A model generated the notes under the pieces. The model was not told where the DNA came from. It made no database searches and worked only from the letters and a program-made list of their open reading frames with translations. Shown one piece after another: positions 1 to 64,000 of a DNA stretch of 64,000 nucleotides. The first letter of the stretch is position 1; each line of letters opens with the position of its first letter. The stretch is from Sulfurimonas sp. (GTDB lineage: Bacteria; Campylobacterota; Campylobacteria; Campylobacterales; Sulfurimonadaceae), in the NCBI RefSeq assembly GCF_023228785.1, contig NZ_JALOAN010000010.1:7198-71197 (forward strand), written 5' to 3'. The position numbers and the translations under genes are program-made.

Positions 1-76
1 AAAAAAATCTCGCTATTCGTATAAATGAGATCCTAGATTCAAGTGCAGTTTTATATCATCTCTCCAAAGAGAGACT

Positions 77-955
77 ATGATTAGACTTCTGCTTATCGCT
101 CTTCTTCCTCTAGTTTTAAATGCATCAAAAATTTTAAGCTATAACATCTACGATAGAACAGATAGAGCAGATGTTATGATAACTTTTGACACTCCTTATG
201 AAGGTGTTATAAAACAGAGTGTTTCTAACTCTATCATCACCATAAAACTAACAGATGCAAATATAGAGTCATTTAAAACAAAAAAACTCTCTTCAAAATT
301 TTTGCACTCTCTTAGCATAACACCTATGTCTGGATATACACAAATAGTTGCATCTGTAGCTCCATCAGTAGAGTTGCAAGCTTCAAAAACATCTGATTCA
401 TATGGACTTAGACTACGATTTCACCTAAATTCTCCAACATCATCTACTCAAACAAAAGCGCCAATTCCAACTAATAACCCCTTAGCACTCCTGCCGACTA
501 AACAAGATTCTGGAATGAGTCAGAGCTACTATATTGTTATCGCTATTTTAATAATCGGCATTTTGATTTTAATATATCTAAAGAAAAAAATGGCACCAAA
601 AGAGACTAAACAAAATAAATGGGCATACAACTCTTCAACATCAAATAGCACTAAGATGCAAGAAACGCCAAAGTTTGATGAAAATGTATCTATTAGATTT
701 CAAAAAAGTATTGATAACTCAAGTAGTGTAGTTATGCTTGATTTTGGTGAGCAAAGCTATTTAGTTCTTATGGGTTCAAACAATATTTTACTTGATAAGT
801 TTACAGATAACAAGCCAGCTACCCAAGATGAATTTGAATCGATTTTGAGAAATAGACAAGAAGATTTAGAAAGACTTTTAAGTCCAAGAAAAGAGTCTAA
901 AGAACCTCTACAAGCCTATAAAGAAAGAGCTGCTTCTATATCCTACGAGGCTTAA
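77..955 (+). CDS. FliO-like flagellar biogenesis membrane protein (signal peptide, periplasmic AMIN-like domain, one TM, cytoplasmic C-terminus)
   Basis: N-terminal signal peptide; TM YYIVIAILIIGILILIYL followed by KKK; C-terminal 'SIRFQKSIDNSSSVVMLDFGEQSYLVLMG' resembles the FliO cytoplasmic motif; architecture like Campylobacterales FliO. Confidence 0.55.
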   Translation: MIRLLLIALLPLVLNASKILSYNIYDRTDRADVMITFDTPYEGVIKQSVSNSIITIKLTDANIESFKTKKLSSKFLHSLSITPMSGYTQIVASVAPSVELQASKTSDSYGLRLRFHLNSPTSSTQTKAPIPTNNPLALLPTKQDSGMSQSYYIVIAILIIGILILIYLKKKMAPKETKQNKWAYNSSTSNSTKMQETPKFDENVSIRFQKSIDNSSSVVMLDFGEQSYLVLMGSNNILLDKFTDNKPATQDEFESILRNRQEDLERLLSPRKESKEPLQAYKERAASISYEA

Positions 956-962
956 GAAGTAG

Positions 963-2105
963 TTACTTTTTTGAGTCTACTTCAAACCTTGTTTTTAGAA
1001 GTTGTTTAATCTTCTTTAGGTTAGGCAAATTTAGTTTATAACTATCATCCATCATCTTATTTATATGAAAGACTTCTGTTACAGTTATCCCATATGGATC
1101 TTTTTTCTCTTTAATAACTTTACCAGCGTCACTAAAAGAGTATAGATAGAGGTTTTTACGATTTCTCTGCACGTAGTAAGTTAGAACTATCTCATCACTG
1201 TATTTTTTTTCAATAGCTACTATAACCCTTTGATCTTCTTGATACTCACCTTGTAGATCTAGAAGTTCTTTAGCTTCAGCTATATCTATGTAACCTATGT
1301 AAAACTTGTTATATAGATCATGGTATCTTTGCACTGTATCTTTATATAAAAAGTTCATATCTAGCGCAAATTTTTTATGAGATCTTAGAGTTTTTGTAAT
1401 CCATGACATAGTGTTGTAATATCTAAACTGATAGAGTTTAAGTGAGTGAGCTTCAATCATCTTTGTAGAGCAGACTCTTGAGATTTTAGATAGCTCTCTT
1501 GAGTCAGGATTTTGAATGTACTCTAGCACATCTTTTGCAGTAAATTCTTTTGTAAACCAAACTGTACAGTAGTCTGGAAACTGTCTAGTTCCAGTTGCAC
1601 CTTCGTTTAAAATAATAAGTGCTTTTATCTCATAATCTGGGAAGATAGTCTCTAGGAGTGCTTTTTTCTTTCTAAGTCTTTTTCGCAGTTTTAAAACTGA
1701 CTTTACAAGCGTCATCTCTACAAAATAGAGCTCTTTATCTTTTGTAATAAACATAGCATCAAACTCGCTAATCTCTCTGCTTTTTGTTCTATAAACGATC
1801 TGTTGCTTTTCACTTATGGAGAGAGTATTTGCATGTGCTTTTTGTCTTCTTTGATGAAAACCTTTAAGTATAAACTTATCTATATTATCATTCTCTTGGG
1901 CATATCTTAGGAGTTTTTCATAGATAAAATTTTCAAAAACTTCACCTTCAAATGAGCGGTATGAACTTAAATATAGTGTATCTTCTTTATCTATTCCAGA
2001 AGCTATGAGTGAGAGTAGATGATTAACATTATAATCATAATGAAAGATATTATCACCTATGTCAATATCATCTAATTTTTTTATCGATTTGCTTATCTCT
2101 AACAT
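963..2105 (-). CDS. Hypothetical protein with PD-(D/E)XK nuclease-like motif
   Basis: ORF 963..2150; ATG at 2105 (MLEISK) preferred because it avoids overlap with dusB; motif GEVFENFIYE...EFDAMF...YFVEMT. Confidence 0.55.
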   Translation of the reverse strand: MLEISKSIKKLDDIDIGDNIFHYDYNVNHLLSLIASGIDKEDTLYLSSYRSFEGEVFENFIYEKLLRYAQENDNIDKFILKGFHQRRQKAHANTLSISEKQQIVYRTKSREISEFDAMFITKDKELYFVEMTLVKSVLKLRKRLRKKKALLETIFPDYEIKALIILNEGATGTRQFPDYCTVWFTKEFTAKDVLEYIQNPDSRELSKISRVCSTKMIEAHSLKLYQFRYYNTMSWITKTLRSHKKFALDMNFLYKDTVQRYHDLYNKFYIGYIDIAEAKELLDLQGEYQEDQRVIVAIEKKYSDEIVLTYYVQRNRKNLYLYSFSDAGKVIKEKKDPYGITVTEVFHINKMMDDSYKLNLPNLKKIKQLLKTRFEVDSKK

Positions 2106-2115
2106 ATATAAACCA

Positions 2116-3069
2116 TTAATTAACCTGTTGATTGTTTTTGAAAAATTCATCTAAAACATCACGATACTCATTAATGTCAGATATATTATTTACACTATTT
2201 CTTAGCACTGATGCACCTTGATAGCCTTTTGAGTAAGTGTGTGTATGTTTTCTAAACATTGCTACACCATGACTTCCATAAAACTCTATCATCTTGTCAA
2301 AATGCTCCATGATTATCTCATGTTTGACACTATTTTCTATATCTTTACTTCCATTTTTAAGTTGATGAAAGATCCAAGGAGCACCAATGGCACCACGACC
2401 AATCATAATACCGTCACAGCCAGTATGCTCTAGTACCCATTTTGCCTTCTCGTATGAGTCAATATCGCCATTTGCTATAACGGGGATAGATAGTGCTTCT
2501 TTTATCTCTTTAATGGCATCATAATCAACTTCAGACTTAAACTTCCCTGCTCTAGTTCTGCCATGAACGGCTATAAAGTCGGCACCACTCGCCTCAACCA
2601 TTTTTGCTATCTCTATATGATTTTTTTTCTCAAAGCCTAATCTAATTTTTACGCTAGTTAAGCTCTTATTTGAAGTATCTTTCATAGTTCTAATAATATC
2701 TCCCATTAGAGGAAGATTTAGAAGCAATGAACTACCACTTCCATGCCCTACAACCTTAGGAACAGGGCAACCACAATTTAGATCTAGTATATCTATACCA
2801 TCTTGCTCATTTAAAATCTCAACTGCAGATCTCACAACATCTACATCTGAACCTGAAATTTGAACTGAGTAAGGATCTTCAATGCTTGCTTTTTTTAACA
2901 TGTGAAGTGTTTTTTGTGAGCCATGAGAGAGCGCATTTGAGCTTATCATCTCACTCACAGTTAGATCTGCTCCAAATTTTTTTGCAACACTTCTAAAAGG
3001 TAGATCAGTATACCCAGCCAAAGGGGCTAGAACATAGATAGGTTTAGCAAAGGATAGTTTATCAAGCAT
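2116..3069 (-). CDS. dusB: tRNA-dihydrouridine synthase B
   Basis: LAPLAGYTDLPFR, DLNCGCPVPKV, VHGRTR, ANGDI, MIGRGA motifs. Confidence 0.92.
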   Translation of the reverse strand: MLDKLSFAKPIYVLAPLAGYTDLPFRSVAKKFGADLTVSEMISSNALSHGSQKTLHMLKKASIEDPYSVQISGSDVDVVRSAVEILNEQDGIDILDLNCGCPVPKVVGHGSGSSLLLNLPLMGDIIRTMKDTSNKSLTSVKIRLGFEKKNHIEIAKMVEASGADFIAVHGRTRAGKFKSEVDYDAIKEIKEALSIPVIANGDIDSYEKAKWVLEHTGCDGIMIGRGAIGAPWIFHQLKNGSKDIENSVKHEIIMEHFDKMIEFYGSHGVAMFRKHTHTYSKGYQGASVLRNSVNNISDINEYRDVLDEFFKNNQQVN

Positions 3070-4085
3070 TAGATAAAAAGATTAATATTAAAGTTTTTAC
3101 CACACTCTTTTAGTGCACTATATGCTTTGAAATTTTGATATTCATGTTCTTGAGTATTTAGTAGCAACTCATTAGCAGGAGCTATCATTTCTAAATCATA
3201 AAGAGTAAATATATAAGCTTCAAAGCCATCTTCTCTCTTCTCGCCTAGTATCTCAAAGAGTTTCATTCTTTGTTCTGGGACCATATTAGTAGCAAGTGCA
3301 GTTGATATCTCTATAAGATCTTTTGCATCTAACTCAAGAGCATTTATTAAGGATATGAGAGCATCATTGTCAATATCTAAAGAGTTTTTAGAAGCATTGA
3401 TTCTTGATAAAACTACTAAAAGTCCATCTTTTGTTAAAAATTGCTTATGTTGTTCTATTAGAGTTATTGGAGCAGTCTCAAGCATATCTAGATATGCTTC
3501 TTTAACTAAAGAGTCATCATAGTTTGCTATATGACTTAAAATATTTTCTGCTGTAATGTTACCTTTTTTATAACGATTTTTATCATTTTGTATAACTAGC
3601 GGATTTTGTGGTTTTAATGCATACTTTTTAAGATCTACCACTTCACCATTTTGAATATTTTCTATAAGTGTTAATACGTTTTGAAGCTTTTCATTTTCAA
3701 CTCCGCTTTTTAGTAGAGTTGCTGGAAAAAGAGTCGAATTGTCTATAACAAAACCTAGCAACTTAAATCTTGGAGTTTTGTAACTATGTTCTCTTTTTTC
3801 TTTTGCTAAATATGCCTCAGCTATTGCATCTACAATGTTTTCATAGTCTTTATCATATTTACGAAGTTTAAAACTTGATAATATTGAATAAAATGACATA
3901 TGAAAAACACTAGCAATGTATAGTACTAAAACAGGTACAATCACCCAAATAGCAGTCGGCATGGCTGGTAAAGTAGTACCAAACACATTTAATGTCATGA
4001 TTTCTTGGGAGACATATGAATAAACATACCATCCCACTAAAGCAATCAGAATTAGTGATGCTATTGTGTATCTTTTTATATACAT
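3069..4085 (-). CDS. Conserved hypothetical membrane protein (two N-terminal TMs, helical C-terminus)
   Basis: Two hydrophobic segments at the N-terminus; stop/start overlap with dusB; sits in the dksA-dusB cluster. Confidence 0.65.
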   Translation of the reverse strand: MYIKRYTIASLILIALVGWYVYSYVSQEIMTLNVFGTTLPAMPTAIWVIVPVLVLYIASVFHMSFYSILSSFKLRKYDKDYENIVDAIAEAYLAKEKREHSYKTPRFKLLGFVIDNSTLFPATLLKSGVENEKLQNVLTLIENIQNGEVVDLKKYALKPQNPLVIQNDKNRYKKGNITAENILSHIANYDDSLVKEAYLDMLETAPITLIEQHKQFLTKDGLLVVLSRINASKNSLDIDNDALISLINALELDAKDLIEISTALATNMVPEQRMKLFEILGEKREDGFEAYIFTLYDLEMIAPANELLLNTQEHEYQNFKAYSALKECGKNFNINLFI

Positions 4086-4102
4086 AACTCGCTCCTTAAA
4101 AT

Positions 4103-4453
4103 TTAACTAGACTTCTCTACTATCTCTCTACAATCTATACAGTATATCGCATGAGGCTTAACTTTTAGTCTTTGAAAACCTATTGGGTCTTCGCACATCT
4201 CACAGATACCATAATCACCTTTAACAATTTTCGCCAAAGTTACATCTATCTCTCTTAGCTCTCTTTGTTGCTGACTTACGATCGCGCTCTCTACCATAGA
4301 GTTGTTATTCATAGCTGCATGGTCAGCCTCATCATTTAATTCTAAAGAACTTAATTGGGCCAACTCAGCATTAACGCCTGATATATTTTTTATAATTTGC
4401 TCTTTTCTACTCTCTAATATCTCTTTAAAGTAGTTTAATTCACTCTCTTGCAC
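4103..4453 (-). CDS. dksA: RNA polymerase-binding protein DksA (C4 zinc finger)
   Basis: Coiled coil with DEAD acidic tip; YGICEMC...RLKVKPHAIYCIDC. Confidence 0.9.
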   Translation of the reverse strand: MQESELNYFKEILESRKEQIIKNISGVNAELAQLSSLELNDEADHAAMNNNSMVESAIVSQQQRELREIDVTLAKIVKGDYGICEMCEDPIGFQRLKVKPHAIYCIDCREIVEKSS

Positions 4454-4464
4454 TTACACATTCC

Positions 4465-4923
4465 TTACTTATGATATGGATGATTACTTAGTATTGAAAA
4501 ACCTCTATAAATCTGCTCTAGCAAAACGACCTTTGCTATCTTGTGACTCATTGTGAGATTACTTAAACTTATGACTGCATCACTTTGTTTTAAAAAGTCT
4601 TCTTGCAATCCATAAGCACCGCCTATGAAAAATTTAACGGACATTCTATCATTTAATAGCTTACTAAATTCAAAACTATCGATTACTTTGCCCTCCGGAT
4701 GCAAACTTACGCAAAAACTACCACCCATATAGGGAGCAAAAGCTCTTGTATACGCTTCTTTTGAGGCATCTGATGAGATAGTGTGTGCTTTTGTTACATC
4801 TTTTGAAAAAAGTTCTATATCTTTAACTTTTGCAAAACGAGATATCATTTTTGCAAGATCTTTATATAGTGGGTCATAAGTAGAGCGTTCTTTTTTTGCT
4901 ATGCTAATAATCTCAATATCCAC
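4465..4923 (-). CDS. rlmH: 23S rRNA (pseudouridine1915-N3)-methyltransferase
   Basis: GTG start; FFIGGAYGL and [38 protein letters not shown] signature. Confidence 0.93.
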
Positions 4924-5481
4924 TTATAAAAGCCCGCTTCCTATAACTTTGTAAGTAACATGATTAAATTCATCATCAAGCTTTACTCCACCAATAGCAG
5001 CGACTAGATGCTTTGACTTAGCCGCAATGGAGTCTAACTCTTTACCTAAGATAGTAGTTATATTTGATTTTGTAGAAGTATCTCTATATGCGCCGAGTCC
5101 GATGTAGTTCAAATCCATCTCATTTGCAAGAAGAACTTCTTCTTCATTGTGCGCTGATATACCAATAAGTTTCTCTTTAACAACACTTCTAAGGATTTTT
5201 ACAGCTTTAAGAGCGTCTTCATCTATGGCTTTTAAATCCTCTTGTCCTACATGAACGCCATCGCAAAATTCTATAAGCTCATAAGCGTCATTTACTATCA
5301 AAAAGCCATCGTAGATTTTTCTAATTGCAATGAGTTGTTGTTTTATAAAGGCTATATCTGCATTTTTATTTCTATACTGAATAATCTCTGCATTATTGGC
5401 TTTTGCAAGAGCTACAAACTCTTCTAAAGAGAGCTCATTCCTATCTATCAGTTCTTGATCACATAGAGCGTAGAGTCGCAT
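4924..5481 (-). CDS. thiE: Thiamine-phosphate synthase family protein
   Basis: IIQYRNK, LIVND, GVHVGQED, IGISAHN, YIGLG, VAAIGG motifs. Confidence 0.75.
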   Translation of the reverse strand: MRLYALCDQELIDRNELSLEEFVALAKANNAEIIQYRNKNADIAFIKQQLIAIRKIYDGFLIVNDAYELIEFCDGVHVGQEDLKAIDEDALKAVKILRSVVKEKLIGISAHNEEEVLLANEMDLNYIGLGAYRDTSTKSNITTILGKELDSIAAKSKHLVAAIGGVKLDDEFNHVTYKVIGSGLL

Positions 5482-6326
5482 TAAGAAGCTTTTAGGAGTG
5501 TTAGCATATCAGAGAGAGTTTTTTTAAGCTCATTTCTATTTACTATCATATCAATAGAACCCTTCTCAAGCAAAAACTCAGCTCTTTGAAAACCATCAGG
5601 AAGAGCTGAACCTATGGTTTGCTCTATTACTCTCTGTCCAGCAAAGCCTATCAAAGCACCAGGTTCTGCGATGATAATGTCTCCTAAAGTTGCAAATGAA
5701 GCACTCACTCCACCCATAGTTGGATCTGTTAGGACTGAGATATATGGGACATTGTGCCTAGCAAGTCTTGCAAGTGCAGCTGAAGTTTTACTCATTTGTA
5801 AAAGTGAGAATGTACTCTCTTGCATCCTTGCACCTCCACTAGCACTCAGTATTACTAAGCCTTGTCTTTTCTCAATAGAGCGGTTTACCGCTCTTACTAT
5901 TTTCTCACCCTCAACAGAGCCTAGAGATCCACCCATAAAAGCAAAGTCAAAGATTACGATTTGAGCTGCTACACCATTCATAACTATCTCGCCACTCACA
6001 ACCGAAGACTTTCTTCCAGTCTTAGCAAAGCCTTCCTCTATCCTTTTTGTATATGCTTTAGAGTCAACAAATTTTATAGGATCAACTGGATGAAGATTTG
6101 CATCGTATTCTACAAATGAGCCTTCATCTTCTAAGAGTTTTATTCTCTCATTTACGCCGATACGAAGATGAAAACCACACTTTGGACAGACATAGTTTTG
6201 ATTTTCTACCTCTTTGTAGTACATCAAAGAGTGACAAGATTTACACTTTACCCAGTGCGAAGATGATTCGTTTTTAATTACTTGTTTTTTGTTTGAGTTA
6301 AAAGAAAAAATGCTTAAGAGGTTCAA
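5481..6326 (-). CDS. accD: Acetyl-CoA carboxylase carboxyltransferase beta subunit
   Basis: TTG start; WVKCKSC...VCPKC zinc ribbon; [32 protein letters not shown]. Confidence 0.96.
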
Positions 6327-6440
6327 AGAGTATCCTTTTGATATATAAAATTGCGAGCGATTATATCGTATTTATACTTTAAACTAGAAATAATCATATA
6401 AATTATAATAAATATTATTTAATGTTTCATATATTCTAAG

Positions 6441-6478
6441 GGCGTAGACTTATGAGAGAGTTTACACTAAGTTACGCC
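6441..6478. terminator. Hairpin downstream of gltD (possible terminator)
   Basis: GGCGTA-g-ACTTA ... TAAGT-TACGCC inverted repeat 17 bp past the gltD stop; no clear U-tract. Confidence 0.35.
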
Positions 6479-6495
6479 TCCAAATACTTTAAAAA

Positions 6496-7878
6496 CTAAA
6501 GCAAATTTCTAACTATACTTTTAGCTGCTTCTCTTCCATCATATGCAGCGCTTACAACTAGATCTGCACCTCTATAACAGTCCCCTCCTGCATATATTCC
6601 AGCTGTAGTAGTCTCATGTGTTTCTTCATTTATTACGATCCCACCCCAACTATTTATCTCGATACCATTTTCGTGCAAAAAAGATGGAATTTCTGTATCA
6701 AAACCTAAAGACATAATAATAATATCTGCATTTATCTTCATCTCGCTTCCTTTTACAAACTCCATCTTTTGGCGACCACTCTCATCTTTTGCACTAAGAG
6801 TAGTCTTTATTACTTTTACAGCTAGAGCCTTTCCTTCATCATTTAAAATAATCTCTTTTGGAGCTACATTAAACATAAATTCAACACCTTCTTCCATCGC
6901 ATTTTTATACTCTTTTTTACTTCCTGGCATATTTTGTGCATCTCTTCTATACAAACATCTAACTCTTTTTGCATCTTCTCTTTTTGCAGTTCTTAAGCAG
7001 TCCATAGCAGTATCTCCACCACCAATAACTACTACATTTAGATCTTTAAAATCAAACTTTTTATCATAAGAGAGTTTAAAGTTTTTTCTCTGCATCGCTG
7101 TTAAATACTCCATCGCATCGTAAACATTAGGTGCACCTTCACCTACAAGTGATGCTTTTTTTGCTTTAGTTGCACCGATACCTACAAACATCGCATCATG
7201 TGAGTTAGCTATCTCTTCAAAAGAGATATCTTTACCAACTTCACAATTTAGGATTAGTTTTAATCCCGCTTCTTCTAAAAGTCTTACACGCCTCTCAACT
7301 ATCTTTTTATCTAACTTAAAATTAGGGATACCATAAGTCAAAAGTCCACCTGCTCTATCACTTCTTTCATACATACTTACAGCTATTCCTGAGCGAAGAA
7401 GATATGTAGCAGCAGAGAGTCCAGCAGGGCCACTTCCTATGATAGCTACACTTTTATTTGTAGTTATACCAGGAAAAGCAGGCTTGTATCCAGCTTTAAA
7501 TCCCTCTTCTGTTATGTGTGTTTCAACTGAGCCAATCGTGATAGCACCATGACCATCATTTAGCGTACAGTCTCCCTCACAAAGTCTGTCATGAGGACAT
7601 ACTCTTCCCATCACTTCTGGAAAAGGCGATGGCTCATTTGAGAGCTTAAATGCAAACTCCAAATCACTCTGCGCTACAGCTTTTAGCCATTGCGGTATAT
7701 AGTTGTGAAGTGGACATTTATTTAGACAAAAGGGATCACCACACTGTATGCATCTCTCGCTTTGAGTTGAAGCCTCTTTTTCATCAAGTAGCTCATATAT
7801 CTCGCCAAAATCTTTTGTTCTCTCAACTACATCTCTTTTTTTTGCTTCTATTCTTTGGGTTGTTAAGTACTCTTTCAT
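6496..7878 (-). CDS. gltD: Glutamate synthase small subunit
   Basis: RCIQCGDPFCLNKCP Fe-S motif; GSGPAGL and GGGDTAMDC dinucleotide-binding motifs. Confidence 0.96.
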   Translation of the reverse strand: MKEYLTTQRIEAKKRDVVERTKDFGEIYELLDEKEASTQSERCIQCGDPFCLNKCPLHNYIPQWLKAVAQSDLEFAFKLSNEPSPFPEVMGRVCPHDRLCEGDCTLNDGHGAITIGSVETHITEEGFKAGYKPAFPGITTNKSVAIIGSGPAGLSAATYLLRSGIAVSMYERSDRAGGLLTYGIPNFKLDKKIVERRVRLLEEAGLKLILNCEVGKDISFEEIANSHDAMFVGIGATKAKKASLVGEGAPNVYDAMEYLTAMQRKNFKLSYDKKFDFKDLNVVVIGGGDTAMDCLRTAKREDAKRVRCLYRRDAQNMPGSKKEYKNAMEEGVEFMFNVAPKEIILNDEGKALAVKVIKTTLSAKDESGRQKMEFVKGSEMKINADIIIMSLGFDTEIPSFLHENGIEINSWGGIVINEETHETTTAGIYAGGDCYRGADLVVSAAYDGREAAKSIVRNLL

Positions 7879-7880
7879 GG

Positions 7881-10800
7881 TTAGTCTCCTTTGTCCGCAC
7901 TAAGAGGAAGTTTTGTTAAGTTTTTAGGTTTTACTAGCCAAAAGTTTCTTACCTCTACTCTGTAGTTATCTAGTAAATCTTTAGCCTTAGCACTTTGAGT
8001 CTCAACAAGATAGTTCTTTAGCAATTTTTTAAGTAAATGCCTTGCATCTGCGCTCTCATCAGTATCGATACGAATAGCCTCAACTAGCTCACGATTTACA
8101 TTCTCAACAAAAGTATGGTCTTTGTCATAAACAAAGCTAATCCCACCAGTCATACCAGCTCCAAAGTTTATTCCAGTTCTGCCTAGAATAACTACGATAC
8201 CACCCGTCATATACTCACAAGCATTATCCCCAGATCCTTCAACTATAGCCAAAGCTCCTGAGTTACGAACTGCAAATCTCTCTCCAACTGAGCCAGTTAT
8301 ATAGAGCTTTCCAGATGTAGCACCATAGAGACAAGTGTTTCCTCCTGCAGTAAAATCTTCGCCCTCATTTTTAGAAGTGATTATAATTTTACCGCCATGC
8401 ATTCCTTTACCGATGTAGTCATTTGCCTCACCCTCTAAATACAAAGAGACTCCATGAATCAAAAATGCACCAAAAGCTTGACCAGCGATACCTTGTAATT
8501 TTATCTTGATAGTATCACTCTTAAGTCCCCCGTCTCCATAATATTGTGCTATCTCTCCTGAGATTAGAGCACCAAAACTTCTATTGGTATTTCTTATCTC
8601 TCTTGTTAGGCGAATAGGATGTTCTGGGTGTTTTATAGCTACCATTGCTTCTTTTAAGAGATCTTTTTCAAAAGCATTATCATCAAAAGGAAAATTTGAC
8701 TCTTGCTGATGAGTATTTATTCCCTCTTCTTGATGTAAGATGGAACTAAAGTCAAACTTTTTTGCAAAGTCATTGTCCATAACCTTAAGTAAATCAACAC
8801 GACCTACCATCTCCTCCATAGTTTTATAACCAAGCTCAGCCATGATACTTCTAATATCTTCGGCTAAAAGTGTAAAGTAGTTGACAACTTGATCTACATG
8901 ACCTTTGAAAAATTCCGCTCTAAGCTTTTCATTTTGAGTTGCAATTCCCACTGTACACTTGTTTACATGACAAATGCGAAGCATTTTACAGCCCACTATC
9001 GTTAAAACTCCAGTACCAAAAGCGTAAGATTCAGCACCTAAAAGTGCAGCTTTTACAACATCAAGACCAGATTTTAGTCCGCCATCTGCTTGAAGCTCAA
9101 CAAGTGAGCGAAGATTGTTAGCTTTTAATGCGTTATGAGCTTCACTTAAACCTATCTCCCATGGATTTCCAGCAAACTTTATAGAGCTAAGTGGTGCAGC
9201 TCCTGTTCCACCATCTCCACCTGAGATGATAATTTTATCTGCATAAGATTTTGCAACACCTGCGGCAATTGTTCCAACTCCTATGGCTGAGACGAGCTTA
9301 ACAGCAACTCTAGCCTTAGGATTTACTTGTTTTATATCAAAGATAAGTTGTGCTAAATCTTCTATAGAATAGATATCATGATGTGGTGGTGGTGAAATGA
9401 GAGTAACACCAGGTACAGTATGACGAAGTTTCGCTATAAGAGGGGTTACTTTGTGACCAGGAAGCTGTCCACCTTCTCCAGGTTTTGCACCCTGAGCTAC
9501 TTTTATCTGAATCTCCTGGGCACTTCTAAGATAAGCAGGAGTCACACCAAATCTACCAGATGCAACTTGTTTTATCTTAGAGTTTCTATCACTCTCAAAC
9601 CTCACAGCATCTTCTCCACCCTCTCCAGAGTTTGACTGAGCGCCTATTTTATTCATAGCCATAGCAATGGTCTCATGTGCTTCTGGCGAAATAGAGCCTA
9701 AACTCATAGCAGCAGATGCAAATCTTTTAAAGATCTCCTCTTTTGGCTCAACCTCAGAGATATCTATAGGTTTTCTATCAGATTTAAGCTCAAAAAAGTC
9801 ACGAATAAACTTTAAGTCTCTTTTGTTTACTAAATCTCTTAGCTTGTTGTAGTCCTCTTTTTTACCACTTTGTGCCACAGCATGAATAGCATGGATGACA
9901 CTAGGTCCAAAGTCATGATGTTCTTGTCCATTATAAAACTTATAAAAACCACCAACATTTAGTGGAAAGATTGTATTAAATCCACCTTCTATGAAAGCTT
10001 CTTTGTGGTACTTTGAAATCCTTGCGTCTATATCATCATAACCTAGTCCACCAAGTTCTGAATGCGAGCTTCTAAAGCACTCATCGACTATCTCATCATT
10101 TAGTCCTAAAATGTCAAAAAGCCCAGCATTACGATAAGAAGCAATAGTAGAGATCCCCATCTTAGAAATAATTTTTAAAAGTCCTCCATTTAAAGCACTA
10201 TGAATAGACTTTAGTGCTTCAATACACTCCATATCAATAGCTTTTGAAGACTCTAGTTTATCTATCACAATAGCAAAAAGAAGATTTGGATATATTGCAC
10301 TCGCTCCATAGCCAATGAGCACAGCCGCACTATGGGCATCTATCACTTCACCTGTTATACAGACTATAGAAGTGAGATGACGAACACGAGATTCAAGAAG
10401 TGCAAAGCTTAAGCGACCAACCACCATAGCCATAGGGATGATTTTATTATCTTTACTAAACTCATAATCATCTAGTATGATTATCCTTGTTCCGTCTTCT
10501 TGTACGCTTGTGACTATCTTTTTTATAAGTACATCTAATGAGTCTTTTAAAGAACCTTGATATGCAGTTGAAAATGTTTCATTTTGATAAAAAGCTTGAT
10601 AACGAGGCGATTTTTTATCTCCAAAAGATTTTAAAACATCTAGTTTTTCACGAGTTATAATAGGCGAGATAGACTTTAAGCGATGTGCATGAGAAGGTAT
10701 TTCATCTAAGATGTTATGAACCTCTCCAAAACCAGCGTTAAGGCTCATTACAACTCTCTCACGAATTGGGTCTATCGGAGGGTTTGTAACTTGAGCAAAT

Positions 10801-12320
10801 TTTTGTTTAAAAAAGTCTGTAAAGTTTCTTTGTTTGTTTGAAAATGCAGCTAAAGGTGTGTCATCTCCCATAGAACCAACCGCTTCTTTAGCATCAATTA
10901 TCATAGGCTCTATAATCTGTTCAACTACCTCTTGAGTTACATTAAAATATCTTTGTCTTTTTACAAGATCTTGCATCTCAAAGTCACACTTATTAGTGTA
11001 CTGCACTTCTACATGCTCTTGAAGATAGATCATATGTTCATTTAACCACTTCATGTAAGGATTTGAACTCTTTAGGTAGTCATTTATTTGATCATTTTTT
11101 AAAAGCTTTCCAAATTTCAAGTCAAGCCCTATCATCTCACCAGATTGAAGACGACCTCTCTCTTTTATATTTTCTTGTGGTATATCTATAACACCATATT
11201 CACTTGCTATAAGAAAGTTATCATCTTTAGTTACTATATATTTTGCAGGACGAAGACCATTTCTATCTAAAGTACAGCCGATATAACGACCATCAGTTAC
11301 ACAAAAAGCAGCTGGGCCATCCCACGCTTCAAAAACTGTTGATTGATACTCATAAAAAGCACGAAGCTCTGGATCCATATGCGGAGCATTTTGCCAGGCC
11401 GATGGAATAACAGCACGAACGGCTTTAAAGAAGTCCATATCATTTGCTATTAGAAACTCAAAAAAATTATCAGCAGATGCACTATCAGATGAGTCTAATT
11501 GAAGTATTGGAAGTATTCTTTGTATCTCTTCATCGCTAAATACTTCACTATTTATGGATTCAGACTTTATTTCAACATTTATACGATTACCCTCTACAGA
11601 GTTTATCTCTCCATTGTGCGCAACTGCACGAAATGGCTGAGCTAATCTCCACTCTGGTAGTGTGTTAGTTGAGAATCTTTGATGAAATAGTGAAAAAGAG
11701 ATTTTAAAATTTTTATCTTGCAGGTCTTTATAGAACTCTTTTATATGCGTTGGCATAATAAGTCCTTTATAAGAGAGTACTTTTGAACTCATAGATGAGA
11801 TATAAAACTCTTTTTGCTCTACTAAAGCGTGTTCTATCTCTTTTCTACTAAGATATAAAAGTGCCTCAAATCTTTTTGTAGCCATTATTGAATTTGGTGT
11901 TATAAAGAGGTGTACGATATTTGGCAGTGTTTTTAAAGCTTGATTTCCCAATGCTTTTGTATCTATAGGTACTTCACGGCTTAAGACTATTTTTAAGTCA
12001 TTACTTGCACAGATTTTTGTAGCAAGATCTAAATGTTTTTTCTCTTTATAAAAGATAGATGCTACTGCAAAAAGCTTTGGAAGTTCGACTCCACTTTTAG
12101 ATGCTTCTTGTCTTAAAAATTCATCAGGCATTGAAAAAAGCAATCCACTACCATCCCCTGTTTTCCCATCAGCCGCAACTGCTCCACGGTGCATCATTCT
12201 CTCTAGTGCTGTGATTGCATCATTTAAAACCTTATGAGATGCTATATTTTTTATGTTTGCAATAAGACCAAAACCACAGTTGTCTTTAAATGATCTTAGT
12301 AAATCATAGTGTTTTGCCAT
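7881..12320 (-). CDS. gltB: Glutamate synthase large subunit
   Basis: N-terminal CGFG Ntn nucleophile, HRGA, HNGEIN, KVAQGAKPGEGGQLPG, CHVNKC cluster, GXGXG C-terminal domain. Confidence 0.98.
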   Translation of the reverse strand: MAKHYDLLRSFKDNCGFGLIANIKNIASHKVLNDAITALERMMHRGAVAADGKTGDGSGLLFSMPDEFLRQEASKSGVELPKLFAVASIFYKEKKHLDLATKICASNDLKIVLSREVPIDTKALGNQALKTLPNIVHLFITPNSIMATKRFEALLYLSRKEIEHALVEQKEFYISSMSSKVLSYKGLIMPTHIKEFYKDLQDKNFKISFSLFHQRFSTNTLPEWRLAQPFRAVAHNGEINSVEGNRINVEIKSESINSEVFSDEEIQRILPILQLDSSDSASADNFFEFLIANDMDFFKAVRAVIPSAWQNAPHMDPELRAFYEYQSTVFEAWDGPAAFCVTDGRYIGCTLDRNGLRPAKYIVTKDDNFLIASEYGVIDIPQENIKERGRLQSGEMIGLDLKFGKLLKNDQINDYLKSSNPYMKWLNEHMIYLQEHVEVQYTNKCDFEMQDLVKRQRYFNVTQEVVEQIIEPMIIDAKEAVGSMGDDTPLAAFSNKQRNFTDFFKQKFAQVTNPPIDPIRERVVMSLNAGFGEVHNILDEIPSHAHRLKSISPIITREKLDVLKSFGDKKSPRYQAFYQNETFSTAYQGSLKDSLDVLIKKIVTSVQEDGTRIIILDDYEFSKDNKIIPMAMVVGRLSFALLESRVRHLTSIVCITGEVIDAHSAAVLIGYGASAIYPNLLFAIVIDKLESSKAIDMECIEALKSIHSALNGGLLKIISKMGISTIASYRNAGLFDILGLNDEIVDECFRSSHSELGGLGYDDIDARISKYHKEAFIEGGFNTIFPLNVGGFYKFYNGQEHHDFGPSVIHAIHAVAQSGKKEDYNKLRDLVNKRDLKFIRDFFELKSDRKPIDISEVEPKEEIFKRFASAAMSLGSISPEAHETIAMAMNKIGAQSNSGEGGEDAVRFESDRNSKIKQVASGRFGVTPAYLRSAQEIQIKVAQGAKPGEGGQLPGHKVTPLIAKLRHTVPGVTLISPPPHHDIYSIEDLAQLIFDIKQVNPKARVAVKLVSAIGVGTIAAGVAKSYADKIIISGGDGGTGAAPLSSIKFAGNPWEIGLSEAHNALKANNLRSLVELQADGGLKSGLDVVKAALLGAESYAFGTGVLTIVGCKMLRICHVNKCTVGIATQNEKLRAEFFKGHVDQVVNYFTLLAEDIRSIMAELGYKTMEEMVGRVDLLKVMDNDFAKKFDFSSILHQEEGINTHQQESNFPFDDNAFEKDLLKEAMVAIKHPEHPIRLTREIRNTNRSFGALISGEIAQYYGDGGLKSDTIKIKLQGIAGQAFGAFLIHGVSLYLEGEANDYIGKGMHGGKIIITSKNEGEDFTAGGNTCLYGATSGKLYITGSVGERFAVRNSGALAIVEGSGDNACEYMTGGIVVILGRTGINFGAGMTGGISFVYDKDHTFVENVNRELVEAIRIDTDESADARHLLKKLLKNYLVETQSAKAKDLLDNYRVEVRNFWLVKPKNLTKLPLSADKGD

Positions 12321-12495
12321 ATTTTCTCCTTTTTTTTAACATTCTTACAAATATTTGATTTTTTTAACCTCTTTTTAAACATACTTAGTATATTTAGAGA
12401 TAAGCAGTGCATTATACTATTTAAAGTTTTAAAAAAGTATAATAGACTTAAAATTTTATTAGTAAATTAAAAAATTGTGTAAATAAGAAGCAAAA

Positions 12496-13116
12496 ATGCA
12501 AGGTTATATCATAAAACTTAACAAGGTTAAGGACGAAGACTTAATAGTTACCATAATAACAAAGGGTAGCTTAGATACGCTTTACAGGTTTTATGGAGCA
12601 AGACATGGAGTTATAAATCTTGGTTTTAAGATAGATTATGAGAGAGAAGATAGTGCAAAGTCAACTATCTCAAGACTAAAAGATGTCATCCATATAGGTT
12701 TTACTTGGATCAATAACTATAAGCTCTTAAAGCTATGGCAAGACTTTATAGCACTCTTTTATAAGCATCTTCAAGATGCACAGGAGTTGGATAATTTTTA
12801 CTTTGAGCTAATAGATAAAGCATCAAAAAAGTGGAGTGAACAAAACCCTAAGAGAGTAGCTGTAGAGTCTTATGTTAAGCTACTAGAACATGAAGGAAGA
12901 CTTCACTCAGATCTTGTTTGTTTTTTATGTTCTACCAAGATAAAAGATGATGAAATATCGCTCATTCGAGCATATCTGCCAACTCATAGATCTTGTTCTC
13001 ACACTCTTGGTATTAGTAAAAAAGGGCTTATTGAGCTATTTGAGGCAAAGTCTTCTATCTTTTTAAGTGATAAAGAGATAGATAGACTATGGATAGTTTT
13101 ACTTGAAGGGCTTTAA
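12496..13116 (+). CDS. recO: Recombination protein RecO (Campylobacterales type)
   Basis: MQGYII...EDLIV...RFYGARH N-terminal OB-like motif; C-x2-C...H-x2-C zinc motif. Confidence 0.8.
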   Translation: MQGYIIKLNKVKDEDLIVTIITKGSLDTLYRFYGARHGVINLGFKIDYEREDSAKSTISRLKDVIHIGFTWINNYKLLKLWQDFIALFYKHLQDAQELDNFYFELIDKASKKWSEQNPKRVAVESYVKLLEHEGRLHSDLVCFLCSTKIKDDEISLIRAYLPTHRSCSHTLGISKKGLIELFEAKSSIFLSDKEIDRLWIVLLEGL

Positions 13117-13667
13117 GATTTTTTAGCAACTATAGATGCTATTTTTACTCTCTCGCCATTTGGATTTACATCTATACGCTCTTCATAGTAGATAACATCA
13201 AGAGCTATAAAGGAGTGAAGTAACTCATTTTTGCGTAAAAGATAGTCAAGATTCATAGTTGGAATCTTAAAATCTCCATGGGCAAGTAAATATGTCTCAA
13301 ATATGATTACTCCACCTTTTTTTAACCCATCTTTCATTTGAGAGACTATACGTCTATTTAGATAGTTCACATTTACGATCAGATCATACTTATTTGGCGT
13401 GATATTATACTTATCCAAATCAGCTTCTATTTTATTTATAGTAGGTCGCTTAGCTATCTTATCTAGTGCTACGTTTGAGATATCTACTGCATCTACTTCA
13501 AAGCCTTTTTGAGCTAAAAAGTTAGTATTTCTACCAGTTCCGCAAGCGACATCAAGCGCAATGCCAACATTTGCATGGCTTACATATTCCTCTAATATAA
13601 GAGAGACATTTTCTTGTGCTTCCTTTTGTGAATATTTTTCATTCCATCTTTTTTTATCTTCTAACAT
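13113..13667 (-). CDS. Class I SAM-dependent methyltransferase (TehB-like)
   Basis: ALDVACGTGRN motif I, DAVDIS, YDLIV. Confidence 0.85.
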   Translation of the reverse strand: MLEDKKRWNEKYSQKEAQENVSLILEEYVSHANVGIALDVACGTGRNTNFLAQKGFEVDAVDISNVALDKIAKRPTINKIEADLDKYNITPNKYDLIVNVNYLNRRIVSQMKDGLKKGGVIIFETYLLAHGDFKIPTMNLDYLLRKNELLHSFIALDVIYYEERIDVNPNGERVKIASIVAKKS

Positions 13668-13670
13668 AAT

Positions 13671-15947
13671 TTATCCTTTTCTTAAAAATTTTATCAAATC
13701 CTCTCTAGAGAGTGGTTTTGAATAGTAGTAACCTTGAAATATATCACAATTACTTCTCTTGAGCTCATCTATTTGCTCAATGCTTTCAACTCCCTCAGCT
13801 AAGGTTTTCATGTGAAAATTTTTCCCTATGTTTATTATACTATCTACTAGGTTTTTTTCACTTTCATCATACAAGATCTTATCAATAAAGCTTTTATCTA
13901 TCTTTAACTCATCAATAGGTAACTCTCTTAAAATACTAAGAGATGAGTAACCAGTTCCAAAGTCATCTAAAGATATCTTTATATCATGTTCTTGTATATC
14001 GTACAAAATAGGCAAAACATCATCCAGACTCTCTATAGACAAAGACTCTGTAATCTCAAGCGTCAGAGAGCTTCTATTGAAGTTCTCTAGCGCTATTGCT
14101 TTTAGTAAATTTGGTAAAAAATCAGCTTCCATTAGTTGAACAACTGAGATATTTATAGAGAGATTAAAAGTGAGGCTTAACTCTTCTTGAACCATTTTTA
14201 TCTCTCTTAGAGAAGTTTGTATGATAAACTCTCCAAGCTCTTTCATAAGCCCACTCTCTTCAGCTACATATATAAACTTATCAGGAGCGACAAACCCTAA
14301 CTTTTTGTTTTGCCATCTAACAAGAGCTTCAACACCATAAAGTGTCTCATCGGAGTTTATCTGTGGCTGATAAGCCATCCAAAGCTCACGAGCTTCTATA
14401 GCGCCTCTTAGTTCATGTTCTACCTCTGTTCTAAAAGCATTTAGTGATCGCATCTCTTCCGAGAAGAATGAGTATGAATTTTTAATTTTTTTAGCTTGAT
14501 ACATCGCAGTATCAGCAAGGCTTAAAAGCTCTTCTATGTTTTTTGCATCTTTTGGACATTCAGCAATTCCTATACTAACCCCTATCCTAAAATCTCTCTT
14601 TCCTATATGATAGACCTTAGATATATAGTTTATAAGATCTTGAATTTTTAACTCTATCTCTTTCCTATTAATATTGTTAGCAAAAACTATAAACTCATCA
14701 CCACCCTGTCTTATAATCATTTCATCTTTAGTAAAAAACATATTTAGTCTATTTGCAACTTCGATTAAGATATCATCTCCGGCAATATGTCCAAACTTAT
14801 CATTTATATTTTTAAAATTATCCAGATCTAGATATAGAACAAAGTACTTATTGTTATATAACTTTCTATAGTTTTGTATGTTTTCATACATATAAATTCT
14901 ATTTGGTAAATTTGTTAAAGTGTCGTGTTGAACCTGACGAATAAGCTCTAAATCTTTTCTCTTCTCAGATACAGCTACACTTTTAAAGAGAATAAAAAAT
15001 ATTATAAAAGTCAAAATAAACATCGTTATGTAGAGGATTACTTCTCTAGAAAACTCCTCTTTTATCTCTTGTACACTTCCTCCAACAGATATCCAAAGCT
15101 TGTATTTTTTAACATAATTCAAACCTACTATATTATCGCCTATCTGATCACTATTTATAAAAAGACTAATTGTTTTTGGTCTCTTTCTTAACTCTTTTAT
15201 GGAGTATTTGTACTTTGAGTAAAAGATCTCTTTAACATGAGAGAGTAACTCTTTTTTTATAGGTTTTTCATATAGATCTATCTGAGAAGAGTTTTGTTGG
15301 CTATAGTATAGTTTATATAAATTGCCTTTATCATCTAGATCTTTTAAGATGACTACTATTTTATTTTTTGAAAGTTCAAATGCATCAAGATAGTTACTGT
15401 TTTTAGAATTTTTTATACCAGCTATTACAACACCTAAGATATTCCCATCATCATCTCGTATAGCCTTCCTAAGTGGAATAATCCACTCATTAATAGCATC
15501 AAAATAGTATGTTCTTGAAACTACCATATGATCAGAGCTAAGAGATCTTTTAAAATCATAACTAGTTTTATCATTAGTCATAAGATTTATATCTTTTTTT
15601 TCTACGTTTGAGCTAGATACTAGAACTTGACCATTCTTATCAGCTAAACCAAGAGTAACTAGGGAAGGATTGTGTTTTAGTATAAGACTAAACAGTTCTT
15701 CTGTTTTGGCTTTAGAACTACTTTTGCACTCTTTAAAGATGCTCTCTCCAACAACACTTAAGAGCATATCTTTTTGCATAAAATCTGCTTCTATTGATTG
15801 TGCCACTATTTGAGTGTAGTACTCTACTTGGGTAGTGTACCTCTCTTTTATCCCTTTATAATTAAAATAAAGAAGAGTTACTAAAAACAGTGTAGCAACG
15901 ATTGACAATAAATAAAATATCTTCCATATATTGTTTTTTAGTATCAT
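13671..15947 (-). CDS. Membrane-bound Cache-sensor diguanylate cyclase/phosphodiesterase (GGDEF+EAL)
   Basis: Two TMs flanking a periplasmic Cache-like region; intact GGDEF, EALVRW and DDFGTGYSSL motifs. Confidence 0.92.
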   Translation of the reverse strand: MILKNNIWKIFYLLSIVATLFLVTLLYFNYKGIKERYTTQVEYYTQIVAQSIEADFMQKDMLLSVVGESIFKECKSSSKAKTEELFSLILKHNPSLVTLGLADKNGQVLVSSSNVEKKDINLMTNDKTSYDFKRSLSSDHMVVSRTYYFDAINEWIIPLRKAIRDDDGNILGVVIAGIKNSKNSNYLDAFELSKNKIVVILKDLDDKGNLYKLYYSQQNSSQIDLYEKPIKKELLSHVKEIFYSKYKYSIKELRKRPKTISLFINSDQIGDNIVGLNYVKKYKLWISVGGSVQEIKEEFSREVILYITMFILTFIIFFILFKSVAVSEKRKDLELIRQVQHDTLTNLPNRIYMYENIQNYRKLYNNKYFVLYLDLDNFKNINDKFGHIAGDDILIEVANRLNMFFTKDEMIIRQGGDEFIVFANNINRKEIELKIQDLINYISKVYHIGKRDFRIGVSIGIAECPKDAKNIEELLSLADTAMYQAKKIKNSYSFFSEEMRSLNAFRTEVEHELRGAIEARELWMAYQPQINSDETLYGVEALVRWQNKKLGFVAPDKFIYVAEESGLMKELGEFIIQTSLREIKMVQEELSLTFNLSINISVVQLMEADFLPNLLKAIALENFNRSSLTLEITESLSIESLDDVLPILYDIQEHDIKISLDDFGTGYSSLSILRELPIDELKIDKSFIDKILYDESEKNLVDSIINIGKNFHMKTLAEGVESIEQIDELKRSNCDIFQGYYYSKPLSREDLIKFLRKG

Positions 15948-15992
15948 TCAACTATCATACCAAAAATCCGCTCTATATAATATTTTTTTATA

Positions 15993-17123
15993 CTATGAGA
16001 GTCTGTTCTTGTAATTTTCATAACCAAAATCTTTTACGATCTCTATCTTGCCATCTCTTCTTTTAAGAGCTAAAGATGGGAGTTTAATGCCATTAAATGT
16101 TGTACTTTTGACAAACGTATAGTGGATCTGATCTTCAAATATAACCCTATCTCCAACTTCAAGCGCTTTATCAAATGAGTAATCACCCATAATGTCACCT
16201 GCTAAACAAGTATTTCCTGCAAGTCTATAAGTTAACTCTTTTTTCTCTGCCTCAGCTGCACCTCTAACTTCAGCACGATAAGGCATAGCCATAGTATCTG
16301 GCATATGAGCCTCAGCAGAAGCATCTAGTATTGCTATTTTCATACCATTGTCAACCACATCTAAAACACTGCTTATTAGATATCCACACTCCCAACCAAC
16401 GGCTTCACCAGGTTCAAGATATACTTCTACGCTGTATTTTTCTCTAAAATCTTTGATGATTTTTATAAGCTTCTCAACATCATAACCCTCTTTAGTTATG
16501 TGATGTCCTCCGCCAAAGTTGATGTATTTTAAACCTTTAAAGTACTTAGAAAACTTACTCTCAAAAGCTTTTAAAACACCCTCTAGTGCATCTACATTTT
16601 GTTCACAAAGAGCGTGAAAGTTTAGTCCATCTACATATTTTAAGACTCTCTCATCAAAGTTTGCTTTAGTTGTGCCTAAGCGGCTGTAGATCCCACAAGG
16701 GTTGTAGATCTCTTTTGGAGACTGCGAATACTCCGGGTTTATTCTAAGTGAGATCTCTATCTTAGGATTTACTTCTTTTACTCTTTTTGCATACTTAAAG
16801 AGTTGGTTTACAGAGTTAAAGACTATGTGATCTGAGATGGTAGCTATCTCATCTATCTCTTCATCTTTAAATGCTGGTGAGTAGGTGTGAACTTCTTTGC
16901 CAAACTCCTCGTAAGCTAGTTTTGCCTCATGAAGTCCACTAGCTGTACATCCGTGAAGATATCTCTTAACCTGCTCAAAAGTGCTCCACATTGCAAAACC
17001 TTTAAGAGCTAAAATAACCTTAGCTCCACTTCTTTTTTGCACATCATCTAAGATAAGAAGATTCCTCTCTAAAAGCTCTTCTTCACAGACATAACATGGA
17101 GTTGGGATATCTTCTATCTTCAT
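15993..17123 (-). CDS. nspC: Carboxynorspermidine decarboxylase
   Basis: TPCYV, LALKGFA (PLP Lys), GLNFHALCEQ, INFGGGHH, EPGEA, GNTCLAGD. Confidence 0.93.
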   Translation of the reverse strand: MKIEDIPTPCYVCEEELLERNLLILDDVQKRSGAKVILALKGFAMWSTFEQVKRYLHGCTASGLHEAKLAYEEFGKEVHTYSPAFKDEEIDEIATISDHIVFNSVNQLFKYAKRVKEVNPKIEISLRINPEYSQSPKEIYNPCGIYSRLGTTKANFDERVLKYVDGLNFHALCEQNVDALEGVLKAFESKFSKYFKGLKYINFGGGHHITKEGYDVEKLIKIIKDFREKYSVEVYLEPGEAVGWECGYLISSVLDVVDNGMKIAILDASAEAHMPDTMAMPYRAEVRGAAEAEKKELTYRLAGNTCLAGDIMGDYSFDKALEVGDRVIFEDQIHYTFVKSTTFNGIKLPSLALKRRDGKIEIVKDFGYENYKNRLS

Positions 17124-17127
17124 CTTT

Positions 17128-18312
17128 TTATACTTCCATCTCTTTTATTTGCCAAGGAAGACCTTGAGTATTCATCTCATCCATAAACGGATCTGGGTCA
17201 AGTTGCTCTAGGTTAAAAACACCCTCCCCGCTCCACTTTCCTTGTAGCATTAGTTTCGCACCTATCATCGCTGGAACTCCAGTTGAGTAAGAAACACCTT
17301 GAGAGTTTGTCTCTGCAAAACACTCTTCATGATCTTTTACTTGGTAGATGTAGATCTTTCTTTTCTTGCCATCTTTTATGCCCTCTACTAAAACACCGAT
17401 ATTTGTCTTGCCAGTTGTTCTAGGACCAAGTGAAGCTGGATCTGGAAGAAGTGTCTTTAAAAACTCCATAGGAACTATCTTCATCCCCTTATGTTCTACC
17501 TCTTTAATACCAAGCATTCCTACATTTTCCAAGCACTTCATATGCGTGAGGTAACTCTGTCCAAAAGTCATAAAAAATCTTATGCGTTTTAAACCTTTTA
17601 TGTTTTTAACAAGTGACTCTAACTCTTCATGGTAGAGCAAGTAAGAGTCTTTTGAACCAACCTCAGGATAGTCCCAAACCTGCATAATCTCCATAGGCTC
17701 AGTCTCGATCCACTCTCCATTTTCCCAGTAACGACCTTTTGAACTAACTTCTCTTAGGTTTATCTCAGGGTTAAAGTTTGTAGCAAAAGCATAACCGTGA
17801 TCTCCAGCGTTACAGTCAAGTATGTCTATGGTGTGGATCTCATCAAAGTAGTGTTTCGCAGCATAAGCACAAAAAACATTTGTAGCACCTGGATCAAAAC
17901 CACTCCCTAAAACTCCCATGATCCCAGCTTTTTTAAATGCCACATCTCTCTCCCACTGAAGTTTATACTCAAACTTAGCCTCATCTGGATGCTCATAGTT
18001 TGCAGTATCAAGATACGCTGTCTTTGTAGCAATACACGCATCCATAATGGTTAGATCTTGATATGGAAGTGCAACATTTATAACGATGTCCGCATTAACT
18101 TCTTTTATGAGCTTTATAAGCTCCTCTGTATTGTCCGCATCTACGCTTTTTGTTACTATATCTGCATCTGGCAGGTCGCTCTTTATAAGATCGCATCTTG
18201 CAATAGTTCTACTTGCTAAGACTATACGACCAAATACATCTGCATTTTGTACACATTTGTGCACGACTACACGACTGACTCCGCCAGCACCAATTATCAA
18301 AGTTGTTTTCAT
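17128..18312 (-). CDS. Carboxy(nor)spermidine dehydrogenase (saccharopine dehydrogenase family)
   Basis: IIGAGGV Rossmann motif, YLDTANYE, GFDPG, FATNFNPEINLRE; directly upstream of nspC. Confidence 0.9.
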   Translation of the reverse strand: MKTTLIIGAGGVSRVVVHKCVQNADVFGRIVLASRTIARCDLIKSDLPDADIVTKSVDADNTEELIKLIKEVNADIVINVALPYQDLTIMDACIATKTAYLDTANYEHPDEAKFEYKLQWERDVAFKKAGIMGVLGSGFDPGATNVFCAYAAKHYFDEIHTIDILDCNAGDHGYAFATNFNPEINLREVSSKGRYWENGEWIETEPMEIMQVWDYPEVGSKDSYLLYHEELESLVKNIKGLKRIRFFMTFGQSYLTHMKCLENVGMLGIKEVEHKGMKIVPMEFLKTLLPDPASLGPRTTGKTNIGVLVEGIKDGKKRKIYIYQVKDHEECFAETNSQGVSYSTGVPAMIGAKLMLQGKWSGEGVFNLEQLDPDPFMDEMNTQGLPWQIKEMEV

Positions 18313-18402
18313 TTTTTCTCCTAAATACTATTTTTATAGTGATCTTTTTTTGACTCTATTTTACTAGTGTGATTATAGCAGTTCTCTAATTTTTTACTAA
18401 CC

Positions 18403-18774
18403 TTATATCAACTCAAAAGCCACAATAAGAGTAAAGATCCATACAAGTGCTGTAACTATCAGACTCATAAGAACTAGCGTAGCTCCAACATCTTTTGCTT
18501 GCTTTGCCAAGATGTGGTAGTCACTAGTTACAAGATCTACAACTCTCTCTATGGAACTATTTGTAATCTCCGCTAAAAGAGGTAGAAAAAGAGAGATAAA
18601 GAGGATGCTTGAGAATCCAAAACCAATTGGTAAGATCCACGCTACAAAACCCATCACGCAAAGAAGTAGAAGCTGCCACTTAAACGATGTCTCATTTTTT
18701 GTAATATCTACAAAACCCTCTAAAGCGTAGATGCCATTCTTAAAAAGCGAATGTTTAGGCTTGTTTAGTTTCAT
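18403..18774 (-). CDS. dgkA: Diacylglycerol kinase (prokaryotic DgkA)
   Basis: NETSF, AEITNSSIERVVDL, AKQAKDVGA motifs; start at ATG 18774 (MKLNKPK) or 18780. Confidence 0.9.
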   Translation of the reverse strand: MKLNKPKHSLFKNGIYALEGFVDITKNETSFKWQLLLLCVMGFVAWILPIGFGFSSILFISLFLPLLAEITNSSIERVVDLVTSDYHILAKQAKDVGATLVLMSLIVTALVWIFTLIVAFELI

Positions 18775-20584
18775 GTTCATCCTTTAAATTCTTAATGATA
18801 TCTTTTACTTCTTGGACTTTTGTATCTCTAGATATTGGCTTTGAGAAGTAAACTACTACATCTCTTTTTGTAGAAAATTTAAACTCTTTTTTTTTAGAAA
18901 ATATACTGCCTTGCATACCATCTATAAAAAAGGTACAAATAGATCCATCATAATCACTAGAGATAAATTCATAGCCCTTGTAAAACTCTCCAAGCTCTCC
19001 ATCAGGACTTATTTTACCCTCTGGAAACAGAGCCACAATTTTACCATTTTTCAGTCTCATGGATGCCTCTTTAAACGAGCCATTTGAAGCTTTTTTTGAG
19101 ATAGGAATAAGCTCACCTTTTTTTAGTATAGTGTTAAAAAGTCTATTATTGTAGATCTCTTTATCTATCATAAAGTTGATGCGTTTTTTTATAGGGATCT
19201 GTATAATCGCCCAATCAATCCAGCTAACATGATTACCTAAAAGTAAAACGCCACCTTTTTCTGGAATATTTTCAAGTCCTTCGTAACGAAACCTATATCT
19301 TATCTTTAGAAGCATCTCTACTAGTGCCCAAAAAGAGATAACAAAATATCTCTTTAAAAGAATAAAAGAGAGATAAACGCCAACTAACCCCATAAGATAA
19401 AAGAGTGCAACAGCGCTTGTTCCAAAGAATGCAAAGAGAGTGGTTAGAAGTAAAAAAGAGACCATAAAGATGTTTTGTACAAAGTTGTTTCCAGCTAGTA
19501 TGATACCAAGATGAACTCTAGGGGCTTTTAGCTGTATAAGAGAGTTTAGTGGCACCATAATAAAGCCTGAAAAGATTCCAAAAAGAGCAAATAGCAAGAC
19601 TAGAGTTAGCATTGATTCACAAGATGGAATAATCAAAACTACAATAGTTATCCCAATAGCTCCAATAGTCGCAATTCCACTATTTACATAGTATTTTGAA
19701 AGAGATGCTGCAAGAAATGAGCCTGCAATAATGCCAAAACCAGCCATTGCCATAGCTCCTTGAACATATATAGCATTAGTGATGCCTAGTTCTCCCTTTG
19801 CAAATTCTCCAAATATAGCAAGCACAACTTGAGAGATAGACCAAAAAAGACTAAGAGCCAAAATGGCATCAAATATCTCTCTATTTCTCTTAAGAGTTTT
19901 TATATTTTTCTGAAGATACTCTGCTCTTAAATATCTCTTAAAACTAAATCTTTTTTCGCTGATCCCTACCATCATATTTGGAAGATTTGATGCTAAAAAC
20001 CACTCAATAACTGAACCTAAAACTAAAAGCCAACCAAGAGGAGCTATAGCCTTTAAAACATCCTCTTTAGTCTCAAAATTATCCGCTAAAGAGATCTCAA
20101 ACAACACTGTATAAAAAATTATTCCACTTAGTATCGCTACAGTTGTAACTGCTTGAACTGCACCATTTCCAAGGCTTATAAACTTTAGTCCTACTAACTC
20201 TTTTATATATCCATACTTTGCAGGACTATAGATAGCACTTTGAAGAGCAAGCATAAAAGTCATAAAAAATGCAGTATAAAACCAACCCTCATAGTAAGAG
20301 TAAGTAATGAGAAGTGTAATAACAACCGCTAAGGCTGAGGAGTGTTTCATGATGGTACTCTTAGCAAATCTATCAGCTAAAAATCCAGAAGGCGAAAAGA
20401 GCAGTATAAAAGGTAGAAGTATCAAAGCGTTTACGATGGCAGTTAAGACAATCTGCATCTCACCATCATAAACTTTAAAAATAGTGTTTTGTATAATGAT
20501 CTTATGTCCTAAGTCTGTAAAAGCGTTTAAAAATACCACTATAAGGTAGTTTATAACTCCTACAATCTTAAACATATCTCTCAA
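18755..20584 (-). CDS. MFS (LplT-like) lysophospholipid transporter fused to PlsC-type acyltransferase
   Basis: About 12 TM MFS with GFLADRF and SAIYSPAKYG; C-terminal NHVSWID (HX4D) and FPEG motifs. Confidence 0.87.
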   Translation of the reverse strand: MRDMFKIVGVINYLIVVFLNAFTDLGHKIIIQNTIFKVYDGEMQIVLTAIVNALILLPFILLFSPSGFLADRFAKSTIMKHSSALAVVITLLITYSYYEGWFYTAFFMTFMLALQSAIYSPAKYGYIKELVGLKFISLGNGAVQAVTTVAILSGIIFYTVLFEISLADNFETKEDVLKAIAPLGWLLVLGSVIEWFLASNLPNMMVGISEKRFSFKRYLRAEYLQKNIKTLKRNREIFDAILALSLFWSISQVVLAIFGEFAKGELGITNAIYVQGAMAMAGFGIIAGSFLAASLSKYYVNSGIATIGAIGITIVVLIIPSCESMLTLVLLFALFGIFSGFIMVPLNSLIQLKAPRVHLGIILAGNNFVQNIFMVSFLLLTTLFAFFGTSAVALFYLMGLVGVYLSFILLKRYFVISFWALVEMLLKIRYRFRYEGLENIPEKGGVLLLGNHVSWIDWAIIQIPIKKRINFMIDKEIYNNRLFNTILKKGELIPISKKASNGSFKEASMRLKNGKIVALFPEGKISPDGELGEFYKGYEFISSDYDGSICTFFIDGMQGSIFSKKKEFKFSTKRDVVVYFSKPISRDTKVQEVKDIIKNLKDEHETKQA

Positions 20585-20587
20585 GGG

Positions 20588-21298
20588 CTACTCTTTTCCT
20601 GCTAGAGTCGTACTCCAACCCTCATAATATCCGCCAAATTCTTTTACTTTTTCGTAGAGTTCATTTACAACTTCGCTAACTTCTTCTTGAGTGGGCGCGT
20701 GAACTTTAACAAGTGCGATGCCATTATCAAACTCATCACTACTTATCTCATCTTTAAATCTCACACCCTCAAGATCTAGATTTTCTAAAAATCTATCTTT
20801 TTGTGATGGAGTCTCAAACGAGAGATAGTGTTCAACATCTCTTTTGATACTTAGATCATCTTCCTCTTCTTCGAGCATAAAGATGATTTTATCACTCTCT
20901 ATGTGGCAAAATTCTAACTCACTAGGATAGAGTTCTTTTTCATAAAAATTCCACTTTGTATCTCTTACAACATTACTTTCATAAACATATGAAGATGGAG
21001 TGAGTATCTTTGAAGTGATGGCATCTAGTTGTTTTGAATCCATAGCATAAAAGTAAAATTCAGCCCAACCTTCATAGAGTCTACTTCCTACAAAAACTGC
21101 TCTATCATAATGTTCTAGTGCAATTATTAGTGACTCTTTTGTCTCTAAAAACTCTTCATATTTCTCATCTGTAGTAGCATCTTGCTTTAAAAATACACTA
21201 AATAACCAAGGGTTCATATCTTTTGCATCAGACGCTTCAATATTTGTCTCTATAACCATCTCACAAGAGTCTTGGACTCTTTTAAATATCTCTCTCAT
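20588..21298 (-). CDS. DUF695-family protein with RraB-like C-terminal domain
   Basis: Acidic protein; WAEFYFYA, WNFYEKELYP, RDVEHYLSF, GGYYEGWST patterns. Confidence 0.65.
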   Translation of the reverse strand: MREIFKRVQDSCEMVIETNIEASDAKDMNPWLFSVFLKQDATTDEKYEEFLETKESLIIALEHYDRAVFVGSRLYEGWAEFYFYAMDSKQLDAITSKILTPSSYVYESNVVRDTKWNFYEKELYPSELEFCHIESDKIIFMLEEEEDDLSIKRDVEHYLSFETPSQKDRFLENLDLEGVRFKDEISSDEFDNGIALVKVHAPTQEEVSEVVNELYEKVKEFGGYYEGWSTTLAGKE

Positions 21299-21354
21299 TT
21301 GACTCTTTTATATTTTTACCAAATTATATCTCATTAATAATAAAAGATATGAAA

Positions 21355-23025
21355 TCAGTCGTATATCAAAACCTCAAAAACATCTTTAAAGGCAATCGGA
21401 TAAGCTATATTTGCAAACTTTAGTTCATCTCTATACTCTTTAATCTCTTCTTGTCTTTGCTCTTTTGTTATAAAGTAAATTCCATTTACAACAGCTTCAT
21501 TTTTTAACTCAGGATACTTTTTATATAAAAGATTTAAAAACTCAACTCCATTTTTAAAGCCTGATCCCATATAGTCATAATCTATGACTATTTTATTTGG
21601 CTTATTACTGCCCAACCACGCTTCTAAAATCGTACTTTTTGCGAAACAAAAAACACCCCAATTTTTAAAAGTATCACCCATAGTTATTTTAAAAAACTCA
21701 AGTGTTTTTAACTCTGCTGATATTACTACGAGCTTTTGCATCTCATATGGCGCATAATCTCTTAACTCTTTAGTGGTTATCTTACCCTTAAAATGCAAAA
21801 ACGTAGAGCTACAAGGTATTGCTTTTGGCATATTTTTCTTAAAAAATCTATGTATTTCGCTTGAACTCTTAACTCTTTTAAATATATAAAACTCAAGGCT
21901 TGAACAGTAGTGTTTGTTTAGAGCATAAGTTATCTTTAGTATTTTACTCAAACGATTTTTTATCTCAATCCCCAAAGCTCTTGAGAGGCTTGCTGCTTTT
22001 ATACTTTTAAAAACTTCTTTGTTTTTTAAAAAATCATATAAAAACTCTGAAAATTCAGATATTTCTTTAAATTCAGACATAAGTTTTAAAAGTTTTTCAT
22101 CTTCAAACTCACAATCTATCTTGGTAAGTTCTTTTATTGTGTACTCAAAATGTGGTGCGAAAAGTTTATTATCTACTCGTGGAAACTTTTTTACATGGCT
22201 TGTTGTCATAGATAGTGTGTCAAAAGTATTTGATATGAGTGCAGTTACTATCTCTGTTGGGCGTAAATTTTTAGAATTTACATAGTCTAACTCTTTTTTA
22301 AAATCATCCATAAGCCCTATATGGTACTTTTTTACATTTGGGGCATTTTCTTTTCGCTTTAGTATGCACTTGATTCTTTTATGACTTACAATATGATCAA
22401 CTTGTGTCTCAAAAAGGTAGATGCTAAGTATGGAGTAAAGAAGTTCAGGATACTCTTCTTTTGTAATTTGTGCGTTGGAAAATGATTCATCTATGATTAG
22501 ATCTAGACTATCTGTAACAGAGTCTATACCTATATCTACAAGATACAAGAAACACATCTTTTCTATAAACTCTTTTTTTTCTACCTGCTCTATTTTTATA
22601 TTTTGAAGTTCTATGTTTTGCAGTAATTTTCGCTTTTGTAGAGATTTAAACTCTTCTGCAAAACTCTCATATCTAAACGGTTTGTAGATAATACCTAAGA
22701 TGCTATCTTCTATCTCGCTCTTTAGGATCAGATGCGTACTTGAGGATGTTACAAAAACAACTTCAAGATTGGATAGTTTGCCCGTATCTTTTAATATCTC
22801 TATAAACTCATCACCATTTAAATATGGCATATTTATATCAGTTACAATAAGCTTTATATCATAAGCCCTACCCATAACTTCGAAAGCTTCCATACCATCA
22901 GATGCACTATAGATAGAGTCGTCTGCAAAATGATATCCATCTATAGTGTTTGTTAGTAGTGATCTTTTTATAATCTTGACAATCATGGGACTATCATCAA
23001 CTATAAGTGCTGGAGTAACTCTCAT
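21355..23025 (-). CDS. Response regulator: N-terminal receiver, long unknown helical region, C-terminal receiver-like domain
   Basis: LIVDDS, VTDINMPYLNG, FVTS, YKPF in the N-terminus; PNKIVIDYD...NGVEFL...YFIT at the C-terminus. Confidence 0.75.
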   Translation of the reverse strand: MRVTPALIVDDSPMIVKIIKRSLLTNTIDGYHFADDSIYSASDGMEAFEVMGRAYDIKLIVTDINMPYLNGDEFIEILKDTGKLSNLEVVFVTSSSTHLILKSEIEDSILGIIYKPFRYESFAEEFKSLQKRKLLQNIELQNIKIEQVEKKEFIEKMCFLYLVDIGIDSVTDSLDLIIDESFSNAQITKEEYPELLYSILSIYLFETQVDHIVSHKRIKCILKRKENAPNVKKYHIGLMDDFKKELDYVNSKNLRPTEIVTALISNTFDTLSMTTSHVKKFPRVDNKLFAPHFEYTIKELTKIDCEFEDEKLLKLMSEFKEISEFSEFLYDFLKNKEVFKSIKAASLSRALGIEIKNRLSKILKITYALNKHYCSSLEFYIFKRVKSSSEIHRFFKKNMPKAIPCSSTFLHFKGKITTKELRDYAPYEMQKLVVISAELKTLEFFKITMGDTFKNWGVFCFAKSTILEAWLGSNKPNKIVIDYDYMGSGFKNGVEFLNLLYKKYPELKNEAVVNGIYFITKEQRQEEIKEYRDELKFANIAYPIAFKDVFEVLIYD

Positions 23026-23048
23026 GGTTTATATTGCATTTAAATTTC

Positions 23049-24077
23049 TTAGATGCTTATAGTTTCATTTACTTCAAGTCCAAAACCGCCAAGTCCTACA
23101 AACTCAGCTTGTTTTAGCGAAGTTAAAAGGTTCATTTTTGAGACTCCTAGAGATTTGAGTATCTGTGCACCGGTTCCTATCTCTTTCATAGCAGCATTAT
23201 CTTGATGGTTAGTTTTATTTATAAAAACTAAGACACCGCTATTTTTTTTAAGATATTCTATGGAGTTTATAAGGTTGTTGTATTTTTTTTGATTTAGTAG
23301 AAGTTCTATATCAGGGATAACATTGTGAACTCTTACATTTGAGATCTCTGATGCAGAGTAAAAGACTATAGCAGTATGTTCTATTTTGTCATGATCTTCA
23401 AACTTATGTTGCTTTACTTTTACACCAAAAAACTCGATCTCTTGGACACTCACTTCTTTTACTAGTCTCTCATTTGCTAAGCGATACTCAACTATATCAG
23501 AGATAAAAACTGTCTTTAGATTGTGTGTTTCTCCAAAGATATCTAGATCATCTCGTCTAGCCATTGTTCCATCTTCTTTGATAATCTCACAAATAACAGC
23601 AGAGTCACTTAGACCTGCTAAACGACATAGATCTACTGAACCCTCTGTATGTCCAGTTCTAACAAGAGTTCCACCATCTTTAGCAATAAGTGGAAAAATA
23701 TGCCCCGGTTTTACCAACTCATCTGCTCTTGAGATTGGATTTGCAAGGATCTTGATAGTATCATCTCTCTCACCCGCTGAAATACCAGTTAGTGCATCTC
23801 TTGCATCTACAGAAACAGTAAATGCCGTCTCATATGATGATGTGTTTGAACTTACCATTGGGTTAAGTTCTAGTCTTGATGCTATAGGCTTGCTAATAGC
23901 AACACAAATGAGTCCTCTTGCGTGTGTAGCCATGAAATTTACATGCTTAGGTGTAGAAAAAGCTGATGCATAAACTAAATCGCCCTCATTTTCTCTATCT
24001 TCATCATCCACCATGATGACCATATTTCCCTTTTTTATCTCGTCTATCGCTTGAAGTACTCTTTGTGTAGGTGTCAT
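23049..24077 (-). CDS. ribB: 3,4-dihydroxy-2-butanone 4-phosphate synthase fused to a degenerate GTP cyclohydrolase II domain
   Basis: DDEDRENEGD, RTGHTEG, VICEI; C-terminal domain lacks the GCH II zinc-binding cysteines; start at ATG 24077 (MTPTQ). Confidence 0.9.
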   Translation of the reverse strand: MTPTQRVLQAIDEIKKGNMVIMVDDEDRENEGDLVYASAFSTPKHVNFMATHARGLICVAISKPIASRLELNPMVSSNTSSYETAFTVSVDARDALTGISAGERDDTIKILANPISRADELVKPGHIFPLIAKDGGTLVRTGHTEGSVDLCRLAGLSDSAVICEIIKEDGTMARRDDLDIFGETHNLKTVFISDIVEYRLANERLVKEVSVQEIEFFGVKVKQHKFEDHDKIEHTAIVFYSASEISNVRVHNVIPDIELLLNQKKYNNLINSIEYLKKNSGVLVFINKTNHQDNAAMKEIGTGAQILKSLGVSKMNLLTSLKQAEFVGLGGFGLEVNETISI

Positions 24078-24220
24078 TAACTCTTCTTTTTTATGGTATA
24101 TTTTATAAGAATTATACACAAGATAGTTTAATCTCAACTATCATCAGAGATTTAAGTTTTGTATAAAAAAGACTATTTATTCACAAAAAGTTATGTTTTA
24201 CATATTTTTCTTAAAATCAC

Positions 24221-24249
24221 TTGACAAAGCCAACTCTTTTGCCTATAAT
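24221..24249 (+). promoter_or_regulatory. Sigma70-type promoter for the tRNA operon
   Basis: TTGACA (24221-26), 17-bp spacer, TATAAT (24244-49), 38 bp upstream of tRNA-fMet. Confidence 0.85.
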
Positions 24250-24287
24250 TTCGCTCCAACAAACATATTAGACTTGTTTGTTAACAC

Positions 24288-24364
<77 letters not shown>

Positions 24365-24382
24365 ATTTCTACATTTAAATGA

Positions 24383-24457
24383 TGGGGTATCGCCAAGCGG
24401 TAAGGCATCAGCTTTTGGTGCTGACATTCGGGGGTTCGAATCCCTCTACCCCATCCA
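24383..24457 (+). tRNA. tRNA-Gln (TTG), copy 1
   Basis: 75 nt; U1-A72, anticodon arm TCAGC-TTTTGGT-GCTGA, GTTCGAATC T-loop, CCA. Confidence 0.96.
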
Positions 24458-24480
24458 CAAACTCCTATTTATAGGCATAT

Positions 24481-24557
<77 letters not shown>

Positions 24558-24796
24558 ATACATACTTCAACCAAAATCATCTTTTTTTACTAAAATAAAC
24601 AAAAGTTTAAATATATACAATATTTCAAAGTATTTAAATTGTCAACTAAATATTAATTTTTTTAATATATTAACTGTTTTTATGTTAGTGTGACTATTTA
24701 GAATTTACATGATTGGATAACAATAAATAGTTGCTGTTTGCATTATCAATCTGCATAAACAGCTTGAAATTACTATAAAAGAGAAAGAGGGAAAAA

Positions 24797-25579
24797 ATGA
24801 AAAGAATAGTTATTAAAGTTGGAAGCAGTGTTTTAACAGAGACCACAAATATAGCAGAAGAGAGGATGTTACGTCTTGTCTCTTTAATTACTGAAGCTAG
24901 AAAAAAATATGAAGTCATCTTAGTCTCATCTGGCGCTGTTTCGGCTGGATATACGGCAGTTAAGTTAAATAGAACTATACCTACAAGTAAAAAAGTTTTA
25001 GCTTCTGTTGGGCAGTCTATTTTGATGAGTTCTTACAAAAATATGTTTGATATTTATGATGTAACTATTTCTCAAATACTCTTAACAGAGGAAGATTTTG
25101 ACTCAAAAGTACATACTAGAATTTTTCAAGATATTATAGACAGAACATTAAAGCATGATATCTTGCCTATTGTAAACGAAAATGACATCTCAACAACTCC
25201 AGATCAGCTATTTGGAGACAACGACCAGCTATCCGCGCATGTTGCTTACTATACAGGAGCTGATATTCTTGTCATATTAAGCGATATTGACGGTTATTAC
25301 GACTCTAACCCCAAAGATAATCCTAAAGCGCAAATAAGAAAATTTGTAACCCAATTAAACGAAAGTGAGTTAAATCAGGAGCACACACCAAATTCTCAAT
25401 TTGCAACAGGTGGAATTGTCACAAAATTAAAAGCGGCCGAGTATCTTATGAATAAGGATAGAAAGATGTTTTTATGTAATGGCTATGATTTAACATCTGC
25501 TAGAGAGTTTTTGATAGAAGGCATTCATAACAAAGGTACTCTCTTTAGTAAGAAAAAAGAAGAAAAAAAAGATAAATAA
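24797..25579 (+). CDS. proB: Glutamate 5-kinase (no PUA domain)
   Basis: RIVIKVGSS, VSSGAV, PIVNEND, FGDNDQLSA, TGGIVTKL. Confidence 0.93.
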   Translation: MKRIVIKVGSSVLTETTNIAEERMLRLVSLITEARKKYEVILVSSGAVSAGYTAVKLNRTIPTSKKVLASVGQSILMSSYKNMFDIYDVTISQILLTEEDFDSKVHTRIFQDIIDRTLKHDILPIVNENDISTTPDQLFGDNDQLSAHVAYYTGADILVILSDIDGYYDSNPKDNPKAQIRKFVTQLNESELNQEHTPNSQFATGGIVTKLKAAEYLMNKDRKMFLCNGYDLTSAREFLIEGIHNKGTLFSKKKEEKKDK

Positions 25580-25596
25580 GAGCACCTTTAAAAGGT

Positions 25597-26736
25597 TTAA
25601 GCATTTAAAAGTGAAAGCATCTGAGTTGTGAGCACTCCTATTTGTGTTTCAATAGATGTTTTTTCACCCTCTTTGGCGTGAAAGAGTTTTGATTCAAGAG
25701 TTCTTATCTTCTTTTGTAGTTTAGTCAAAACATCGTCATCTTCACTCTCTTTGTCTACTTTATTTTGATTATCTACATAGATTTTATTCATCTTAAGTAA
25801 AGAAGAGTTTTTTTGTAAAGTTTCAAACACATTTAAGTTTTTCTGTGTCTCTACAGCTAGATCTATATGAGAAATAACTCCAGCTCTACCGCTCTCAAAA
25901 AGAACTATACCACTCTTTCTCATCTCGCCTAAAAGCTCATTAGAACTAGACTTCAGACTAAAAGGAGTCTCGGTATTTCCCAAAAATATTGCCCCAATAC
26001 CTACTTCACCCAAAGCTAAGAGTTCATCTTTGTTGTCAGTTTTTTGCCAGATCCTAAGTTTGTCAAAGATCTTGTCATTTGCATCTATCCAACCGTTATT
26101 GTCATCATCATATTTGCTCAAATCTGCAAAACCATCTCCACTCTTGGTTCCAAAAAGCTCGCTTCCATTATCTATGCGACCATTGTTGTTTTTGTCAAGT
26201 GCTAAAAAACCACTCCCATCTTTTAGTAGCGATATTTGATCACTTCTTCCATCGCTATCTATATCAAATGAAAATTGCTTTGAACTAAGGTTTGGCATGA
26301 GTCCATCAAGAGAGATGACTAGAGGATCTTTTAGTGACTTACTTACTAACTCAGCACTTATTTGTGTTTTTTCTATAAAACTTCTTGAGAGAAGCAGGTC
26401 CATAGAGATCTCAAACTCTCTACCATTTGCTACAACTTTTGCTTCAACTGAGAAGTTTAGTGCTTGTGACTCCATGGTTGTTCTACTTATGACAAATTTA
26501 TCTTTAACAATTTTTGCAGATTCTGAGTTGATATTTTTTAAAATCGCTTTAGAGAGTTCTATGGAGAGTTCTTTGTTTGTCTCTAACTCTTTAGAATCTT
26601 GTTTTATAGCAGATACATTTACAGAGTTGTCTTTTTCAAAAGTCTGATTATCTTTTACTATGTTAGCTTCGGTTGATTGGTACTGCAAGTTGTAATATTG
26701 TGAGCTCATACTCACTGAGTAACTATCTATTCTCAT
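25597..26736 (-). CDS. Hypothetical protein with DxDxDG/VCBS-like calcium-binding motifs
   Basis: FDIDSDG, LALDKNNNGRIDNGSELFG, YDDDNNGWIDAND; start at ATG 26736 (MRIDSY) after a GAGG RBS. Confidence 0.7.
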   Translation of the reverse strand: MRIDSYSVSMSSQYYNLQYQSTEANIVKDNQTFEKDNSVNVSAIKQDSKELETNKELSIELSKAILKNINSESAKIVKDKFVISRTTMESQALNFSVEAKVVANGREFEISMDLLLSRSFIEKTQISAELVSKSLKDPLVISLDGLMPNLSSKQFSFDIDSDGRSDQISLLKDGSGFLALDKNNNGRIDNGSELFGTKSGDGFADLSKYDDDNNGWIDANDKIFDKLRIWQKTDNKDELLALGEVGIGAIFLGNTETPFSLKSSSNELLGEMRKSGIVLFESGRAGVISHIDLAVETQKNLNVFETLQKNSSLLKMNKIYVDNQNKVDKESEDDDVLTKLQKKIRTLESKLFHAKEGEKTSIETQIGVLTTQMLSLLNA

Positions 26737-26766
26737 GAATGATCCTCTTAACACTTTATATATAGA

Positions 26767-26793
26767 GTATCGACAAAAATAGTAAACCGCTTA
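26767..26793 (-). promoter_or_regulatory. Putative sigma28 (FliA) promoter
   Basis: Minus strand TAAG-N15-GTCGATAC versus consensus TAAA-N15-GCCGATAA, 30 bp upstream of ATG 26736. Confidence 0.6.
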
Positions 26794-26860
26794 ATCTCAA
26801 ATAACTTGCACTTTTAGACAATTCTAAGTTTCGTATGATAAAATTTTGCCATCATTTTAT

Positions 26861-26935
26861 TGGGGTATCGCCAAGCGGTAAGGCCGTGGCTTTTGGTGCC
26901 ACTATTCGGGGGTTCGAATCCCTCTACCCCATCCA
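26861..26935 (+). tRNA. tRNA-Gln (TTG), copy 2
   Basis: 75 nt; same as copy 1 except the anticodon-arm region (GTGGC-TTTTGGT-GCCAC and positions 26/44); CCA. Confidence 0.95.
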
Positions 26936-26982
26936 CATAAACGCACAAACTAAACAATCAAAAATCATTTAAAAGGTCAAAT

Positions 26983-27084
26983 ATGGAAGAGTTAGACGCA
27001 ACGACCATTATAGTTAGATCCCTAGTTCTTATTGTCATACTAGCAATCTTTTTCTTTGTTTTAAAAAGTAAGAAAAAAGATTAG
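26983..27084 (+). CDS. Small single-pass membrane protein (33 aa), absent from the ORF track
   Basis: AAAAGGT RBS 5 nt before ATG; MEELDATTIIVRSLVLIVILAIFFFVLKSKKKD*; acidic N-terminus, hydrophobic helix, basic tail. Confidence 0.65.
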   Translation: MEELDATTIIVRSLVLIVILAIFFFVLKSKKKD

Positions 27085-27578
27085 TCTTTTATATATTTAG
27101 CAGTTAGTTTTTTGATCTTTTTATAGATCTTCTCAAAGTCAGTTGAGTAAATTCTTGTATTTGCTAAGGCTGTTATAAAGTTTGTATCCCTACTCCACCT
27201 TGGAACTAGATGCATATGAATATGTTCAGCTATCCCTGCACCACCTGCTTTTCCTAAGTTCATACCTATGTTTACACCCTTTGCACCCAAGCCCTCTTTT
27301 AAAAGCCTAACACCCTTTTGAGCTAAAAGACTCATATGTAACCATGTTGCCTCATCTAGATCTTCTAGTTTGTCAGTATGTTTGTGAGGGATGATCATAA
27401 AATGCCCTGGAGTGTATGGGTATATATTCATAACCATAAAACAGTGTTCGTCTCTGTAAAGAACATGAGACTTTTTGTCCTCTTTTTTATGAGTGCTTAT
27501 GTGACAAAAAACACAGCCCTCTATCTTTTTACCAGCAATATAATCATCTCTCCATGGAGCATATAAAATATCTTTCAT
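27081..27578 (-). CDS. HIT family hydrolase
   Basis: CVFC, NIYPYTPGHFMIIP, GMNLGKAGGAGI, HIHMHLVPR histidine triad. Confidence 0.92.
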   Translation of the reverse strand: MKDILYAPWRDDYIAGKKIEGCVFCHISTHKKEDKKSHVLYRDEHCFMVMNIYPYTPGHFMIIPHKHTDKLEDLDEATWLHMSLLAQKGVRLLKEGLGAKGVNIGMNLGKAGGAGIAEHIHMHLVPRWSRDTNFITALANTRIYSTDFEKIYKKIKKLTAKYIKD

Positions 27579-27600
27579 CTTTATCTCTTTTTTTTAATAT

Positions 27601-27895
27601 TGAATGCTCTGAAAAATTATCAAATTGGATCCTGAATCAAGTTCAGGATGACGATTTTTTGGTTTAGCATGACGGTTTTTGGTTCAAGATGGCGGTTTTT
27701 TTGCTCAGGATGACACGTGCTGTCATTTCGTACTTAATAACGTGTTCCATCATTCCGTGCTTGACACACTCCATCATTCCGTGCTTGACACACTCCATCA
27801 TTCCGTGCTTGACACACTCCGTCATTCCGTGCTTGACACACTCCGTCATTCCGTGCTTGACACGGAATCTAGCTTATAAATTAATCAGAAAGTTC
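27601..27895. repeat. Composite CGTC-tagged REP doublet element, locus 1
   Basis: REP-B on minus strand (27627-27653); three degenerate 20-21 bp echoes of its arm; four 24-bp truncated REP-A units (27747-27842); full REP-A CGTCATTCCGTGCTTGACACGGAATCT ending 27870; flanks shared with locus 3. Confidence 0.9.
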
Positions 27896-27910
27896 TGTTA
27901 TGTATTTTAC

Positions 27911-29193
27911 CTAAACAAAAGCAAAAACCAAGTCTGGAAATAGCATAACAAGACCTATAGCCAAGAGTTGTAAAAGTATAAACGGGACAATTCCCCTGTA
28001 GATCTCACTTGAACTCACACTATCTCCAGCCACACCTTTTAAAAAGAACAGTGAAAGTCCAAATGGAGGTGTAAGAAACGAAGCTTGTAAATTTAGTGCA
28101 ATGAGGATCGCAAACCAGAGAGGATCTATGCCAAAACCCATCATAACAGGAACTAAAATTGGCACGATGATAAATGAGATCTCTATAAAGTCTATAAAAA
28201 AACCAACCACAAAGATGATGAGCATCGAAATTGCTATAAAAAACCAAACATTTCCAATGTCTTCATGAAAAAACTCAACTATAGCGTCAGTCCCTCCAAG
28301 TTCGTTAAAAACAAGAGAAAAGGCAGTAGATGCTATGAGTATCATAAATATCATACCGCTAAGTTTTACACTTCCTAGCGATGCATATTTTAACATCTCA
28401 AAATTTAGTGACTTGTTTATAAGACTTAAAATTATCGCCCCTATAACACCAAAAGCGGCTGACTCTGTAGGAGATGCAATACCTGCGAAGATACTCCCCA
28501 AAACGGAGAACATTAAAAGAAGTGGTGGACTATAGAAAGAGTTATCTCTTTTGCTGAGACATTTTGAACTTCTTTTGGGATCGGAGCTAGATCTGGCGAA
28601 AAATATGAACGGATCAATATATATGCGATATAAAGACAAACTAAAAGTGCTCCTGGCAAGACTGCTCCCATAAAGAGGTCACCAACACTAACACTCATAA
28701 CATCGCCTAAAATAATGAGAATAATGGAGGGCGGTATGATCTGTCCAAGCGTTCCAGAAGCCACAACAGTTCCTGATGCCAAAGACTTGTCATATCCAGC
28801 TTTTAACATAAGAGGAAGTGCTATAACACTCATCATAACTACAGAGGCGGAGACTATGCCAGTTGAAGCTGCGAGCATCGCGCCGACTAAAACCACACTA
28901 ACAGCCAAACCTCCACGAACTCCACGAAACAAAGCACTCATAGAGATCAAAAGTCTCTCAGCCATTTTTGACTTCTCTAAAATAAGCCCCATGGCAATAA
29001 AGAGCGGAACTGCCATAAGCGTTGAATTGCTCATGATCCCATAGATCCGAAGAGCCAAAATATCGAAGATTCCAAAACCTAGCTCTGGTATGAAAAAAGC
29101 AAAAACTATAGCCACACTTCCAAAAACAAAAGCTACTGGAATACCCACAAGTAAAAGTGCTAAGACAACTACAAATATAAAAATAGCCATCAT
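27911..29193 (-). pseudogene. dctM: TRAP transporter large permease DctM, split by a -1 frameshift (real or assembly error)
   Basis: 5' ORF 28513..29193 (LMAVPLF, ASGTLGQIIPPS) and 3' ORF (PPLLL...SPTESAA...FLTPPFG) join if one C is added at GTC-CA-CCA (GG at 28527-28528). Confidence 0.85.
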
Positions 29194-29681
29194 AGCGTTA
29201 CAGCTTCTTCTTTTAAGCTTTTTATATTTTTGTACGCATCGTTAATTGCCACAAGAGCCAAAAAAGCAAATGAGATTGGAAGAAGTGACTTCACTAAAAA
29301 CCTATATTCCAAGCCTCCAGGATTTGAAGAAGCTTCATTTTGAGCAAAACTAAGAGCTACAAAATCAACTCCTATATAGACTATCATACAAGAAAAAGGA
29401 AGCACAAAAAAGATTGAAGAGATGATGTTTATAATGGTTTTTTTCTTCTTTGAGTAAGAGGCGTAAAATATATCTACTCGAACATGAGCATTCTCTTTTA
29501 AAGTGTAGGCGATTCCAAAGAGAATAACCACATCAAAAAGATGCCACTCCAACTCTTGAAGTGCTACAGATCCACCTGAGAAAATATAGCGAGCAGTAGC
29601 ATCATAGACTATAAGTAGCACCAAGATAGCCAAGATAGAAGCCGTAAAATACCCTAAATACTTTATGCTTTTATCTATCAT
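29190..29681 (-). CDS. dctQ: TRAP transporter small permease DctQ
   Basis: Four TMs; RYIF...LQELEWHLF, HVRVDIFY; overlaps the dctM start. Confidence 0.9.
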   Translation of the reverse strand: MIDKSIKYLGYFTASILAILVLLIVYDATARYIFSGGSVALQELEWHLFDVVILFGIAYTLKENAHVRVDIFYASYSKKKKTIINIISSIFFVLPFSCMIVYIGVDFVALSFAQNEASSNPGGLEYRFLVKSLLPISFAFLALVAINDAYKNIKSLKEEAVTL

Positions 29682-29683
29682 TT

Positions 29684-31126
29684 TTATATAAAATTAGGTG
29701 CATCATTAGCAAAAAGTATGATGTCTCCTGACGCAGTTTGAGATGCTAATAGATCTTGGATCTTTGACTTGTCGCTTAGCATGATTTTCTTTTTAACATT
29801 TATGTTTTTCTCAAAGAGTTTTGCGTTTAGTGCGCCTGTGACAATGACTATGTCAAAAACTCTGTTTATCTCTTTAATTAGCTCTAAATTCAACTCTTCA
29901 CTGCTCTCAACAAGACCTGGAGTTACTATAACTTTTCTTCCGCTATGAAGTGAACATAGTCTGATGCTTTCTTTCATTCCATCTATGTTTCCATTATATC
30001 CATCATCTAGGATGATTTTTCCGCCTGCTACTATCTTTTGTAGTCTATGTTGTACTGGATCTAGCTTTGCTACAGCTTTAACTATCTCTTCTTGACTTAG
30101 TCCAAAAGTCTTAGCAATTTGTACAGCTACTTCTATGTTGTTTGCTTGAAATGATCCTAGTACATTAGTGTGAAGTTTTAAGACTTCATCATCTAATTTC
30201 ATCCGAAATGTAGTTCCTTCAAGAGTTGCCTCCACCTTTGAGATCCCATCACCAAAAAAAGTGACTCTCTCATGTGGTTCATCTGTTACAGAGTTGTGTA
30301 TGTAAGCCTTTTTAAGTCTAGGAGATTGCATGATCTCAAGCTTAGTAGCTATAATGTTTTTTAAAGATTTAAAGTACTCTATATGAGCTTCTCCAACTTT
30401 GCCAACAACTACAACTTGAGGCTCTAAAAAGCTTGTTATCTCAAAGATATCCCCAATCTCTCTAGCTCCAGCTTCACAGATATAAACTTCTGTATCATCT
30501 GGTAGTGACTCATTTACATCACGCATGATGCCACCTATTGTATTTACACTTCTTGGAGTTGCATGGACTCTATACTTTTGTGAGAGTATCTGAGTTACAA
30601 AGTTTTTTATGCTTGTTTTTCCATAACTTCCCGTAATACAAATAACTTCTAGATCTTTTATAGAGTTTAACTTCTTTTTTGCTTCTTTATAAAATGCCAT
30701 AAAAAGAAACTTCTCTATCACGACACTACCGATATAAGCAAGTGCTAAAGGCATAATAACGCCATAAACTTCACAAGCGTCTTTTAGTGTACAAAGTACA
30801 TTTTGAAAAAGAGTCAAAGAGACCAATAGTATAAGAAATCTTTTAACGCGCCATGTAAGAACAAGCTGTTTATCTAACTTTTTATGCCAAACAAATGTTG
30901 CAGGAAGAAGTGCGAAATAAAAGAAGATTGGGAAAAACTGAGCTGTTGTATAGTAAGCAATAAATGGAACTAAAAAGTAGATAATATGCCAGTGTGGTTT
31001 GTGATGTTTGAGTACTACTCTTGAGAGTTTATAATCATACCATTGCAGGTTTGTTATAAGATACCAACCCAAAGTTGTAACAAGCAAAACATTTGTGACA
31101 AAGGTTAAAAGTAACATAAAGTCCAT
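29684..31126 (-). CDS. murF: UDP-N-acetylmuramoyl-tripeptide--D-Ala-D-Ala ligase (Campylobacterales MurF with N-terminal TM region)
   Basis: ITGSYGKTSIK P-loop, CEAGARE, ILDDGYNGN; adjacent to ddl. Confidence 0.85.
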   Translation of the reverse strand: MDFMLLLTFVTNVLLVTTLGWYLITNLQWYDYKLSRVVLKHHKPHWHIIYFLVPFIAYYTTAQFFPIFFYFALLPATFVWHKKLDKQLVLTWRVKRFLILLVSLTLFQNVLCTLKDACEVYGVIMPLALAYIGSVVIEKFLFMAFYKEAKKKLNSIKDLEVICITGSYGKTSIKNFVTQILSQKYRVHATPRSVNTIGGIMRDVNESLPDDTEVYICEAGAREIGDIFEITSFLEPQVVVVGKVGEAHIEYFKSLKNIIATKLEIMQSPRLKKAYIHNSVTDEPHERVTFFGDGISKVEATLEGTTFRMKLDDEVLKLHTNVLGSFQANNIEVAVQIAKTFGLSQEEIVKAVAKLDPVQHRLQKIVAGGKIILDDGYNGNIDGMKESIRLCSLHSGRKVIVTPGLVESSEELNLELIKEINRVFDIVIVTGALNAKLFEKNINVKKKIMLSDKSKIQDLLASQTASGDIILFANDAPNFI

Positions 31127-31863
31127 TATTTATGCTCCAAAGTTTGTAAAAAAACATTTTCAATCTCTTGTGATACTTCTTTTGCATGTTTCATAAAAAA
31201 GTAGTGATCACCATCATATATTTTTAGAGTTGAATCACTTAATAGCTTTTGCATTGTGTGAGCAATACTAAGTGGAGTAGCTGTGTCTTTATCTCCCCAA
31301 CATAGAAGTGTCTTTGCATTACTAGATCTAAAGTCATCACTTAGATCTTCGTCTACTACATTTTTAAAAGTCTGATACATCGGCTCACTAAGACTCTTTG
31401 CATCCTCAGCCACAAAAAGTGATCGAAGCTTTTTAAGTCCTAAGAGTTTAAAGAGTTTATATATAGCAATCTTTGCTTGTATCTTTAATGGTTTAGCTAC
31501 TCTAATCCCAGTGCTTCCAACAAGAACAAGAACCTTAGGCTCAAGCAAAAGTGCTACCTTTCCACCAAAAGAGTGACCTAATATGATATCTTTTGAAGCG
31601 TTTATATGAATCATAAAAAGTTCAACTATTCTTGCATAGTCTTTAGTTTCAAGTGCAACACTAGAGGTACTCTTACCAAATCCTGGCAGATCTATATAGA
31701 TATGACGAAAGGTGTCCATATAAGGTGCAAATGAGCCTTTCATTAGCTCTTTATTACTCCCCCAACCAGGTAAGATTATCAAATCAATTGGTGCTTCAGG
31801 GTTAAGTATCTCATAACTTATATCAAAAGTGTGCTGATTGTACTGCAAGGACTTTAGAGCCAT
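31126..31863 (-). CDS. Alpha/beta hydrolase
   Basis: DLPGFG, GHSFGG nucleophile elbow, WGDKD, GDHYFF. Confidence 0.9.
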   Translation of the reverse strand: MALKSLQYNQHTFDISYEILNPEAPIDLIILPGWGSNKELMKGSFAPYMDTFRHIYIDLPGFGKSTSSVALETKDYARIVELFMIHINASKDIILGHSFGGKVALLLEPKVLVLVGSTGIRVAKPLKIQAKIAIYKLFKLLGLKKLRSLFVAEDAKSLSEPMYQTFKNVVDEDLSDDFRSSNAKTLLCWGDKDTATPLSIAHTMQKLLSDSTLKIYDGDHYFFMKHAKEVSQEIENVFLQTLEHK

Positions 31864-32900
31864 TATTTACCTTTTGCCTTAGATATGGAATGAATATAAT
31901 CGTAGTTTGTTTTTGCTCTTCTTTGAGTTGGAAGTGATGAGGCAAGAAGTTCTAGTGAGGCTTCAAAATCATTAAAAAGGTAGTTAGCCATAGATCCTGG
32001 AATTGGGTTTATCTCGTTTAAATATACTTCTGAGTTTAAAACAAAAAAGTCACATCTAATAAGCGCACCCTCAAAAAGGTTTTTGTAGATCTTCTCAAAA
32101 GTTGATTTTAATTTCATCTCAATATTTGAGTTAAGTTCTGCTTTTGATACACTCTCTGAGCGAGAAAAATCCATATATTTTTTCTCAAAATCTAAAAATT
32201 CATTTTTTTGAGGTTCTTCTATTATAGAGAAATGGAACTCTCCTTTTGCCATAAAACCAGCTAAGTTATACTCTTTTATACCACACATAAAAGGTTCGAT
32301 AATAACTGACTTATCAAATTCAAAAGCGACATCTAAAGCGTAGTCTAACTCGCTCTCTTCTTTTACAATACTAACACCGATGGAGCTTCCAAGTCTTGCT
32401 GGTTTTACGATGATTGGGTAACTCATATTTATGTTTTTATGTTCATTTGATGAGAGGACTTCATACTCTATAGTTTTTATCTTTTTAGCTGCACAAAGCC
32501 ATTTTGTGTATCTCTTATCATAAGAAAAAACACTTGAATCTACTCTAGGACCAATATATTTTATATCATAAAAATCAAGCAAAGAAGCGATAGTTCCATC
32601 TTCTCCATCAGCTCCATGGATAAGGTTTAAAACAACACCGGCATGCTTAGTTGAACCAAACATACTCTTTTGTTCAAAATAGCCATTTGTAAGACTTACT
32701 TGTGGCATATTTTTATGTTCACCTTTAGAAAATGTGTTAGCCTTCATCTTTGATGAATCTATGAGATAAAACTTATGATCTTGATCACAAAATATAAAAC
32801 TTAACTCATAAGTTGATAGTTTTTCTCTTAAAGTTATAGCACTTACTATGCTAATTTCATGTTCAAAACTAGCCCCGCCAAATAATATTGTTAATTTCAA
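31863..32900 (-). CDS. ddl: D-alanine--D-alanine ligase
   Basis: FGGASFEHEISIVS, IHGADGEDG, KPARLGSSIGV, NEINPIPGS. Confidence 0.95.
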   Translation of the reverse strand: MKLTILFGGASFEHEISIVSAITLREKLSTYELSFIFCDQDHKFYLIDSSKMKANTFSKGEHKNMPQVSLTNGYFEQKSMFGSTKHAGVVLNLIHGADGEDGTIASLLDFYDIKYIGPRVDSSVFSYDKRYTKWLCAAKKIKTIEYEVLSSNEHKNINMSYPIIVKPARLGSSIGVSIVKEESELDYALDVAFEFDKSVIIEPFMCGIKEYNLAGFMAKGEFHFSIIEEPQKNEFLDFEKKYMDFSRSESVSKAELNSNIEMKLKSTFEKIYKNLFEGALIRCDFFVLNSEVYLNEINPIPGSMANYLFNDFEASLELLASSLPTQRRAKTNYDYIHSISKAKGK

Positions 32901-33232
32901 AATATTTCCTTGTATTTTTCTTCATCCCAGCCAACAATAACACCATCTTTATACTCGATGATAGGTCTTTTAAAAAGCATATTTTCTTTACAAAGCCACT
33001 CTCTTTTTGCATCTGCATCAAGATTTAGATCTTTAAGTTTTAGGGTTCTATATTTTGTACCACGGCTGTTAAAAAGTGTATCAATATCTTCGTGTTTAAG
33101 CCAATAATCTAGCTCTTTGCAGCCTACAGAAACTTTTTTAAAATCAACAAATTCTACTTCAATATCGTTGTCTTTAAAGAACTTTCTCGCACTTCTAACA
33201 CTACCACAAGTTGGTATGCCATATAGTTTCAT
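32897..33232 (-). CDS. ArsC/Spx/YffB family thioredoxin-fold protein
   Basis: YGIPTCGSVRSARKF, LFNSRG, LFKRPII, VGWD. Confidence 0.85.
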   Translation of the reverse strand: MKLYGIPTCGSVRSARKFFKDNDIEVEFVDFKKVSVGCKELDYWLKHEDIDTLFNSRGTKYRTLKLKDLNLDADAKREWLCKENMLFKRPIIEYKDGVIVGWDEEKYKEIF

Positions 33233-33269
33233 AGTTATAAATCCTTGTTTTAAAACCCGAATTATAGCA

Positions 33270-33836
33270 TTAAATAGTTTGAAGTAGTTTTAGAGCTTCT
33301 TTAACAAGTAGTGAAGTATCTTCGCTAGAGCATGAACTAAGTGCTTTGGAGATTTTATCTTTTTTAAATCCTAGCGCTTGGAGTGCCTCACTAGCTTCAT
33401 TGAAGGCTTTAGTTTTTGGAACTTGTTCTGATGACATAAGTTCTGCATCAAATCCACTAAGCTCTACTAAAATACGCCCTGCACTCTTAGGTCCAATGCC
33501 CGGGACTTTTTTTACGCCATTTATATCTTTGTTGTTTACAAGAGTTGCAAATTGATTTGGAGTGTAGGTTGAACAGATCGCAGTTGCGACTTTAGGTCCA
33601 ACTCCGCTTATTTTTATAAGCCTTTCAAACATCTTCTTCTCTGCCATATCTAAAAATCCAAAAAGAAGTTGTGCATCTTCACGAACTATGTGTCTTGTAA
33701 ATAGTTTTGTTTCATCATTACCTATTGCTGAGAAAGTGTGAAGAGAGATAAAAACTTCATAAACTACTCCGCCTACATCGATATGAACCAAACTCGGCTC
33801 TTTATGTACGATACTTCCGCTTAAACCTACTATCAT
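33270..33836 (-). CDS. ruvA: Holliday junction branch migration protein RuvA
   Basis: VGGVVYEV, VREDAQLLFGF, ISGVGPK, VPGIGPKSA, ALQALGF. Confidence 0.96.
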   Translation of the reverse strand: MIVGLSGSIVHKEPSLVHIDVGGVVYEVFISLHTFSAIGNDETKLFTRHIVREDAQLLFGFLDMAEKKMFERLIKISGVGPKVATAICSTYTPNQFATLVNNKDINGVKKVPGIGPKSAGRILVELSGFDAELMSSEQVPKTKAFNEASEALQALGFKKDKISKALSSCSSEDTSLLVKEALKLLQTI

Positions 33837-35744
33837 CTACTCTTTTACCGCCTCTATTTTATATATTCCATCGTCTGATTCTACTATTGCAAATATTTTA
33901 TCAGGTGAGCCCTCAGCTGGTTTAAAAGCAACTTCTATTGGTGGATCTACTAACCTAAATATAATCTCATTGTGTCCCACCCATCTGTCTCTGTTTATAA
34001 TTCTTGCATTAAAAATATTATCTTGAAAAGATGCAGTTTTTGTTGTTAAGAGAGCTAAATAATCTTTTTTGGATGAGTATTCTTTTTTGATCTTAACTAG
34101 ATGTTCTTTTGCTTTTTTAAACTTGTTATACTGTTTTACGAAAGAAGATGGCATCTTTACATTGTTCTTTTTATAATGAACAAGTCGTCGTCTTACATCA
34201 TCAAAACTGGCTTTATTCTTTTGAACTACCTCTGTATATTGTTCTATCTCTTGCTTTATGCTTTTTACATTTTTTTCTAACTTTGAAATATCTTCTTTAT
34301 TTTGCTTAAGACCTTCTTTAACAGACCCCTTAAGCAGTGGATCTATCGTAAAAATATTTTCACTACCTTGAAGTTTTTTAATCTCTATAAATCTTGATGC
34401 AGTCGCATTAACATAAGAGCCACAACTTTGTATAGTTATCTCTTTTGCTCTTATGTTTCCGCCTACACTTTGAACAATATCAACAACTTCTGCATCAACT
34501 TCTCCATGTTCTAGTCTTGTTATATAAACTTTTTTACCAAAAGCCTTTCCCTTATGAACATTTATGCGTAGGTCATCTGCTTTTACACTCGCAGTTTTGT
34601 GGGTTTGTCCACCAACTCTTGCCTTTACTGCTATAACTTGAGCGTTTGGTCCAACATTTCCTTCTATCTCTATCTCACTGACTTCAACTTTCATACCAGT
34701 TCCAATAGCATCTTTCATAACATCACTCTCTGTAACACTAATGCTTACATCAGAGTCAAGACCAGCTGAGATATTACCAGTAGATTTAAAACTAATCTCA
34801 TCTACATCTATGTCAGATTTTATAGTATAAGAATTTCCATCCAAAACAACATATCCATTCTCAACAGCTTTATATTCTATTTTAGAATCACTATTTATTA
34901 CTTCAATGGTATTGTCCGTGCTGAAATTTGGAGTGTTTGATTCTAGAGGTTCTCTTGGGTCTAAAAACTCACCTCTACAGTTTCGTCCAGCTTTTCCTTT
35001 TTTTGCTTTTATATACTCTATAAGAAGTTCACCTTTTTTAACACTCTTTATAAAGCCTCTATTTGCGTAGTTTACCTTCTCTTGTTCACCGACTTTTTGT
35101 TTTTTTTCATAATGAAGTATCAAAGCATCATTTTGTGTAAGTATAGGTTCATAAGACTCTGCCACAAGGTGCATTTCACTTTTTTCATACTTTGCACTTT
35201 CTTGAACTCTAACATAAGCTGCTATTTTTGAGACAACATTTTCAACCATAGAATCAAAAACTTTTATAAGAATGTTTGCACGAACTTTACTCTTGTCTAT
35301 AAGAGTACGCAGATCTTGTTCAAGATTTTTGTTATATGAGAGTTGTGAGTCTTCTTTTATGCTTAGATAAACTTTACACTTAGTAGCATTAGCACCTATT
35401 GCTAGATGAAAATCTTGGTATGGATCGTTTGGTAGTTTAGAAAAAACTTCGATCTCGTACATCTGTTTTATACCAAAGTATTTGTTGAGTAGGTTTTTTT
35501 CAGTTAGTAGAGTTTCTAGTTCGCCATCAGTAGCTTCTTCCCAATCAACTTCTTCATTCTCTTTGTTTACTCTTGTGTATGTTTGAACATCTAACACATT
35601 AAAATCAATAGAGTGAATATTTACATCATTACTTTTTGCAATAGAGATGAGCTCTTTTGCAACGTTTTGTGTTCGCACAACGGTTGGGCGAATTTTAGTT
35701 TGTGATGATTGAGTATCTTTTTTGCCTAAAGCAAAGATTGCCAT
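33837..35744 (-). CDS. fapA: Flagellar assembly protein A (DUF342/FapA)
   Basis: VKKGELLIEYIKAKKGKAGRNCRGE, VDEISFKSTGNI, beta-helix region, C-terminal coiled coil. Confidence 0.75.
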   Translation of the reverse strand: MAIFALGKKDTQSSQTKIRPTVVRTQNVAKELISIAKSNDVNIHSIDFNVLDVQTYTRVNKENEEVDWEEATDGELETLLTEKNLLNKYFGIKQMYEIEVFSKLPNDPYQDFHLAIGANATKCKVYLSIKEDSQLSYNKNLEQDLRTLIDKSKVRANILIKVFDSMVENVVSKIAAYVRVQESAKYEKSEMHLVAESYEPILTQNDALILHYEKKQKVGEQEKVNYANRGFIKSVKKGELLIEYIKAKKGKAGRNCRGEFLDPREPLESNTPNFSTDNTIEVINSDSKIEYKAVENGYVVLDGNSYTIKSDIDVDEISFKSTGNISAGLDSDVSISVTESDVMKDAIGTGMKVEVSEIEIEGNVGPNAQVIAVKARVGGQTHKTASVKADDLRINVHKGKAFGKKVYITRLEHGEVDAEVVDIVQSVGGNIRAKEITIQSCGSYVNATASRFIEIKKLQGSENIFTIDPLLKGSVKEGLKQNKEDISKLEKNVKSIKQEIEQYTEVVQKNKASFDDVRRRLVHYKKNNVKMPSSFVKQYNKFKKAKEHLVKIKKEYSSKKDYLALLTTKTASFQDNIFNARIINRDRWVGHNEIIFRLVDPPIEVAFKPAEGSPDKIFAIVESDDGIYKIEAVKE

Positions 35745-35815
35745 AACTACCTACCAAATAATTTTTATAATATATTTTAATCTAATCTTTGTTAAACTTT
35801 CGTAAATTTAACACA

Positions 35816-35842
35816 ATATCGGCAAATTTGCGACAATTTTGA
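35816..35842 (-). promoter_or_regulatory. Putative sigma28 promoter for fapA
   Basis: Minus strand TCAA-N15-GCCGATAT, about 70 bp upstream of the fapA start. Confidence 0.6.
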
Positions 35843-35859
35843 GACAAAGTAGACTTTTT

Positions 35860-37260
35860 ATGTTTAAATCCATTTTTACAAATAGCTTTGGAATACTCTT
35901 CTCTAGAATATTAGGTTTTTTAAGAGACTTGCTTACTGCATCCACTTTAGGTGCGAGTGTATATAGCGATATTTTCTTTATAGCATTTAAGCTACCAAAC
36001 CTTTTTCGCAGAATTTTTGCAGAAGGTGCATTTACTCAAGTCTTCATTCCAGCCTATGCCAATTCAAAGCATAGATCTATATTTTCAGCAAATATATTTC
36101 TGATTTTTTTATCAATAATTCTTATAATAACTTTACTTGTAAACATCTTACCATCTCTTGCCACTCAAACCATAGCAATAGGTTTTGATGATGATACCAT
36201 AAAGCTTGCTTCACCTTTTGTAGCTATAAACTTTTGGTATCTTCCTATTATCTTTATAGTCACTTTTTTAAGCACGATGCTTCAATACAAAAAACATTTT
36301 GCAACAACAGCATTTTCAACTGCACTGCTAAATATTTCTCTTATATTAGCTCTATATCTATCACAAGACAAATCTCAACTAGAGATAGTTTACTACCTTA
36401 GTTTTGGTGTAGTTATAGGCGGAATATTACAGCTAATCGCTCACTTTATAGCTATGCATAAACTTGGTCTACTTAAACCTTTGTATGGTGGATTTAAGTA
36501 TATAAAACTAAAGTCACATCATATAAAAGAAGAGTCCAAAAAGTTTAAAAAACAATTTTTTCCTGCGATGTGGGGTAATTCTACACCACAAGTTAGTGCT
36601 TTTTTAGACACTATCTTGGCATCATTTTTAGTAACTGGATCTATTAGTTATCTCTACTATGCAAACCGAATCTTTCAACTCCCACTAGCTCTCTTTGCGA
36701 TTGCTACTTCTATAGCACTCTTTCCAAGTGTGGCTAGATATATAAAAAACAAGCAAAACCGTGAAGCTAGAGCTTATATGAAAAAGGCTTTTTGGTTTTT
36801 AACATTTTTACTAAGTGCTAGTACCATAGGCGGAATCATACTCTCTCATGAAATCGTTTGGCTCTTGTTTGAGAGAGGTTCATTTAATGCACAAGACACC
36901 ATAAACTCAAGTCTTGTTTTACAAATGTATATGATAGGACTCTTACCTCTTGGACTCCAAAAACTCTTTTTACTTTGGTTATATGCAAATGAGCAACAAC
37001 TTCACGCCGCTAAAATAGCAACATTTTCACTTCTTTTCTACATCGTATTTGCATTAACACTTATAACTCCAATGGGAGCTGCAGGCTTAGCTCTTGCTGG
37101 AACGATAAGCGGTTTTGTAGGATTTACTCTAACCATAAAAGCTTTTGGCACAAAAGACTTCTTAGCAATGCTAGGCTTAAAAAACATCCTCTATCTTATA
37201 TCTGGATCTATAGTTTTTGGTCTCCTACTTTTAACTTTGAAGAGTTTTATAAACTTGTAA
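35860..37260 (+). CDS. murJ: Lipid II flippase MurJ (MviN)
   Basis: SRILGFLRD, AFKLPNLFRRIFAEGAF, YYANRIFQLP; start at ATG 35860 (MFKSIF). Confidence 0.95.
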   Translation: MFKSIFTNSFGILFSRILGFLRDLLTASTLGASVYSDIFFIAFKLPNLFRRIFAEGAFTQVFIPAYANSKHRSIFSANIFLIFLSIILIITLLVNILPSLATQTIAIGFDDDTIKLASPFVAINFWYLPIIFIVTFLSTMLQYKKHFATTAFSTALLNISLILALYLSQDKSQLEIVYYLSFGVVIGGILQLIAHFIAMHKLGLLKPLYGGFKYIKLKSHHIKEESKKFKKQFFPAMWGNSTPQVSAFLDTILASFLVTGSISYLYYANRIFQLPLALFAIATSIALFPSVARYIKNKQNREARAYMKKAFWFLTFLLSASTIGGIILSHEIVWLLFERGSFNAQDTINSSLVLQMYMIGLLPLGLQKLFLLWLYANEQQLHAAKIATFSLLFYIVFALTLITPMGAAGLALAGTISGFVGFTLTIKAFGTKDFLAMLGLKNILYLISGSIVFGLLLLTLKSFINL

Positions 37261-37277
37261 AACCCTTCCTCACACCA

Positions 37278-37381
37278 ACCACTTCACCACTTCACCACTT
37301 CACCACTTCACCACTTCACCACTTCACCACTTCACCACTTCACCACTTCACCACTTCACCACTTCACCACTTCACCACTTC
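37278..37381. repeat. Perfect octanucleotide microsatellite (ACCACTTC)x13
   Basis: 13 exact tandem copies counted, starting 17 bp after the murJ stop. Confidence 0.97.
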
Positions 37382-37411
37382 CCATTGCAACCACCACTTC
37401 GTAACTCCATT

Positions 37412-37925
37412 CAACACTACGTCATTCCGTCAACACTACGTCATTCCGTGCTTGACACGGAATCTCATAAGGCTTTTAAAGCCTACTTAACTTTCTAAAA
37501 CACATGAGATCCTGAATCAAGTTCAGGATGACGAAGACGCACGAGATCCTGAATCAAGTTCAGGATGACGAAGAGACATGAGATCTTCAGGATGACGAAG
37601 AACACCAACCCCTACGTCATTCCGTGCTTGACACGGAATCTCATAAGGCTTTTAAAGCCTACTTAACTTTCTAAAGCACACGAGATCCTGAATCAAGTTC
37701 AGGATGGCGAAGACGCATGAGATCCTGAATCAAGTTCAGGATGACGAAGAGACATGAGATCTTCAGGATGACGAAGACACATGAGATCCTGAATCAAGTT
37801 CAGGATGACGAAGACGCACGAGATCCTGAATCAAGTTCAGGATGACGAAAGGCATCAGATCTTCAGGATGACGAAGAACACCAACCCCTACGTCATTCCG
37901 TGCTTGACACGGAATCTCATAAGGG
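37412..37925. repeat. BIME-like mosaic of CGTC-tagged REPs, locus 2
   Basis: REP-A on plus at 37439, 37615, 37891; REP-B on minus at 37507, 37544, 37683, 37720, 37784, 37821; 10-bp-deleted REP-B at 37581, 37757, 37857; conserved linkers. Confidence 0.93.
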
Positions 37926-37964
37926 CTTAAAAAATATTCCTACTCTTAAATCACTATGTCTATG

Positions 37965-37973
37965 TGCTATAAT
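37965..37973 (+). promoter_or_regulatory. Extended -10 promoter (TGCTATAAT) for cysS
   Basis: TGnTATAAT 30 bp upstream of ATG 38004. Confidence 0.65.
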
Positions 37974-38003
37974 TCAACACAACTTAAACAAAAAGATTTT
38001 TAT

Positions 38004-39404
38004 ATGAAAATTTACGATTCACAACAAAAAACAAAACGAGAATTTATTCCTCAAGAAAAAAACAATGTAACACTATATGTTTGCGGTCCAACAGTTTATG
38101 ATGATGCTCACTTAGGTCATGCAAAGAGTGCTTTAGTTTTTGATCTCCTTTGTAGAGTTTTGCGTGCAAATGGCTACGAGGTTACTTATGCTAGAAACAT
38201 CACCGATATTGATGATAAGATCATCAAAAAAGCACAAGAACAAAACAAAACCATAAAAGAGATAACAGAGTTTTATACCTCGGCTTATCATGAAGAAATG
38301 GCTGAGCTTGGAGTTATGAGACCAGATATAGAGCCAAAAGCAACAGAATCAATAGATACGATGATAGAGTTTATCCAAAAACTCATAGATAAAAATCACG
38401 CTTATAAAACAGAAGATGGCGATGTCTATTTTGACACTTCAAGCGATAAAGAGTACCTAAGTCTCTCAAAAAGAGTTCAAGAAGAAGATGACAAACAACA
38501 TAGAGTTGAGAGTTCATCACAAAAGAGAAATAGTTCTGATTTTGCCCTTTGGAAGAGCGTAAAAGATGGAAGCGTTACATTTGACTCTCCATATGGTAAA
38601 GGTCGTCCAGGTTGGCATCTTGAGTGTTCGGCTATGATAGAAAAGCATCTTATGAAGCCTAACTTAGAATTTAGTGTAGATATTCACGGTGGTGGAGCAG
38701 ATCTACTATTTCCTCACCATGAAAACGAAGCTGCTCAGACTAGATGTGCAACAGATCACACACTAGCCGCTTACTGGATGCACAATGGTTTTGTAAACAT
38801 AGATGGACAGAAGATGTCAAAAAGTTTAGGCAATAGCTTTTTTCTCAAAGATGCACTAAAAGAGTACGATGGAGAAGTTCTTCGTTTTTATCTTTTAAGC
38901 ACCCACTACAGAAGTAATTTCAACTTTAACACGCAAGATCTAGATCTTGCAAAAAAAAGACTTGACAAGATCTACAGACTAAAAAAACGACTCTTTGGAT
39001 TAAGCCAAGCAAACGATAAAAGTGAGTTTAAAGATGCTCTACTACAGGCTCTAAGCGATGATATGAACATCTCTTTGGCACTAAGTTTAATAGATGAGAT
39101 GATCTCAAATACAAACGAGACTCTTGATAGTGCTGGTAAACATAAAGAACTAAAAAAAGAGGCTATGTCAAACCTTACTTTCATTGAAGAGATCTTAGGT
39201 TTTGGAGTTAAAAACCCTTACGAATATTTCCAATATGGATTAGATGGAACAACTAAAGAGAAACTCTCAGTCCTTATCGCAAAAAGAGATGAGGCAAAAA
39301 AAGCAAAAGATTTTGCAACTTCAGACCAGATAAGAGACGAGATCTTAGCCTTTGGAGTAAACATAATGGACACCCCACAAGGTACATTTTGGGAGAAAGT
39401 TTAA
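38004..39404 (+). CDS. cysS: Cysteine--tRNA ligase
   Basis: YVCGPTVYD, HLGH, GRPGWHLECSAM, HGGGADLLFPHHENE, KMSKS; start at ATG 38004 (MKIYD). Confidence 0.97.
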   Translation: MKIYDSQQKTKREFIPQEKNNVTLYVCGPTVYDDAHLGHAKSALVFDLLCRVLRANGYEVTYARNITDIDDKIIKKAQEQNKTIKEITEFYTSAYHEEMAELGVMRPDIEPKATESIDTMIEFIQKLIDKNHAYKTEDGDVYFDTSSDKEYLSLSKRVQEEDDKQHRVESSSQKRNSSDFALWKSVKDGSVTFDSPYGKGRPGWHLECSAMIEKHLMKPNLEFSVDIHGGGADLLFPHHENEAAQTRCATDHTLAAYWMHNGFVNIDGQKMSKSLGNSFFLKDALKEYDGEVLRFYLLSTHYRSNFNFNTQDLDLAKKRLDKIYRLKKRLFGLSQANDKSEFKDALLQALSDDMNISLALSLIDEMISNTNETLDSAGKHKELKKEAMSNLTFIEEILGFGVKNPYEYFQYGLDGTTKEKLSVLIAKRDEAKKAKDFATSDQIRDEILAFGVNIMDTPQGTFWEKV

Positions 39405-39437
39405 AGCTTTATTATGGTGGAAAATAATATGGCTTTG

Positions 39438-40352
39438 CTACATTAAAAGTGCTAACGCACCTTTATATATTGGCTCGTCTATAAAACCATACTCTGGATG
39501 AGTAAAGCCAGTAATGCCTTTATCTCTTTGTATCTCAAAGAGTTTTACTATCTCTTTTGCTCTATTTATCTCAATTTTGCCATGAGCAAAAGCTTCGTTT
39601 ACTAAAGCAACTTGCGCTGGAGAAATACAAACTTTTGCATCATAGCCTAAAGATTTCTCAAACTCTATCCATTGTGAAAATTCATCTAATTTTTCATACT
39701 CTTGATAGACAAAAGATACAGCTTTAACTCCCATAGCTCTTGAGCTTACTAAAAAGTGCGTAAGTATGTAGTTTATCGTAGGATTATCTATCTTTACTAG
39801 ATTTTGAGGAAGTTTTATATCTGCTAGAAGATCTAAGATACCGAGATAAAAAGTAGTAACCCTTTGGCTAACTCTTAGAGTTGCTAGATTGTGCCACGCC
39901 TCTGATGTCTCTATGGATAGATGAAGTTCTATATCTTCATCTAAAAGAGCCAAAATATTCTCTACCTCTTTTTTTGTTTTTATTTTTGAGACTCTTATGG
40001 CATCTGGCATAAACTGGTTTAGGTAAGCTATCTCATCATAACCGCCCTCATCAAGTGCATTTACTCTAACAACAAGCTTCTTACTACACTCTTTGTGTTT
40101 TACTAGATATATTGCACAAAGAGCCAATGCTAAAGCTTTATCTTCTTTACTGACTCCATCTTCAAGATTTAAAATAATGCAGTCTGCTTCAAGCTCGTCA
40201 ATCTTTTCTAAGTGTTTAATTTTATTACACGAGAGCATCAATGCTGATGTAAAATCATCTCTAGTGTTAAGAACTCTAAATGTAGGCTCAACCATAGCAT
40301 CTAAAGTTTCTACATCTCTATTTTTAAAAGCCTCAAGGATTTTATTTAACAT
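39438..40352 (-). CDS. HpcH/HpaI aldolase-citrate lyase beta (CitE) family protein
   Basis: IILNLEDGV, VVRVNA, SIET, LGILDL, AKVCISPAQV. Confidence 0.85.
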   Translation of the reverse strand: MLNKILEAFKNRDVETLDAMVEPTFRVLNTRDDFTSALMLSCNKIKHLEKIDELEADCIILNLEDGVSKEDKALALALCAIYLVKHKECSKKLVVRVNALDEGGYDEIAYLNQFMPDAIRVSKIKTKKEVENILALLDEDIELHLSIETSEAWHNLATLRVSQRVTTFYLGILDLLADIKLPQNLVKIDNPTINYILTHFLVSSRAMGVKAVSFVYQEYEKLDEFSQWIEFEKSLGYDAKVCISPAQVALVNEAFAHGKIEINRAKEIVKLFEIQRDKGITGFTHPEYGFIDEPIYKGALALLM

Positions 40353-40680
40353 TTTTTTTCGCCTCTTGTAGGTAGAGATAGAGTGCTTGAATCTCTTTTT
40401 TGGTTAAAAAGTATCTTGGCATGCCATCTTTTCGTTTGTTAAGTGAGTTAAAAAAGTACTCAAAATCTAGCTCGTTTATAACTGGTCCACTAAAGTTTTT
40501 TTGTTTTTTCTTATCTATATAACTTGCAACAATTTTTCCTTCACCTTTGTCTCCATGACAGTTATGGCAACCTATACCTCTTGGATTTTTGTAAAGTTGG
40601 GATGCGTATTCTAGTGGTGTTATGAAAGTACTAGCTGCAAAAAGGTAAAAGGGAAAGATTAAAATCAATATATTTTTCAT
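40342..40680 (-). CDS. Periplasmic monoheme c-type cytochrome
   Basis: Signal peptide from ATG 40680 (MKNILIL); CHNCH heme motif; distal Met in GMPRY. Confidence 0.85.
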   Translation of the reverse strand: MKNILILIFPFYLFAASTFITPLEYASQLYKNPRGIGCHNCHGDKGEGKIVASYIDKKKQKNFSGPVINELDFEYFFNSLNKRKDGMPRYFLTKKEIQALYLYLQEAKKNVK

Positions 40681-40739
40681 AAAGCGCCCTATTATTATTG
40701 GAGTGATATAATAACGAAAAAATAATTTATGGGGTTTAA

Positions 40740-41609
40740 ATGCAGTTATTAGATGGCAAAGCACTCTCAAAAAAGATAGAAGAAAAAGTAACTAGCGATA
40801 CAAAAGAGTTAAAGTCGATTTGCGGGTGTACTCCTGGTTTAGCTGTTGTCTTAGTTGGAAAAGATCCAGCGAGCCAAGCTTATGTAAACATGAAGAAAAA
40901 AGCTTGCGATAGAGTTGGTTTTTACTCCATAACTCACGAGATGCCAGAGACGATCTCTCAAGAGGCAATTGAGAAAAGCATAGTTAAGATGAATAACGAT
41001 TCAAGCATAGATGGCATACTCATTCAACTTCCACTTCCCTCACATATAGACACAACTAGACTTTTAGAGCTTGTAGATCCAGCAAAAGATGTAGATGGTT
41101 TTCATCCCTTTAATGTTGGAAGACTAACAACTGGACTTGATGGTTTTGTACCATGTACACCGCTTGGAGTTATGCACCTGCTTAAAGAGTATAACATCGA
41201 TGTAAAGGGCAAAAACTGCGTTGTAGTTGGAGCTTCAAACATAGTTGGAAAACCAATGGCTTCACTTTTGTTAAATGCAGATGCTACAGTTGAGATCTGT
41301 CATATTTTTACAGATGACCTTAAAAAACACACACTAAAAGCAGACATGATCTTTGTAGGTGTTGGAGTAATAGATCTTATAAAAGAAGATATGGTAAAAG
41401 ATGGAGCTGTTGTTGTAGATATTGGGATCAACCGTGCTCAGAATGGAAAACTAGTTGGTGATGTTGACTTTGCTAATGTTAGTAAAAAATGCTCTTACAT
41501 CACTCCAGTTCCAGGTGGAGTTGGTCCTATGACAATTGCAATGCTTCTTAGTAACACTCTTAAAGCTGCTAAAGATAACGCTCGTAAATTAAAAGAGGCA
41601 CAAGCTTAA
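40740..41609 (+). CDS. folD: Methylenetetrahydrofolate dehydrogenase/cyclohydrolase
   Basis: PGLAVVLVG, KDVDGFHP, PCTPLG, TPVPGGVGPMT. Confidence 0.97.
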   Translation: MQLLDGKALSKKIEEKVTSDTKELKSICGCTPGLAVVLVGKDPASQAYVNMKKKACDRVGFYSITHEMPETISQEAIEKSIVKMNNDSSIDGILIQLPLPSHIDTTRLLELVDPAKDVDGFHPFNVGRLTTGLDGFVPCTPLGVMHLLKEYNIDVKGKNCVVVGASNIVGKPMASLLLNADATVEICHIFTDDLKKHTLKADMIFVGVGVIDLIKEDMVKDGAVVVDIGINRAQNGKLVGDVDFANVSKKCSYITPVPGGVGPMTIAMLLSNTLKAAKDNARKLKEAQA

Positions 41610-42418
41610 TGAAAGAGTTTTTATACAAAACTTACAAATTTTCAAACTCATGGACTGGAACTATAGTCATAGTTCTTTTTGTTATTTTCTTTATAGCTCA
41701 AGCCTTTAGAATCCCCTCTGGATCTATGAAAGACTCACTTCTTATAGGTGACCATCTTTTTGCTAAAAAGTTTGCTTATGGTATCTCTATGCCACACATT
41801 CCTTTTCTAGAGATGTCTATCATGCCATGGAGCGATAGACTTCGTTTAGTAGATGGAGATAAGCCAGAGAGAGGTGATATCGTTATCTTTAGACCACCAC
41901 ACAACCCTAAGCAACACTATGTAAAAAGATGTGTAGCTCTTCCTGGAGACGAACTTTTTGTTAGCGATAAAAATCTATATGTTCACCATAGCGAAGGCGA
42001 TGAGTGGATAAAAGAGAACTTTAAAGATTATGAGATCATTATCTATGCTGATAAACTATGGGTTAAAAACCCTTATATGAAAGAACATCCTGGCATACAT
42101 CACGATGAGAAGATCCAAAACAATGGAAGATATCATATGGAGCTTTTTGAATTTGCTCCAATTCGCATAGATAAAGACCACTATTTTATGATGGGAGATA
42201 ATAGAGATCACTCAAATGACAGCCGTTTTTGGGGAGCAGTGCCATATGAAAACATAGAAGGATCTCCTTGGTTTATCTACTTCTCAGTGGGTGAAAACTG
42301 GGAAATCAGATGGGATCGAATAGGAAAAACTCCTACAGATATAGAGCAAAAAAGTCATCTAGATCTTGCAATAAGTGAAAGACTAAGAGAAGATAAAGAC
42401 GATCATGGAATCTATTGA
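41609..42418 (+). CDS. lepB: Signal peptidase I
   Basis: IPSGSM (Ser), YVKRC (Lys), MGDNRDHSNDSRFWG. Confidence 0.95.
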   Translation: MKEFLYKTYKFSNSWTGTIVIVLFVIFFIAQAFRIPSGSMKDSLLIGDHLFAKKFAYGISMPHIPFLEMSIMPWSDRLRLVDGDKPERGDIVIFRPPHNPKQHYVKRCVALPGDELFVSDKNLYVHHSEGDEWIKENFKDYEIIIYADKLWVKNPYMKEHPGIHHDEKIQNNGRYHMELFEFAPIRIDKDHYFMMGDNRDHSNDSRFWGAVPYENIEGSPWFIYFSVGENWEIRWDRIGKTPTDIEQKSHLDLAISERLREDKDDHGIY

Positions 42419-43079
42419 TATACTAAAAATAGCAGCTGCTGTTATAGCCCTAGCAATTGCCATTATCGGGCATGAGATCATGCATGGTTGGGTGGCTTTC
42501 ATGTATGGCGATACAACTGCTAAAAATGCTGGTAGACTCTCTATAAATCCTCTTATTCACGTAGATCTAGTTGGTACTATTATAGTTCCTGCTACTATGT
42601 ACTTTTTACCGATGTTACTCGGTGGTGAGAGTGGATTTTTATTTGGTTGGGCAAAACCAGTACCTATAAACACAGGTACAGTTGTGAGAAATGGTGGCTA
42701 CAACGCTGCTATGCAAGTAGATCTAGCCGGAATTGCTTACAACTTTACACTAGCAACTATCGCCTCTATTGTACTCGTAACAATGAGCCAACCTACCACT
42801 GCAGATAGCATAGTTTATATCTTTGCCTATATGTTAGTTTTTCAACTACTCATCATAAATGTAGTATTAGGAGTCTTTAACCTGCTCCCGATTCCTCAAT
42901 TTGATGGAGCACACTTTTTGATGCATTTAGCACTAAAGTACAAAGTAAACTCCGTTGCAGAGTTTTTTTACAAAAATGAGAGATATGGGATCATTATAGT
43001 TCTTATAATTTTGATGACACCCATTAAAGACTATGTCTTACTTTTACCTGTTCAAACCATATTATTACTATTAACATAA
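42405..43079 (+). CDS. Site-2 protease (M50 family)
   Basis: HEIMH, GDTTAK..GRLSINP, NLLPIPQFDG. Confidence 0.92.
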   Translation: MESIDILKIAAAVIALAIAIIGHEIMHGWVAFMYGDTTAKNAGRLSINPLIHVDLVGTIIVPATMYFLPMLLGGESGFLFGWAKPVPINTGTVVRNGGYNAAMQVDLAGIAYNFTLATIASIVLVTMSQPTTADSIVYIFAYMLVFQLLIINVVLGVFNLLPIPQFDGAHFLMHLALKYKVNSVAEFFYKNERYGIIIVLIILMTPIKDYVLLLPVQTILLLLT

Positions 43080-43088
43080 AGGATTATC

Positions 43089-43520
43089 ATGAAATTTTAC
43101 ATCGCTACAGATCATGCAGGAGTCGATTTAAAAGATTTTACTGTAGAATTGTTAAAGCAAAAGGGTCATGATGTTATAGATCTAGGTCCTTTTTCAAAGA
43201 CAAGAGTAGATTATCCAGACTTTGCTATCAAAGTTTGTGAGGCTGTTTTAGCAGACAAAGGCTCTCAAGGAGTCCTAATCTGTGGATCTGGCATAGGAAT
43301 GAGCATGGCAGCAAATCGCCATAGTGGCATTAGAGCTGCACTTTGTCATGATGCATATACTGCCATGGTTGCTAGAGGACACAACGACGCAAATGTTCTA
43401 TGTTTTGGCGAGAGAGTTGTAGGTCAAGGGGTAGCAGAATCCATAATAGACTCATGGCTAAGCTCAACTTTTGAGGGTGGAAGACACTGCGGTCGTGTTG
43501 AGAAAATAGAGGCTATTTGA
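43089..43520 (+). CDS. rpiB: Ribose 5-phosphate isomerase B
   Basis: DHAG, DYPDFA, CGSGIGM, HNDANV, FEGGRH. Confidence 0.95.
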   Translation: MKFYIATDHAGVDLKDFTVELLKQKGHDVIDLGPFSKTRVDYPDFAIKVCEAVLADKGSQGVLICGSGIGMSMAANRHSGIRAALCHDAYTAMVARGHNDANVLCFGERVVGQGVAESIIDSWLSSTFEGGRHCGRVEKIEAI

Positions 43521-43535
43521 TATTTGCTTTTTCTT

Positions 43536-43611
43536 CTCGTCACACCTCTCCTGAGGTGTGATGTATCTGTGTTGATCGGTATTCGTTCCACCTCAGGAGA
43601 GATGGAACGAG
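43536..43611. repeat. Inverted REP-like doublet (family C), copy 1
   Basis: CTCGTCACACCTCTCCTGAGGTGTGA ... TTCCACCTCAGGAGAGATGGAACGAG; matches the reverse complement of 61308..61374. Confidence 0.85.
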
Positions 43612-43649
43612 AAATGATAAATAGACAATAAACTAAGGGAGTATATACT

Positions 43650-43982
43650 ATGTTTTGGGAATGGTCACTTTTAACAATTTTATCAATACTCTGCGTATAT
43701 CTCTTTGTAAAGATGTACTATTTTAAGAGCATTACTAGTAAAGAACAAAGAGGAAATGACCTTATGAAGCTAACACTTCAAGAGGCTGAGATCCTTATTA
43801 GAAAGTATCAAATACAACTCCAAAGAGCTTTGGGAAATGTTGATATTTTAAGTGAAGAGCTTACAAAACTTAGAAATGAGCTAAAAGTTCTAAAACAAAG
43901 AAACACTAAACATAGACAAGAAACAGATCGTCTAAATGGTAAGATCAAAGCACTAGAGGGTCGTATTGACGCTTTACTATAA
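43650..43982 (+). CDS. Hypothetical membrane-anchored coiled-coil protein
   Basis: N-terminal TM, heptad-rich C-terminus, GGGAG RBS. Confidence 0.7.
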   Translation: MFWEWSLLTILSILCVYLFVKMYYFKSITSKEQRGNDLMKLTLQEAEILIRKYQIQLQRALGNVDILSEELTKLRNELKVLKQRNTKHRQETDRLNGKIKALEGRIDALL

Positions 43983-43991
43983 GGAGAAAAA

Positions 43992-44543
43992 GTGATTGTA
44001 CTTAGTAAAACAGAAAGAAAAATTATTGAAGAAGCTATCAGAGATGTAAAAGATTTTCCCAAACCTGGGATTGTCTTTAAGGATATAACAACAATCCTAA
44101 ATGATAAACACGCTTTTGGTGTTTTGATGAATCATCTCTACCAAAGATATAAAGAGTATAACCTAGACTATATAGTTGGCATTGATGCGAGAGGGTTTAT
44201 CTTCGGAGCAGCTTTAGCTCAGATGCTAAGTATTGGCTTTGTTCCTATCCGTAAGCACGGAAAACTTCCATATACTACTATTAGTGAGAAGTACTCACTG
44301 GAATATGGAGTAGATGAAGTTGAGATTCATATAGACGCTTTTAGAGGTCAAAAAGATGCAAGAGTTCTTCTTATAGATGACTTAATTGCTACTGGAGGAA
44401 CTGCAACTGCTGCAGCTACTCTTATAAAACAGGCTGGAGCTGAGTGTGTTGAAGCTTGTTTTGTTGTTACTCTTACATCTTTAGATGGTTATAAAAACTT
44501 AGAAGAAAAAACTCCTGTTTATTCTCTTATAGAGGTGAAATAA
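43992..44543 (+). CDS. apt: Adenine phosphoribosyltransferase
   Basis: GTG start; [37 protein letters not shown]. Confidence 0.96.
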
Positions 44544-45742
44544 TGTATATCCCAAAAGCTTCAAAATTTGATCCAGATGAAGATGGTCACTTTGGTATTT
44601 TTGGTGGCAGATTTGTACCTGAAACACTTATGCCAGCACTTTTAAAACTTAAAGATGAGTATGACTTAATCCGCTTCGATGAGAGTTTTTGGAAGGAAGT
44701 TGATTACTACCTCAAAGACTATGTAGGTCGCCCTTCTCCACTCTACTATGCTAAAAATATCTCAGATGAGTTGGGTGCAAAGATCTACCTAAAAAGGGAA
44801 GATCTAAACCATACGGGTGCACATAAAGTTAACAATGTTATAGCTCAAGGGCTTATGGCTAAAAGACTTGGCTATAAAAAAATCATAGCTGAGACAGGTG
44901 CAGGTCAACACGGTGTTGCAACTGCTACGATCTGCGCACTTCTAGATCTTGAGTGTGAAGTTTTTATGGGTGCAAAAGACGCTGCTCGTCAAGAGTTAAA
45001 TGTTTTTCGCATGAAGCTTCTTGGTGCTAAAGTAAATGCAGTGGAGAGTGGCTCAAAAACACTAAAAGATGCTATGAATGAGGCTATAAGACACTGGGTT
45101 ACAAACACTAGAGATACTTTTTACATCATAGGAACAGTAGCGGGTCCGCATCCATATCCTATGATGGTAAGAGATTTTCAATCCATCATCGGTTATGAAG
45201 CAAGAGCTCAGATCCTTGAAAAAGAAAACCGCTTACCAGACTATGTAATAGCTTGTATTGGCGGTGGTTCAAACGCTATAGGAACATTTCAACACTTCTT
45301 AGAAGATGAAGAAGTTGAGTGTATTGGCATTGAAGCAGGTGGGCTTGGCTTAGAGACACAAAAACATGGTTGCTCTTTAAAAAAAGGTCGCCCTGGTGTC
45401 TTGCATGGTCAGATGAGCTATATACTCCAAGATGAAGATGGGCAGATCAAAGAGGCACACTCAATCTCTGCCGGACTAGACTATCCTGGTATTGGTCCTG
45501 AACACTCTTTTCACTGTGACAATAAATCTGTAAGCTATGACAATGCAACAGATGAAGAGGCTCTTGAAGCTTTTGTATGGCTCTCTCAAAAAGAGGGAAT
45601 TATCCCAGCTTTTGAGAGTGCTCATGCTATTGCTTATCTTAAAAAAATAAAAGATATAAAAGGTAAACTAATCATCGTAAACCTCTCTGGAAGAGGCGAT
45701 AAAGACATGATCCAAGCAAAGGAAATCTTACATTTCGACTAG
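44543..45742 (+). CDS. trpB: Tryptophan synthase beta chain
   Basis: [55 protein letters not shown]. Confidence 0.97.
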
Positions 45743-45800
45743 TCCAAGGGTTTTTTTTCTTTAGCTACAATAGAGATAAATTTTTCTCAAGGAGTTTGTT

Positions 45801-46403
45801 GTGGAGTATATAGAACACGGAATTTCTATAGGTGTAAACCGAGTAGATGATTTTTTCTTTATCAAGATGAAGATAGTTGGTAAGTTAACACATAATGACT
45901 ATGCAAGTATGACTCCAATGCTAGAGAGTTCACTTGAAGGGGCAAAAGATCTTAAAGTAAAAATGCTTTTAGATGCTACTGAGTTTGATGGCTGGGAACT
46001 AAGAGCTGCCTGGGATGACTTTAAATTTGGAATGAAGTATAAAGATCTCTTTAGCAAGATCGCCATTGTTGGAGCTAGTACTACTGATGAGTATTTAGCA
46101 AAAGTTGGAAGTTGGTTTATAAGTGGTGAGATGGAGTTTTTTAGCTCACTTGATAGTGCTTATGCATGGCTAAGTAGAGAAGAGGTAAAACCTGTAACTC
46201 CTGTGCAAAAAGATATGCACTCAAGAAAGCAAACTATACAAGACGATTTAGAATCACTCTTTAGATCGAACCTTAGAGTGACCGGCTACAATGTCCCAGA
46301 GCCAAATGGACAAAATGCATCTGAAATTTTACTTGAAATCTTTGAAGAGAAATTAAGAAGCATACAAGATGATGTAAAAGCTAAAAAGTACATGAACTAT
46401 TAG
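45801..46403 (+). CDS. SpoIIAA-like (STAS/SEC14) domain protein with an extra C-terminal helical domain
   Basis: GKLTHNDY, LLDATEFDGWELRAAWDDFKFG, KIAIVG; about 70-aa extension after AYAWL. Confidence 0.75.
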   Translation: MEYIEHGISIGVNRVDDFFFIKMKIVGKLTHNDYASMTPMLESSLEGAKDLKVKMLLDATEFDGWELRAAWDDFKFGMKYKDLFSKIAIVGASTTDEYLAKVGSWFISGEMEFFSSLDSAYAWLSREEVKPVTPVQKDMHSRKQTIQDDLESLFRSNLRVTGYNVPEPNGQNASEILLEIFEEKLRSIQDDVKAKKYMNY

Positions 46404-46445
46404 AGATCTAGTAAAAATCTCACAAAAATAAACTATGGATAAACA

Positions 46446-47858
46446 ATGAATATAAAACTAATAAATAAAAATATTGCTGATATAAAAGCAGACATTAAAG
46501 TTGAGTTTTTAACTCCTGATGAACTTAAAAAACATAAAGAGTTTAAGCTTTTAAATTTAACTGGATTTAAAGCAGAGCAAGACTCTATCTGTTTTTTACA
46601 TGAAAAAGGTTTGCTTTTTTGTGGTGTTGATAGCAAAAAAAGTGATGATATAAGAAGTGCAACTACTAGCATGATCAAAGCGTTAAAATCTTCAAACTAT
46701 GAAAGTGCCGTTTTTGGTGCGTTAAAAGCCAACTCACTTGCTGCTATGGTTGAGGGTGTTGTTCTTGGTGGATATGAGTTTAATGATTACAAATCAAAAC
46801 CTAAAGAAAATAAGTTAGAAAATATCTTCATTGCATCTAACGAGCTTGATTATAAAAAACTTAAAACTATCTTTAAAGATGCACTCATTATTTCTAATGC
46901 TACTTGCTTCACTAGAGATATAGTAAATACTGCTCCACAAGAGCTTAATCCTCTATCACTTGCATACTTAGCACAAAGATTAGCTGATGAAAATTCTTTA
47001 GAGTGTGAGATTTTTGCAGAAGATGAGCTAAAAAAACAAAACATGAACGCAATGCTTGCAGTTGGTCGTGCATCTATCCACCAAAGCCAACTTATCCACT
47101 TAGCTTATAAGCCAAAAAAAGCCAAAAAGATCATCTCTCTTGTTGGAAAAGGCCTAACTTATGATAGTGGTGGACTTAGCTTAAAGCCCTCAACTTCAAT
47201 GGTAACTATGAAGATGGATAAAGCTGGAGCTTGTTCAGTTTTAGGCATCATTAAAGCTGTTAGTGAGTTAAAGCTAGATATTGAAGTTCACGCTTTTATA
47301 GGTGCAGTTGAGAACATGGTTGGTGGGGATGCTTACAAACCAGATGATGTCTTAGTTTCAAGAAGTGGAACCACTATAGAAGTTAGAAACACAGATGCTG
47401 AGGGTCGTTTAGTCTTAGCAGATGTCCTAGACTATGCACAAGAGAAGGTAGATGCAGATGCAATCTTTGACTTTGCAACTCTAACTGGTGCTTGTATGGT
47501 TGCCCTTGGTCAATATACAACTGGAGTTATGGGACACTCTCATAAGCTAAAGCATGAGATCTCAAAAGCCGCTACTGCTTCTGGTGAACTAACTGGTTCT
47601 TTGCCGTTTAACAAACATCTTAAAAAGCTTATAAAGAGTGAAATAGCTGATATTTCAAATGTCTCTTCAAAGCCTTATGGTGGAGCTATCACAGCAGGCT
47701 TGTTTTTAGATAACTTTATAAAAGATGAAAATAAAGATAAGTGGTTACATTTTGACATAGCAGGTTCAGCATACACAGAGACTCCTTGGGATTGTAATGT
47801 TTATGGGGCAACTGGTGCAAGTGTCCGTTTTATGAGTGAATACTTAAAAAATATATGA
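46446..47858 (+). CDS. pepA: Leucyl aminopeptidase (M17)
   Basis: VGKGLTYDSGGLSLKP, MKMDKAGA, NTDAEGRL, ATLTGA, HFDIAG. Confidence 0.96.
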   Translation: MNIKLINKNIADIKADIKVEFLTPDELKKHKEFKLLNLTGFKAEQDSICFLHEKGLLFCGVDSKKSDDIRSATTSMIKALKSSNYESAVFGALKANSLAAMVEGVVLGGYEFNDYKSKPKENKLENIFIASNELDYKKLKTIFKDALIISNATCFTRDIVNTAPQELNPLSLAYLAQRLADENSLECEIFAEDELKKQNMNAMLAVGRASIHQSQLIHLAYKPKKAKKIISLVGKGLTYDSGGLSLKPSTSMVTMKMDKAGACSVLGIIKAVSELKLDIEVHAFIGAVENMVGGDAYKPDDVLVSRSGTTIEVRNTDAEGRLVLADVLDYAQEKVDADAIFDFATLTGACMVALGQYTTGVMGHSHKLKHEISKAATASGELTGSLPFNKHLKKLIKSEIADISNVSSKPYGGAITAGLFLDNFIKDENKDKWLHFDIAGSAYTETPWDCNVYGATGASVRFMSEYLKNI

Positions 47859-48730
47859 CAAAAGAGCGCGAAGGCGAACTTTTAATGTCAGGACTCTCCA
47901 TCTTGGAGAGTTGGTTTCCGATACTCTCAATAGTAGCCATTTCACACATCGGAGCACTTCATACTTATGCTTTTTCTCTATTTATTTCTTTATTCTTTTT
48001 TATATTTTTGATGCTAAAAAAAGATCTCTTTAGTGAGTTAAAAAATAGAGCCGCATATAGAGATCTACTACTTACAAGTTTTTGGATCACTACTCTTTTT
48101 GCCCTAGTTTTTATCGGTATGCAGTTTACTACAGCTGGCAATATGTCGGTGATAATATTTACTCAACTATTTTTCTCTTACCTCTATTTTAATGTTTTTG
48201 GCAAAGAAAAAATAGACTTAATTCATGCTCTTGGAGCTTTATTTATGGGTATAGGAGCTATTATCATACTTATTCCAGATGATTTGACTCTTAACAAGGG
48301 AGATCTTATAATCTTTGCAGCAGCAGCTATCGCTCCTATTGCAAATTTTTACTCAAAACGTGCGAGAAAATACTGCTCATCAGTGACAATACTTGGTTTT
48401 AGAACAATCATAGCACTTCCAGTTATAGCCCTTTTAGCTTGGATAATAGAGCCTAAAATTAGCCTAAATGAATTAGAAAATGCACTTCCTTATATCATAC
48501 TTATCGGTTTAGTTATCTTTGGCATCTCTAAGATTTTATGGATGGAAGCACTTCATAGGATCTCTATCACAAAGGTAAGTGCTATGATTGCTTTTGTACC
48601 TCCTTTAACACTTTTTTTTGCTTTTGTATATTTAAATGAAGTGCCAGAATTTCGTCAAATGTTAGGGATAATTCCCATTCTTATTGGTGGATATCTATTA
48701 ACAAAACCAATAAAAAGAATCTCTATATAG
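47855..48730 (+). CDS. DMT/EamA family transporter
   Basis: Ten TM segments in two repeats; GMQFTTAGNMSVI, KGDL. Confidence 0.85.
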   Translation: MTKEREGELLMSGLSILESWFPILSIVAISHIGALHTYAFSLFISLFFFIFLMLKKDLFSELKNRAAYRDLLLTSFWITTLFALVFIGMQFTTAGNMSVIIFTQLFFSYLYFNVFGKEKIDLIHALGALFMGIGAIIILIPDDLTLNKGDLIIFAAAAIAPIANFYSKRARKYCSSVTILGFRTIIALPVIALLAWIIEPKISLNELENALPYIILIGLVIFGISKILWMEALHRISITKVSAMIAFVPPLTLFFAFVYLNEVPEFRQMLGIIPILIGGYLLTKPIKRISI

Positions 48731-49231
48731 ATGCAAACAAACACTAAAAAGCCAAATCTATACTTATTTACAGATGGTAGTGCCAATCCTCAAAAAAAGT
48801 TTGGTTTTGGTGCTTATCTACTTCTAAATGAAGATGAACTACACTCTATTACTCTCTCTAAAGAAGATGTCTTTACTAAAAAATTTGAAGATACTAGCTC
48901 ATCTAAACTTGAACTAGAAGCCTTGCTTTGGGCACTAAATAAGATAAGTGTAAAAGAGAGAAAAGTTATTATTTTTACAGATTGTCAAAATATTATTGGG
49001 CTTTATGATAGGCGTAAAAAGTTTGAAAAAAACAACTATATGACCAGTAAAAAAACTCTTATAAAAAACTATGAACTATACAAAGAATTTTACAGACTTA
49101 CAGATAATATAGAGTGTGATTTTGTAAAAGTTAAAGGTCATAAAAAAGATAAAGACAAAAACATGATTGACAAGATCTTTACTCTAGTAGACAAAGCAGC
49201 GAGAGATGCTCTAAGAGAAGAAGTTTTATAA
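48731..49231 (+). CDS. Ribonuclease H family protein (RNase HI-like)
   Basis: FTDGS, ELEA, TDCQ, KVKGH, VDKAAR; D-E-D-D catalytic set appears intact. Confidence 0.85.
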   Translation: MQTNTKKPNLYLFTDGSANPQKKFGFGAYLLLNEDELHSITLSKEDVFTKKFEDTSSSKLELEALLWALNKISVKERKVIIFTDCQNIIGLYDRRKKFEKNNYMTSKKTLIKNYELYKEFYRLTDNIECDFVKVKGHKKDKDKNMIDKIFTLVDKAARDALREEVL

Positions 49232-49376
49232 ACTCAAAGACCTTTCTCAAATTATCATATTTTTATCCCTCAATCACTTGAAAGTATTGTAAGAGTATAA
49301 TGCCATTTATCTTAACTGTCTCATCATTAAACAGTATTAAAGAAACAAACAAATATAAATATATATCGGAGAAGAA

Positions 49377-50477
49377 ATGGGTGTAAGTATAGGTCTAGTA
49401 GGACTTCCAAATGTCGGTAAATCAACAACATTTAATGCATTAACAAAAGCGCAAAACGCAGAGGCTGCAAACTATCCATTTTGTACCATAGAGCCAAACA
49501 AGGCTGTTGTTCCTGTTCCAGATAAAAGATTAACAGAACTTGCAAAGATAGTAAACCCCCAGAGAATTCAGTACTCTACACTTGATTTCGTAGATATCGC
49601 AGGTCTAGTAAAAGGTGCTTCAAAAGGTGAAGGACTTGGAAACAAGTTTCTCTCAAACATACGCGAAACTGAGGTCATCCTTCAAATAGTAAGATGTTTT
49701 GATGATGAAAACATTGTTCATAACGAGGGTAGCATAGATCCACTTCGCGATGTTGAGATTATCGAAGGTGAGCTTATTCTTGCTGATATTGAAGTTTTAT
49801 CTAACCGTATTGATAGACTAAAAAAACAAGCAAAAGCAGATAAGAGTGCAAAAGAGATGCTAGATATGGCAGAAGAGTTGATGGAGTTTTTAGCTGAGGG
49901 TGAATTAGCAAGAAATTTCAAAGATGTTGATAGTGAAATATATAAGCAGCTAAATTCAGAAGTTAGATTTTTAACTAACAAAGAGATTATGTATGGAGCT
50001 AATACTGATGAAGATGGTCTTTTACAAGACAATGATTATGTAATAGCACTTAGAGATCATGCTACTAAAAACAATTGCGAACTCATCAAGCTATGTGCGA
50101 AGATTGAAGAAGAACTTATCGGTCTTGAAGATGATGAAGCGCAAGAATTTTTAACAGATCTAGGTGTAGAAGAGTCAGGACTAGAACAGATCATACAAAA
50201 AGGTTTTGATAAGTTAGGGCTTATGAGTTACTTTACTGCAGGCGTTAAAGAGGTTCGTTCTTGGACTATTAGAAAAAACTCAACTGCACCAAAAGCAGCA
50301 GCTGCCATTCACAATGACTTTGAGAAAGGTTTCATTCGTGCGGAGGTCATTTCTTATGAAGACTTTATAACTTATGGCGGAGAAGCAAAGGCAAAAGAAG
50401 CTGGAAAGATGAGACTAGAAGGTAAAGAGTACATCGTACAAGATGGCGATGTTATGCATTTTAGATTTAATGTATAA
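49377..50477 (+). CDS. ychF: Redox-regulated ATPase YchF
   Basis: [44 protein letters not shown]. Confidence 0.97.
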
Positions 50478-50508
50478 AATGATAAACTACTTATAAATAA
50501 ACTCAAAG

Positions 50509-50641
50509 AGGCACTAGTGCCGAGGGCTTTCTGCCGAAGAAAACCAAGCGCGCACGACAGAGTACCCTTTGGGTATTAGCGTAGCCAAAGGGACTTTGTT
50601 CCTTTGGTGTGACAAAATAAATGAAGGTTTCTTTCATTTTA
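50509..50641 (+). repeat. Five-hairpin structured intergenic element (family D), copy 1; possible ncRNA or cis-element
   Basis: 70/76 identity with 57966.. over the first 76 nt, then a sequence-variable hairpin and a conserved AAATGAAGG..C(T/C)TTCATTT hairpin. Confidence 0.85.
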
Positions 50642-50665
50642 TAACATAAAATTAAGGATATTATT

Positions 50666-51265
50666 ATGGAATTAAAATATGTTGGTCCAAAGCCTATTAT
50701 CTCTCATACAGGTATAGAATTTGATAACAATAAAGAAGACAAATATGTCTACTTAAATATAGCAGTTCAACTTATAAAAGCACTTAACCATGAGTACTTT
50801 GAGGATAAAGTATATACTTATGAAGCCTCAACTAAAAGACTAGAAAAAGATGAGCTCTTTGATGAGTTAAAAAAAATATGTCCAAATATAAATACTCTTG
50901 TGGAAAAACAAAATCATGATATAGAAGAAGAGATAGAACATGATTTAAAAAGAGCCCAAGAAAATAGTGTACTAAGTGAAGAAAACAAAGAAGTTTTATA
51001 TAACAATATAAATATTATGCGCGATTATCTTATTCAAAGATCCATCAATAAAAGTGTTTACTATTGTGTTATATATGCACTAGCAGATATGCTAAAAAAA
51101 GATCATATCAACTATATAGTAGCTCCACTATTTCAAAAATTTGCTCATGTTCTTCACTCAGTCCAAGGAAGTCTAAAAAGACAAAAAACTCCAATAGAAA
51201 CTGCAGTAGATGTTTTTAAAAAAGATAATGGTCTTTTTGTAAAACTAAAAGTAATCAACAAGTAG
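50666..51265 (+). CDS. Hypothetical protein
   Basis: 199-aa ORF with AAGGA RBS; no motif I recognise. Confidence 0.75.
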   Translation: MELKYVGPKPIISHTGIEFDNNKEDKYVYLNIAVQLIKALNHEYFEDKVYTYEASTKRLEKDELFDELKKICPNINTLVEKQNHDIEEEIEHDLKRAQENSVLSEENKEVLYNNINIMRDYLIQRSINKSVYYCVIYALADMLKKDHINYIVAPLFQKFAHVLHSVQGSLKRQKTPIETAVDVFKKDNGLFVKLKVINK

Positions 51266-51283
51266 TACTACAAAAAGTAAAAC

Positions 51284-51751
51284 CTAAAAGTTTAAAATAT
51301 CCTCTAACTTGGGTTTTAGCTTGTCGGCAATCTCAAAAGCCATACGACTTGTACTAAGGATAGTTTTTGAGTCGCCTTTATCATCTTCAAGCTCTCTAAA
51401 TCTCTCTAATAGCTGTTTTTTATACTCATTTAGCATCTGATCAATATCCATCTTTGAGTCTGGATTATCTTCTAATTCTTTTTCTAATTTTTTCTTATAC
51501 TCTTCTAGCATCTCTTCTATCTTTTGCATATTAAAATCATGCATAAATTTAAAAGAACCCTTCTCTGTTAGGTCTTTTTTAAACTGTTGAAGTGCCGTAT
51601 CTTCTGCGTTTATCTCGTCACGACTCTTATACTCTTTTATTTGAGTTTGAGTTTGTTTTTCATCATTTAAAGCAAACGCTATATCAGATTCCCGTGTTTC
51701 TTCTTTGTTTTTACTATAGTAAAAAGCACTTGTAGAACTACCAACTAACAT
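51284..51751 (-). CDS. Hypothetical charged helical protein
   Basis: 155-aa ORF, CAGGAG RBS, upstream -24/-12 match. Confidence 0.7.
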   Translation of the reverse strand: MLVGSSTSAFYYSKNKEETRESDIAFALNDEKQTQTQIKEYKSRDEINAEDTALQQFKKDLTEKGSFKFMHDFNMQKIEEMLEEYKKKLEKELEDNPDSKMDIDQMLNEYKKQLLERFRELEDDKGDSKTILSTSRMAFEIADKLKPKLEDILNF

Positions 51752-51778
51752 AACCTACTCCTGTTTTTTAAAAACTAT

Positions 51779-51796
51779 AAGCAATAACTATACCTT
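51779..51796 (-). promoter_or_regulatory. Putative sigma54 (-24/-12) promoter
   Basis: Minus strand AAGGTATAGTTATTGCTT = GG-N10-GC with TTGCTT, 27 bp upstream of ATG 51751. Confidence 0.6.
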
Positions 51797-51859
51797 TTAT
51801 TTTTAAAGTAAGCTTTCAAATAAAATAGATAAACTTTCATCAAAAAAACAGGGCTAACT

Positions 51860-52783
51860 TTGACTCTACAAAACTTAAATACACATATTTCTCTAAACTC
51901 TAAAGATATAAGTGCTGAATTTAAAAGACTCTTTCATGGTCGTGGTGGACTTTATGATGGTTTTAAACATCTCACTATTGACTCTATTGACACAGTTTTA
52001 AGTGTGGCTTTGTACGATGAAGATCCTAACGAGGGCGAACTACTAGATCTCTTAAAAGCTTTTATAAAGAGAACAAGACACGAAACTTTAATCTTACAAA
52101 GAAGATACAAAAAAAATTTTCCAACTGAGGTAATTGTAGGAGAGTTAAGTGATGAGATCTTTGCTCTTGAAAATGGTATGAAATTCAGACTAAATTTACT
52201 CTCAAACCGTAACAGTGGTTACTTTGCCGACATGAAAATAGGAAGAGAATTTGTAAGAGAGAATGCAAAAGGCAAGAGTGTGCTAAACCTTTTTTCATAC
52301 ACTTGTGCCTTTAGCGTGGCAGCTCTTTTTGGCAGTGCGAAGAGTGTCTCAAACATAGATATGAGTAAAGCATCTCTAAGTATAGGTCGCTCAAACCATC
52401 ACATAAATGATCTCAATACTAAAGGTGTTAATTTTGCGCCTTACAACATCTTAAAGTCTTTTTCTCGTATCAAGAAAAAAGGTCCTTATGATCTCATAAT
52501 TATAGATCCACCAAGTTTTCAAAGAGGAAGTTTTGAAGCTACAAAAGATTATAGAAAAATCATTGCAAAGCTTCCAGAGATCTCATCGGACAACTGCATC
52601 TTACTAGCTTGTTTAAACTCGCCAGAGCTTGACTCTTCTTTTTTAAAAGAGCTTATATGTGAGCTAGCTCCTGAGTTTGAGTTTAAAGAGAGACTTCCAA
52701 ACCTAAAAGAGTTTGAGAGCCTTGATGAAGAGAGAAGTCTAAAAAATCTAGTCTTTAAAAAAAATAAAGTAGAAAAGTATTAG
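51860..52783 (+). CDS. RlmI/RlmK-like SAM-dependent methyltransferase
   Basis: TTG start; NSGYFADM, VLNLFSYTCAFS, YDLIIIDPPSF. Confidence 0.85.
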   Translation: MTLQNLNTHISLNSKDISAEFKRLFHGRGGLYDGFKHLTIDSIDTVLSVALYDEDPNEGELLDLLKAFIKRTRHETLILQRRYKKNFPTEVIVGELSDEIFALENGMKFRLNLLSNRNSGYFADMKIGREFVRENAKGKSVLNLFSYTCAFSVAALFGSAKSVSNIDMSKASLSIGRSNHHINDLNTKGVNFAPYNILKSFSRIKKKGPYDLIIIDPPSFQRGSFEATKDYRKIIAKLPEISSDNCILLACLNSPELDSSFLKELICELAPEFEFKERLPNLKEFESLDEERSLKNLVFKKNKVEKY

Positions 52784-52789
52784 AACTTT

Positions 52790-53338
52790 CTACTTTGGAA
52801 AAGTACTCATCATCTTTGTGATGGCAGAGTCTATATACTCTTTTCTTTTTTGAGGAGTTTTCTTATCTTTTATCTCTTGTATTCCTGTAACTCTCCAAAC
52901 TATCTTTTTATTTTTTGGGTTTAGTGCATCTATAATTAAAGTGCCCTCTTCGTAACTGTGAGTATTTGTAGTTGAAACCGCAGCTCCGCCATACCTATAC
53001 ATACCAAAACCCATCATCTGGTAGCTTGTTTGGATATCATTTTTCTGTTGAATATCTATATGAAATACAAAGATAAGGTCAGCTTCCTCCTCTTTGGAAC
53101 TCTTTTTATAACCCTTAGCTTGCAGATTTGATTCTAAGGAGTCAATGATTCTGTCGTATAAAAGTGTATCTTTACCGACTTTATCTTCATGTTTAATAAC
53201 AAAACTTTTTTGTTTAGAAAAATCAAAAGTATCGTCATAATCCCTACTTATTTTTAGAGTCGAACAACCTACAAAAAGCACTAAAGCACTAAGTAATATA
53301 ATAATATGTTTCATAATTTTCTCATCATTTTTTTTCAC
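52790..53338 (-). CDS. DUF4136-family lipoprotein
   Basis: Lipobox LFVGC, DYDDTFDFS, YEEGTLIID...KIVWR. Confidence 0.8.
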   Translation of the reverse strand: MKKNDEKIMKHIIILLSALVLFVGCSTLKISRDYDDTFDFSKQKSFVIKHEDKVGKDTLLYDRIIDSLESNLQAKGYKKSSKEEEADLIFVFHIDIQQKNDIQTSYQMMGFGMYRYGGAAVSTTNTHSYEEGTLIIDALNPKNKKIVWRVTGIQEIKDKKTPQKRKEYIDSAITKMMSTFPK

Positions 53339-53888
53339 AAAAGTCCGCTAAGAGTCCATTTTTTACCATTTGGTAAGTCTCTTCGCCCTTTAATTTTTTA
53401 ACAATAGCTAAAGCAAAACACATAGCAGTTGCAGGTCCACGAGATGTTAAGACATTTGCATCTTCAACAACCATTGTACCATCTCCTACATAGCCCTCCT
53501 CTCTTATCTCTTTTTCTACTGATGGATAACAAGTATAGCTTTGCTTTAAAACCCCTGCTCTATGAAGTGCATAAGGAGCCGCACAGATGGCTGCTATATT
53601 TTTACCTTTACTATCCATCTCTTTTAGTATATTTTGCACATTTTCATCATCAGCTAAGGCATGAGTTCCATCCCATCCACCTGGAAGTGCTATCATATCA
53701 AGCTCGTTAACCTTTACATCTTTGATATTTATATCAGTTACAATACTTATGCCGTTTGCCCCTTTTACAGCGTTTGCCCCATTAAGAGAAGCTACCAAAA
53801 CTTCAATTTCTGCTCTTCTTAAAACATCTATAATAGATACAGCCTCTATCTCTTCAAACCCAGTAGCTAGTGGTACTAAAACTTTCAT
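53325..53888 (-). CDS. DJ-1/PfpI (ThiJ/YajL) family protein
   Basis: GFEEIEA, LPGG, AAICAAP (catalytic Cys), TSRGPATA. Confidence 0.92.
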   Translation of the reverse strand: MKVLVPLATGFEEIEAVSIIDVLRRAEIEVLVASLNGANAVKGANGISIVTDINIKDVKVNELDMIALPGGWDGTHALADDENVQNILKEMDSKGKNIAAICAAPYALHRAGVLKQSYTCYPSVEKEIREEGYVGDGTMVVEDANVLTSRGPATAMCFALAIVKKLKGEETYQMVKNGLLADFCEKK

Positions 53889-53961
53889 AAAATTCCTTTA
53901 TCGTTATGTTATTCTAATAATAGTATAATCGAAAAAATTTTACAAAGGCAAATTTAAAAAG

Positions 53962-55020
53962 ATGATAAATTATGAAACTATAAAACCTTGGCTTTTTAAA
54001 CTAGATCCAGAAAAGGCTCACCTTTTAGCGGAGACTGCACTAAGGGTTGCAAATATATGTCAGATGCCATTTAACTCTTTTTTAGAGTCTCACTTTGTGA
54101 GTGATGACGCTTTAAAACAAGAACTCTTTAACAGAGAGTTTTTAAACCCTGTTGGTCTTGGAGCTGGATTTGATAAAAATGCAACTATGCTTCGCGGTAT
54201 ACAGATCCTAGGATTTGGTTTTAGCGAGATAGGAACTATCACACCTCTTGCACAAGATGGAAATCCAAAGCCCAGAATGTTTAGACACATAGAAGAGAAA
54301 ACTCTACAAAATGCTATGGGTTTTAACAATGATGGCGCATTAAAGATTCAAAAAAGACTTAAAAAGTTCTACCCATTTACAACTCCAATAGGTGTAAATA
54401 TTGGTAAAAACAAAACAACTACAGAAAAAGATGCCATAAGTGACTACACAAAACTCATAAAAACTTTTGATGGTTTGGGTGATTACTTTGTTATAAATAT
54501 CTCATCTCCAAATACTCCAGGACTTAGAGATTTACAAAACGAAGAGTTTATCACAGAACTTTTCAAAGAAGCAAAAGCACTTACAGATATGCCAATACTT
54601 CTTAAAATTGCGCCTGATATGACAAAAGAAGATGCAGTAGCACTTACTAAGATGGCAGTTGAAAAAGGTGCTGATGGCATCATCGCAACTAACACAACTG
54701 TAGACTATTCACTTGTAAAAGATCCAAAAGATATAGGCGGACTAAGTGGCGAAGTTTTAAAAGAGAAGAGTTTTGAGGTCTTTGAGGCTATTGCAAAAGA
54801 ACTTTATGGTAAAACTACCCTTATCTCAGTTGGCGGGATTGACTCCGCAGAGGAAGCTTACAGACGTATAAAAGCTGGAGCATCTTTAGTTCAAGTCTAT
54901 AGTTCATTAGTATTTAACGGACCAGATCTAGTTATGAACATAAACAAAGGGCTTATAGAGCTTATAAAAGCTGATGGATATACAAATATTACAGAAGCTA
55001 TAGGTGCAGATAGAGCATGA
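53962..55020 (+). CDS. pyrD: Quinone-dependent dihydroorotate dehydrogenase
   Basis: NPVGLGAGFDKNA, GNPKPRMFR, NAMGFNN, INISSPNTPGLR, TNTT, GGLSG. Confidence 0.96.
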   Translation: MINYETIKPWLFKLDPEKAHLLAETALRVANICQMPFNSFLESHFVSDDALKQELFNREFLNPVGLGAGFDKNATMLRGIQILGFGFSEIGTITPLAQDGNPKPRMFRHIEEKTLQNAMGFNNDGALKIQKRLKKFYPFTTPIGVNIGKNKTTTEKDAISDYTKLIKTFDGLGDYFVINISSPNTPGLRDLQNEEFITELFKEAKALTDMPILLKIAPDMTKEDAVALTKMAVEKGADGIIATNTTVDYSLVKDPKDIGGLSGEVLKEKSFEVFEAIAKELYGKTTLISVGGIDSAEEAYRRIKAGASLVQVYSSLVFNGPDLVMNINKGLIELIKADGYTNITEAIGADRA

Positions 55021-56309
55021 AAATATTCTTAGCATTCTTACTAACTTTAGGGACATTAATGGCATCATCACTACCTCATTATGAGACAAAAACACTAAAA
55101 AATGGACTACAGATAGTTGTAATTCCACTGCAAAATTCTACAAATGTGATCTCTACGGACATCTTTTACAAGGTTGGAAGTAGAAACGAGATCATGGGAA
55201 AAACGGGCATTGCTCATATGTTAGAGCATATGAATTTTAAATCTACAAAGAACCTAAAGTCTGGTGAATTTGACAAAGAAGTAAAAAGCATAGGCGGAGT
55301 AAACAACGCTTCAACGAGCTTTGACTACACTCACTACTACATAAAATCAAGCACAAACAATCTTAGTAAATCTTTGAAACTCTATGCTGAACTTATGGAA
55401 AATCTAAATCTAAAAGATGATGAATTTCAACCTGAGCGTGATGTTGTAGCTGAAGAGAGACGTTGGAGAACTGAAAACTCTCCACTTGGTTACTTATACT
55501 TCTCACTTTTTAACAACGCATATGTTTACCACCCATACCACTGGACTCCGATAGGGTTTATGAATGACATTCAAACATGGACTATTGACGATATAAAAGA
55601 TTTTCACAAAACTTACTACAAACCAAACAATGCCATTTTAATGGTTACAGGTGACATAGATCCAAAAGATGTTTTCAAACAAGCTGAGGCTGAGTTTTCT
55701 CACATAGAAAATGGAACTAAGATTCCTGAGTTTAAGTTTGTAGAGCCTCCTCAAGATGGAGCAAAAAGAGTTACTATTCATAAAGAAAGCGAAGTTGAAC
55801 TCTTAGCTATAGCTTTTCATGTTCCTGACTTTAAAAGCAGAGATCAAGTAACACTTAGTGTGATCTCTGAGATCCTCTACTCTGGAAAGAGTTCAAGACT
55901 ATACAAAGAGTTAGTTGATAAAAGGCACCTAGTAAATCAGGTATATGCCTACAATATGGAAAACATAGATCCAGGTCTTTTTATATTTTTAGCATCTTGT
56001 AACCCTGGTGTAAAAGCTGAGGATGTTGAGAAGATCTTAATAGAGCAAATAGATCTAATGAAAGAGAGTGAAGTAACTAAGGCTGAACTTGACAAAGTTA
56101 AGATCAACACAAAAGCAGATTTTATTTACTCGCTGGAGAGTTCATCGTCTGTTGCAAATTTGTTCGGTAGTTATTTGGTTCGTGGAGATCTAACTCCGCT
56201 TTTAACTTATGAAGAAAATATAAACAAAGTAACTTCAAAAGAAGTTTTAGAAGTTGCGAAGAAGTACTTTGACTTTAAGAAGTCAACGACTATTATACTT
56301 AAGAAGTAG
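55017..56309 (+). CDS. M16 (pitrilysin) family zinc peptidase
   Basis: Signal peptide; inverted zinc motif HMLEH; NASTSFDYTHY. Confidence 0.92.
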   Translation: MKIFLAFLLTLGTLMASSLPHYETKTLKNGLQIVVIPLQNSTNVISTDIFYKVGSRNEIMGKTGIAHMLEHMNFKSTKNLKSGEFDKEVKSIGGVNNASTSFDYTHYYIKSSTNNLSKSLKLYAELMENLNLKDDEFQPERDVVAEERRWRTENSPLGYLYFSLFNNAYVYHPYHWTPIGFMNDIQTWTIDDIKDFHKTYYKPNNAILMVTGDIDPKDVFKQAEAEFSHIENGTKIPEFKFVEPPQDGAKRVTIHKESEVELLAIAFHVPDFKSRDQVTLSVISEILYSGKSSRLYKELVDKRHLVNQVYAYNMENIDPGLFIFLASCNPGVKAEDVEKILIEQIDLMKESEVTKAELDKVKINTKADFIYSLESSSSVANLFGSYLVRGDLTPLLTYEENINKVTSKEVLEVAKKYFDFKKSTTIILKK

Positions 56310-56472
56310 GAACTTTGAGCCTCGAAATCCGTTTGGGCTTTGAAGGACTAAGTTACTGTTAAACTTTATCTACGAGGTTAAAACCTCGCTTCCGAAAGCT
56401 TAACAAGCTTCAAGCTAAAGCATCTTTTTGGGAAGCGATGCTTTAGCTTCGCACTGTTAGGCTTTAAAGTTC
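56310..56472. other. Branched multi-hairpin structure between convergent genes
   Basis: Outer arms GAACTTTGAGCCT / AGGCTTTAAAGTTC; inner CGAGGT-TAAA-ACCTCG; perfect 13-bp stem AAGCTAAAGCATC / GATGCTTTAGCTT. Confidence 0.75.
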
Positions 56473-56483
56473 AAAATTCCGAT

Positions 56484-57134
<651 letters not shown>

Positions 57135-57221
57135 CTATTCCTAATCGTTTGTTTAGTAAAACTATATAGTATTGAGTTTAAAATAAGCTCAATTTTACTT
57201 TTTTTTAGCAATAAAAGTAAA

Positions 57222-57464
57222 TGAATGCTCTGAACAATTGTTAAGTTGGATCCTGAATCAAGTTCAGGATGACGCGTCTTGTCGTTCCATGCGTGTCTTG
57301 TCATCCCATGTGTATCTTGTCATTCCGTGCATATCTTGTCATTCCGTGCGTATCTTATCATTCCGTGCATATCTTGTCATTCCATGTGTATCTTGTCATT
57401 CCCGTGCGTGTCCGTCATTCCGTGCTTGACACGGAATCTAGTTTATAAATTAATCAAAAAGCTC
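57222..57464. repeat. Composite CGTC-tagged REP doublet element, locus 3
   Basis: REP-B on minus (57248-57274); seven degenerate ~19-bp units of TCTTGTCATTCCGTGC; full REP-A 57413-57439; both flanks homologous to locus 1. Confidence 0.9.
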
Positions 57465-57490
57465 AATCTACACTATCTCTATAAACTTAC

Positions 57491-57519
57491 TTGACTTTAA
57501 AAAATAAATCTGTTATTAT
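57491..57519 (+). promoter_or_regulatory. Sigma70-type promoter for rrf2-cysK
   Basis: TTGACT, 17-bp spacer, TATTAT preceded by TGn. Confidence 0.6.
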
Positions 57520-57546
57520 TTTCTACTTTAAAAAAAAGGATATGTT

Positions 57547-57963
57547 TTGGCAATCGTTTCAACAAAAGGTGCTTATGGTTTAACAGCCATGATAGTGCTT
57601 GCAAAAGAAGAAGATGGCAAGAAGTTGTTACAGATAAAAGATATAGCTAGCAAAGGGGATATTCCTCAAAACTATCTTGAGCAAATCTTAGTTCTTCTAA
57701 AAAAAGCCGCTTTGGTTGAGAGTGTTAGAGGATCTAACGGCGGTTATAGACTATCTAAACCTACAAGCGAAATAAGCGTGTTTGAAATACTAAACTCATT
57801 AGAGTGTTGTATGGCTCAAACTGACAACAAAAGCAACAACAACATGCTTGAGGCTTTTTGGCAAGATACACAAGAGAAAATTAAAGGGATATTTTCACTC
57901 TCTTTAAAAGAGTTAGAAGAGTTTTTAGAACAAGACTCTCAAAACATTATATACCACATATAA
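57547..57963 (+). CDS. Rrf2 family transcriptional regulator (CymR-like by context)
   Basis: TTG start after AAGGA; STKGAYGL, IP.NYLEQIL, LVESVRGSNGGYRL; upstream of cysK. Confidence 0.9.
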   Translation: MAIVSTKGAYGLTAMIVLAKEEDGKKLLQIKDIASKGDIPQNYLEQILVLLKKAALVESVRGSNGGYRLSKPTSEISVFEILNSLECCMAQTDNKSNNNMLEAFWQDTQEKIKGIFSLSLKELEEFLEQDSQNIIYHI

Positions 57964-57965
57964 AA

Positions 57966-58097
57966 AGGCACAATTGCCGAGGGCTTCCTGCCGAAGGAAA
58001 CCAAGCGCGCACGACGGAGTACCCTTGGGGTATTAGCGTAGATGGCGGGATTACTCCCGACATCGTAACAAATAAATGAAGGGTTCCCTTCATTTTA
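57966..58097 (+). repeat. Five-hairpin structured intergenic element (family D), copy 2
   Basis: Homologous to 50509..50641 with a compensatory T-A to C-G change in hairpin 2 and a fully re-sequenced hairpin 4. Confidence 0.85.
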
Positions 58098-58143
58098 CTA
58101 GGTACCCCTTGAGGGTGTGAAATAATATTAAGGAAATAGACTT

Positions 58144-59064
58144 ATGAAAATAGCACAAAATGTAACTGAGTTAATTGGAAATACTCCACTTGTAAAGATA
58201 AACAGTATCTCAAATGAGACAAATACAATCATTCTAGGTAAGTGTGAGTTTTTGAATCCTACTAGCTCTGTAAAAGATAGAATTGCTCTTGCTATGATAG
58301 ATGCAGGCATAGCTGATGGAAAGATAAATAAAGAGACTCTTATCATAGAACCAACAAGTGGAAACACTGGGATTGGTCTTGCAATGGTTTGTGCCTCAAA
58401 GGGTTTAAAACTAACTCTTACTATGCCAGAATCTATGAGCTTAGAGAGACGACAACTCCTTAGTGCTCTTGGTGCTAACATAGTTTTAACTCCAGCAGCA
58501 CTTGGGATGAAAGGTGCTATTGACAAAGCAGCAGAGCTCAATGAAGAGGACAAAAATAGTTTCATGCCTCAACAGTTCAACAACTCAGCAAATCCTGCTG
58601 TACATAAAAGCACTACTGCTCAAGAGATACTAAGAGATACAGATGGGAAGATTGATATCTTAGTAGCAGCAGTTGGAACTGGTGGCTCGTTAACTGGAAT
58701 AGGAGAAGCACTAAAAGAGAACAATCCTAACATAGAGATCATAGCAGTTGAGCCAACAAGCTCACCTGTTATTTCAGGAGGAAAAGCAGGACCTCACAAG
58801 ATCCAAGGTATCGGTGCTGGTTTTATTCCAAAGGTTTTAAATACAGAGATCATAAACGAAGTTATACAAGTAAGCGATGAAGATGCATTTGCTACTTCAA
58901 AAGCTTTAGCAAAAAATGATGGTCTTTTAGTTGGTATATCAGCCGGAGCAAATGCTCATGCTGCAAGACTTGTAGCAAGTAGAGAGCACAACAGAGGAAA
59001 AACTATAGTTACTATACTGTGTGATACGGGAGAGAGATATCTAAGTACTGCTCTGTACTCATAA
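58144..59064 (+). CDS. cysK: Cysteine synthase A
   Basis: IGNTPLV, NPTSSVKDR, EPTSGNTGIGLA, GTGGSLTG, HKIQGIGAG. Confidence 0.96.
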   Translation: MKIAQNVTELIGNTPLVKINSISNETNTIILGKCEFLNPTSSVKDRIALAMIDAGIADGKINKETLIIEPTSGNTGIGLAMVCASKGLKLTLTMPESMSLERRQLLSALGANIVLTPAALGMKGAIDKAAELNEEDKNSFMPQQFNNSANPAVHKSTTAQEILRDTDGKIDILVAAVGTGGSLTGIGEALKENNPNIEIIAVEPTSSPVISGGKAGPHKIQGIGAGFIPKVLNTEIINEVIQVSDEDAFATSKALAKNDGLLVGISAGANAHAARLVASREHNRGKTIVTILCDTGERYLSTALYS

Positions 59065-59078
59065 TTGGAAATTAAAAT

Positions 59079-60401
59079 ATGAAAAAAAACAACGACATTT
59101 TTAGACCATTTGTAGATCCAGATGTGAGTTTTTCTGAGATCTCAAAAGATATAATTGGAGTAAACAAAGAGAACTATTTTGACTATACAGCTTCAGGACT
59201 TGCATTTGGACCTATAGAGGAGAGACTTCAAGAGGTTTTAAAAACTTACGCAAACACTCACTCTGAGTTTGCAAGTGATGCAAAGACTACCTCTTTTTAC
59301 TACGACATAGCAAGAGAAAATCTTAAGCGGCATCTTGAGCTTGAGAGTGACTTTGTTTTGCTTCCTTGTGGAAGTGGAGCAACTGGAGCTATAAAGAAGT
59401 TTCAAGAACTCTTAGGGCTGTATATCCCACCAGCTACTAGATCTAGGTTTAAGATAGATCTACAGATGCAAAAACCGCTCATCATCATAGGTCCATTTGA
59501 GCATCACTCAAATGAGATAAGTTACAGAGAGGGAGTATGTGACACGCTAAGAGTTCCACTAGATCTTACTGGAAATGTAGATCTAGAGTTTTTAGCAGAT
59601 GCATTAGAGAAAAACAAAGAAAGAGAGATCATAGGTGCATTTTCTACTGCTTCAAATGTAACTGGGATCATCCCTCCTTATGAAGAGATCTCCAAACTAC
59701 TTAGAAGATATGGAGCTATTGTAGCTTTTGATAGTGCTGCATCTTCGCCATGTTTAAATGTTGATTCTAAGTTATTTGATGCCCTGTTTTTATCGCCTCA
59801 CAAACTTCTAGGCGGACCTGGCACTTGTGGGCTTTTAGCAATAAGAAAAAAACTTATAAATGATAAAGAATCCCCTACTTTTGCAGGTGGTGGAACTGTT
59901 GCTTATGTCTCGCCAGATGAGCATATTTTTAACTCCGATATTGAGATCCGAGAAGATGCAGGAACTCCTGCAATCCTTCAACTAATCAAAGCTTCTTTTG
60001 CTTATCAGCTAAGAGGCGAGATAGGTATTAAAAGGATTCAAGAGAGAAAAGTTGAGTTATTTAAGATATTAAAAGATTCACTAAAAGATGTCGGAGAACA
60101 CACAATCTACGGGCAAAATCAAGCTCATAGTAGTGTTGGCATCTTAGCCATAAACTTTCATGGAATCACACCCTATGAGCTTTGTGAGAAACTCTCACTT
60201 AACTTTGGGATCCAAACAAGAGCGGGATGCAGTTGTGCCGGACCTTACGGACACGATCTCTTTGGCATATCAAAGGTTTTAAACAAAAATGAAAAACCTA
60301 GTTGGCTCAGAATTAGTGTGAATTATACTCACAGCATAGAGAGTATAGAAAATTTAGTTAATGCTTTAAAGATATCAGTAAAAGAGTTAAAGAGCAGATA
60401 G
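59079..60401 (+). CDS. Class V PLP-dependent enzyme (cysteine desulfurase-like)
   Basis: YFDYTASG, EHHSN, SPHK (PLP Lys), EDAGTP, RAGCSCAGPY. Confidence 0.85.
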   Translation: MKKNNDIFRPFVDPDVSFSEISKDIIGVNKENYFDYTASGLAFGPIEERLQEVLKTYANTHSEFASDAKTTSFYYDIARENLKRHLELESDFVLLPCGSGATGAIKKFQELLGLYIPPATRSRFKIDLQMQKPLIIIGPFEHHSNEISYREGVCDTLRVPLDLTGNVDLEFLADALEKNKEREIIGAFSTASNVTGIIPPYEEISKLLRRYGAIVAFDSAASSPCLNVDSKLFDALFLSPHKLLGGPGTCGLLAIRKKLINDKESPTFAGGGTVAYVSPDEHIFNSDIEIREDAGTPAILQLIKASFAYQLRGEIGIKRIQERKVELFKILKDSLKDVGEHTIYGQNQAHSSVGILAINFHGITPYELCEKLSLNFGIQTRAGCSCAGPYGHDLFGISKVLNKNEKPSWLRISVNYTHSIESIENLVNALKISVKELKSR

Positions 60402-60414
60402 ATTAGAAGTATTT

Positions 60415-60445
60415 TGCACAAAGTCAGTCAAGTTAACTTTGTGCA
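60415..60445. terminator. Hairpin between convergent genes (possible bidirectional terminator)
   Basis: Perfect 10-bp stem TGCACAAAGT / ACTTTGTGCA with an 11-nt loop. Confidence 0.55.
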
Positions 60446-60469
60446 TGAGAGGTACACTTGTATAAAAGA

Positions 60470-61126
60470 TTAACCTTTTATACTAAATGCTCCTATCTCT
60501 TTTTGAAGTTTTTCAAGTTTTTTGACGAGTTGCTTGATCTCATACTCTTTAGTCTCATCTACAGTTCCGCCATGTAAAAACTCTTCTGCTGTAGACTGGA
60601 ATGCATCAACTAGCCCTTCTAGTTTTTCTTTTGCGTTATCAAATAAATCTCCAAATTCATCGGAAACACTCTCTTCTAACTTATTGATTTTTTTTGAAAT
60701 CTCATCTTTGTTTTTAAATACATAATATGCACCAACACCTGCGATAGCTGCGCCAAGTGTGAAGCCTAGTAAATTATTATTGTTCATTTTGTCCTCTTTA
60801 TTTTTTGGTTTTTCTTTAAAAAACTGTGACAATGCATTAAATGCGATAGAGGCGGTTGTTAACTTAGTAATCCCATTAGAAGCCTTGGATGTTAAAAATT
60901 GGCTCTCATTTGCTAGTCTCTTTAGTAAATCACTACTCTGCTGGGTAATGACACAAAGATTCTTTGAAAGAGTAGAAAACTCCTTTTGAGCAAGGTCAAT
61001 AAAGGTATCTAGTTTATACATGGTTTTAGTGCGCTCTACAATAGAGAAAACGACAACCGGAGTGATGATAACCATGCATACTGCAATTACTCCTACAAAC
61101 AGGAGAAGAAGTTCTTGTTCACTCAT
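60470..61126 (-). CDS. Apparent fusion of a YtxG/DUF948-like and a YtxH-like membrane protein, probably two genes
   Basis: Two TM-plus-coiled-coil modules; internal AGAGGA RBS before in-frame Met114 (ATG 60787). Confidence 0.6.
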   Translation of the reverse strand: MSEQELLLLFVGVIAVCMVIITPVVVFSIVERTKTMYKLDTFIDLAQKEFSTLSKNLCVITQQSSDLLKRLANESQFLTSKASNGITKLTTASIAFNALSQFFKEKPKNKEDKMNNNNLLGFTLGAAIAGVGAYYVFKNKDEISKKINKLEESVSDEFGDLFDNAKEKLEGLVDAFQSTAEEFLHGGTVDETKEYEIKQLVKKLEKLQKEIGAFSIKG

Positions 61127-61307
61127 TTTATAATCCTTTCACCACTACGATATAACCATTGTACTCTTATTTTTTATTAGTTTACTTGGGAATTTTGTTA
61201 GTTTTTAATCATCACTATTTTAACTCCTAAAACATATTTAGCATTGGTAGGATTCCGAGAAGCCTTACTTCTGAGAGTCTGACAACTTTAAAGTTCTACA
61301 TCTCTTT

Positions 61308-61397
61308 CTCGTTCCATCCTCTCCTGAGGTGGAATGTATATATATGCGTCACACCTCAGGAGAGGTGTGACGAGGTTGGGAGAAGTGTGACGAGGTT
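61308..61397. repeat. Inverted REP-like doublet (family C), copy 2, with a partial tandem duplication of its end
   Basis: CTCGTTCCATCCTCTCCTGAGGTGGAA ... TCACACCTCAGGAGAGGTGTGACGAG (61308-61374), then AGAAGTGTGACGAGGTT. Confidence 0.85.
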
Positions 61398-61476
61398 CCT
61401 ATAGTAAATTCACAATAACTTCACAAGAATAATGTATGATACAAAATACAAACCTTATGAGAGAGGATTTTATAAA

Positions 61477-62733
61477 ATGAAGTTATTGTTTTTACATATA
61501 TGTCTTTTTGGCTTAATACTCCAAGCAAACACCTTATCGCAAAAAGAGTGTATAGATAAGACACTCAAATATCATCCTGATATTAAAAAGCTCTCACTTA
61601 GTGTCTCAAAAACTGAGGCTATGGTTGGGATTGCAAAGGCTGATTATCTTCCTCAGATCAATGCAAGTGCACAATACAATCCAATAGACACTTTTGTTAT
61701 GCCACAAAATGGAAGCTTTAGCACCATAGAAGATGATAGCTGGCAAGCTGGTGTACAACTTAACCAAAAGCTTTATGATTTTTCTAAAACTACCTCTACA
61801 ATTAGCGCTTATGAAAAGGACAAAGAGATTGCATCCTTATCTTTGAATAATCAAAAAGCTCTTCTTGCTTATAGTGTAAAGATCCAGTACAACATTGTAC
61901 TTCTTCAAACAAAAGCACTTGAAGTAAGAAAAAAAGATCTTCAAACAAAAGAAGAGCTATACAATCAAGCAAAAGCATTTGTAAAAGAGGGTTTAAAAAC
62001 TGAGGCAGATGCACTAAGCCTTCTCAGTGCGATGTATATTGCAGAAGATAGTCTAGCTGAGATAGAATCTGAACTAAACAAAGCTCTCTCTACCCTCTCC
62101 TTATACATGGGAGAAAAAATAGACCCAAATACTACCTTTGAAGATAATAGTGTAATAAAAGAGAATAATATAGAGGATTCACACTCTCTTCTTGAGAAGA
62201 TTTTAGCAAATAACTATGAAGCCAAAAGTCAACAACAACAGATACACAGAGATGAGTTTTTATATAAAGCCTCAAAAGCCGGGCACTATGGCTCTATAGA
62301 TGCAATAGCATCATACTCGCATCAAGATACTCTAAACGAATATGATACATCCATGGTTGGTATTTCTATAAATATTCCCATATATAGTGGTGGGAGAGTG
62401 AGTGCGCAGACTCAGCAGTTTAGCATTGCAAAAGATGAGTCAAAAGAGAGTTATAACTCTAAAAAATTACTTCTTGAAGATGAGATGCAAAGACTCATTA
62501 TTGATCTTAAAAAATTCAAACACACAGTAAAAGCTAAAGAAGCGCTGTTAGAGTCTTCACAAGCAGCTAAAGAGATTGTTGAGGCTAGATACAAAGAGGG
62601 GCTTTCAACATACATAGAAGTTCTTGATGCATCTTCAACTTATCTTTTTGCTAGCTTAGGGCTTTTAGAAGCCAAATTTAGTATAAATAACATTATCAAC
62701 AGACTAGACTACTTACAAGGAATCATACAATGA
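61477..62733 (+). CDS. TolC-family outer membrane efflux protein
   Basis: Signal peptide from ATG 61477 after GAGAGG; YLPQINASA, NIPIYSGG, RYKEGLSTYIEVLDA. Confidence 0.92.
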   Translation: MKLLFLHICLFGLILQANTLSQKECIDKTLKYHPDIKKLSLSVSKTEAMVGIAKADYLPQINASAQYNPIDTFVMPQNGSFSTIEDDSWQAGVQLNQKLYDFSKTTSTISAYEKDKEIASLSLNNQKALLAYSVKIQYNIVLLQTKALEVRKKDLQTKEELYNQAKAFVKEGLKTEADALSLLSAMYIAEDSLAEIESELNKALSTLSLYMGEKIDPNTTFEDNSVIKENNIEDSHSLLEKILANNYEAKSQQQQIHRDEFLYKASKAGHYGSIDAIASYSHQDTLNEYDTSMVGISINIPIYSGGRVSAQTQQFSIAKDESKESYNSKKLLLEDEMQRLIIDLKKFKHTVKAKEALLESSQAAKEIVEARYKEGLSTYIEVLDASSTYLFASLGLLEAKFSINNIINRLDYLQGIIQ

Positions 62734-63875
62734 GTGCATGGATAAAATATAGTATTGGTGCGATAGTTATTGCTTTAGGAATTATTGTTTTTTACAACAA
62801 AGTATATGTAACAAAATCAACTTTTAGCACGACTAAGCCTGTTTATGGGGATCTGTTTGTAAGTGTTAAAGGGATTGGAAATGTGGATGCAAAGAACATC
62901 TATACTATTACTGCACAGAGTGGAGGAAAGATAGAAAAGATCTTCTTTGATGAGGGAGAATGGGTAAAAAAGGGAGATCTACTACTAAGTATTGACCCTG
63001 TAGATTTGCCTATGCTCTTAGATGAGCAAAGAGTAGCACTTAAAAAAGCTACACATGAAGTTCACACTTCACAAAGTAATCTTGAGAGCCTAGAAGCTCA
63101 AGAGTCACTTATCTTGGTCACTAATAACCGATATAAAAAATTACTAGAAGATAGATACGCAACTCAAGCAGAGTTTGACAAAGCCCATAGCGATTTACAA
63201 AATATGCGCGCGCAAATGGATTCTGCAAAAGCAAAGATAGCATCTGCAAAACTAGAAATCCAGAGACTTGCTAAAACTATAGAGGCTACAGAAGAGAAGC
63301 TAAAAAGACTCAAAATCTACGCTCCAAGTGATGGATATATAGTTTCAAAAGATGCGGAGCTAGCACAATATGTTTTGCCATCAACTCCTATCTTTAAAAT
63401 AGTAGATCCAAAAACACTCTGGGTTGTAGTAAATGTAGATGAGAGACTAGCTCATAATATAAAACTCGGTCAAGATGCATCTATAGTGTTAAGATCCAAA
63501 CCAGATGAAAAACTTCAAGGTGTAGTAGAGAGAGTTGTGGCGATTAGTAATGCTGTAACACTTGAGAGAGAGATTGCAGTAGCATTTAGTGTCACTCCAA
63601 GTAAGTTTTATATAAACGAACAAGCAGAGGTAAATATAAAAACAGCAAAGCATGAAAATGTTTTAAAAGTTCCCCTCACTATTATGCGTACAAAAGAGTC
63701 TAAAAAAGGTCTTTGGGTTGTAAAAGAAAATAAAGCATACTTTACTCCTGTTACTGTTTTAGCACAAAATGATGATGAAGTTGCCATCTCTAGTGGCATT
63801 AGTGTTGATAGTGAGCTTCTTATTCATAAAAATTCAAACAAACCACTTAGCGATGGTATGAAGATATTTAGATGA
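62730..63875 (+). CDS. Efflux periplasmic adaptor (MacA/HlyD-type membrane fusion protein)
   Basis: N-terminal TM, ITAQSGGKIE...EGEWVKKGDLL, coiled coil, IYAPSDG. Confidence 0.92.
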   Translation: MSAWIKYSIGAIVIALGIIVFYNKVYVTKSTFSTTKPVYGDLFVSVKGIGNVDAKNIYTITAQSGGKIEKIFFDEGEWVKKGDLLLSIDPVDLPMLLDEQRVALKKATHEVHTSQSNLESLEAQESLILVTNNRYKKLLEDRYATQAEFDKAHSDLQNMRAQMDSAKAKIASAKLEIQRLAKTIEATEEKLKRLKIYAPSDGYIVSKDAELAQYVLPSTPIFKIVDPKTLWVVVNVDERLAHNIKLGQDASIVLRSKPDEKLQGVVERVVAISNAVTLEREIAVAFSVTPSKFYINEQAEVNIKTAKHENVLKVPLTIMRTKESKKGLWVVKENKAYFTPVTVLAQNDDEVAISSGISVDSELLIHKNSNKPLSDGMKIFR

Positions 63876-64000
63876 TTAATTTAGCCGCAAGAGATATAAA
63901 ACACACTCTTGGAAAGTTTATTGTAACTGCTATGGGGGTTGGTATGCTCCTTGGAATTGTTCTTATTATGATTGGTGTTTACCGTGGGATGATGGTTGAG
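63872..64000 (+). CDS. ABC transporter permease (MacB/FtsX-like), 5' partial
   Basis: ATGA overlap with the MFP stop; MINLAARDIKHTLGKFIVTAMGVGMLLGIVLIMIGVYRG; runs off the window end. Confidence 0.8.
   Translation, partial: MINLAARDIKHTLGKFIVTAMGVGMLLGIVLIMIGVYRGMMVE

Follow-up and report, generated by a model that had tools for sequence, protein, structure and literature searches.

In Streptococcus pneumoniae, the BOX elements (boxA-boxB(n)-boxC) are assembled from short hairpin boxes with optional or repeated middle modules; they are intergenic, often lie just 5' of genes, are co-transcribed, and have no transposase of their own. In the Bacillus cereus group, bcr1 is said to be a non-autonomous repeat, about 150 bp long, that is present at different sites in different strains and whose predicted RNA fold is reportedly backed by compensatory changes. 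Intervening sequences of the 23S rRNA (in helix 25/45) occur in Campylobacter, Helicobacter, and Salmonella and have, to our knowledge, not been described as copies of a genome-wide repeat. Although REP, BOX, and bcr1 are known repeats, what they do and how they spread is for the most part unsolved. In a host closer to the one studied here, Sulfurovum sp. NBC37-1, a survey of tagged repeats lists GTAG repeats along with CGTC repeats (Di Nocera et al. 2013, PMC3733652).

The element described here lies in a window of 64,000 nucleotides, that is, the whole stretch of DNA that was analyzed, which belongs to a 2.28-Mb Sulfurimonas assembly (the window's own genome, G000). The original prediction was a dispersed 133-bp element of five hairpins, H1 to H5, with copy A at 50509-50641 and copy B at 57966-58097, both on the + strand, and this is indeed where the two copies are found. 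Pairwise alignment of their 5' parts yields 6 mismatches over 76 nt (70/76 identical), and H1 to H5 are all legible in both copies as had been described; H2 shows the T-A to C-G swap, and the two H4 hairpins are unrelated in sequence. Copy A is located between ychF and a gene encoding a 199-aa protein, while copy B has the rrf2 stop codon immediately 5' and cysK 3', gene identities that are backed by Pfam. The 199-aa protein (50666-51265) has no Pfam match of its own (best E 0.028), and at least seven congeners retain its gene immediately 3' of ychF. The parts of the two copies are given below, the core matches being those of R1, a covariance model of the core with 88 positions and 21 pairs.

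50504-50616, + strand: copy A core, R1 match of 50.9 bits (G000:C77:57701-57813)
50510-50521, + strand: copy A H1, downstream of an A-rich lead
50524-50527, + strand: copy A GRGC
50528-50542, + strand: copy A H2, with loop GCCGA at 50533-50537; followed by AAGCG and the H3 insert
50551-50576, + strand: copy A optional insert CGCACGACAGA and H3 hairpin GTACCC-TTT-GGGTAT, within the GUUA loop of the core mini-hairpin
50577-50584, + strand: copy A TAGCGTAG
50584-50608, + strand: copy A H4, followed by GUGAC
50619-50639, + strand: copy A H5 AAATGAAGG-TTT-CTTTCATTT, an AU-rich hairpin with a T-run 3'
50631-50668, + strand: copy A H6 region CTTTCATTTTAT / AACATAAAATTAAGG, in which the H5 3' arm is predicted by ViennaRNA to pair with the Shine-Dalgarno (SD) sequence
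50654-50658, + strand: copy A SD sequence AAGGA, with the downstream ATG at 50666
57961-58072, + strand: copy B core, R1 match of 45.6 bits (G000:C77:65158-65269)
57967-57978, + strand: copy B H1
57985-57999, + strand: copy B H2
58008-58033, + strand: copy B H3 insert
58034-58041, + strand: copy B TAGCGTAG
58041-58065, + strand: copy B H4, followed by CGUAAC
58074-58095, + strand: copy B H5 AAATGAAGGG-TT-CCCTTCATTT
58101-58119, + strand: copy B additional H3-type mini-hairpin GGTACCCCTTGAGGGTGTG, located 3' of H5 and 5' of the SD sequence
58130-58134, + strand: copy B SD sequence AAGGA, with the cysK-side ATG at 58144

The two copies are part of a family. Copy A, compared by BLAST with the G000 assembly, matches about 19 places, and R1 detects 21 strong and 7 weak core copies, so that copies A and B stand far beyond chance and belong to a family of about 21-28 rather than being a two-copy curiosity. 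Nearly all copies in G000 display the same succession of an A-rich lead, H1, GRGC, H2, AAC-NN-AGYG-UUA-RCG-UAG, H4, and CGU. The 26-nt insert with H3 is present in only 7 strong copies and missing from 14 of the 21, while H4 comes in a few unrelated sequence types and H5 in two. Instead of the fixed 133-bp unit of five hairpins that had been proposed, the element is thus a mosaic consisting of an 88-nt core, an optional H3, and a genus-specific H5. The linker AAGCGCGCACGAC, which had been considered invariant, dissolves in the same way, one half being core (AAGCG) and the other the optional insert (CGCACGAC..., then H3) that most copies do not have.

The modules are combined in different ways. 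Besides cores with or without H3, there are cores in which H4 is deleted (C82 and L076), an H4 part on its own (C60:20806 and C33), an H5 on its own (C29:55298), and tandem cores (C50, L196, L076, and L155). The family as a whole forms tandem and head-to-head dimers as well as H4 subfamilies, most copies being singletons. The H3 mini-hairpin is found inside the H4 loop at three loci (L112, L161, and L162), inside the GUUA loop of the core in G000, and, as GTACC(C/T)CTTGAGGGTG, directly before TGAAATAAAATTAAGGA and the start codon of three G000 genes, where it separates H5 from the ribosome-binding site (window 58101-58119; G000:C18:33619; and G000:C36, minus strand, near 720). That this module occurs in loops or in a linker is what would be expected if the fold were under selection. 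We also observed a variant family, in which a short hairpin with AGCTTYAGTGSC..AGCGGCYTAGCGWAG replaces H1/H2 ahead of an H4-type hairpin (G000:C33:5368-5440 and 5728-5800, C9:1-29, C36:29395-29469, and C19:16881-16960); several of its copies adjoin tRNA genes or sit on what, to judge by its short length, is probably the rRNA contig.

The core of about 88 nt comprises H1, H2 (a 5-bp hairpin), a 2-bp GUUA mini-hairpin, and H4, with GTAG before it and CGU after it; both H1 and H4 are variable in sequence. The idea that structure rather than sequence is conserved, first drawn from the two window copies, is strengthened by strong covariation over 109-131 copies from many genomes. In 109 distinct copies, 91.1% of the proposed-pair cells are standard, compared to 70.0% in shuffles, with the proviso that H4 subfamilies are shared by non-orthologous copies and independent compensatory events are therefore fewer than cells. 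The observed covariation was reached by none of 500 shuffles of these copies, and pairing falls to 42-53% when the partners are slid by one to three columns. In the same set, paired cells amount to 99.3% in H2, 93.8% in H4, and 98.6% in the mini-hairpin, while the RGC:GCY pairing described below reaches 99.1%, with 40 double changes.

A mutual-information scan of all column pairs recovers H1, H2, and H4 together with two further pairings, to which the alignment, unlike to these three helices, had not been fitted. The first, R22:Y32, is G-C in 79 copies and A-U in 50, with a single exception, while the second, Y46:R51, is C-G in 76 copies, U-A in 40, U-G in 6, and A-U in 3. Since the H2 search pattern let R and Y vary independently at the newly paired columns, and since unlinked control columns show no association, these pairings are not an artifact of retrieval or of simple lineage linkage. 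R22:Y32 and two nearly unvarying flanking pairs join GRGC to the first three bases of the H2 loop, which, judging from the covariation, would form either an H-type pseudoknot without connecting loops or two mutually exclusive hairpins. One other candidate for H1, a DNA operator such as CIRCE, was ruled out because the H1 sequence varies yet stays paired.

The core is present in 42 of 151 Campylobacterales genomes searched with R1, in 1 to at least 29 copies each. In three families the carriers account for 10/11, 9/11, and 7/10 genomes, while five families of the order, with 10-11 genomes each, have zero core matches with the same model. Genomes of the window's genus have between 0 and 22 copies, and 27-29 are reached in another genus. 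An exact-pattern scan with a degenerate H2 pattern, using one genome per species, returned more than 119 loci, and those fitting the full model are in Sulfurimonas, Sulfuricurvum, Sulfurovum, and Sulfurospirillum records, in other records of Campylobacterales/Epsilonproteobacteria, and in a few MAGs titled "Proteobacteria," "Pseudomonadota," or "uncultured bacterium." Matches to the H2 pattern in Lachnospiraceae, Clostridia, Kuenenia, and Oscillospiraceae come without the rest of the element. As anticipated for an undescribed element, no Rfam 15 family matches it: the whole window gives only 4 tRNAs at the gathering threshold, and copy A, with E up to 10, gives only chance-level matches of at most 17 bits. 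No account of the element was found in a full-text literature search. Three tRNA genes of the window are clustered within about 270 nt (24288-24554), the first and third with identical Rfam alignments.

Which strand folds can be read from the wobble pairs. G·U outnumbers A·C by 183 to 53 overall and by 128 to 15 in H4 alone, in which one position is either G·U or A-U in almost all copies. With G·U far above A·C, the + strand is the folding strand, be it as RNA or as ssDNA. The original prediction had assigned a + strand preference to H4, which holds, and a − strand preference to H2, which does not, the counts there being 11 G·U and 8 A·C. In G000, all 19 copies with a determinable downstream gene share its orientation, and they are mostly 50-57 nt ahead of the start codon. 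Across taxa, there are 49 sense-tandem, 16 antisense-tandem, 12 convergent, and 8 divergent contexts, and a full census of two complete Sulfurospirillum-type genomes counts 22 sense and 12 antisense among 34 tandem copies. Orientation is biased towards transcription, and it is strict in Sulfurimonas only. The G·U excess and this gene-following orientation favor a fold of the sense strand, as far as sequence can tell, and with 22/34 sense copies in the two Sulfurospirillum-type genomes any RNA-level role cannot be universal.

The genes downstream have little in common. In G000 they include flgE, nifU, bcp, hisA, fabG, secG, dnaK, rpoZ, rplS, hom, metG, rpmA, cysK, and others, to which other genomes add rplL, rplK, eno, adk, gyrB, fabI, luxS, and more; 71 of 102 downstream proteins are singletons. 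While the core is a conserved, covarying structure as an aptamer would be, the copies always occupy a sense 5' leader in G000 only and not across taxa, and they do not precede genes of one pathway or ligand. Since the downstream genes are functionally unrelated, a metabolite riboswitch is strongly disfavored, and a riboswitch-like role is unlikely all the more since 16 of 65 tandem-context copies are antisense. The element resembles REP/BIME, BOX, and bcr1 more than it resembles a riboswitch.

Orthologous loci in related genomes reveal the recent history of copies A and B. At the rrf2-cysK junction, G000 has one core and its closest relative, G194 (CysK 91% identical), has two in tandem, while the junction is empty in G181, G002, and G186, with a stop-to-start gap of 13-22 nt. 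The ychF junction has a full copy in G000 and a 5'-truncated copy in G194, and it is empty in G184, G021, G018, G196, and G023, in which the same downstream gene is retained. The empty sites at both junctions directly support the notion of a non-autonomous element that had been put forward. As one gain in the G000/G194 ancestor is more parsimonious than several losses, copies A and B are young insertions. Comparison of filled and empty sites shows AT-rich, SD-like similarity at both junctions, with no clean target duplication. Copies come and go at given junctions on the time scale of species divergence; by this pattern of presence and absence the element would be mobile, repeated loss being the alternative. 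Older copies are found at the same genes in several species (dnaK in five; nifU, rplL, and hisA in three each), and their H1, H2, and H4 all differ between species yet still pair.

A different kind of site is seen in two complete Sulfurovaceae-type genomes, in which a head-to-head core pair lies inside the 23S rRNA gene (L256 2089-2259 in G027 and L255 2189-2358 in G122; also L141 3936-4105). The insert, of about 170-220 nt, is located some 560-760 nt from the 5' end of the gene, which we take to be the region of the known helix-25 intervening sequences, and the LSU match that includes the pair is 3146 nt long vs. 2925 for the model. This head-to-head pair looks like a helix-25-type intervening sequence built from the element.

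The reading that best accounts for these observations, to which we give a probability of about 0.6, is that copies A and B would be members of a dispersed, non-coding, modular structured repeat, similar to REP/BIME, BOX, or bcr1, that is co-transcribed into mRNA leaders. The element would land in short spacers that separate a stop codon from the following ribosome-binding site, it would be transcribed together with the flanking genes, and its sense RNA would fold, as suggested by the tolerance of G·U and not of A·C. In leader or intercistronic RNA, the stable core could then act as a barrier or handle, either by keeping exonucleases away from neighboring cistrons or by serving as the binding site of a conserved host factor, while the H5/H6 pair described below would set the openness of the ribosome-binding site. 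Selection might keep the fold through a benefit to the host message (stability, processing, or start-site access) or through the element's own spread. Two features count against a repeat: unpaired bases conserved across families and pseudoknot-like covariation, which is not usual in REP-type elements, fit a dedicated functional RNA better.

Such a dedicated RNA, which we consider unlikely, would be cis-regulatory: its pseudoknotted core would respond to a global signal, as an aptamer or as a protein-binding site, H5/H6 would be the expression platform, and translation or termination of many housekeeping genes would be under its control. It would explain why unpaired bases between variable helices are conserved and why RGC:GCY and the GUUA hairpin covary, as well as the strictly sense placement of copies in G000 at a fixed distance from start codons, the retention across species of the copies before dnaK, nifU, rplL, and hisA, and the many highly expressed genes among the targets. 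The 3' modules, which have a part in the preferred reading too, could provide the switch. The 3' arm of H5 (CCCUU or CCUUC, plus U/A) can pair with the H5 5' arm or with an AU-rich stretch ending in AAGGA, and this second pairing, H6, is retained in both H5 types via matching changes; the two hairpins are predicted to be mutually exclusive, with H6 hiding the ribosome-binding site. In ViennaRNA folds, an intact H5 goes with an open site and a weak H5 with a closed one; the pairing probability of the SD sequence is 0.42-0.47 in copy A and averages 0.44 over copies, the extremes being 0.02 and 1.00. However, H5 is a Sulfurimonas-specific module, and neither H5 nor H6 is found outside the genus. 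The downstream genes, moreover, share no common pathway, both window copies are recent and their junctions work without them in congeners, and copy number varies from 0 to 22 in one genus. The antisense copies in tandem contexts, 12 copies in convergent spacers, and the pairs inside 23S rRNA also fit poorly with control of a downstream gene.

Other observations concern the 3' modules. Five Sulfurospirillum-type loci (L081, L084, L168, L176, and L179) have their own conserved hairpin, AGAGTTCT-NNN-AGAACTCT, 3' of the core in place of H5, so that the 3' add-on modules are lineage-specific. A terminator consensus scan did not call H5 in copy A and called it in copy B on the minus strand only; with 2-3 G-C pairs in its stems, H5 would at best be a weak terminator, and the scan does not support a plain one. 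Two further candidates were discarded. A leader-peptide ORF in H5 of copy A (MKVSFIL) has no SD sequence and is not shared between the copies, and GGCAC-N2-TTGC, judged by eye, has the wrong spacing for a sigma-54 promoter.

It is rather improbable that the element is the remnant of a transposon moving as ssDNA (REP/RAYT or IS200/IS605), in which a Y1 (HUH) transposase would cleave the GTAG-tagged H4, everything else being cargo. The GTAG directly 5' of H4 and the 3-nt CGU tail recall the GTAG-tagged REPs of PMC3733652, head-to-head dimers exist, and G·T pairs are tolerated in ssDNA hairpins too. Furthermore, G000 encodes a RAYT of 177 aa (G000:C77:176-709, − strand, in L049, about 6.5 kb left of the window), which scores 90.3 bits with NF047646 (cut-off 80) and has the HLH and YxxNPV motifs. 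However, this gene is flanked by other hairpins, for example CTCGTTCCCAA...TTGGGAA and CTCCCAAGCACAGCATGGGAG, and the co-occurring HUH gene that had been considered is not found beside any copy. Among 15 Y1/RAYT genes in 15 genomes, including that of G000, none has a core copy within about 2 kb, and the 58 kb surrounding them contain no R1 match at E up to 1. A Y1 homologue is present in 25 of 42 element-bearing genomes vs. 43 of 109 element-free ones, and mean copy number is 11.4 with a homologue vs. 4.4 without, both comparisons being made among relatives, which are non-independent samples. The 17 remaining bearers, three of them with 10 copies each, do without a Y1 homologue. A canonical REP-RAYT system was rejected, since presence does not appear to track Y1 and no copy is near the 15 Y1 genes, while a past role of a RAYT in the history of the element is conceivable. 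Two side observations may be added here: the RAYT-flanking hairpins recur beside several element copies, outside the core, and, at 27601-27895 and 57222-57464 of the window, CGTC-tagged palindromes (CGTCATTCCGTGCTTGACACGGAAT, GGATCCTGAATCAAGTTCAGGATGACG) form arrays that include degenerate tandem half-units and fit the CGTC REP superfamily of PMC3733652.

No other vehicle was found. There is no element match in 72,556 plasmids and 50,697 phages, and all copies are chromosomal, beside housekeeping genes. The resemblance to the CS-6 motif of rolling-circle origins, noted earlier as a hint of an ssDNA role, loses its weight with this lack of plasmid or phage carriers, TAGCG(T) belonging to the mini-hairpin that covaries and to the GTAG tag ahead of H4. 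The 8-mer TAGCGTAG occurs 69 times vs. about 46 expected from base composition, an excess of about 1.5-fold. Paired copies enclose a polysaccharide-deacetylase-like gene (a by-eye judgment from sequence) and glnB-amtB, with no transposase or autonomous parent between them. Nor is the element built as a MITE, the ends (A-rich lead and H1 on one side, H4-CGU/H5 on the other) not being inverted copies of each other. In 5 complete genomes, with the origin set at dnaA, 49 copies are on the leading and 36 on the lagging strand. This bias is weak, and it could not be told apart from the effect of transcription, sense to antisense copies being 18:7 in leading-strand genes and 4:5 in lagging-strand genes. 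The weak bias, and the fact that most copies are singletons, also speak against a transposon remnant.

A small self-cleaving ribozyme, or another catalytic or processing RNA riding a repeat and trimming leaders and intercistronic RNA, is very improbable, since the case for it is one of analogy (several small ribozyme classes are multi-copy and gene-independent, with a conserved core and loop-to-flank pairing, as this element appears to be, and no Rfam family matches), and against it no known ribozyme core motif was recognized and antisense copies are common outside the genus.

It is doubtful, but would be of wider consequence, that the 88-nt core represents a new class of structured RNA, with a pseudoknotted three-helix fold and invariant junction bases, that is bound by a conserved host factor, catalytic, or ligand-sensing. 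If true, this new class would be spread through the housekeeping-gene leaders and intercistronic spacers of Sulfurimonadaceae, Sulfurovaceae, and Sulfurospirillaceae, and a mobile element would double as a genome-wide module of post-transcriptional control.

Under our preferred reading of a dispersed structured repeat, the element is an unusually clean case. Its core has invariant unpaired bases and loop-to-flank pairing over several families, its old copies lie at the same genes with every helix rewritten, the sites of its young copies are intact and empty in sister species, and no Y1 transposase travels with it. It is also a concrete RNA, whose fold, partners, and cleavage can be probed in cultivable sulfur-oxidizing and organohalide-respiring Campylobacterales, and its covariance model could be submitted to Rfam. 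For annotation, it accounts for many of the "empty" spacers of 100-200 nt before housekeeping genes in carrier genomes, and it may be what a 23S rRNA intervening sequence arose from.

How, then, does the element compare with known systems? Like BOX, it is modular and intergenic and has optional middle modules, while its sequence and host are unrelated to those of BOX, which is found in one species group whereas the element core is found in several families. The likeness to bcr1 lies in a similar size for a non-autonomous repeat, in presence/absence polymorphism, and in compensatory changes in the fold; however, bcr1 is said to have a TTTAT target duplication and to be restricted to one group, while no clean duplication is seen here. 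The inserts of G027 and G122 are like the 23S intervening sequences in place but differ from them in being copies of a dispersed repeat. The likeness to the GTAG-tagged REP/BIME of PMC3733652 is broad: these too are intergenic, multi-copy hairpins with GTAG on the 5' side and a short tail, their stems fall into subfamilies that differ by complementary changes and include G·T pairs, and they occur as singletons, tandems, and head-to-head dimers in mosaic association with other repeats. It is by tag and tail that H4 looks like them. As expected of such a tag, (C)GTAG stands 5' of H4 in at least 85% of 131 copies, and the last G of GTAG is able to pair with the C in the CGU tail. In contrast to a REP, which is a single palindrome of 20-40 nt, the unit here is 88 nt long and has three helices, a mini-hairpin, and pseudoknot-like pairing; its unpaired bases are conserved across bacterial families, the RAYT gene is not flanked by it, and no RAYT flanks any copy. 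What is unusual in the element, when set against the known repeats, is the extent of the conserved unit, its invariant unpaired bases, and its loop-to-flank pairing.
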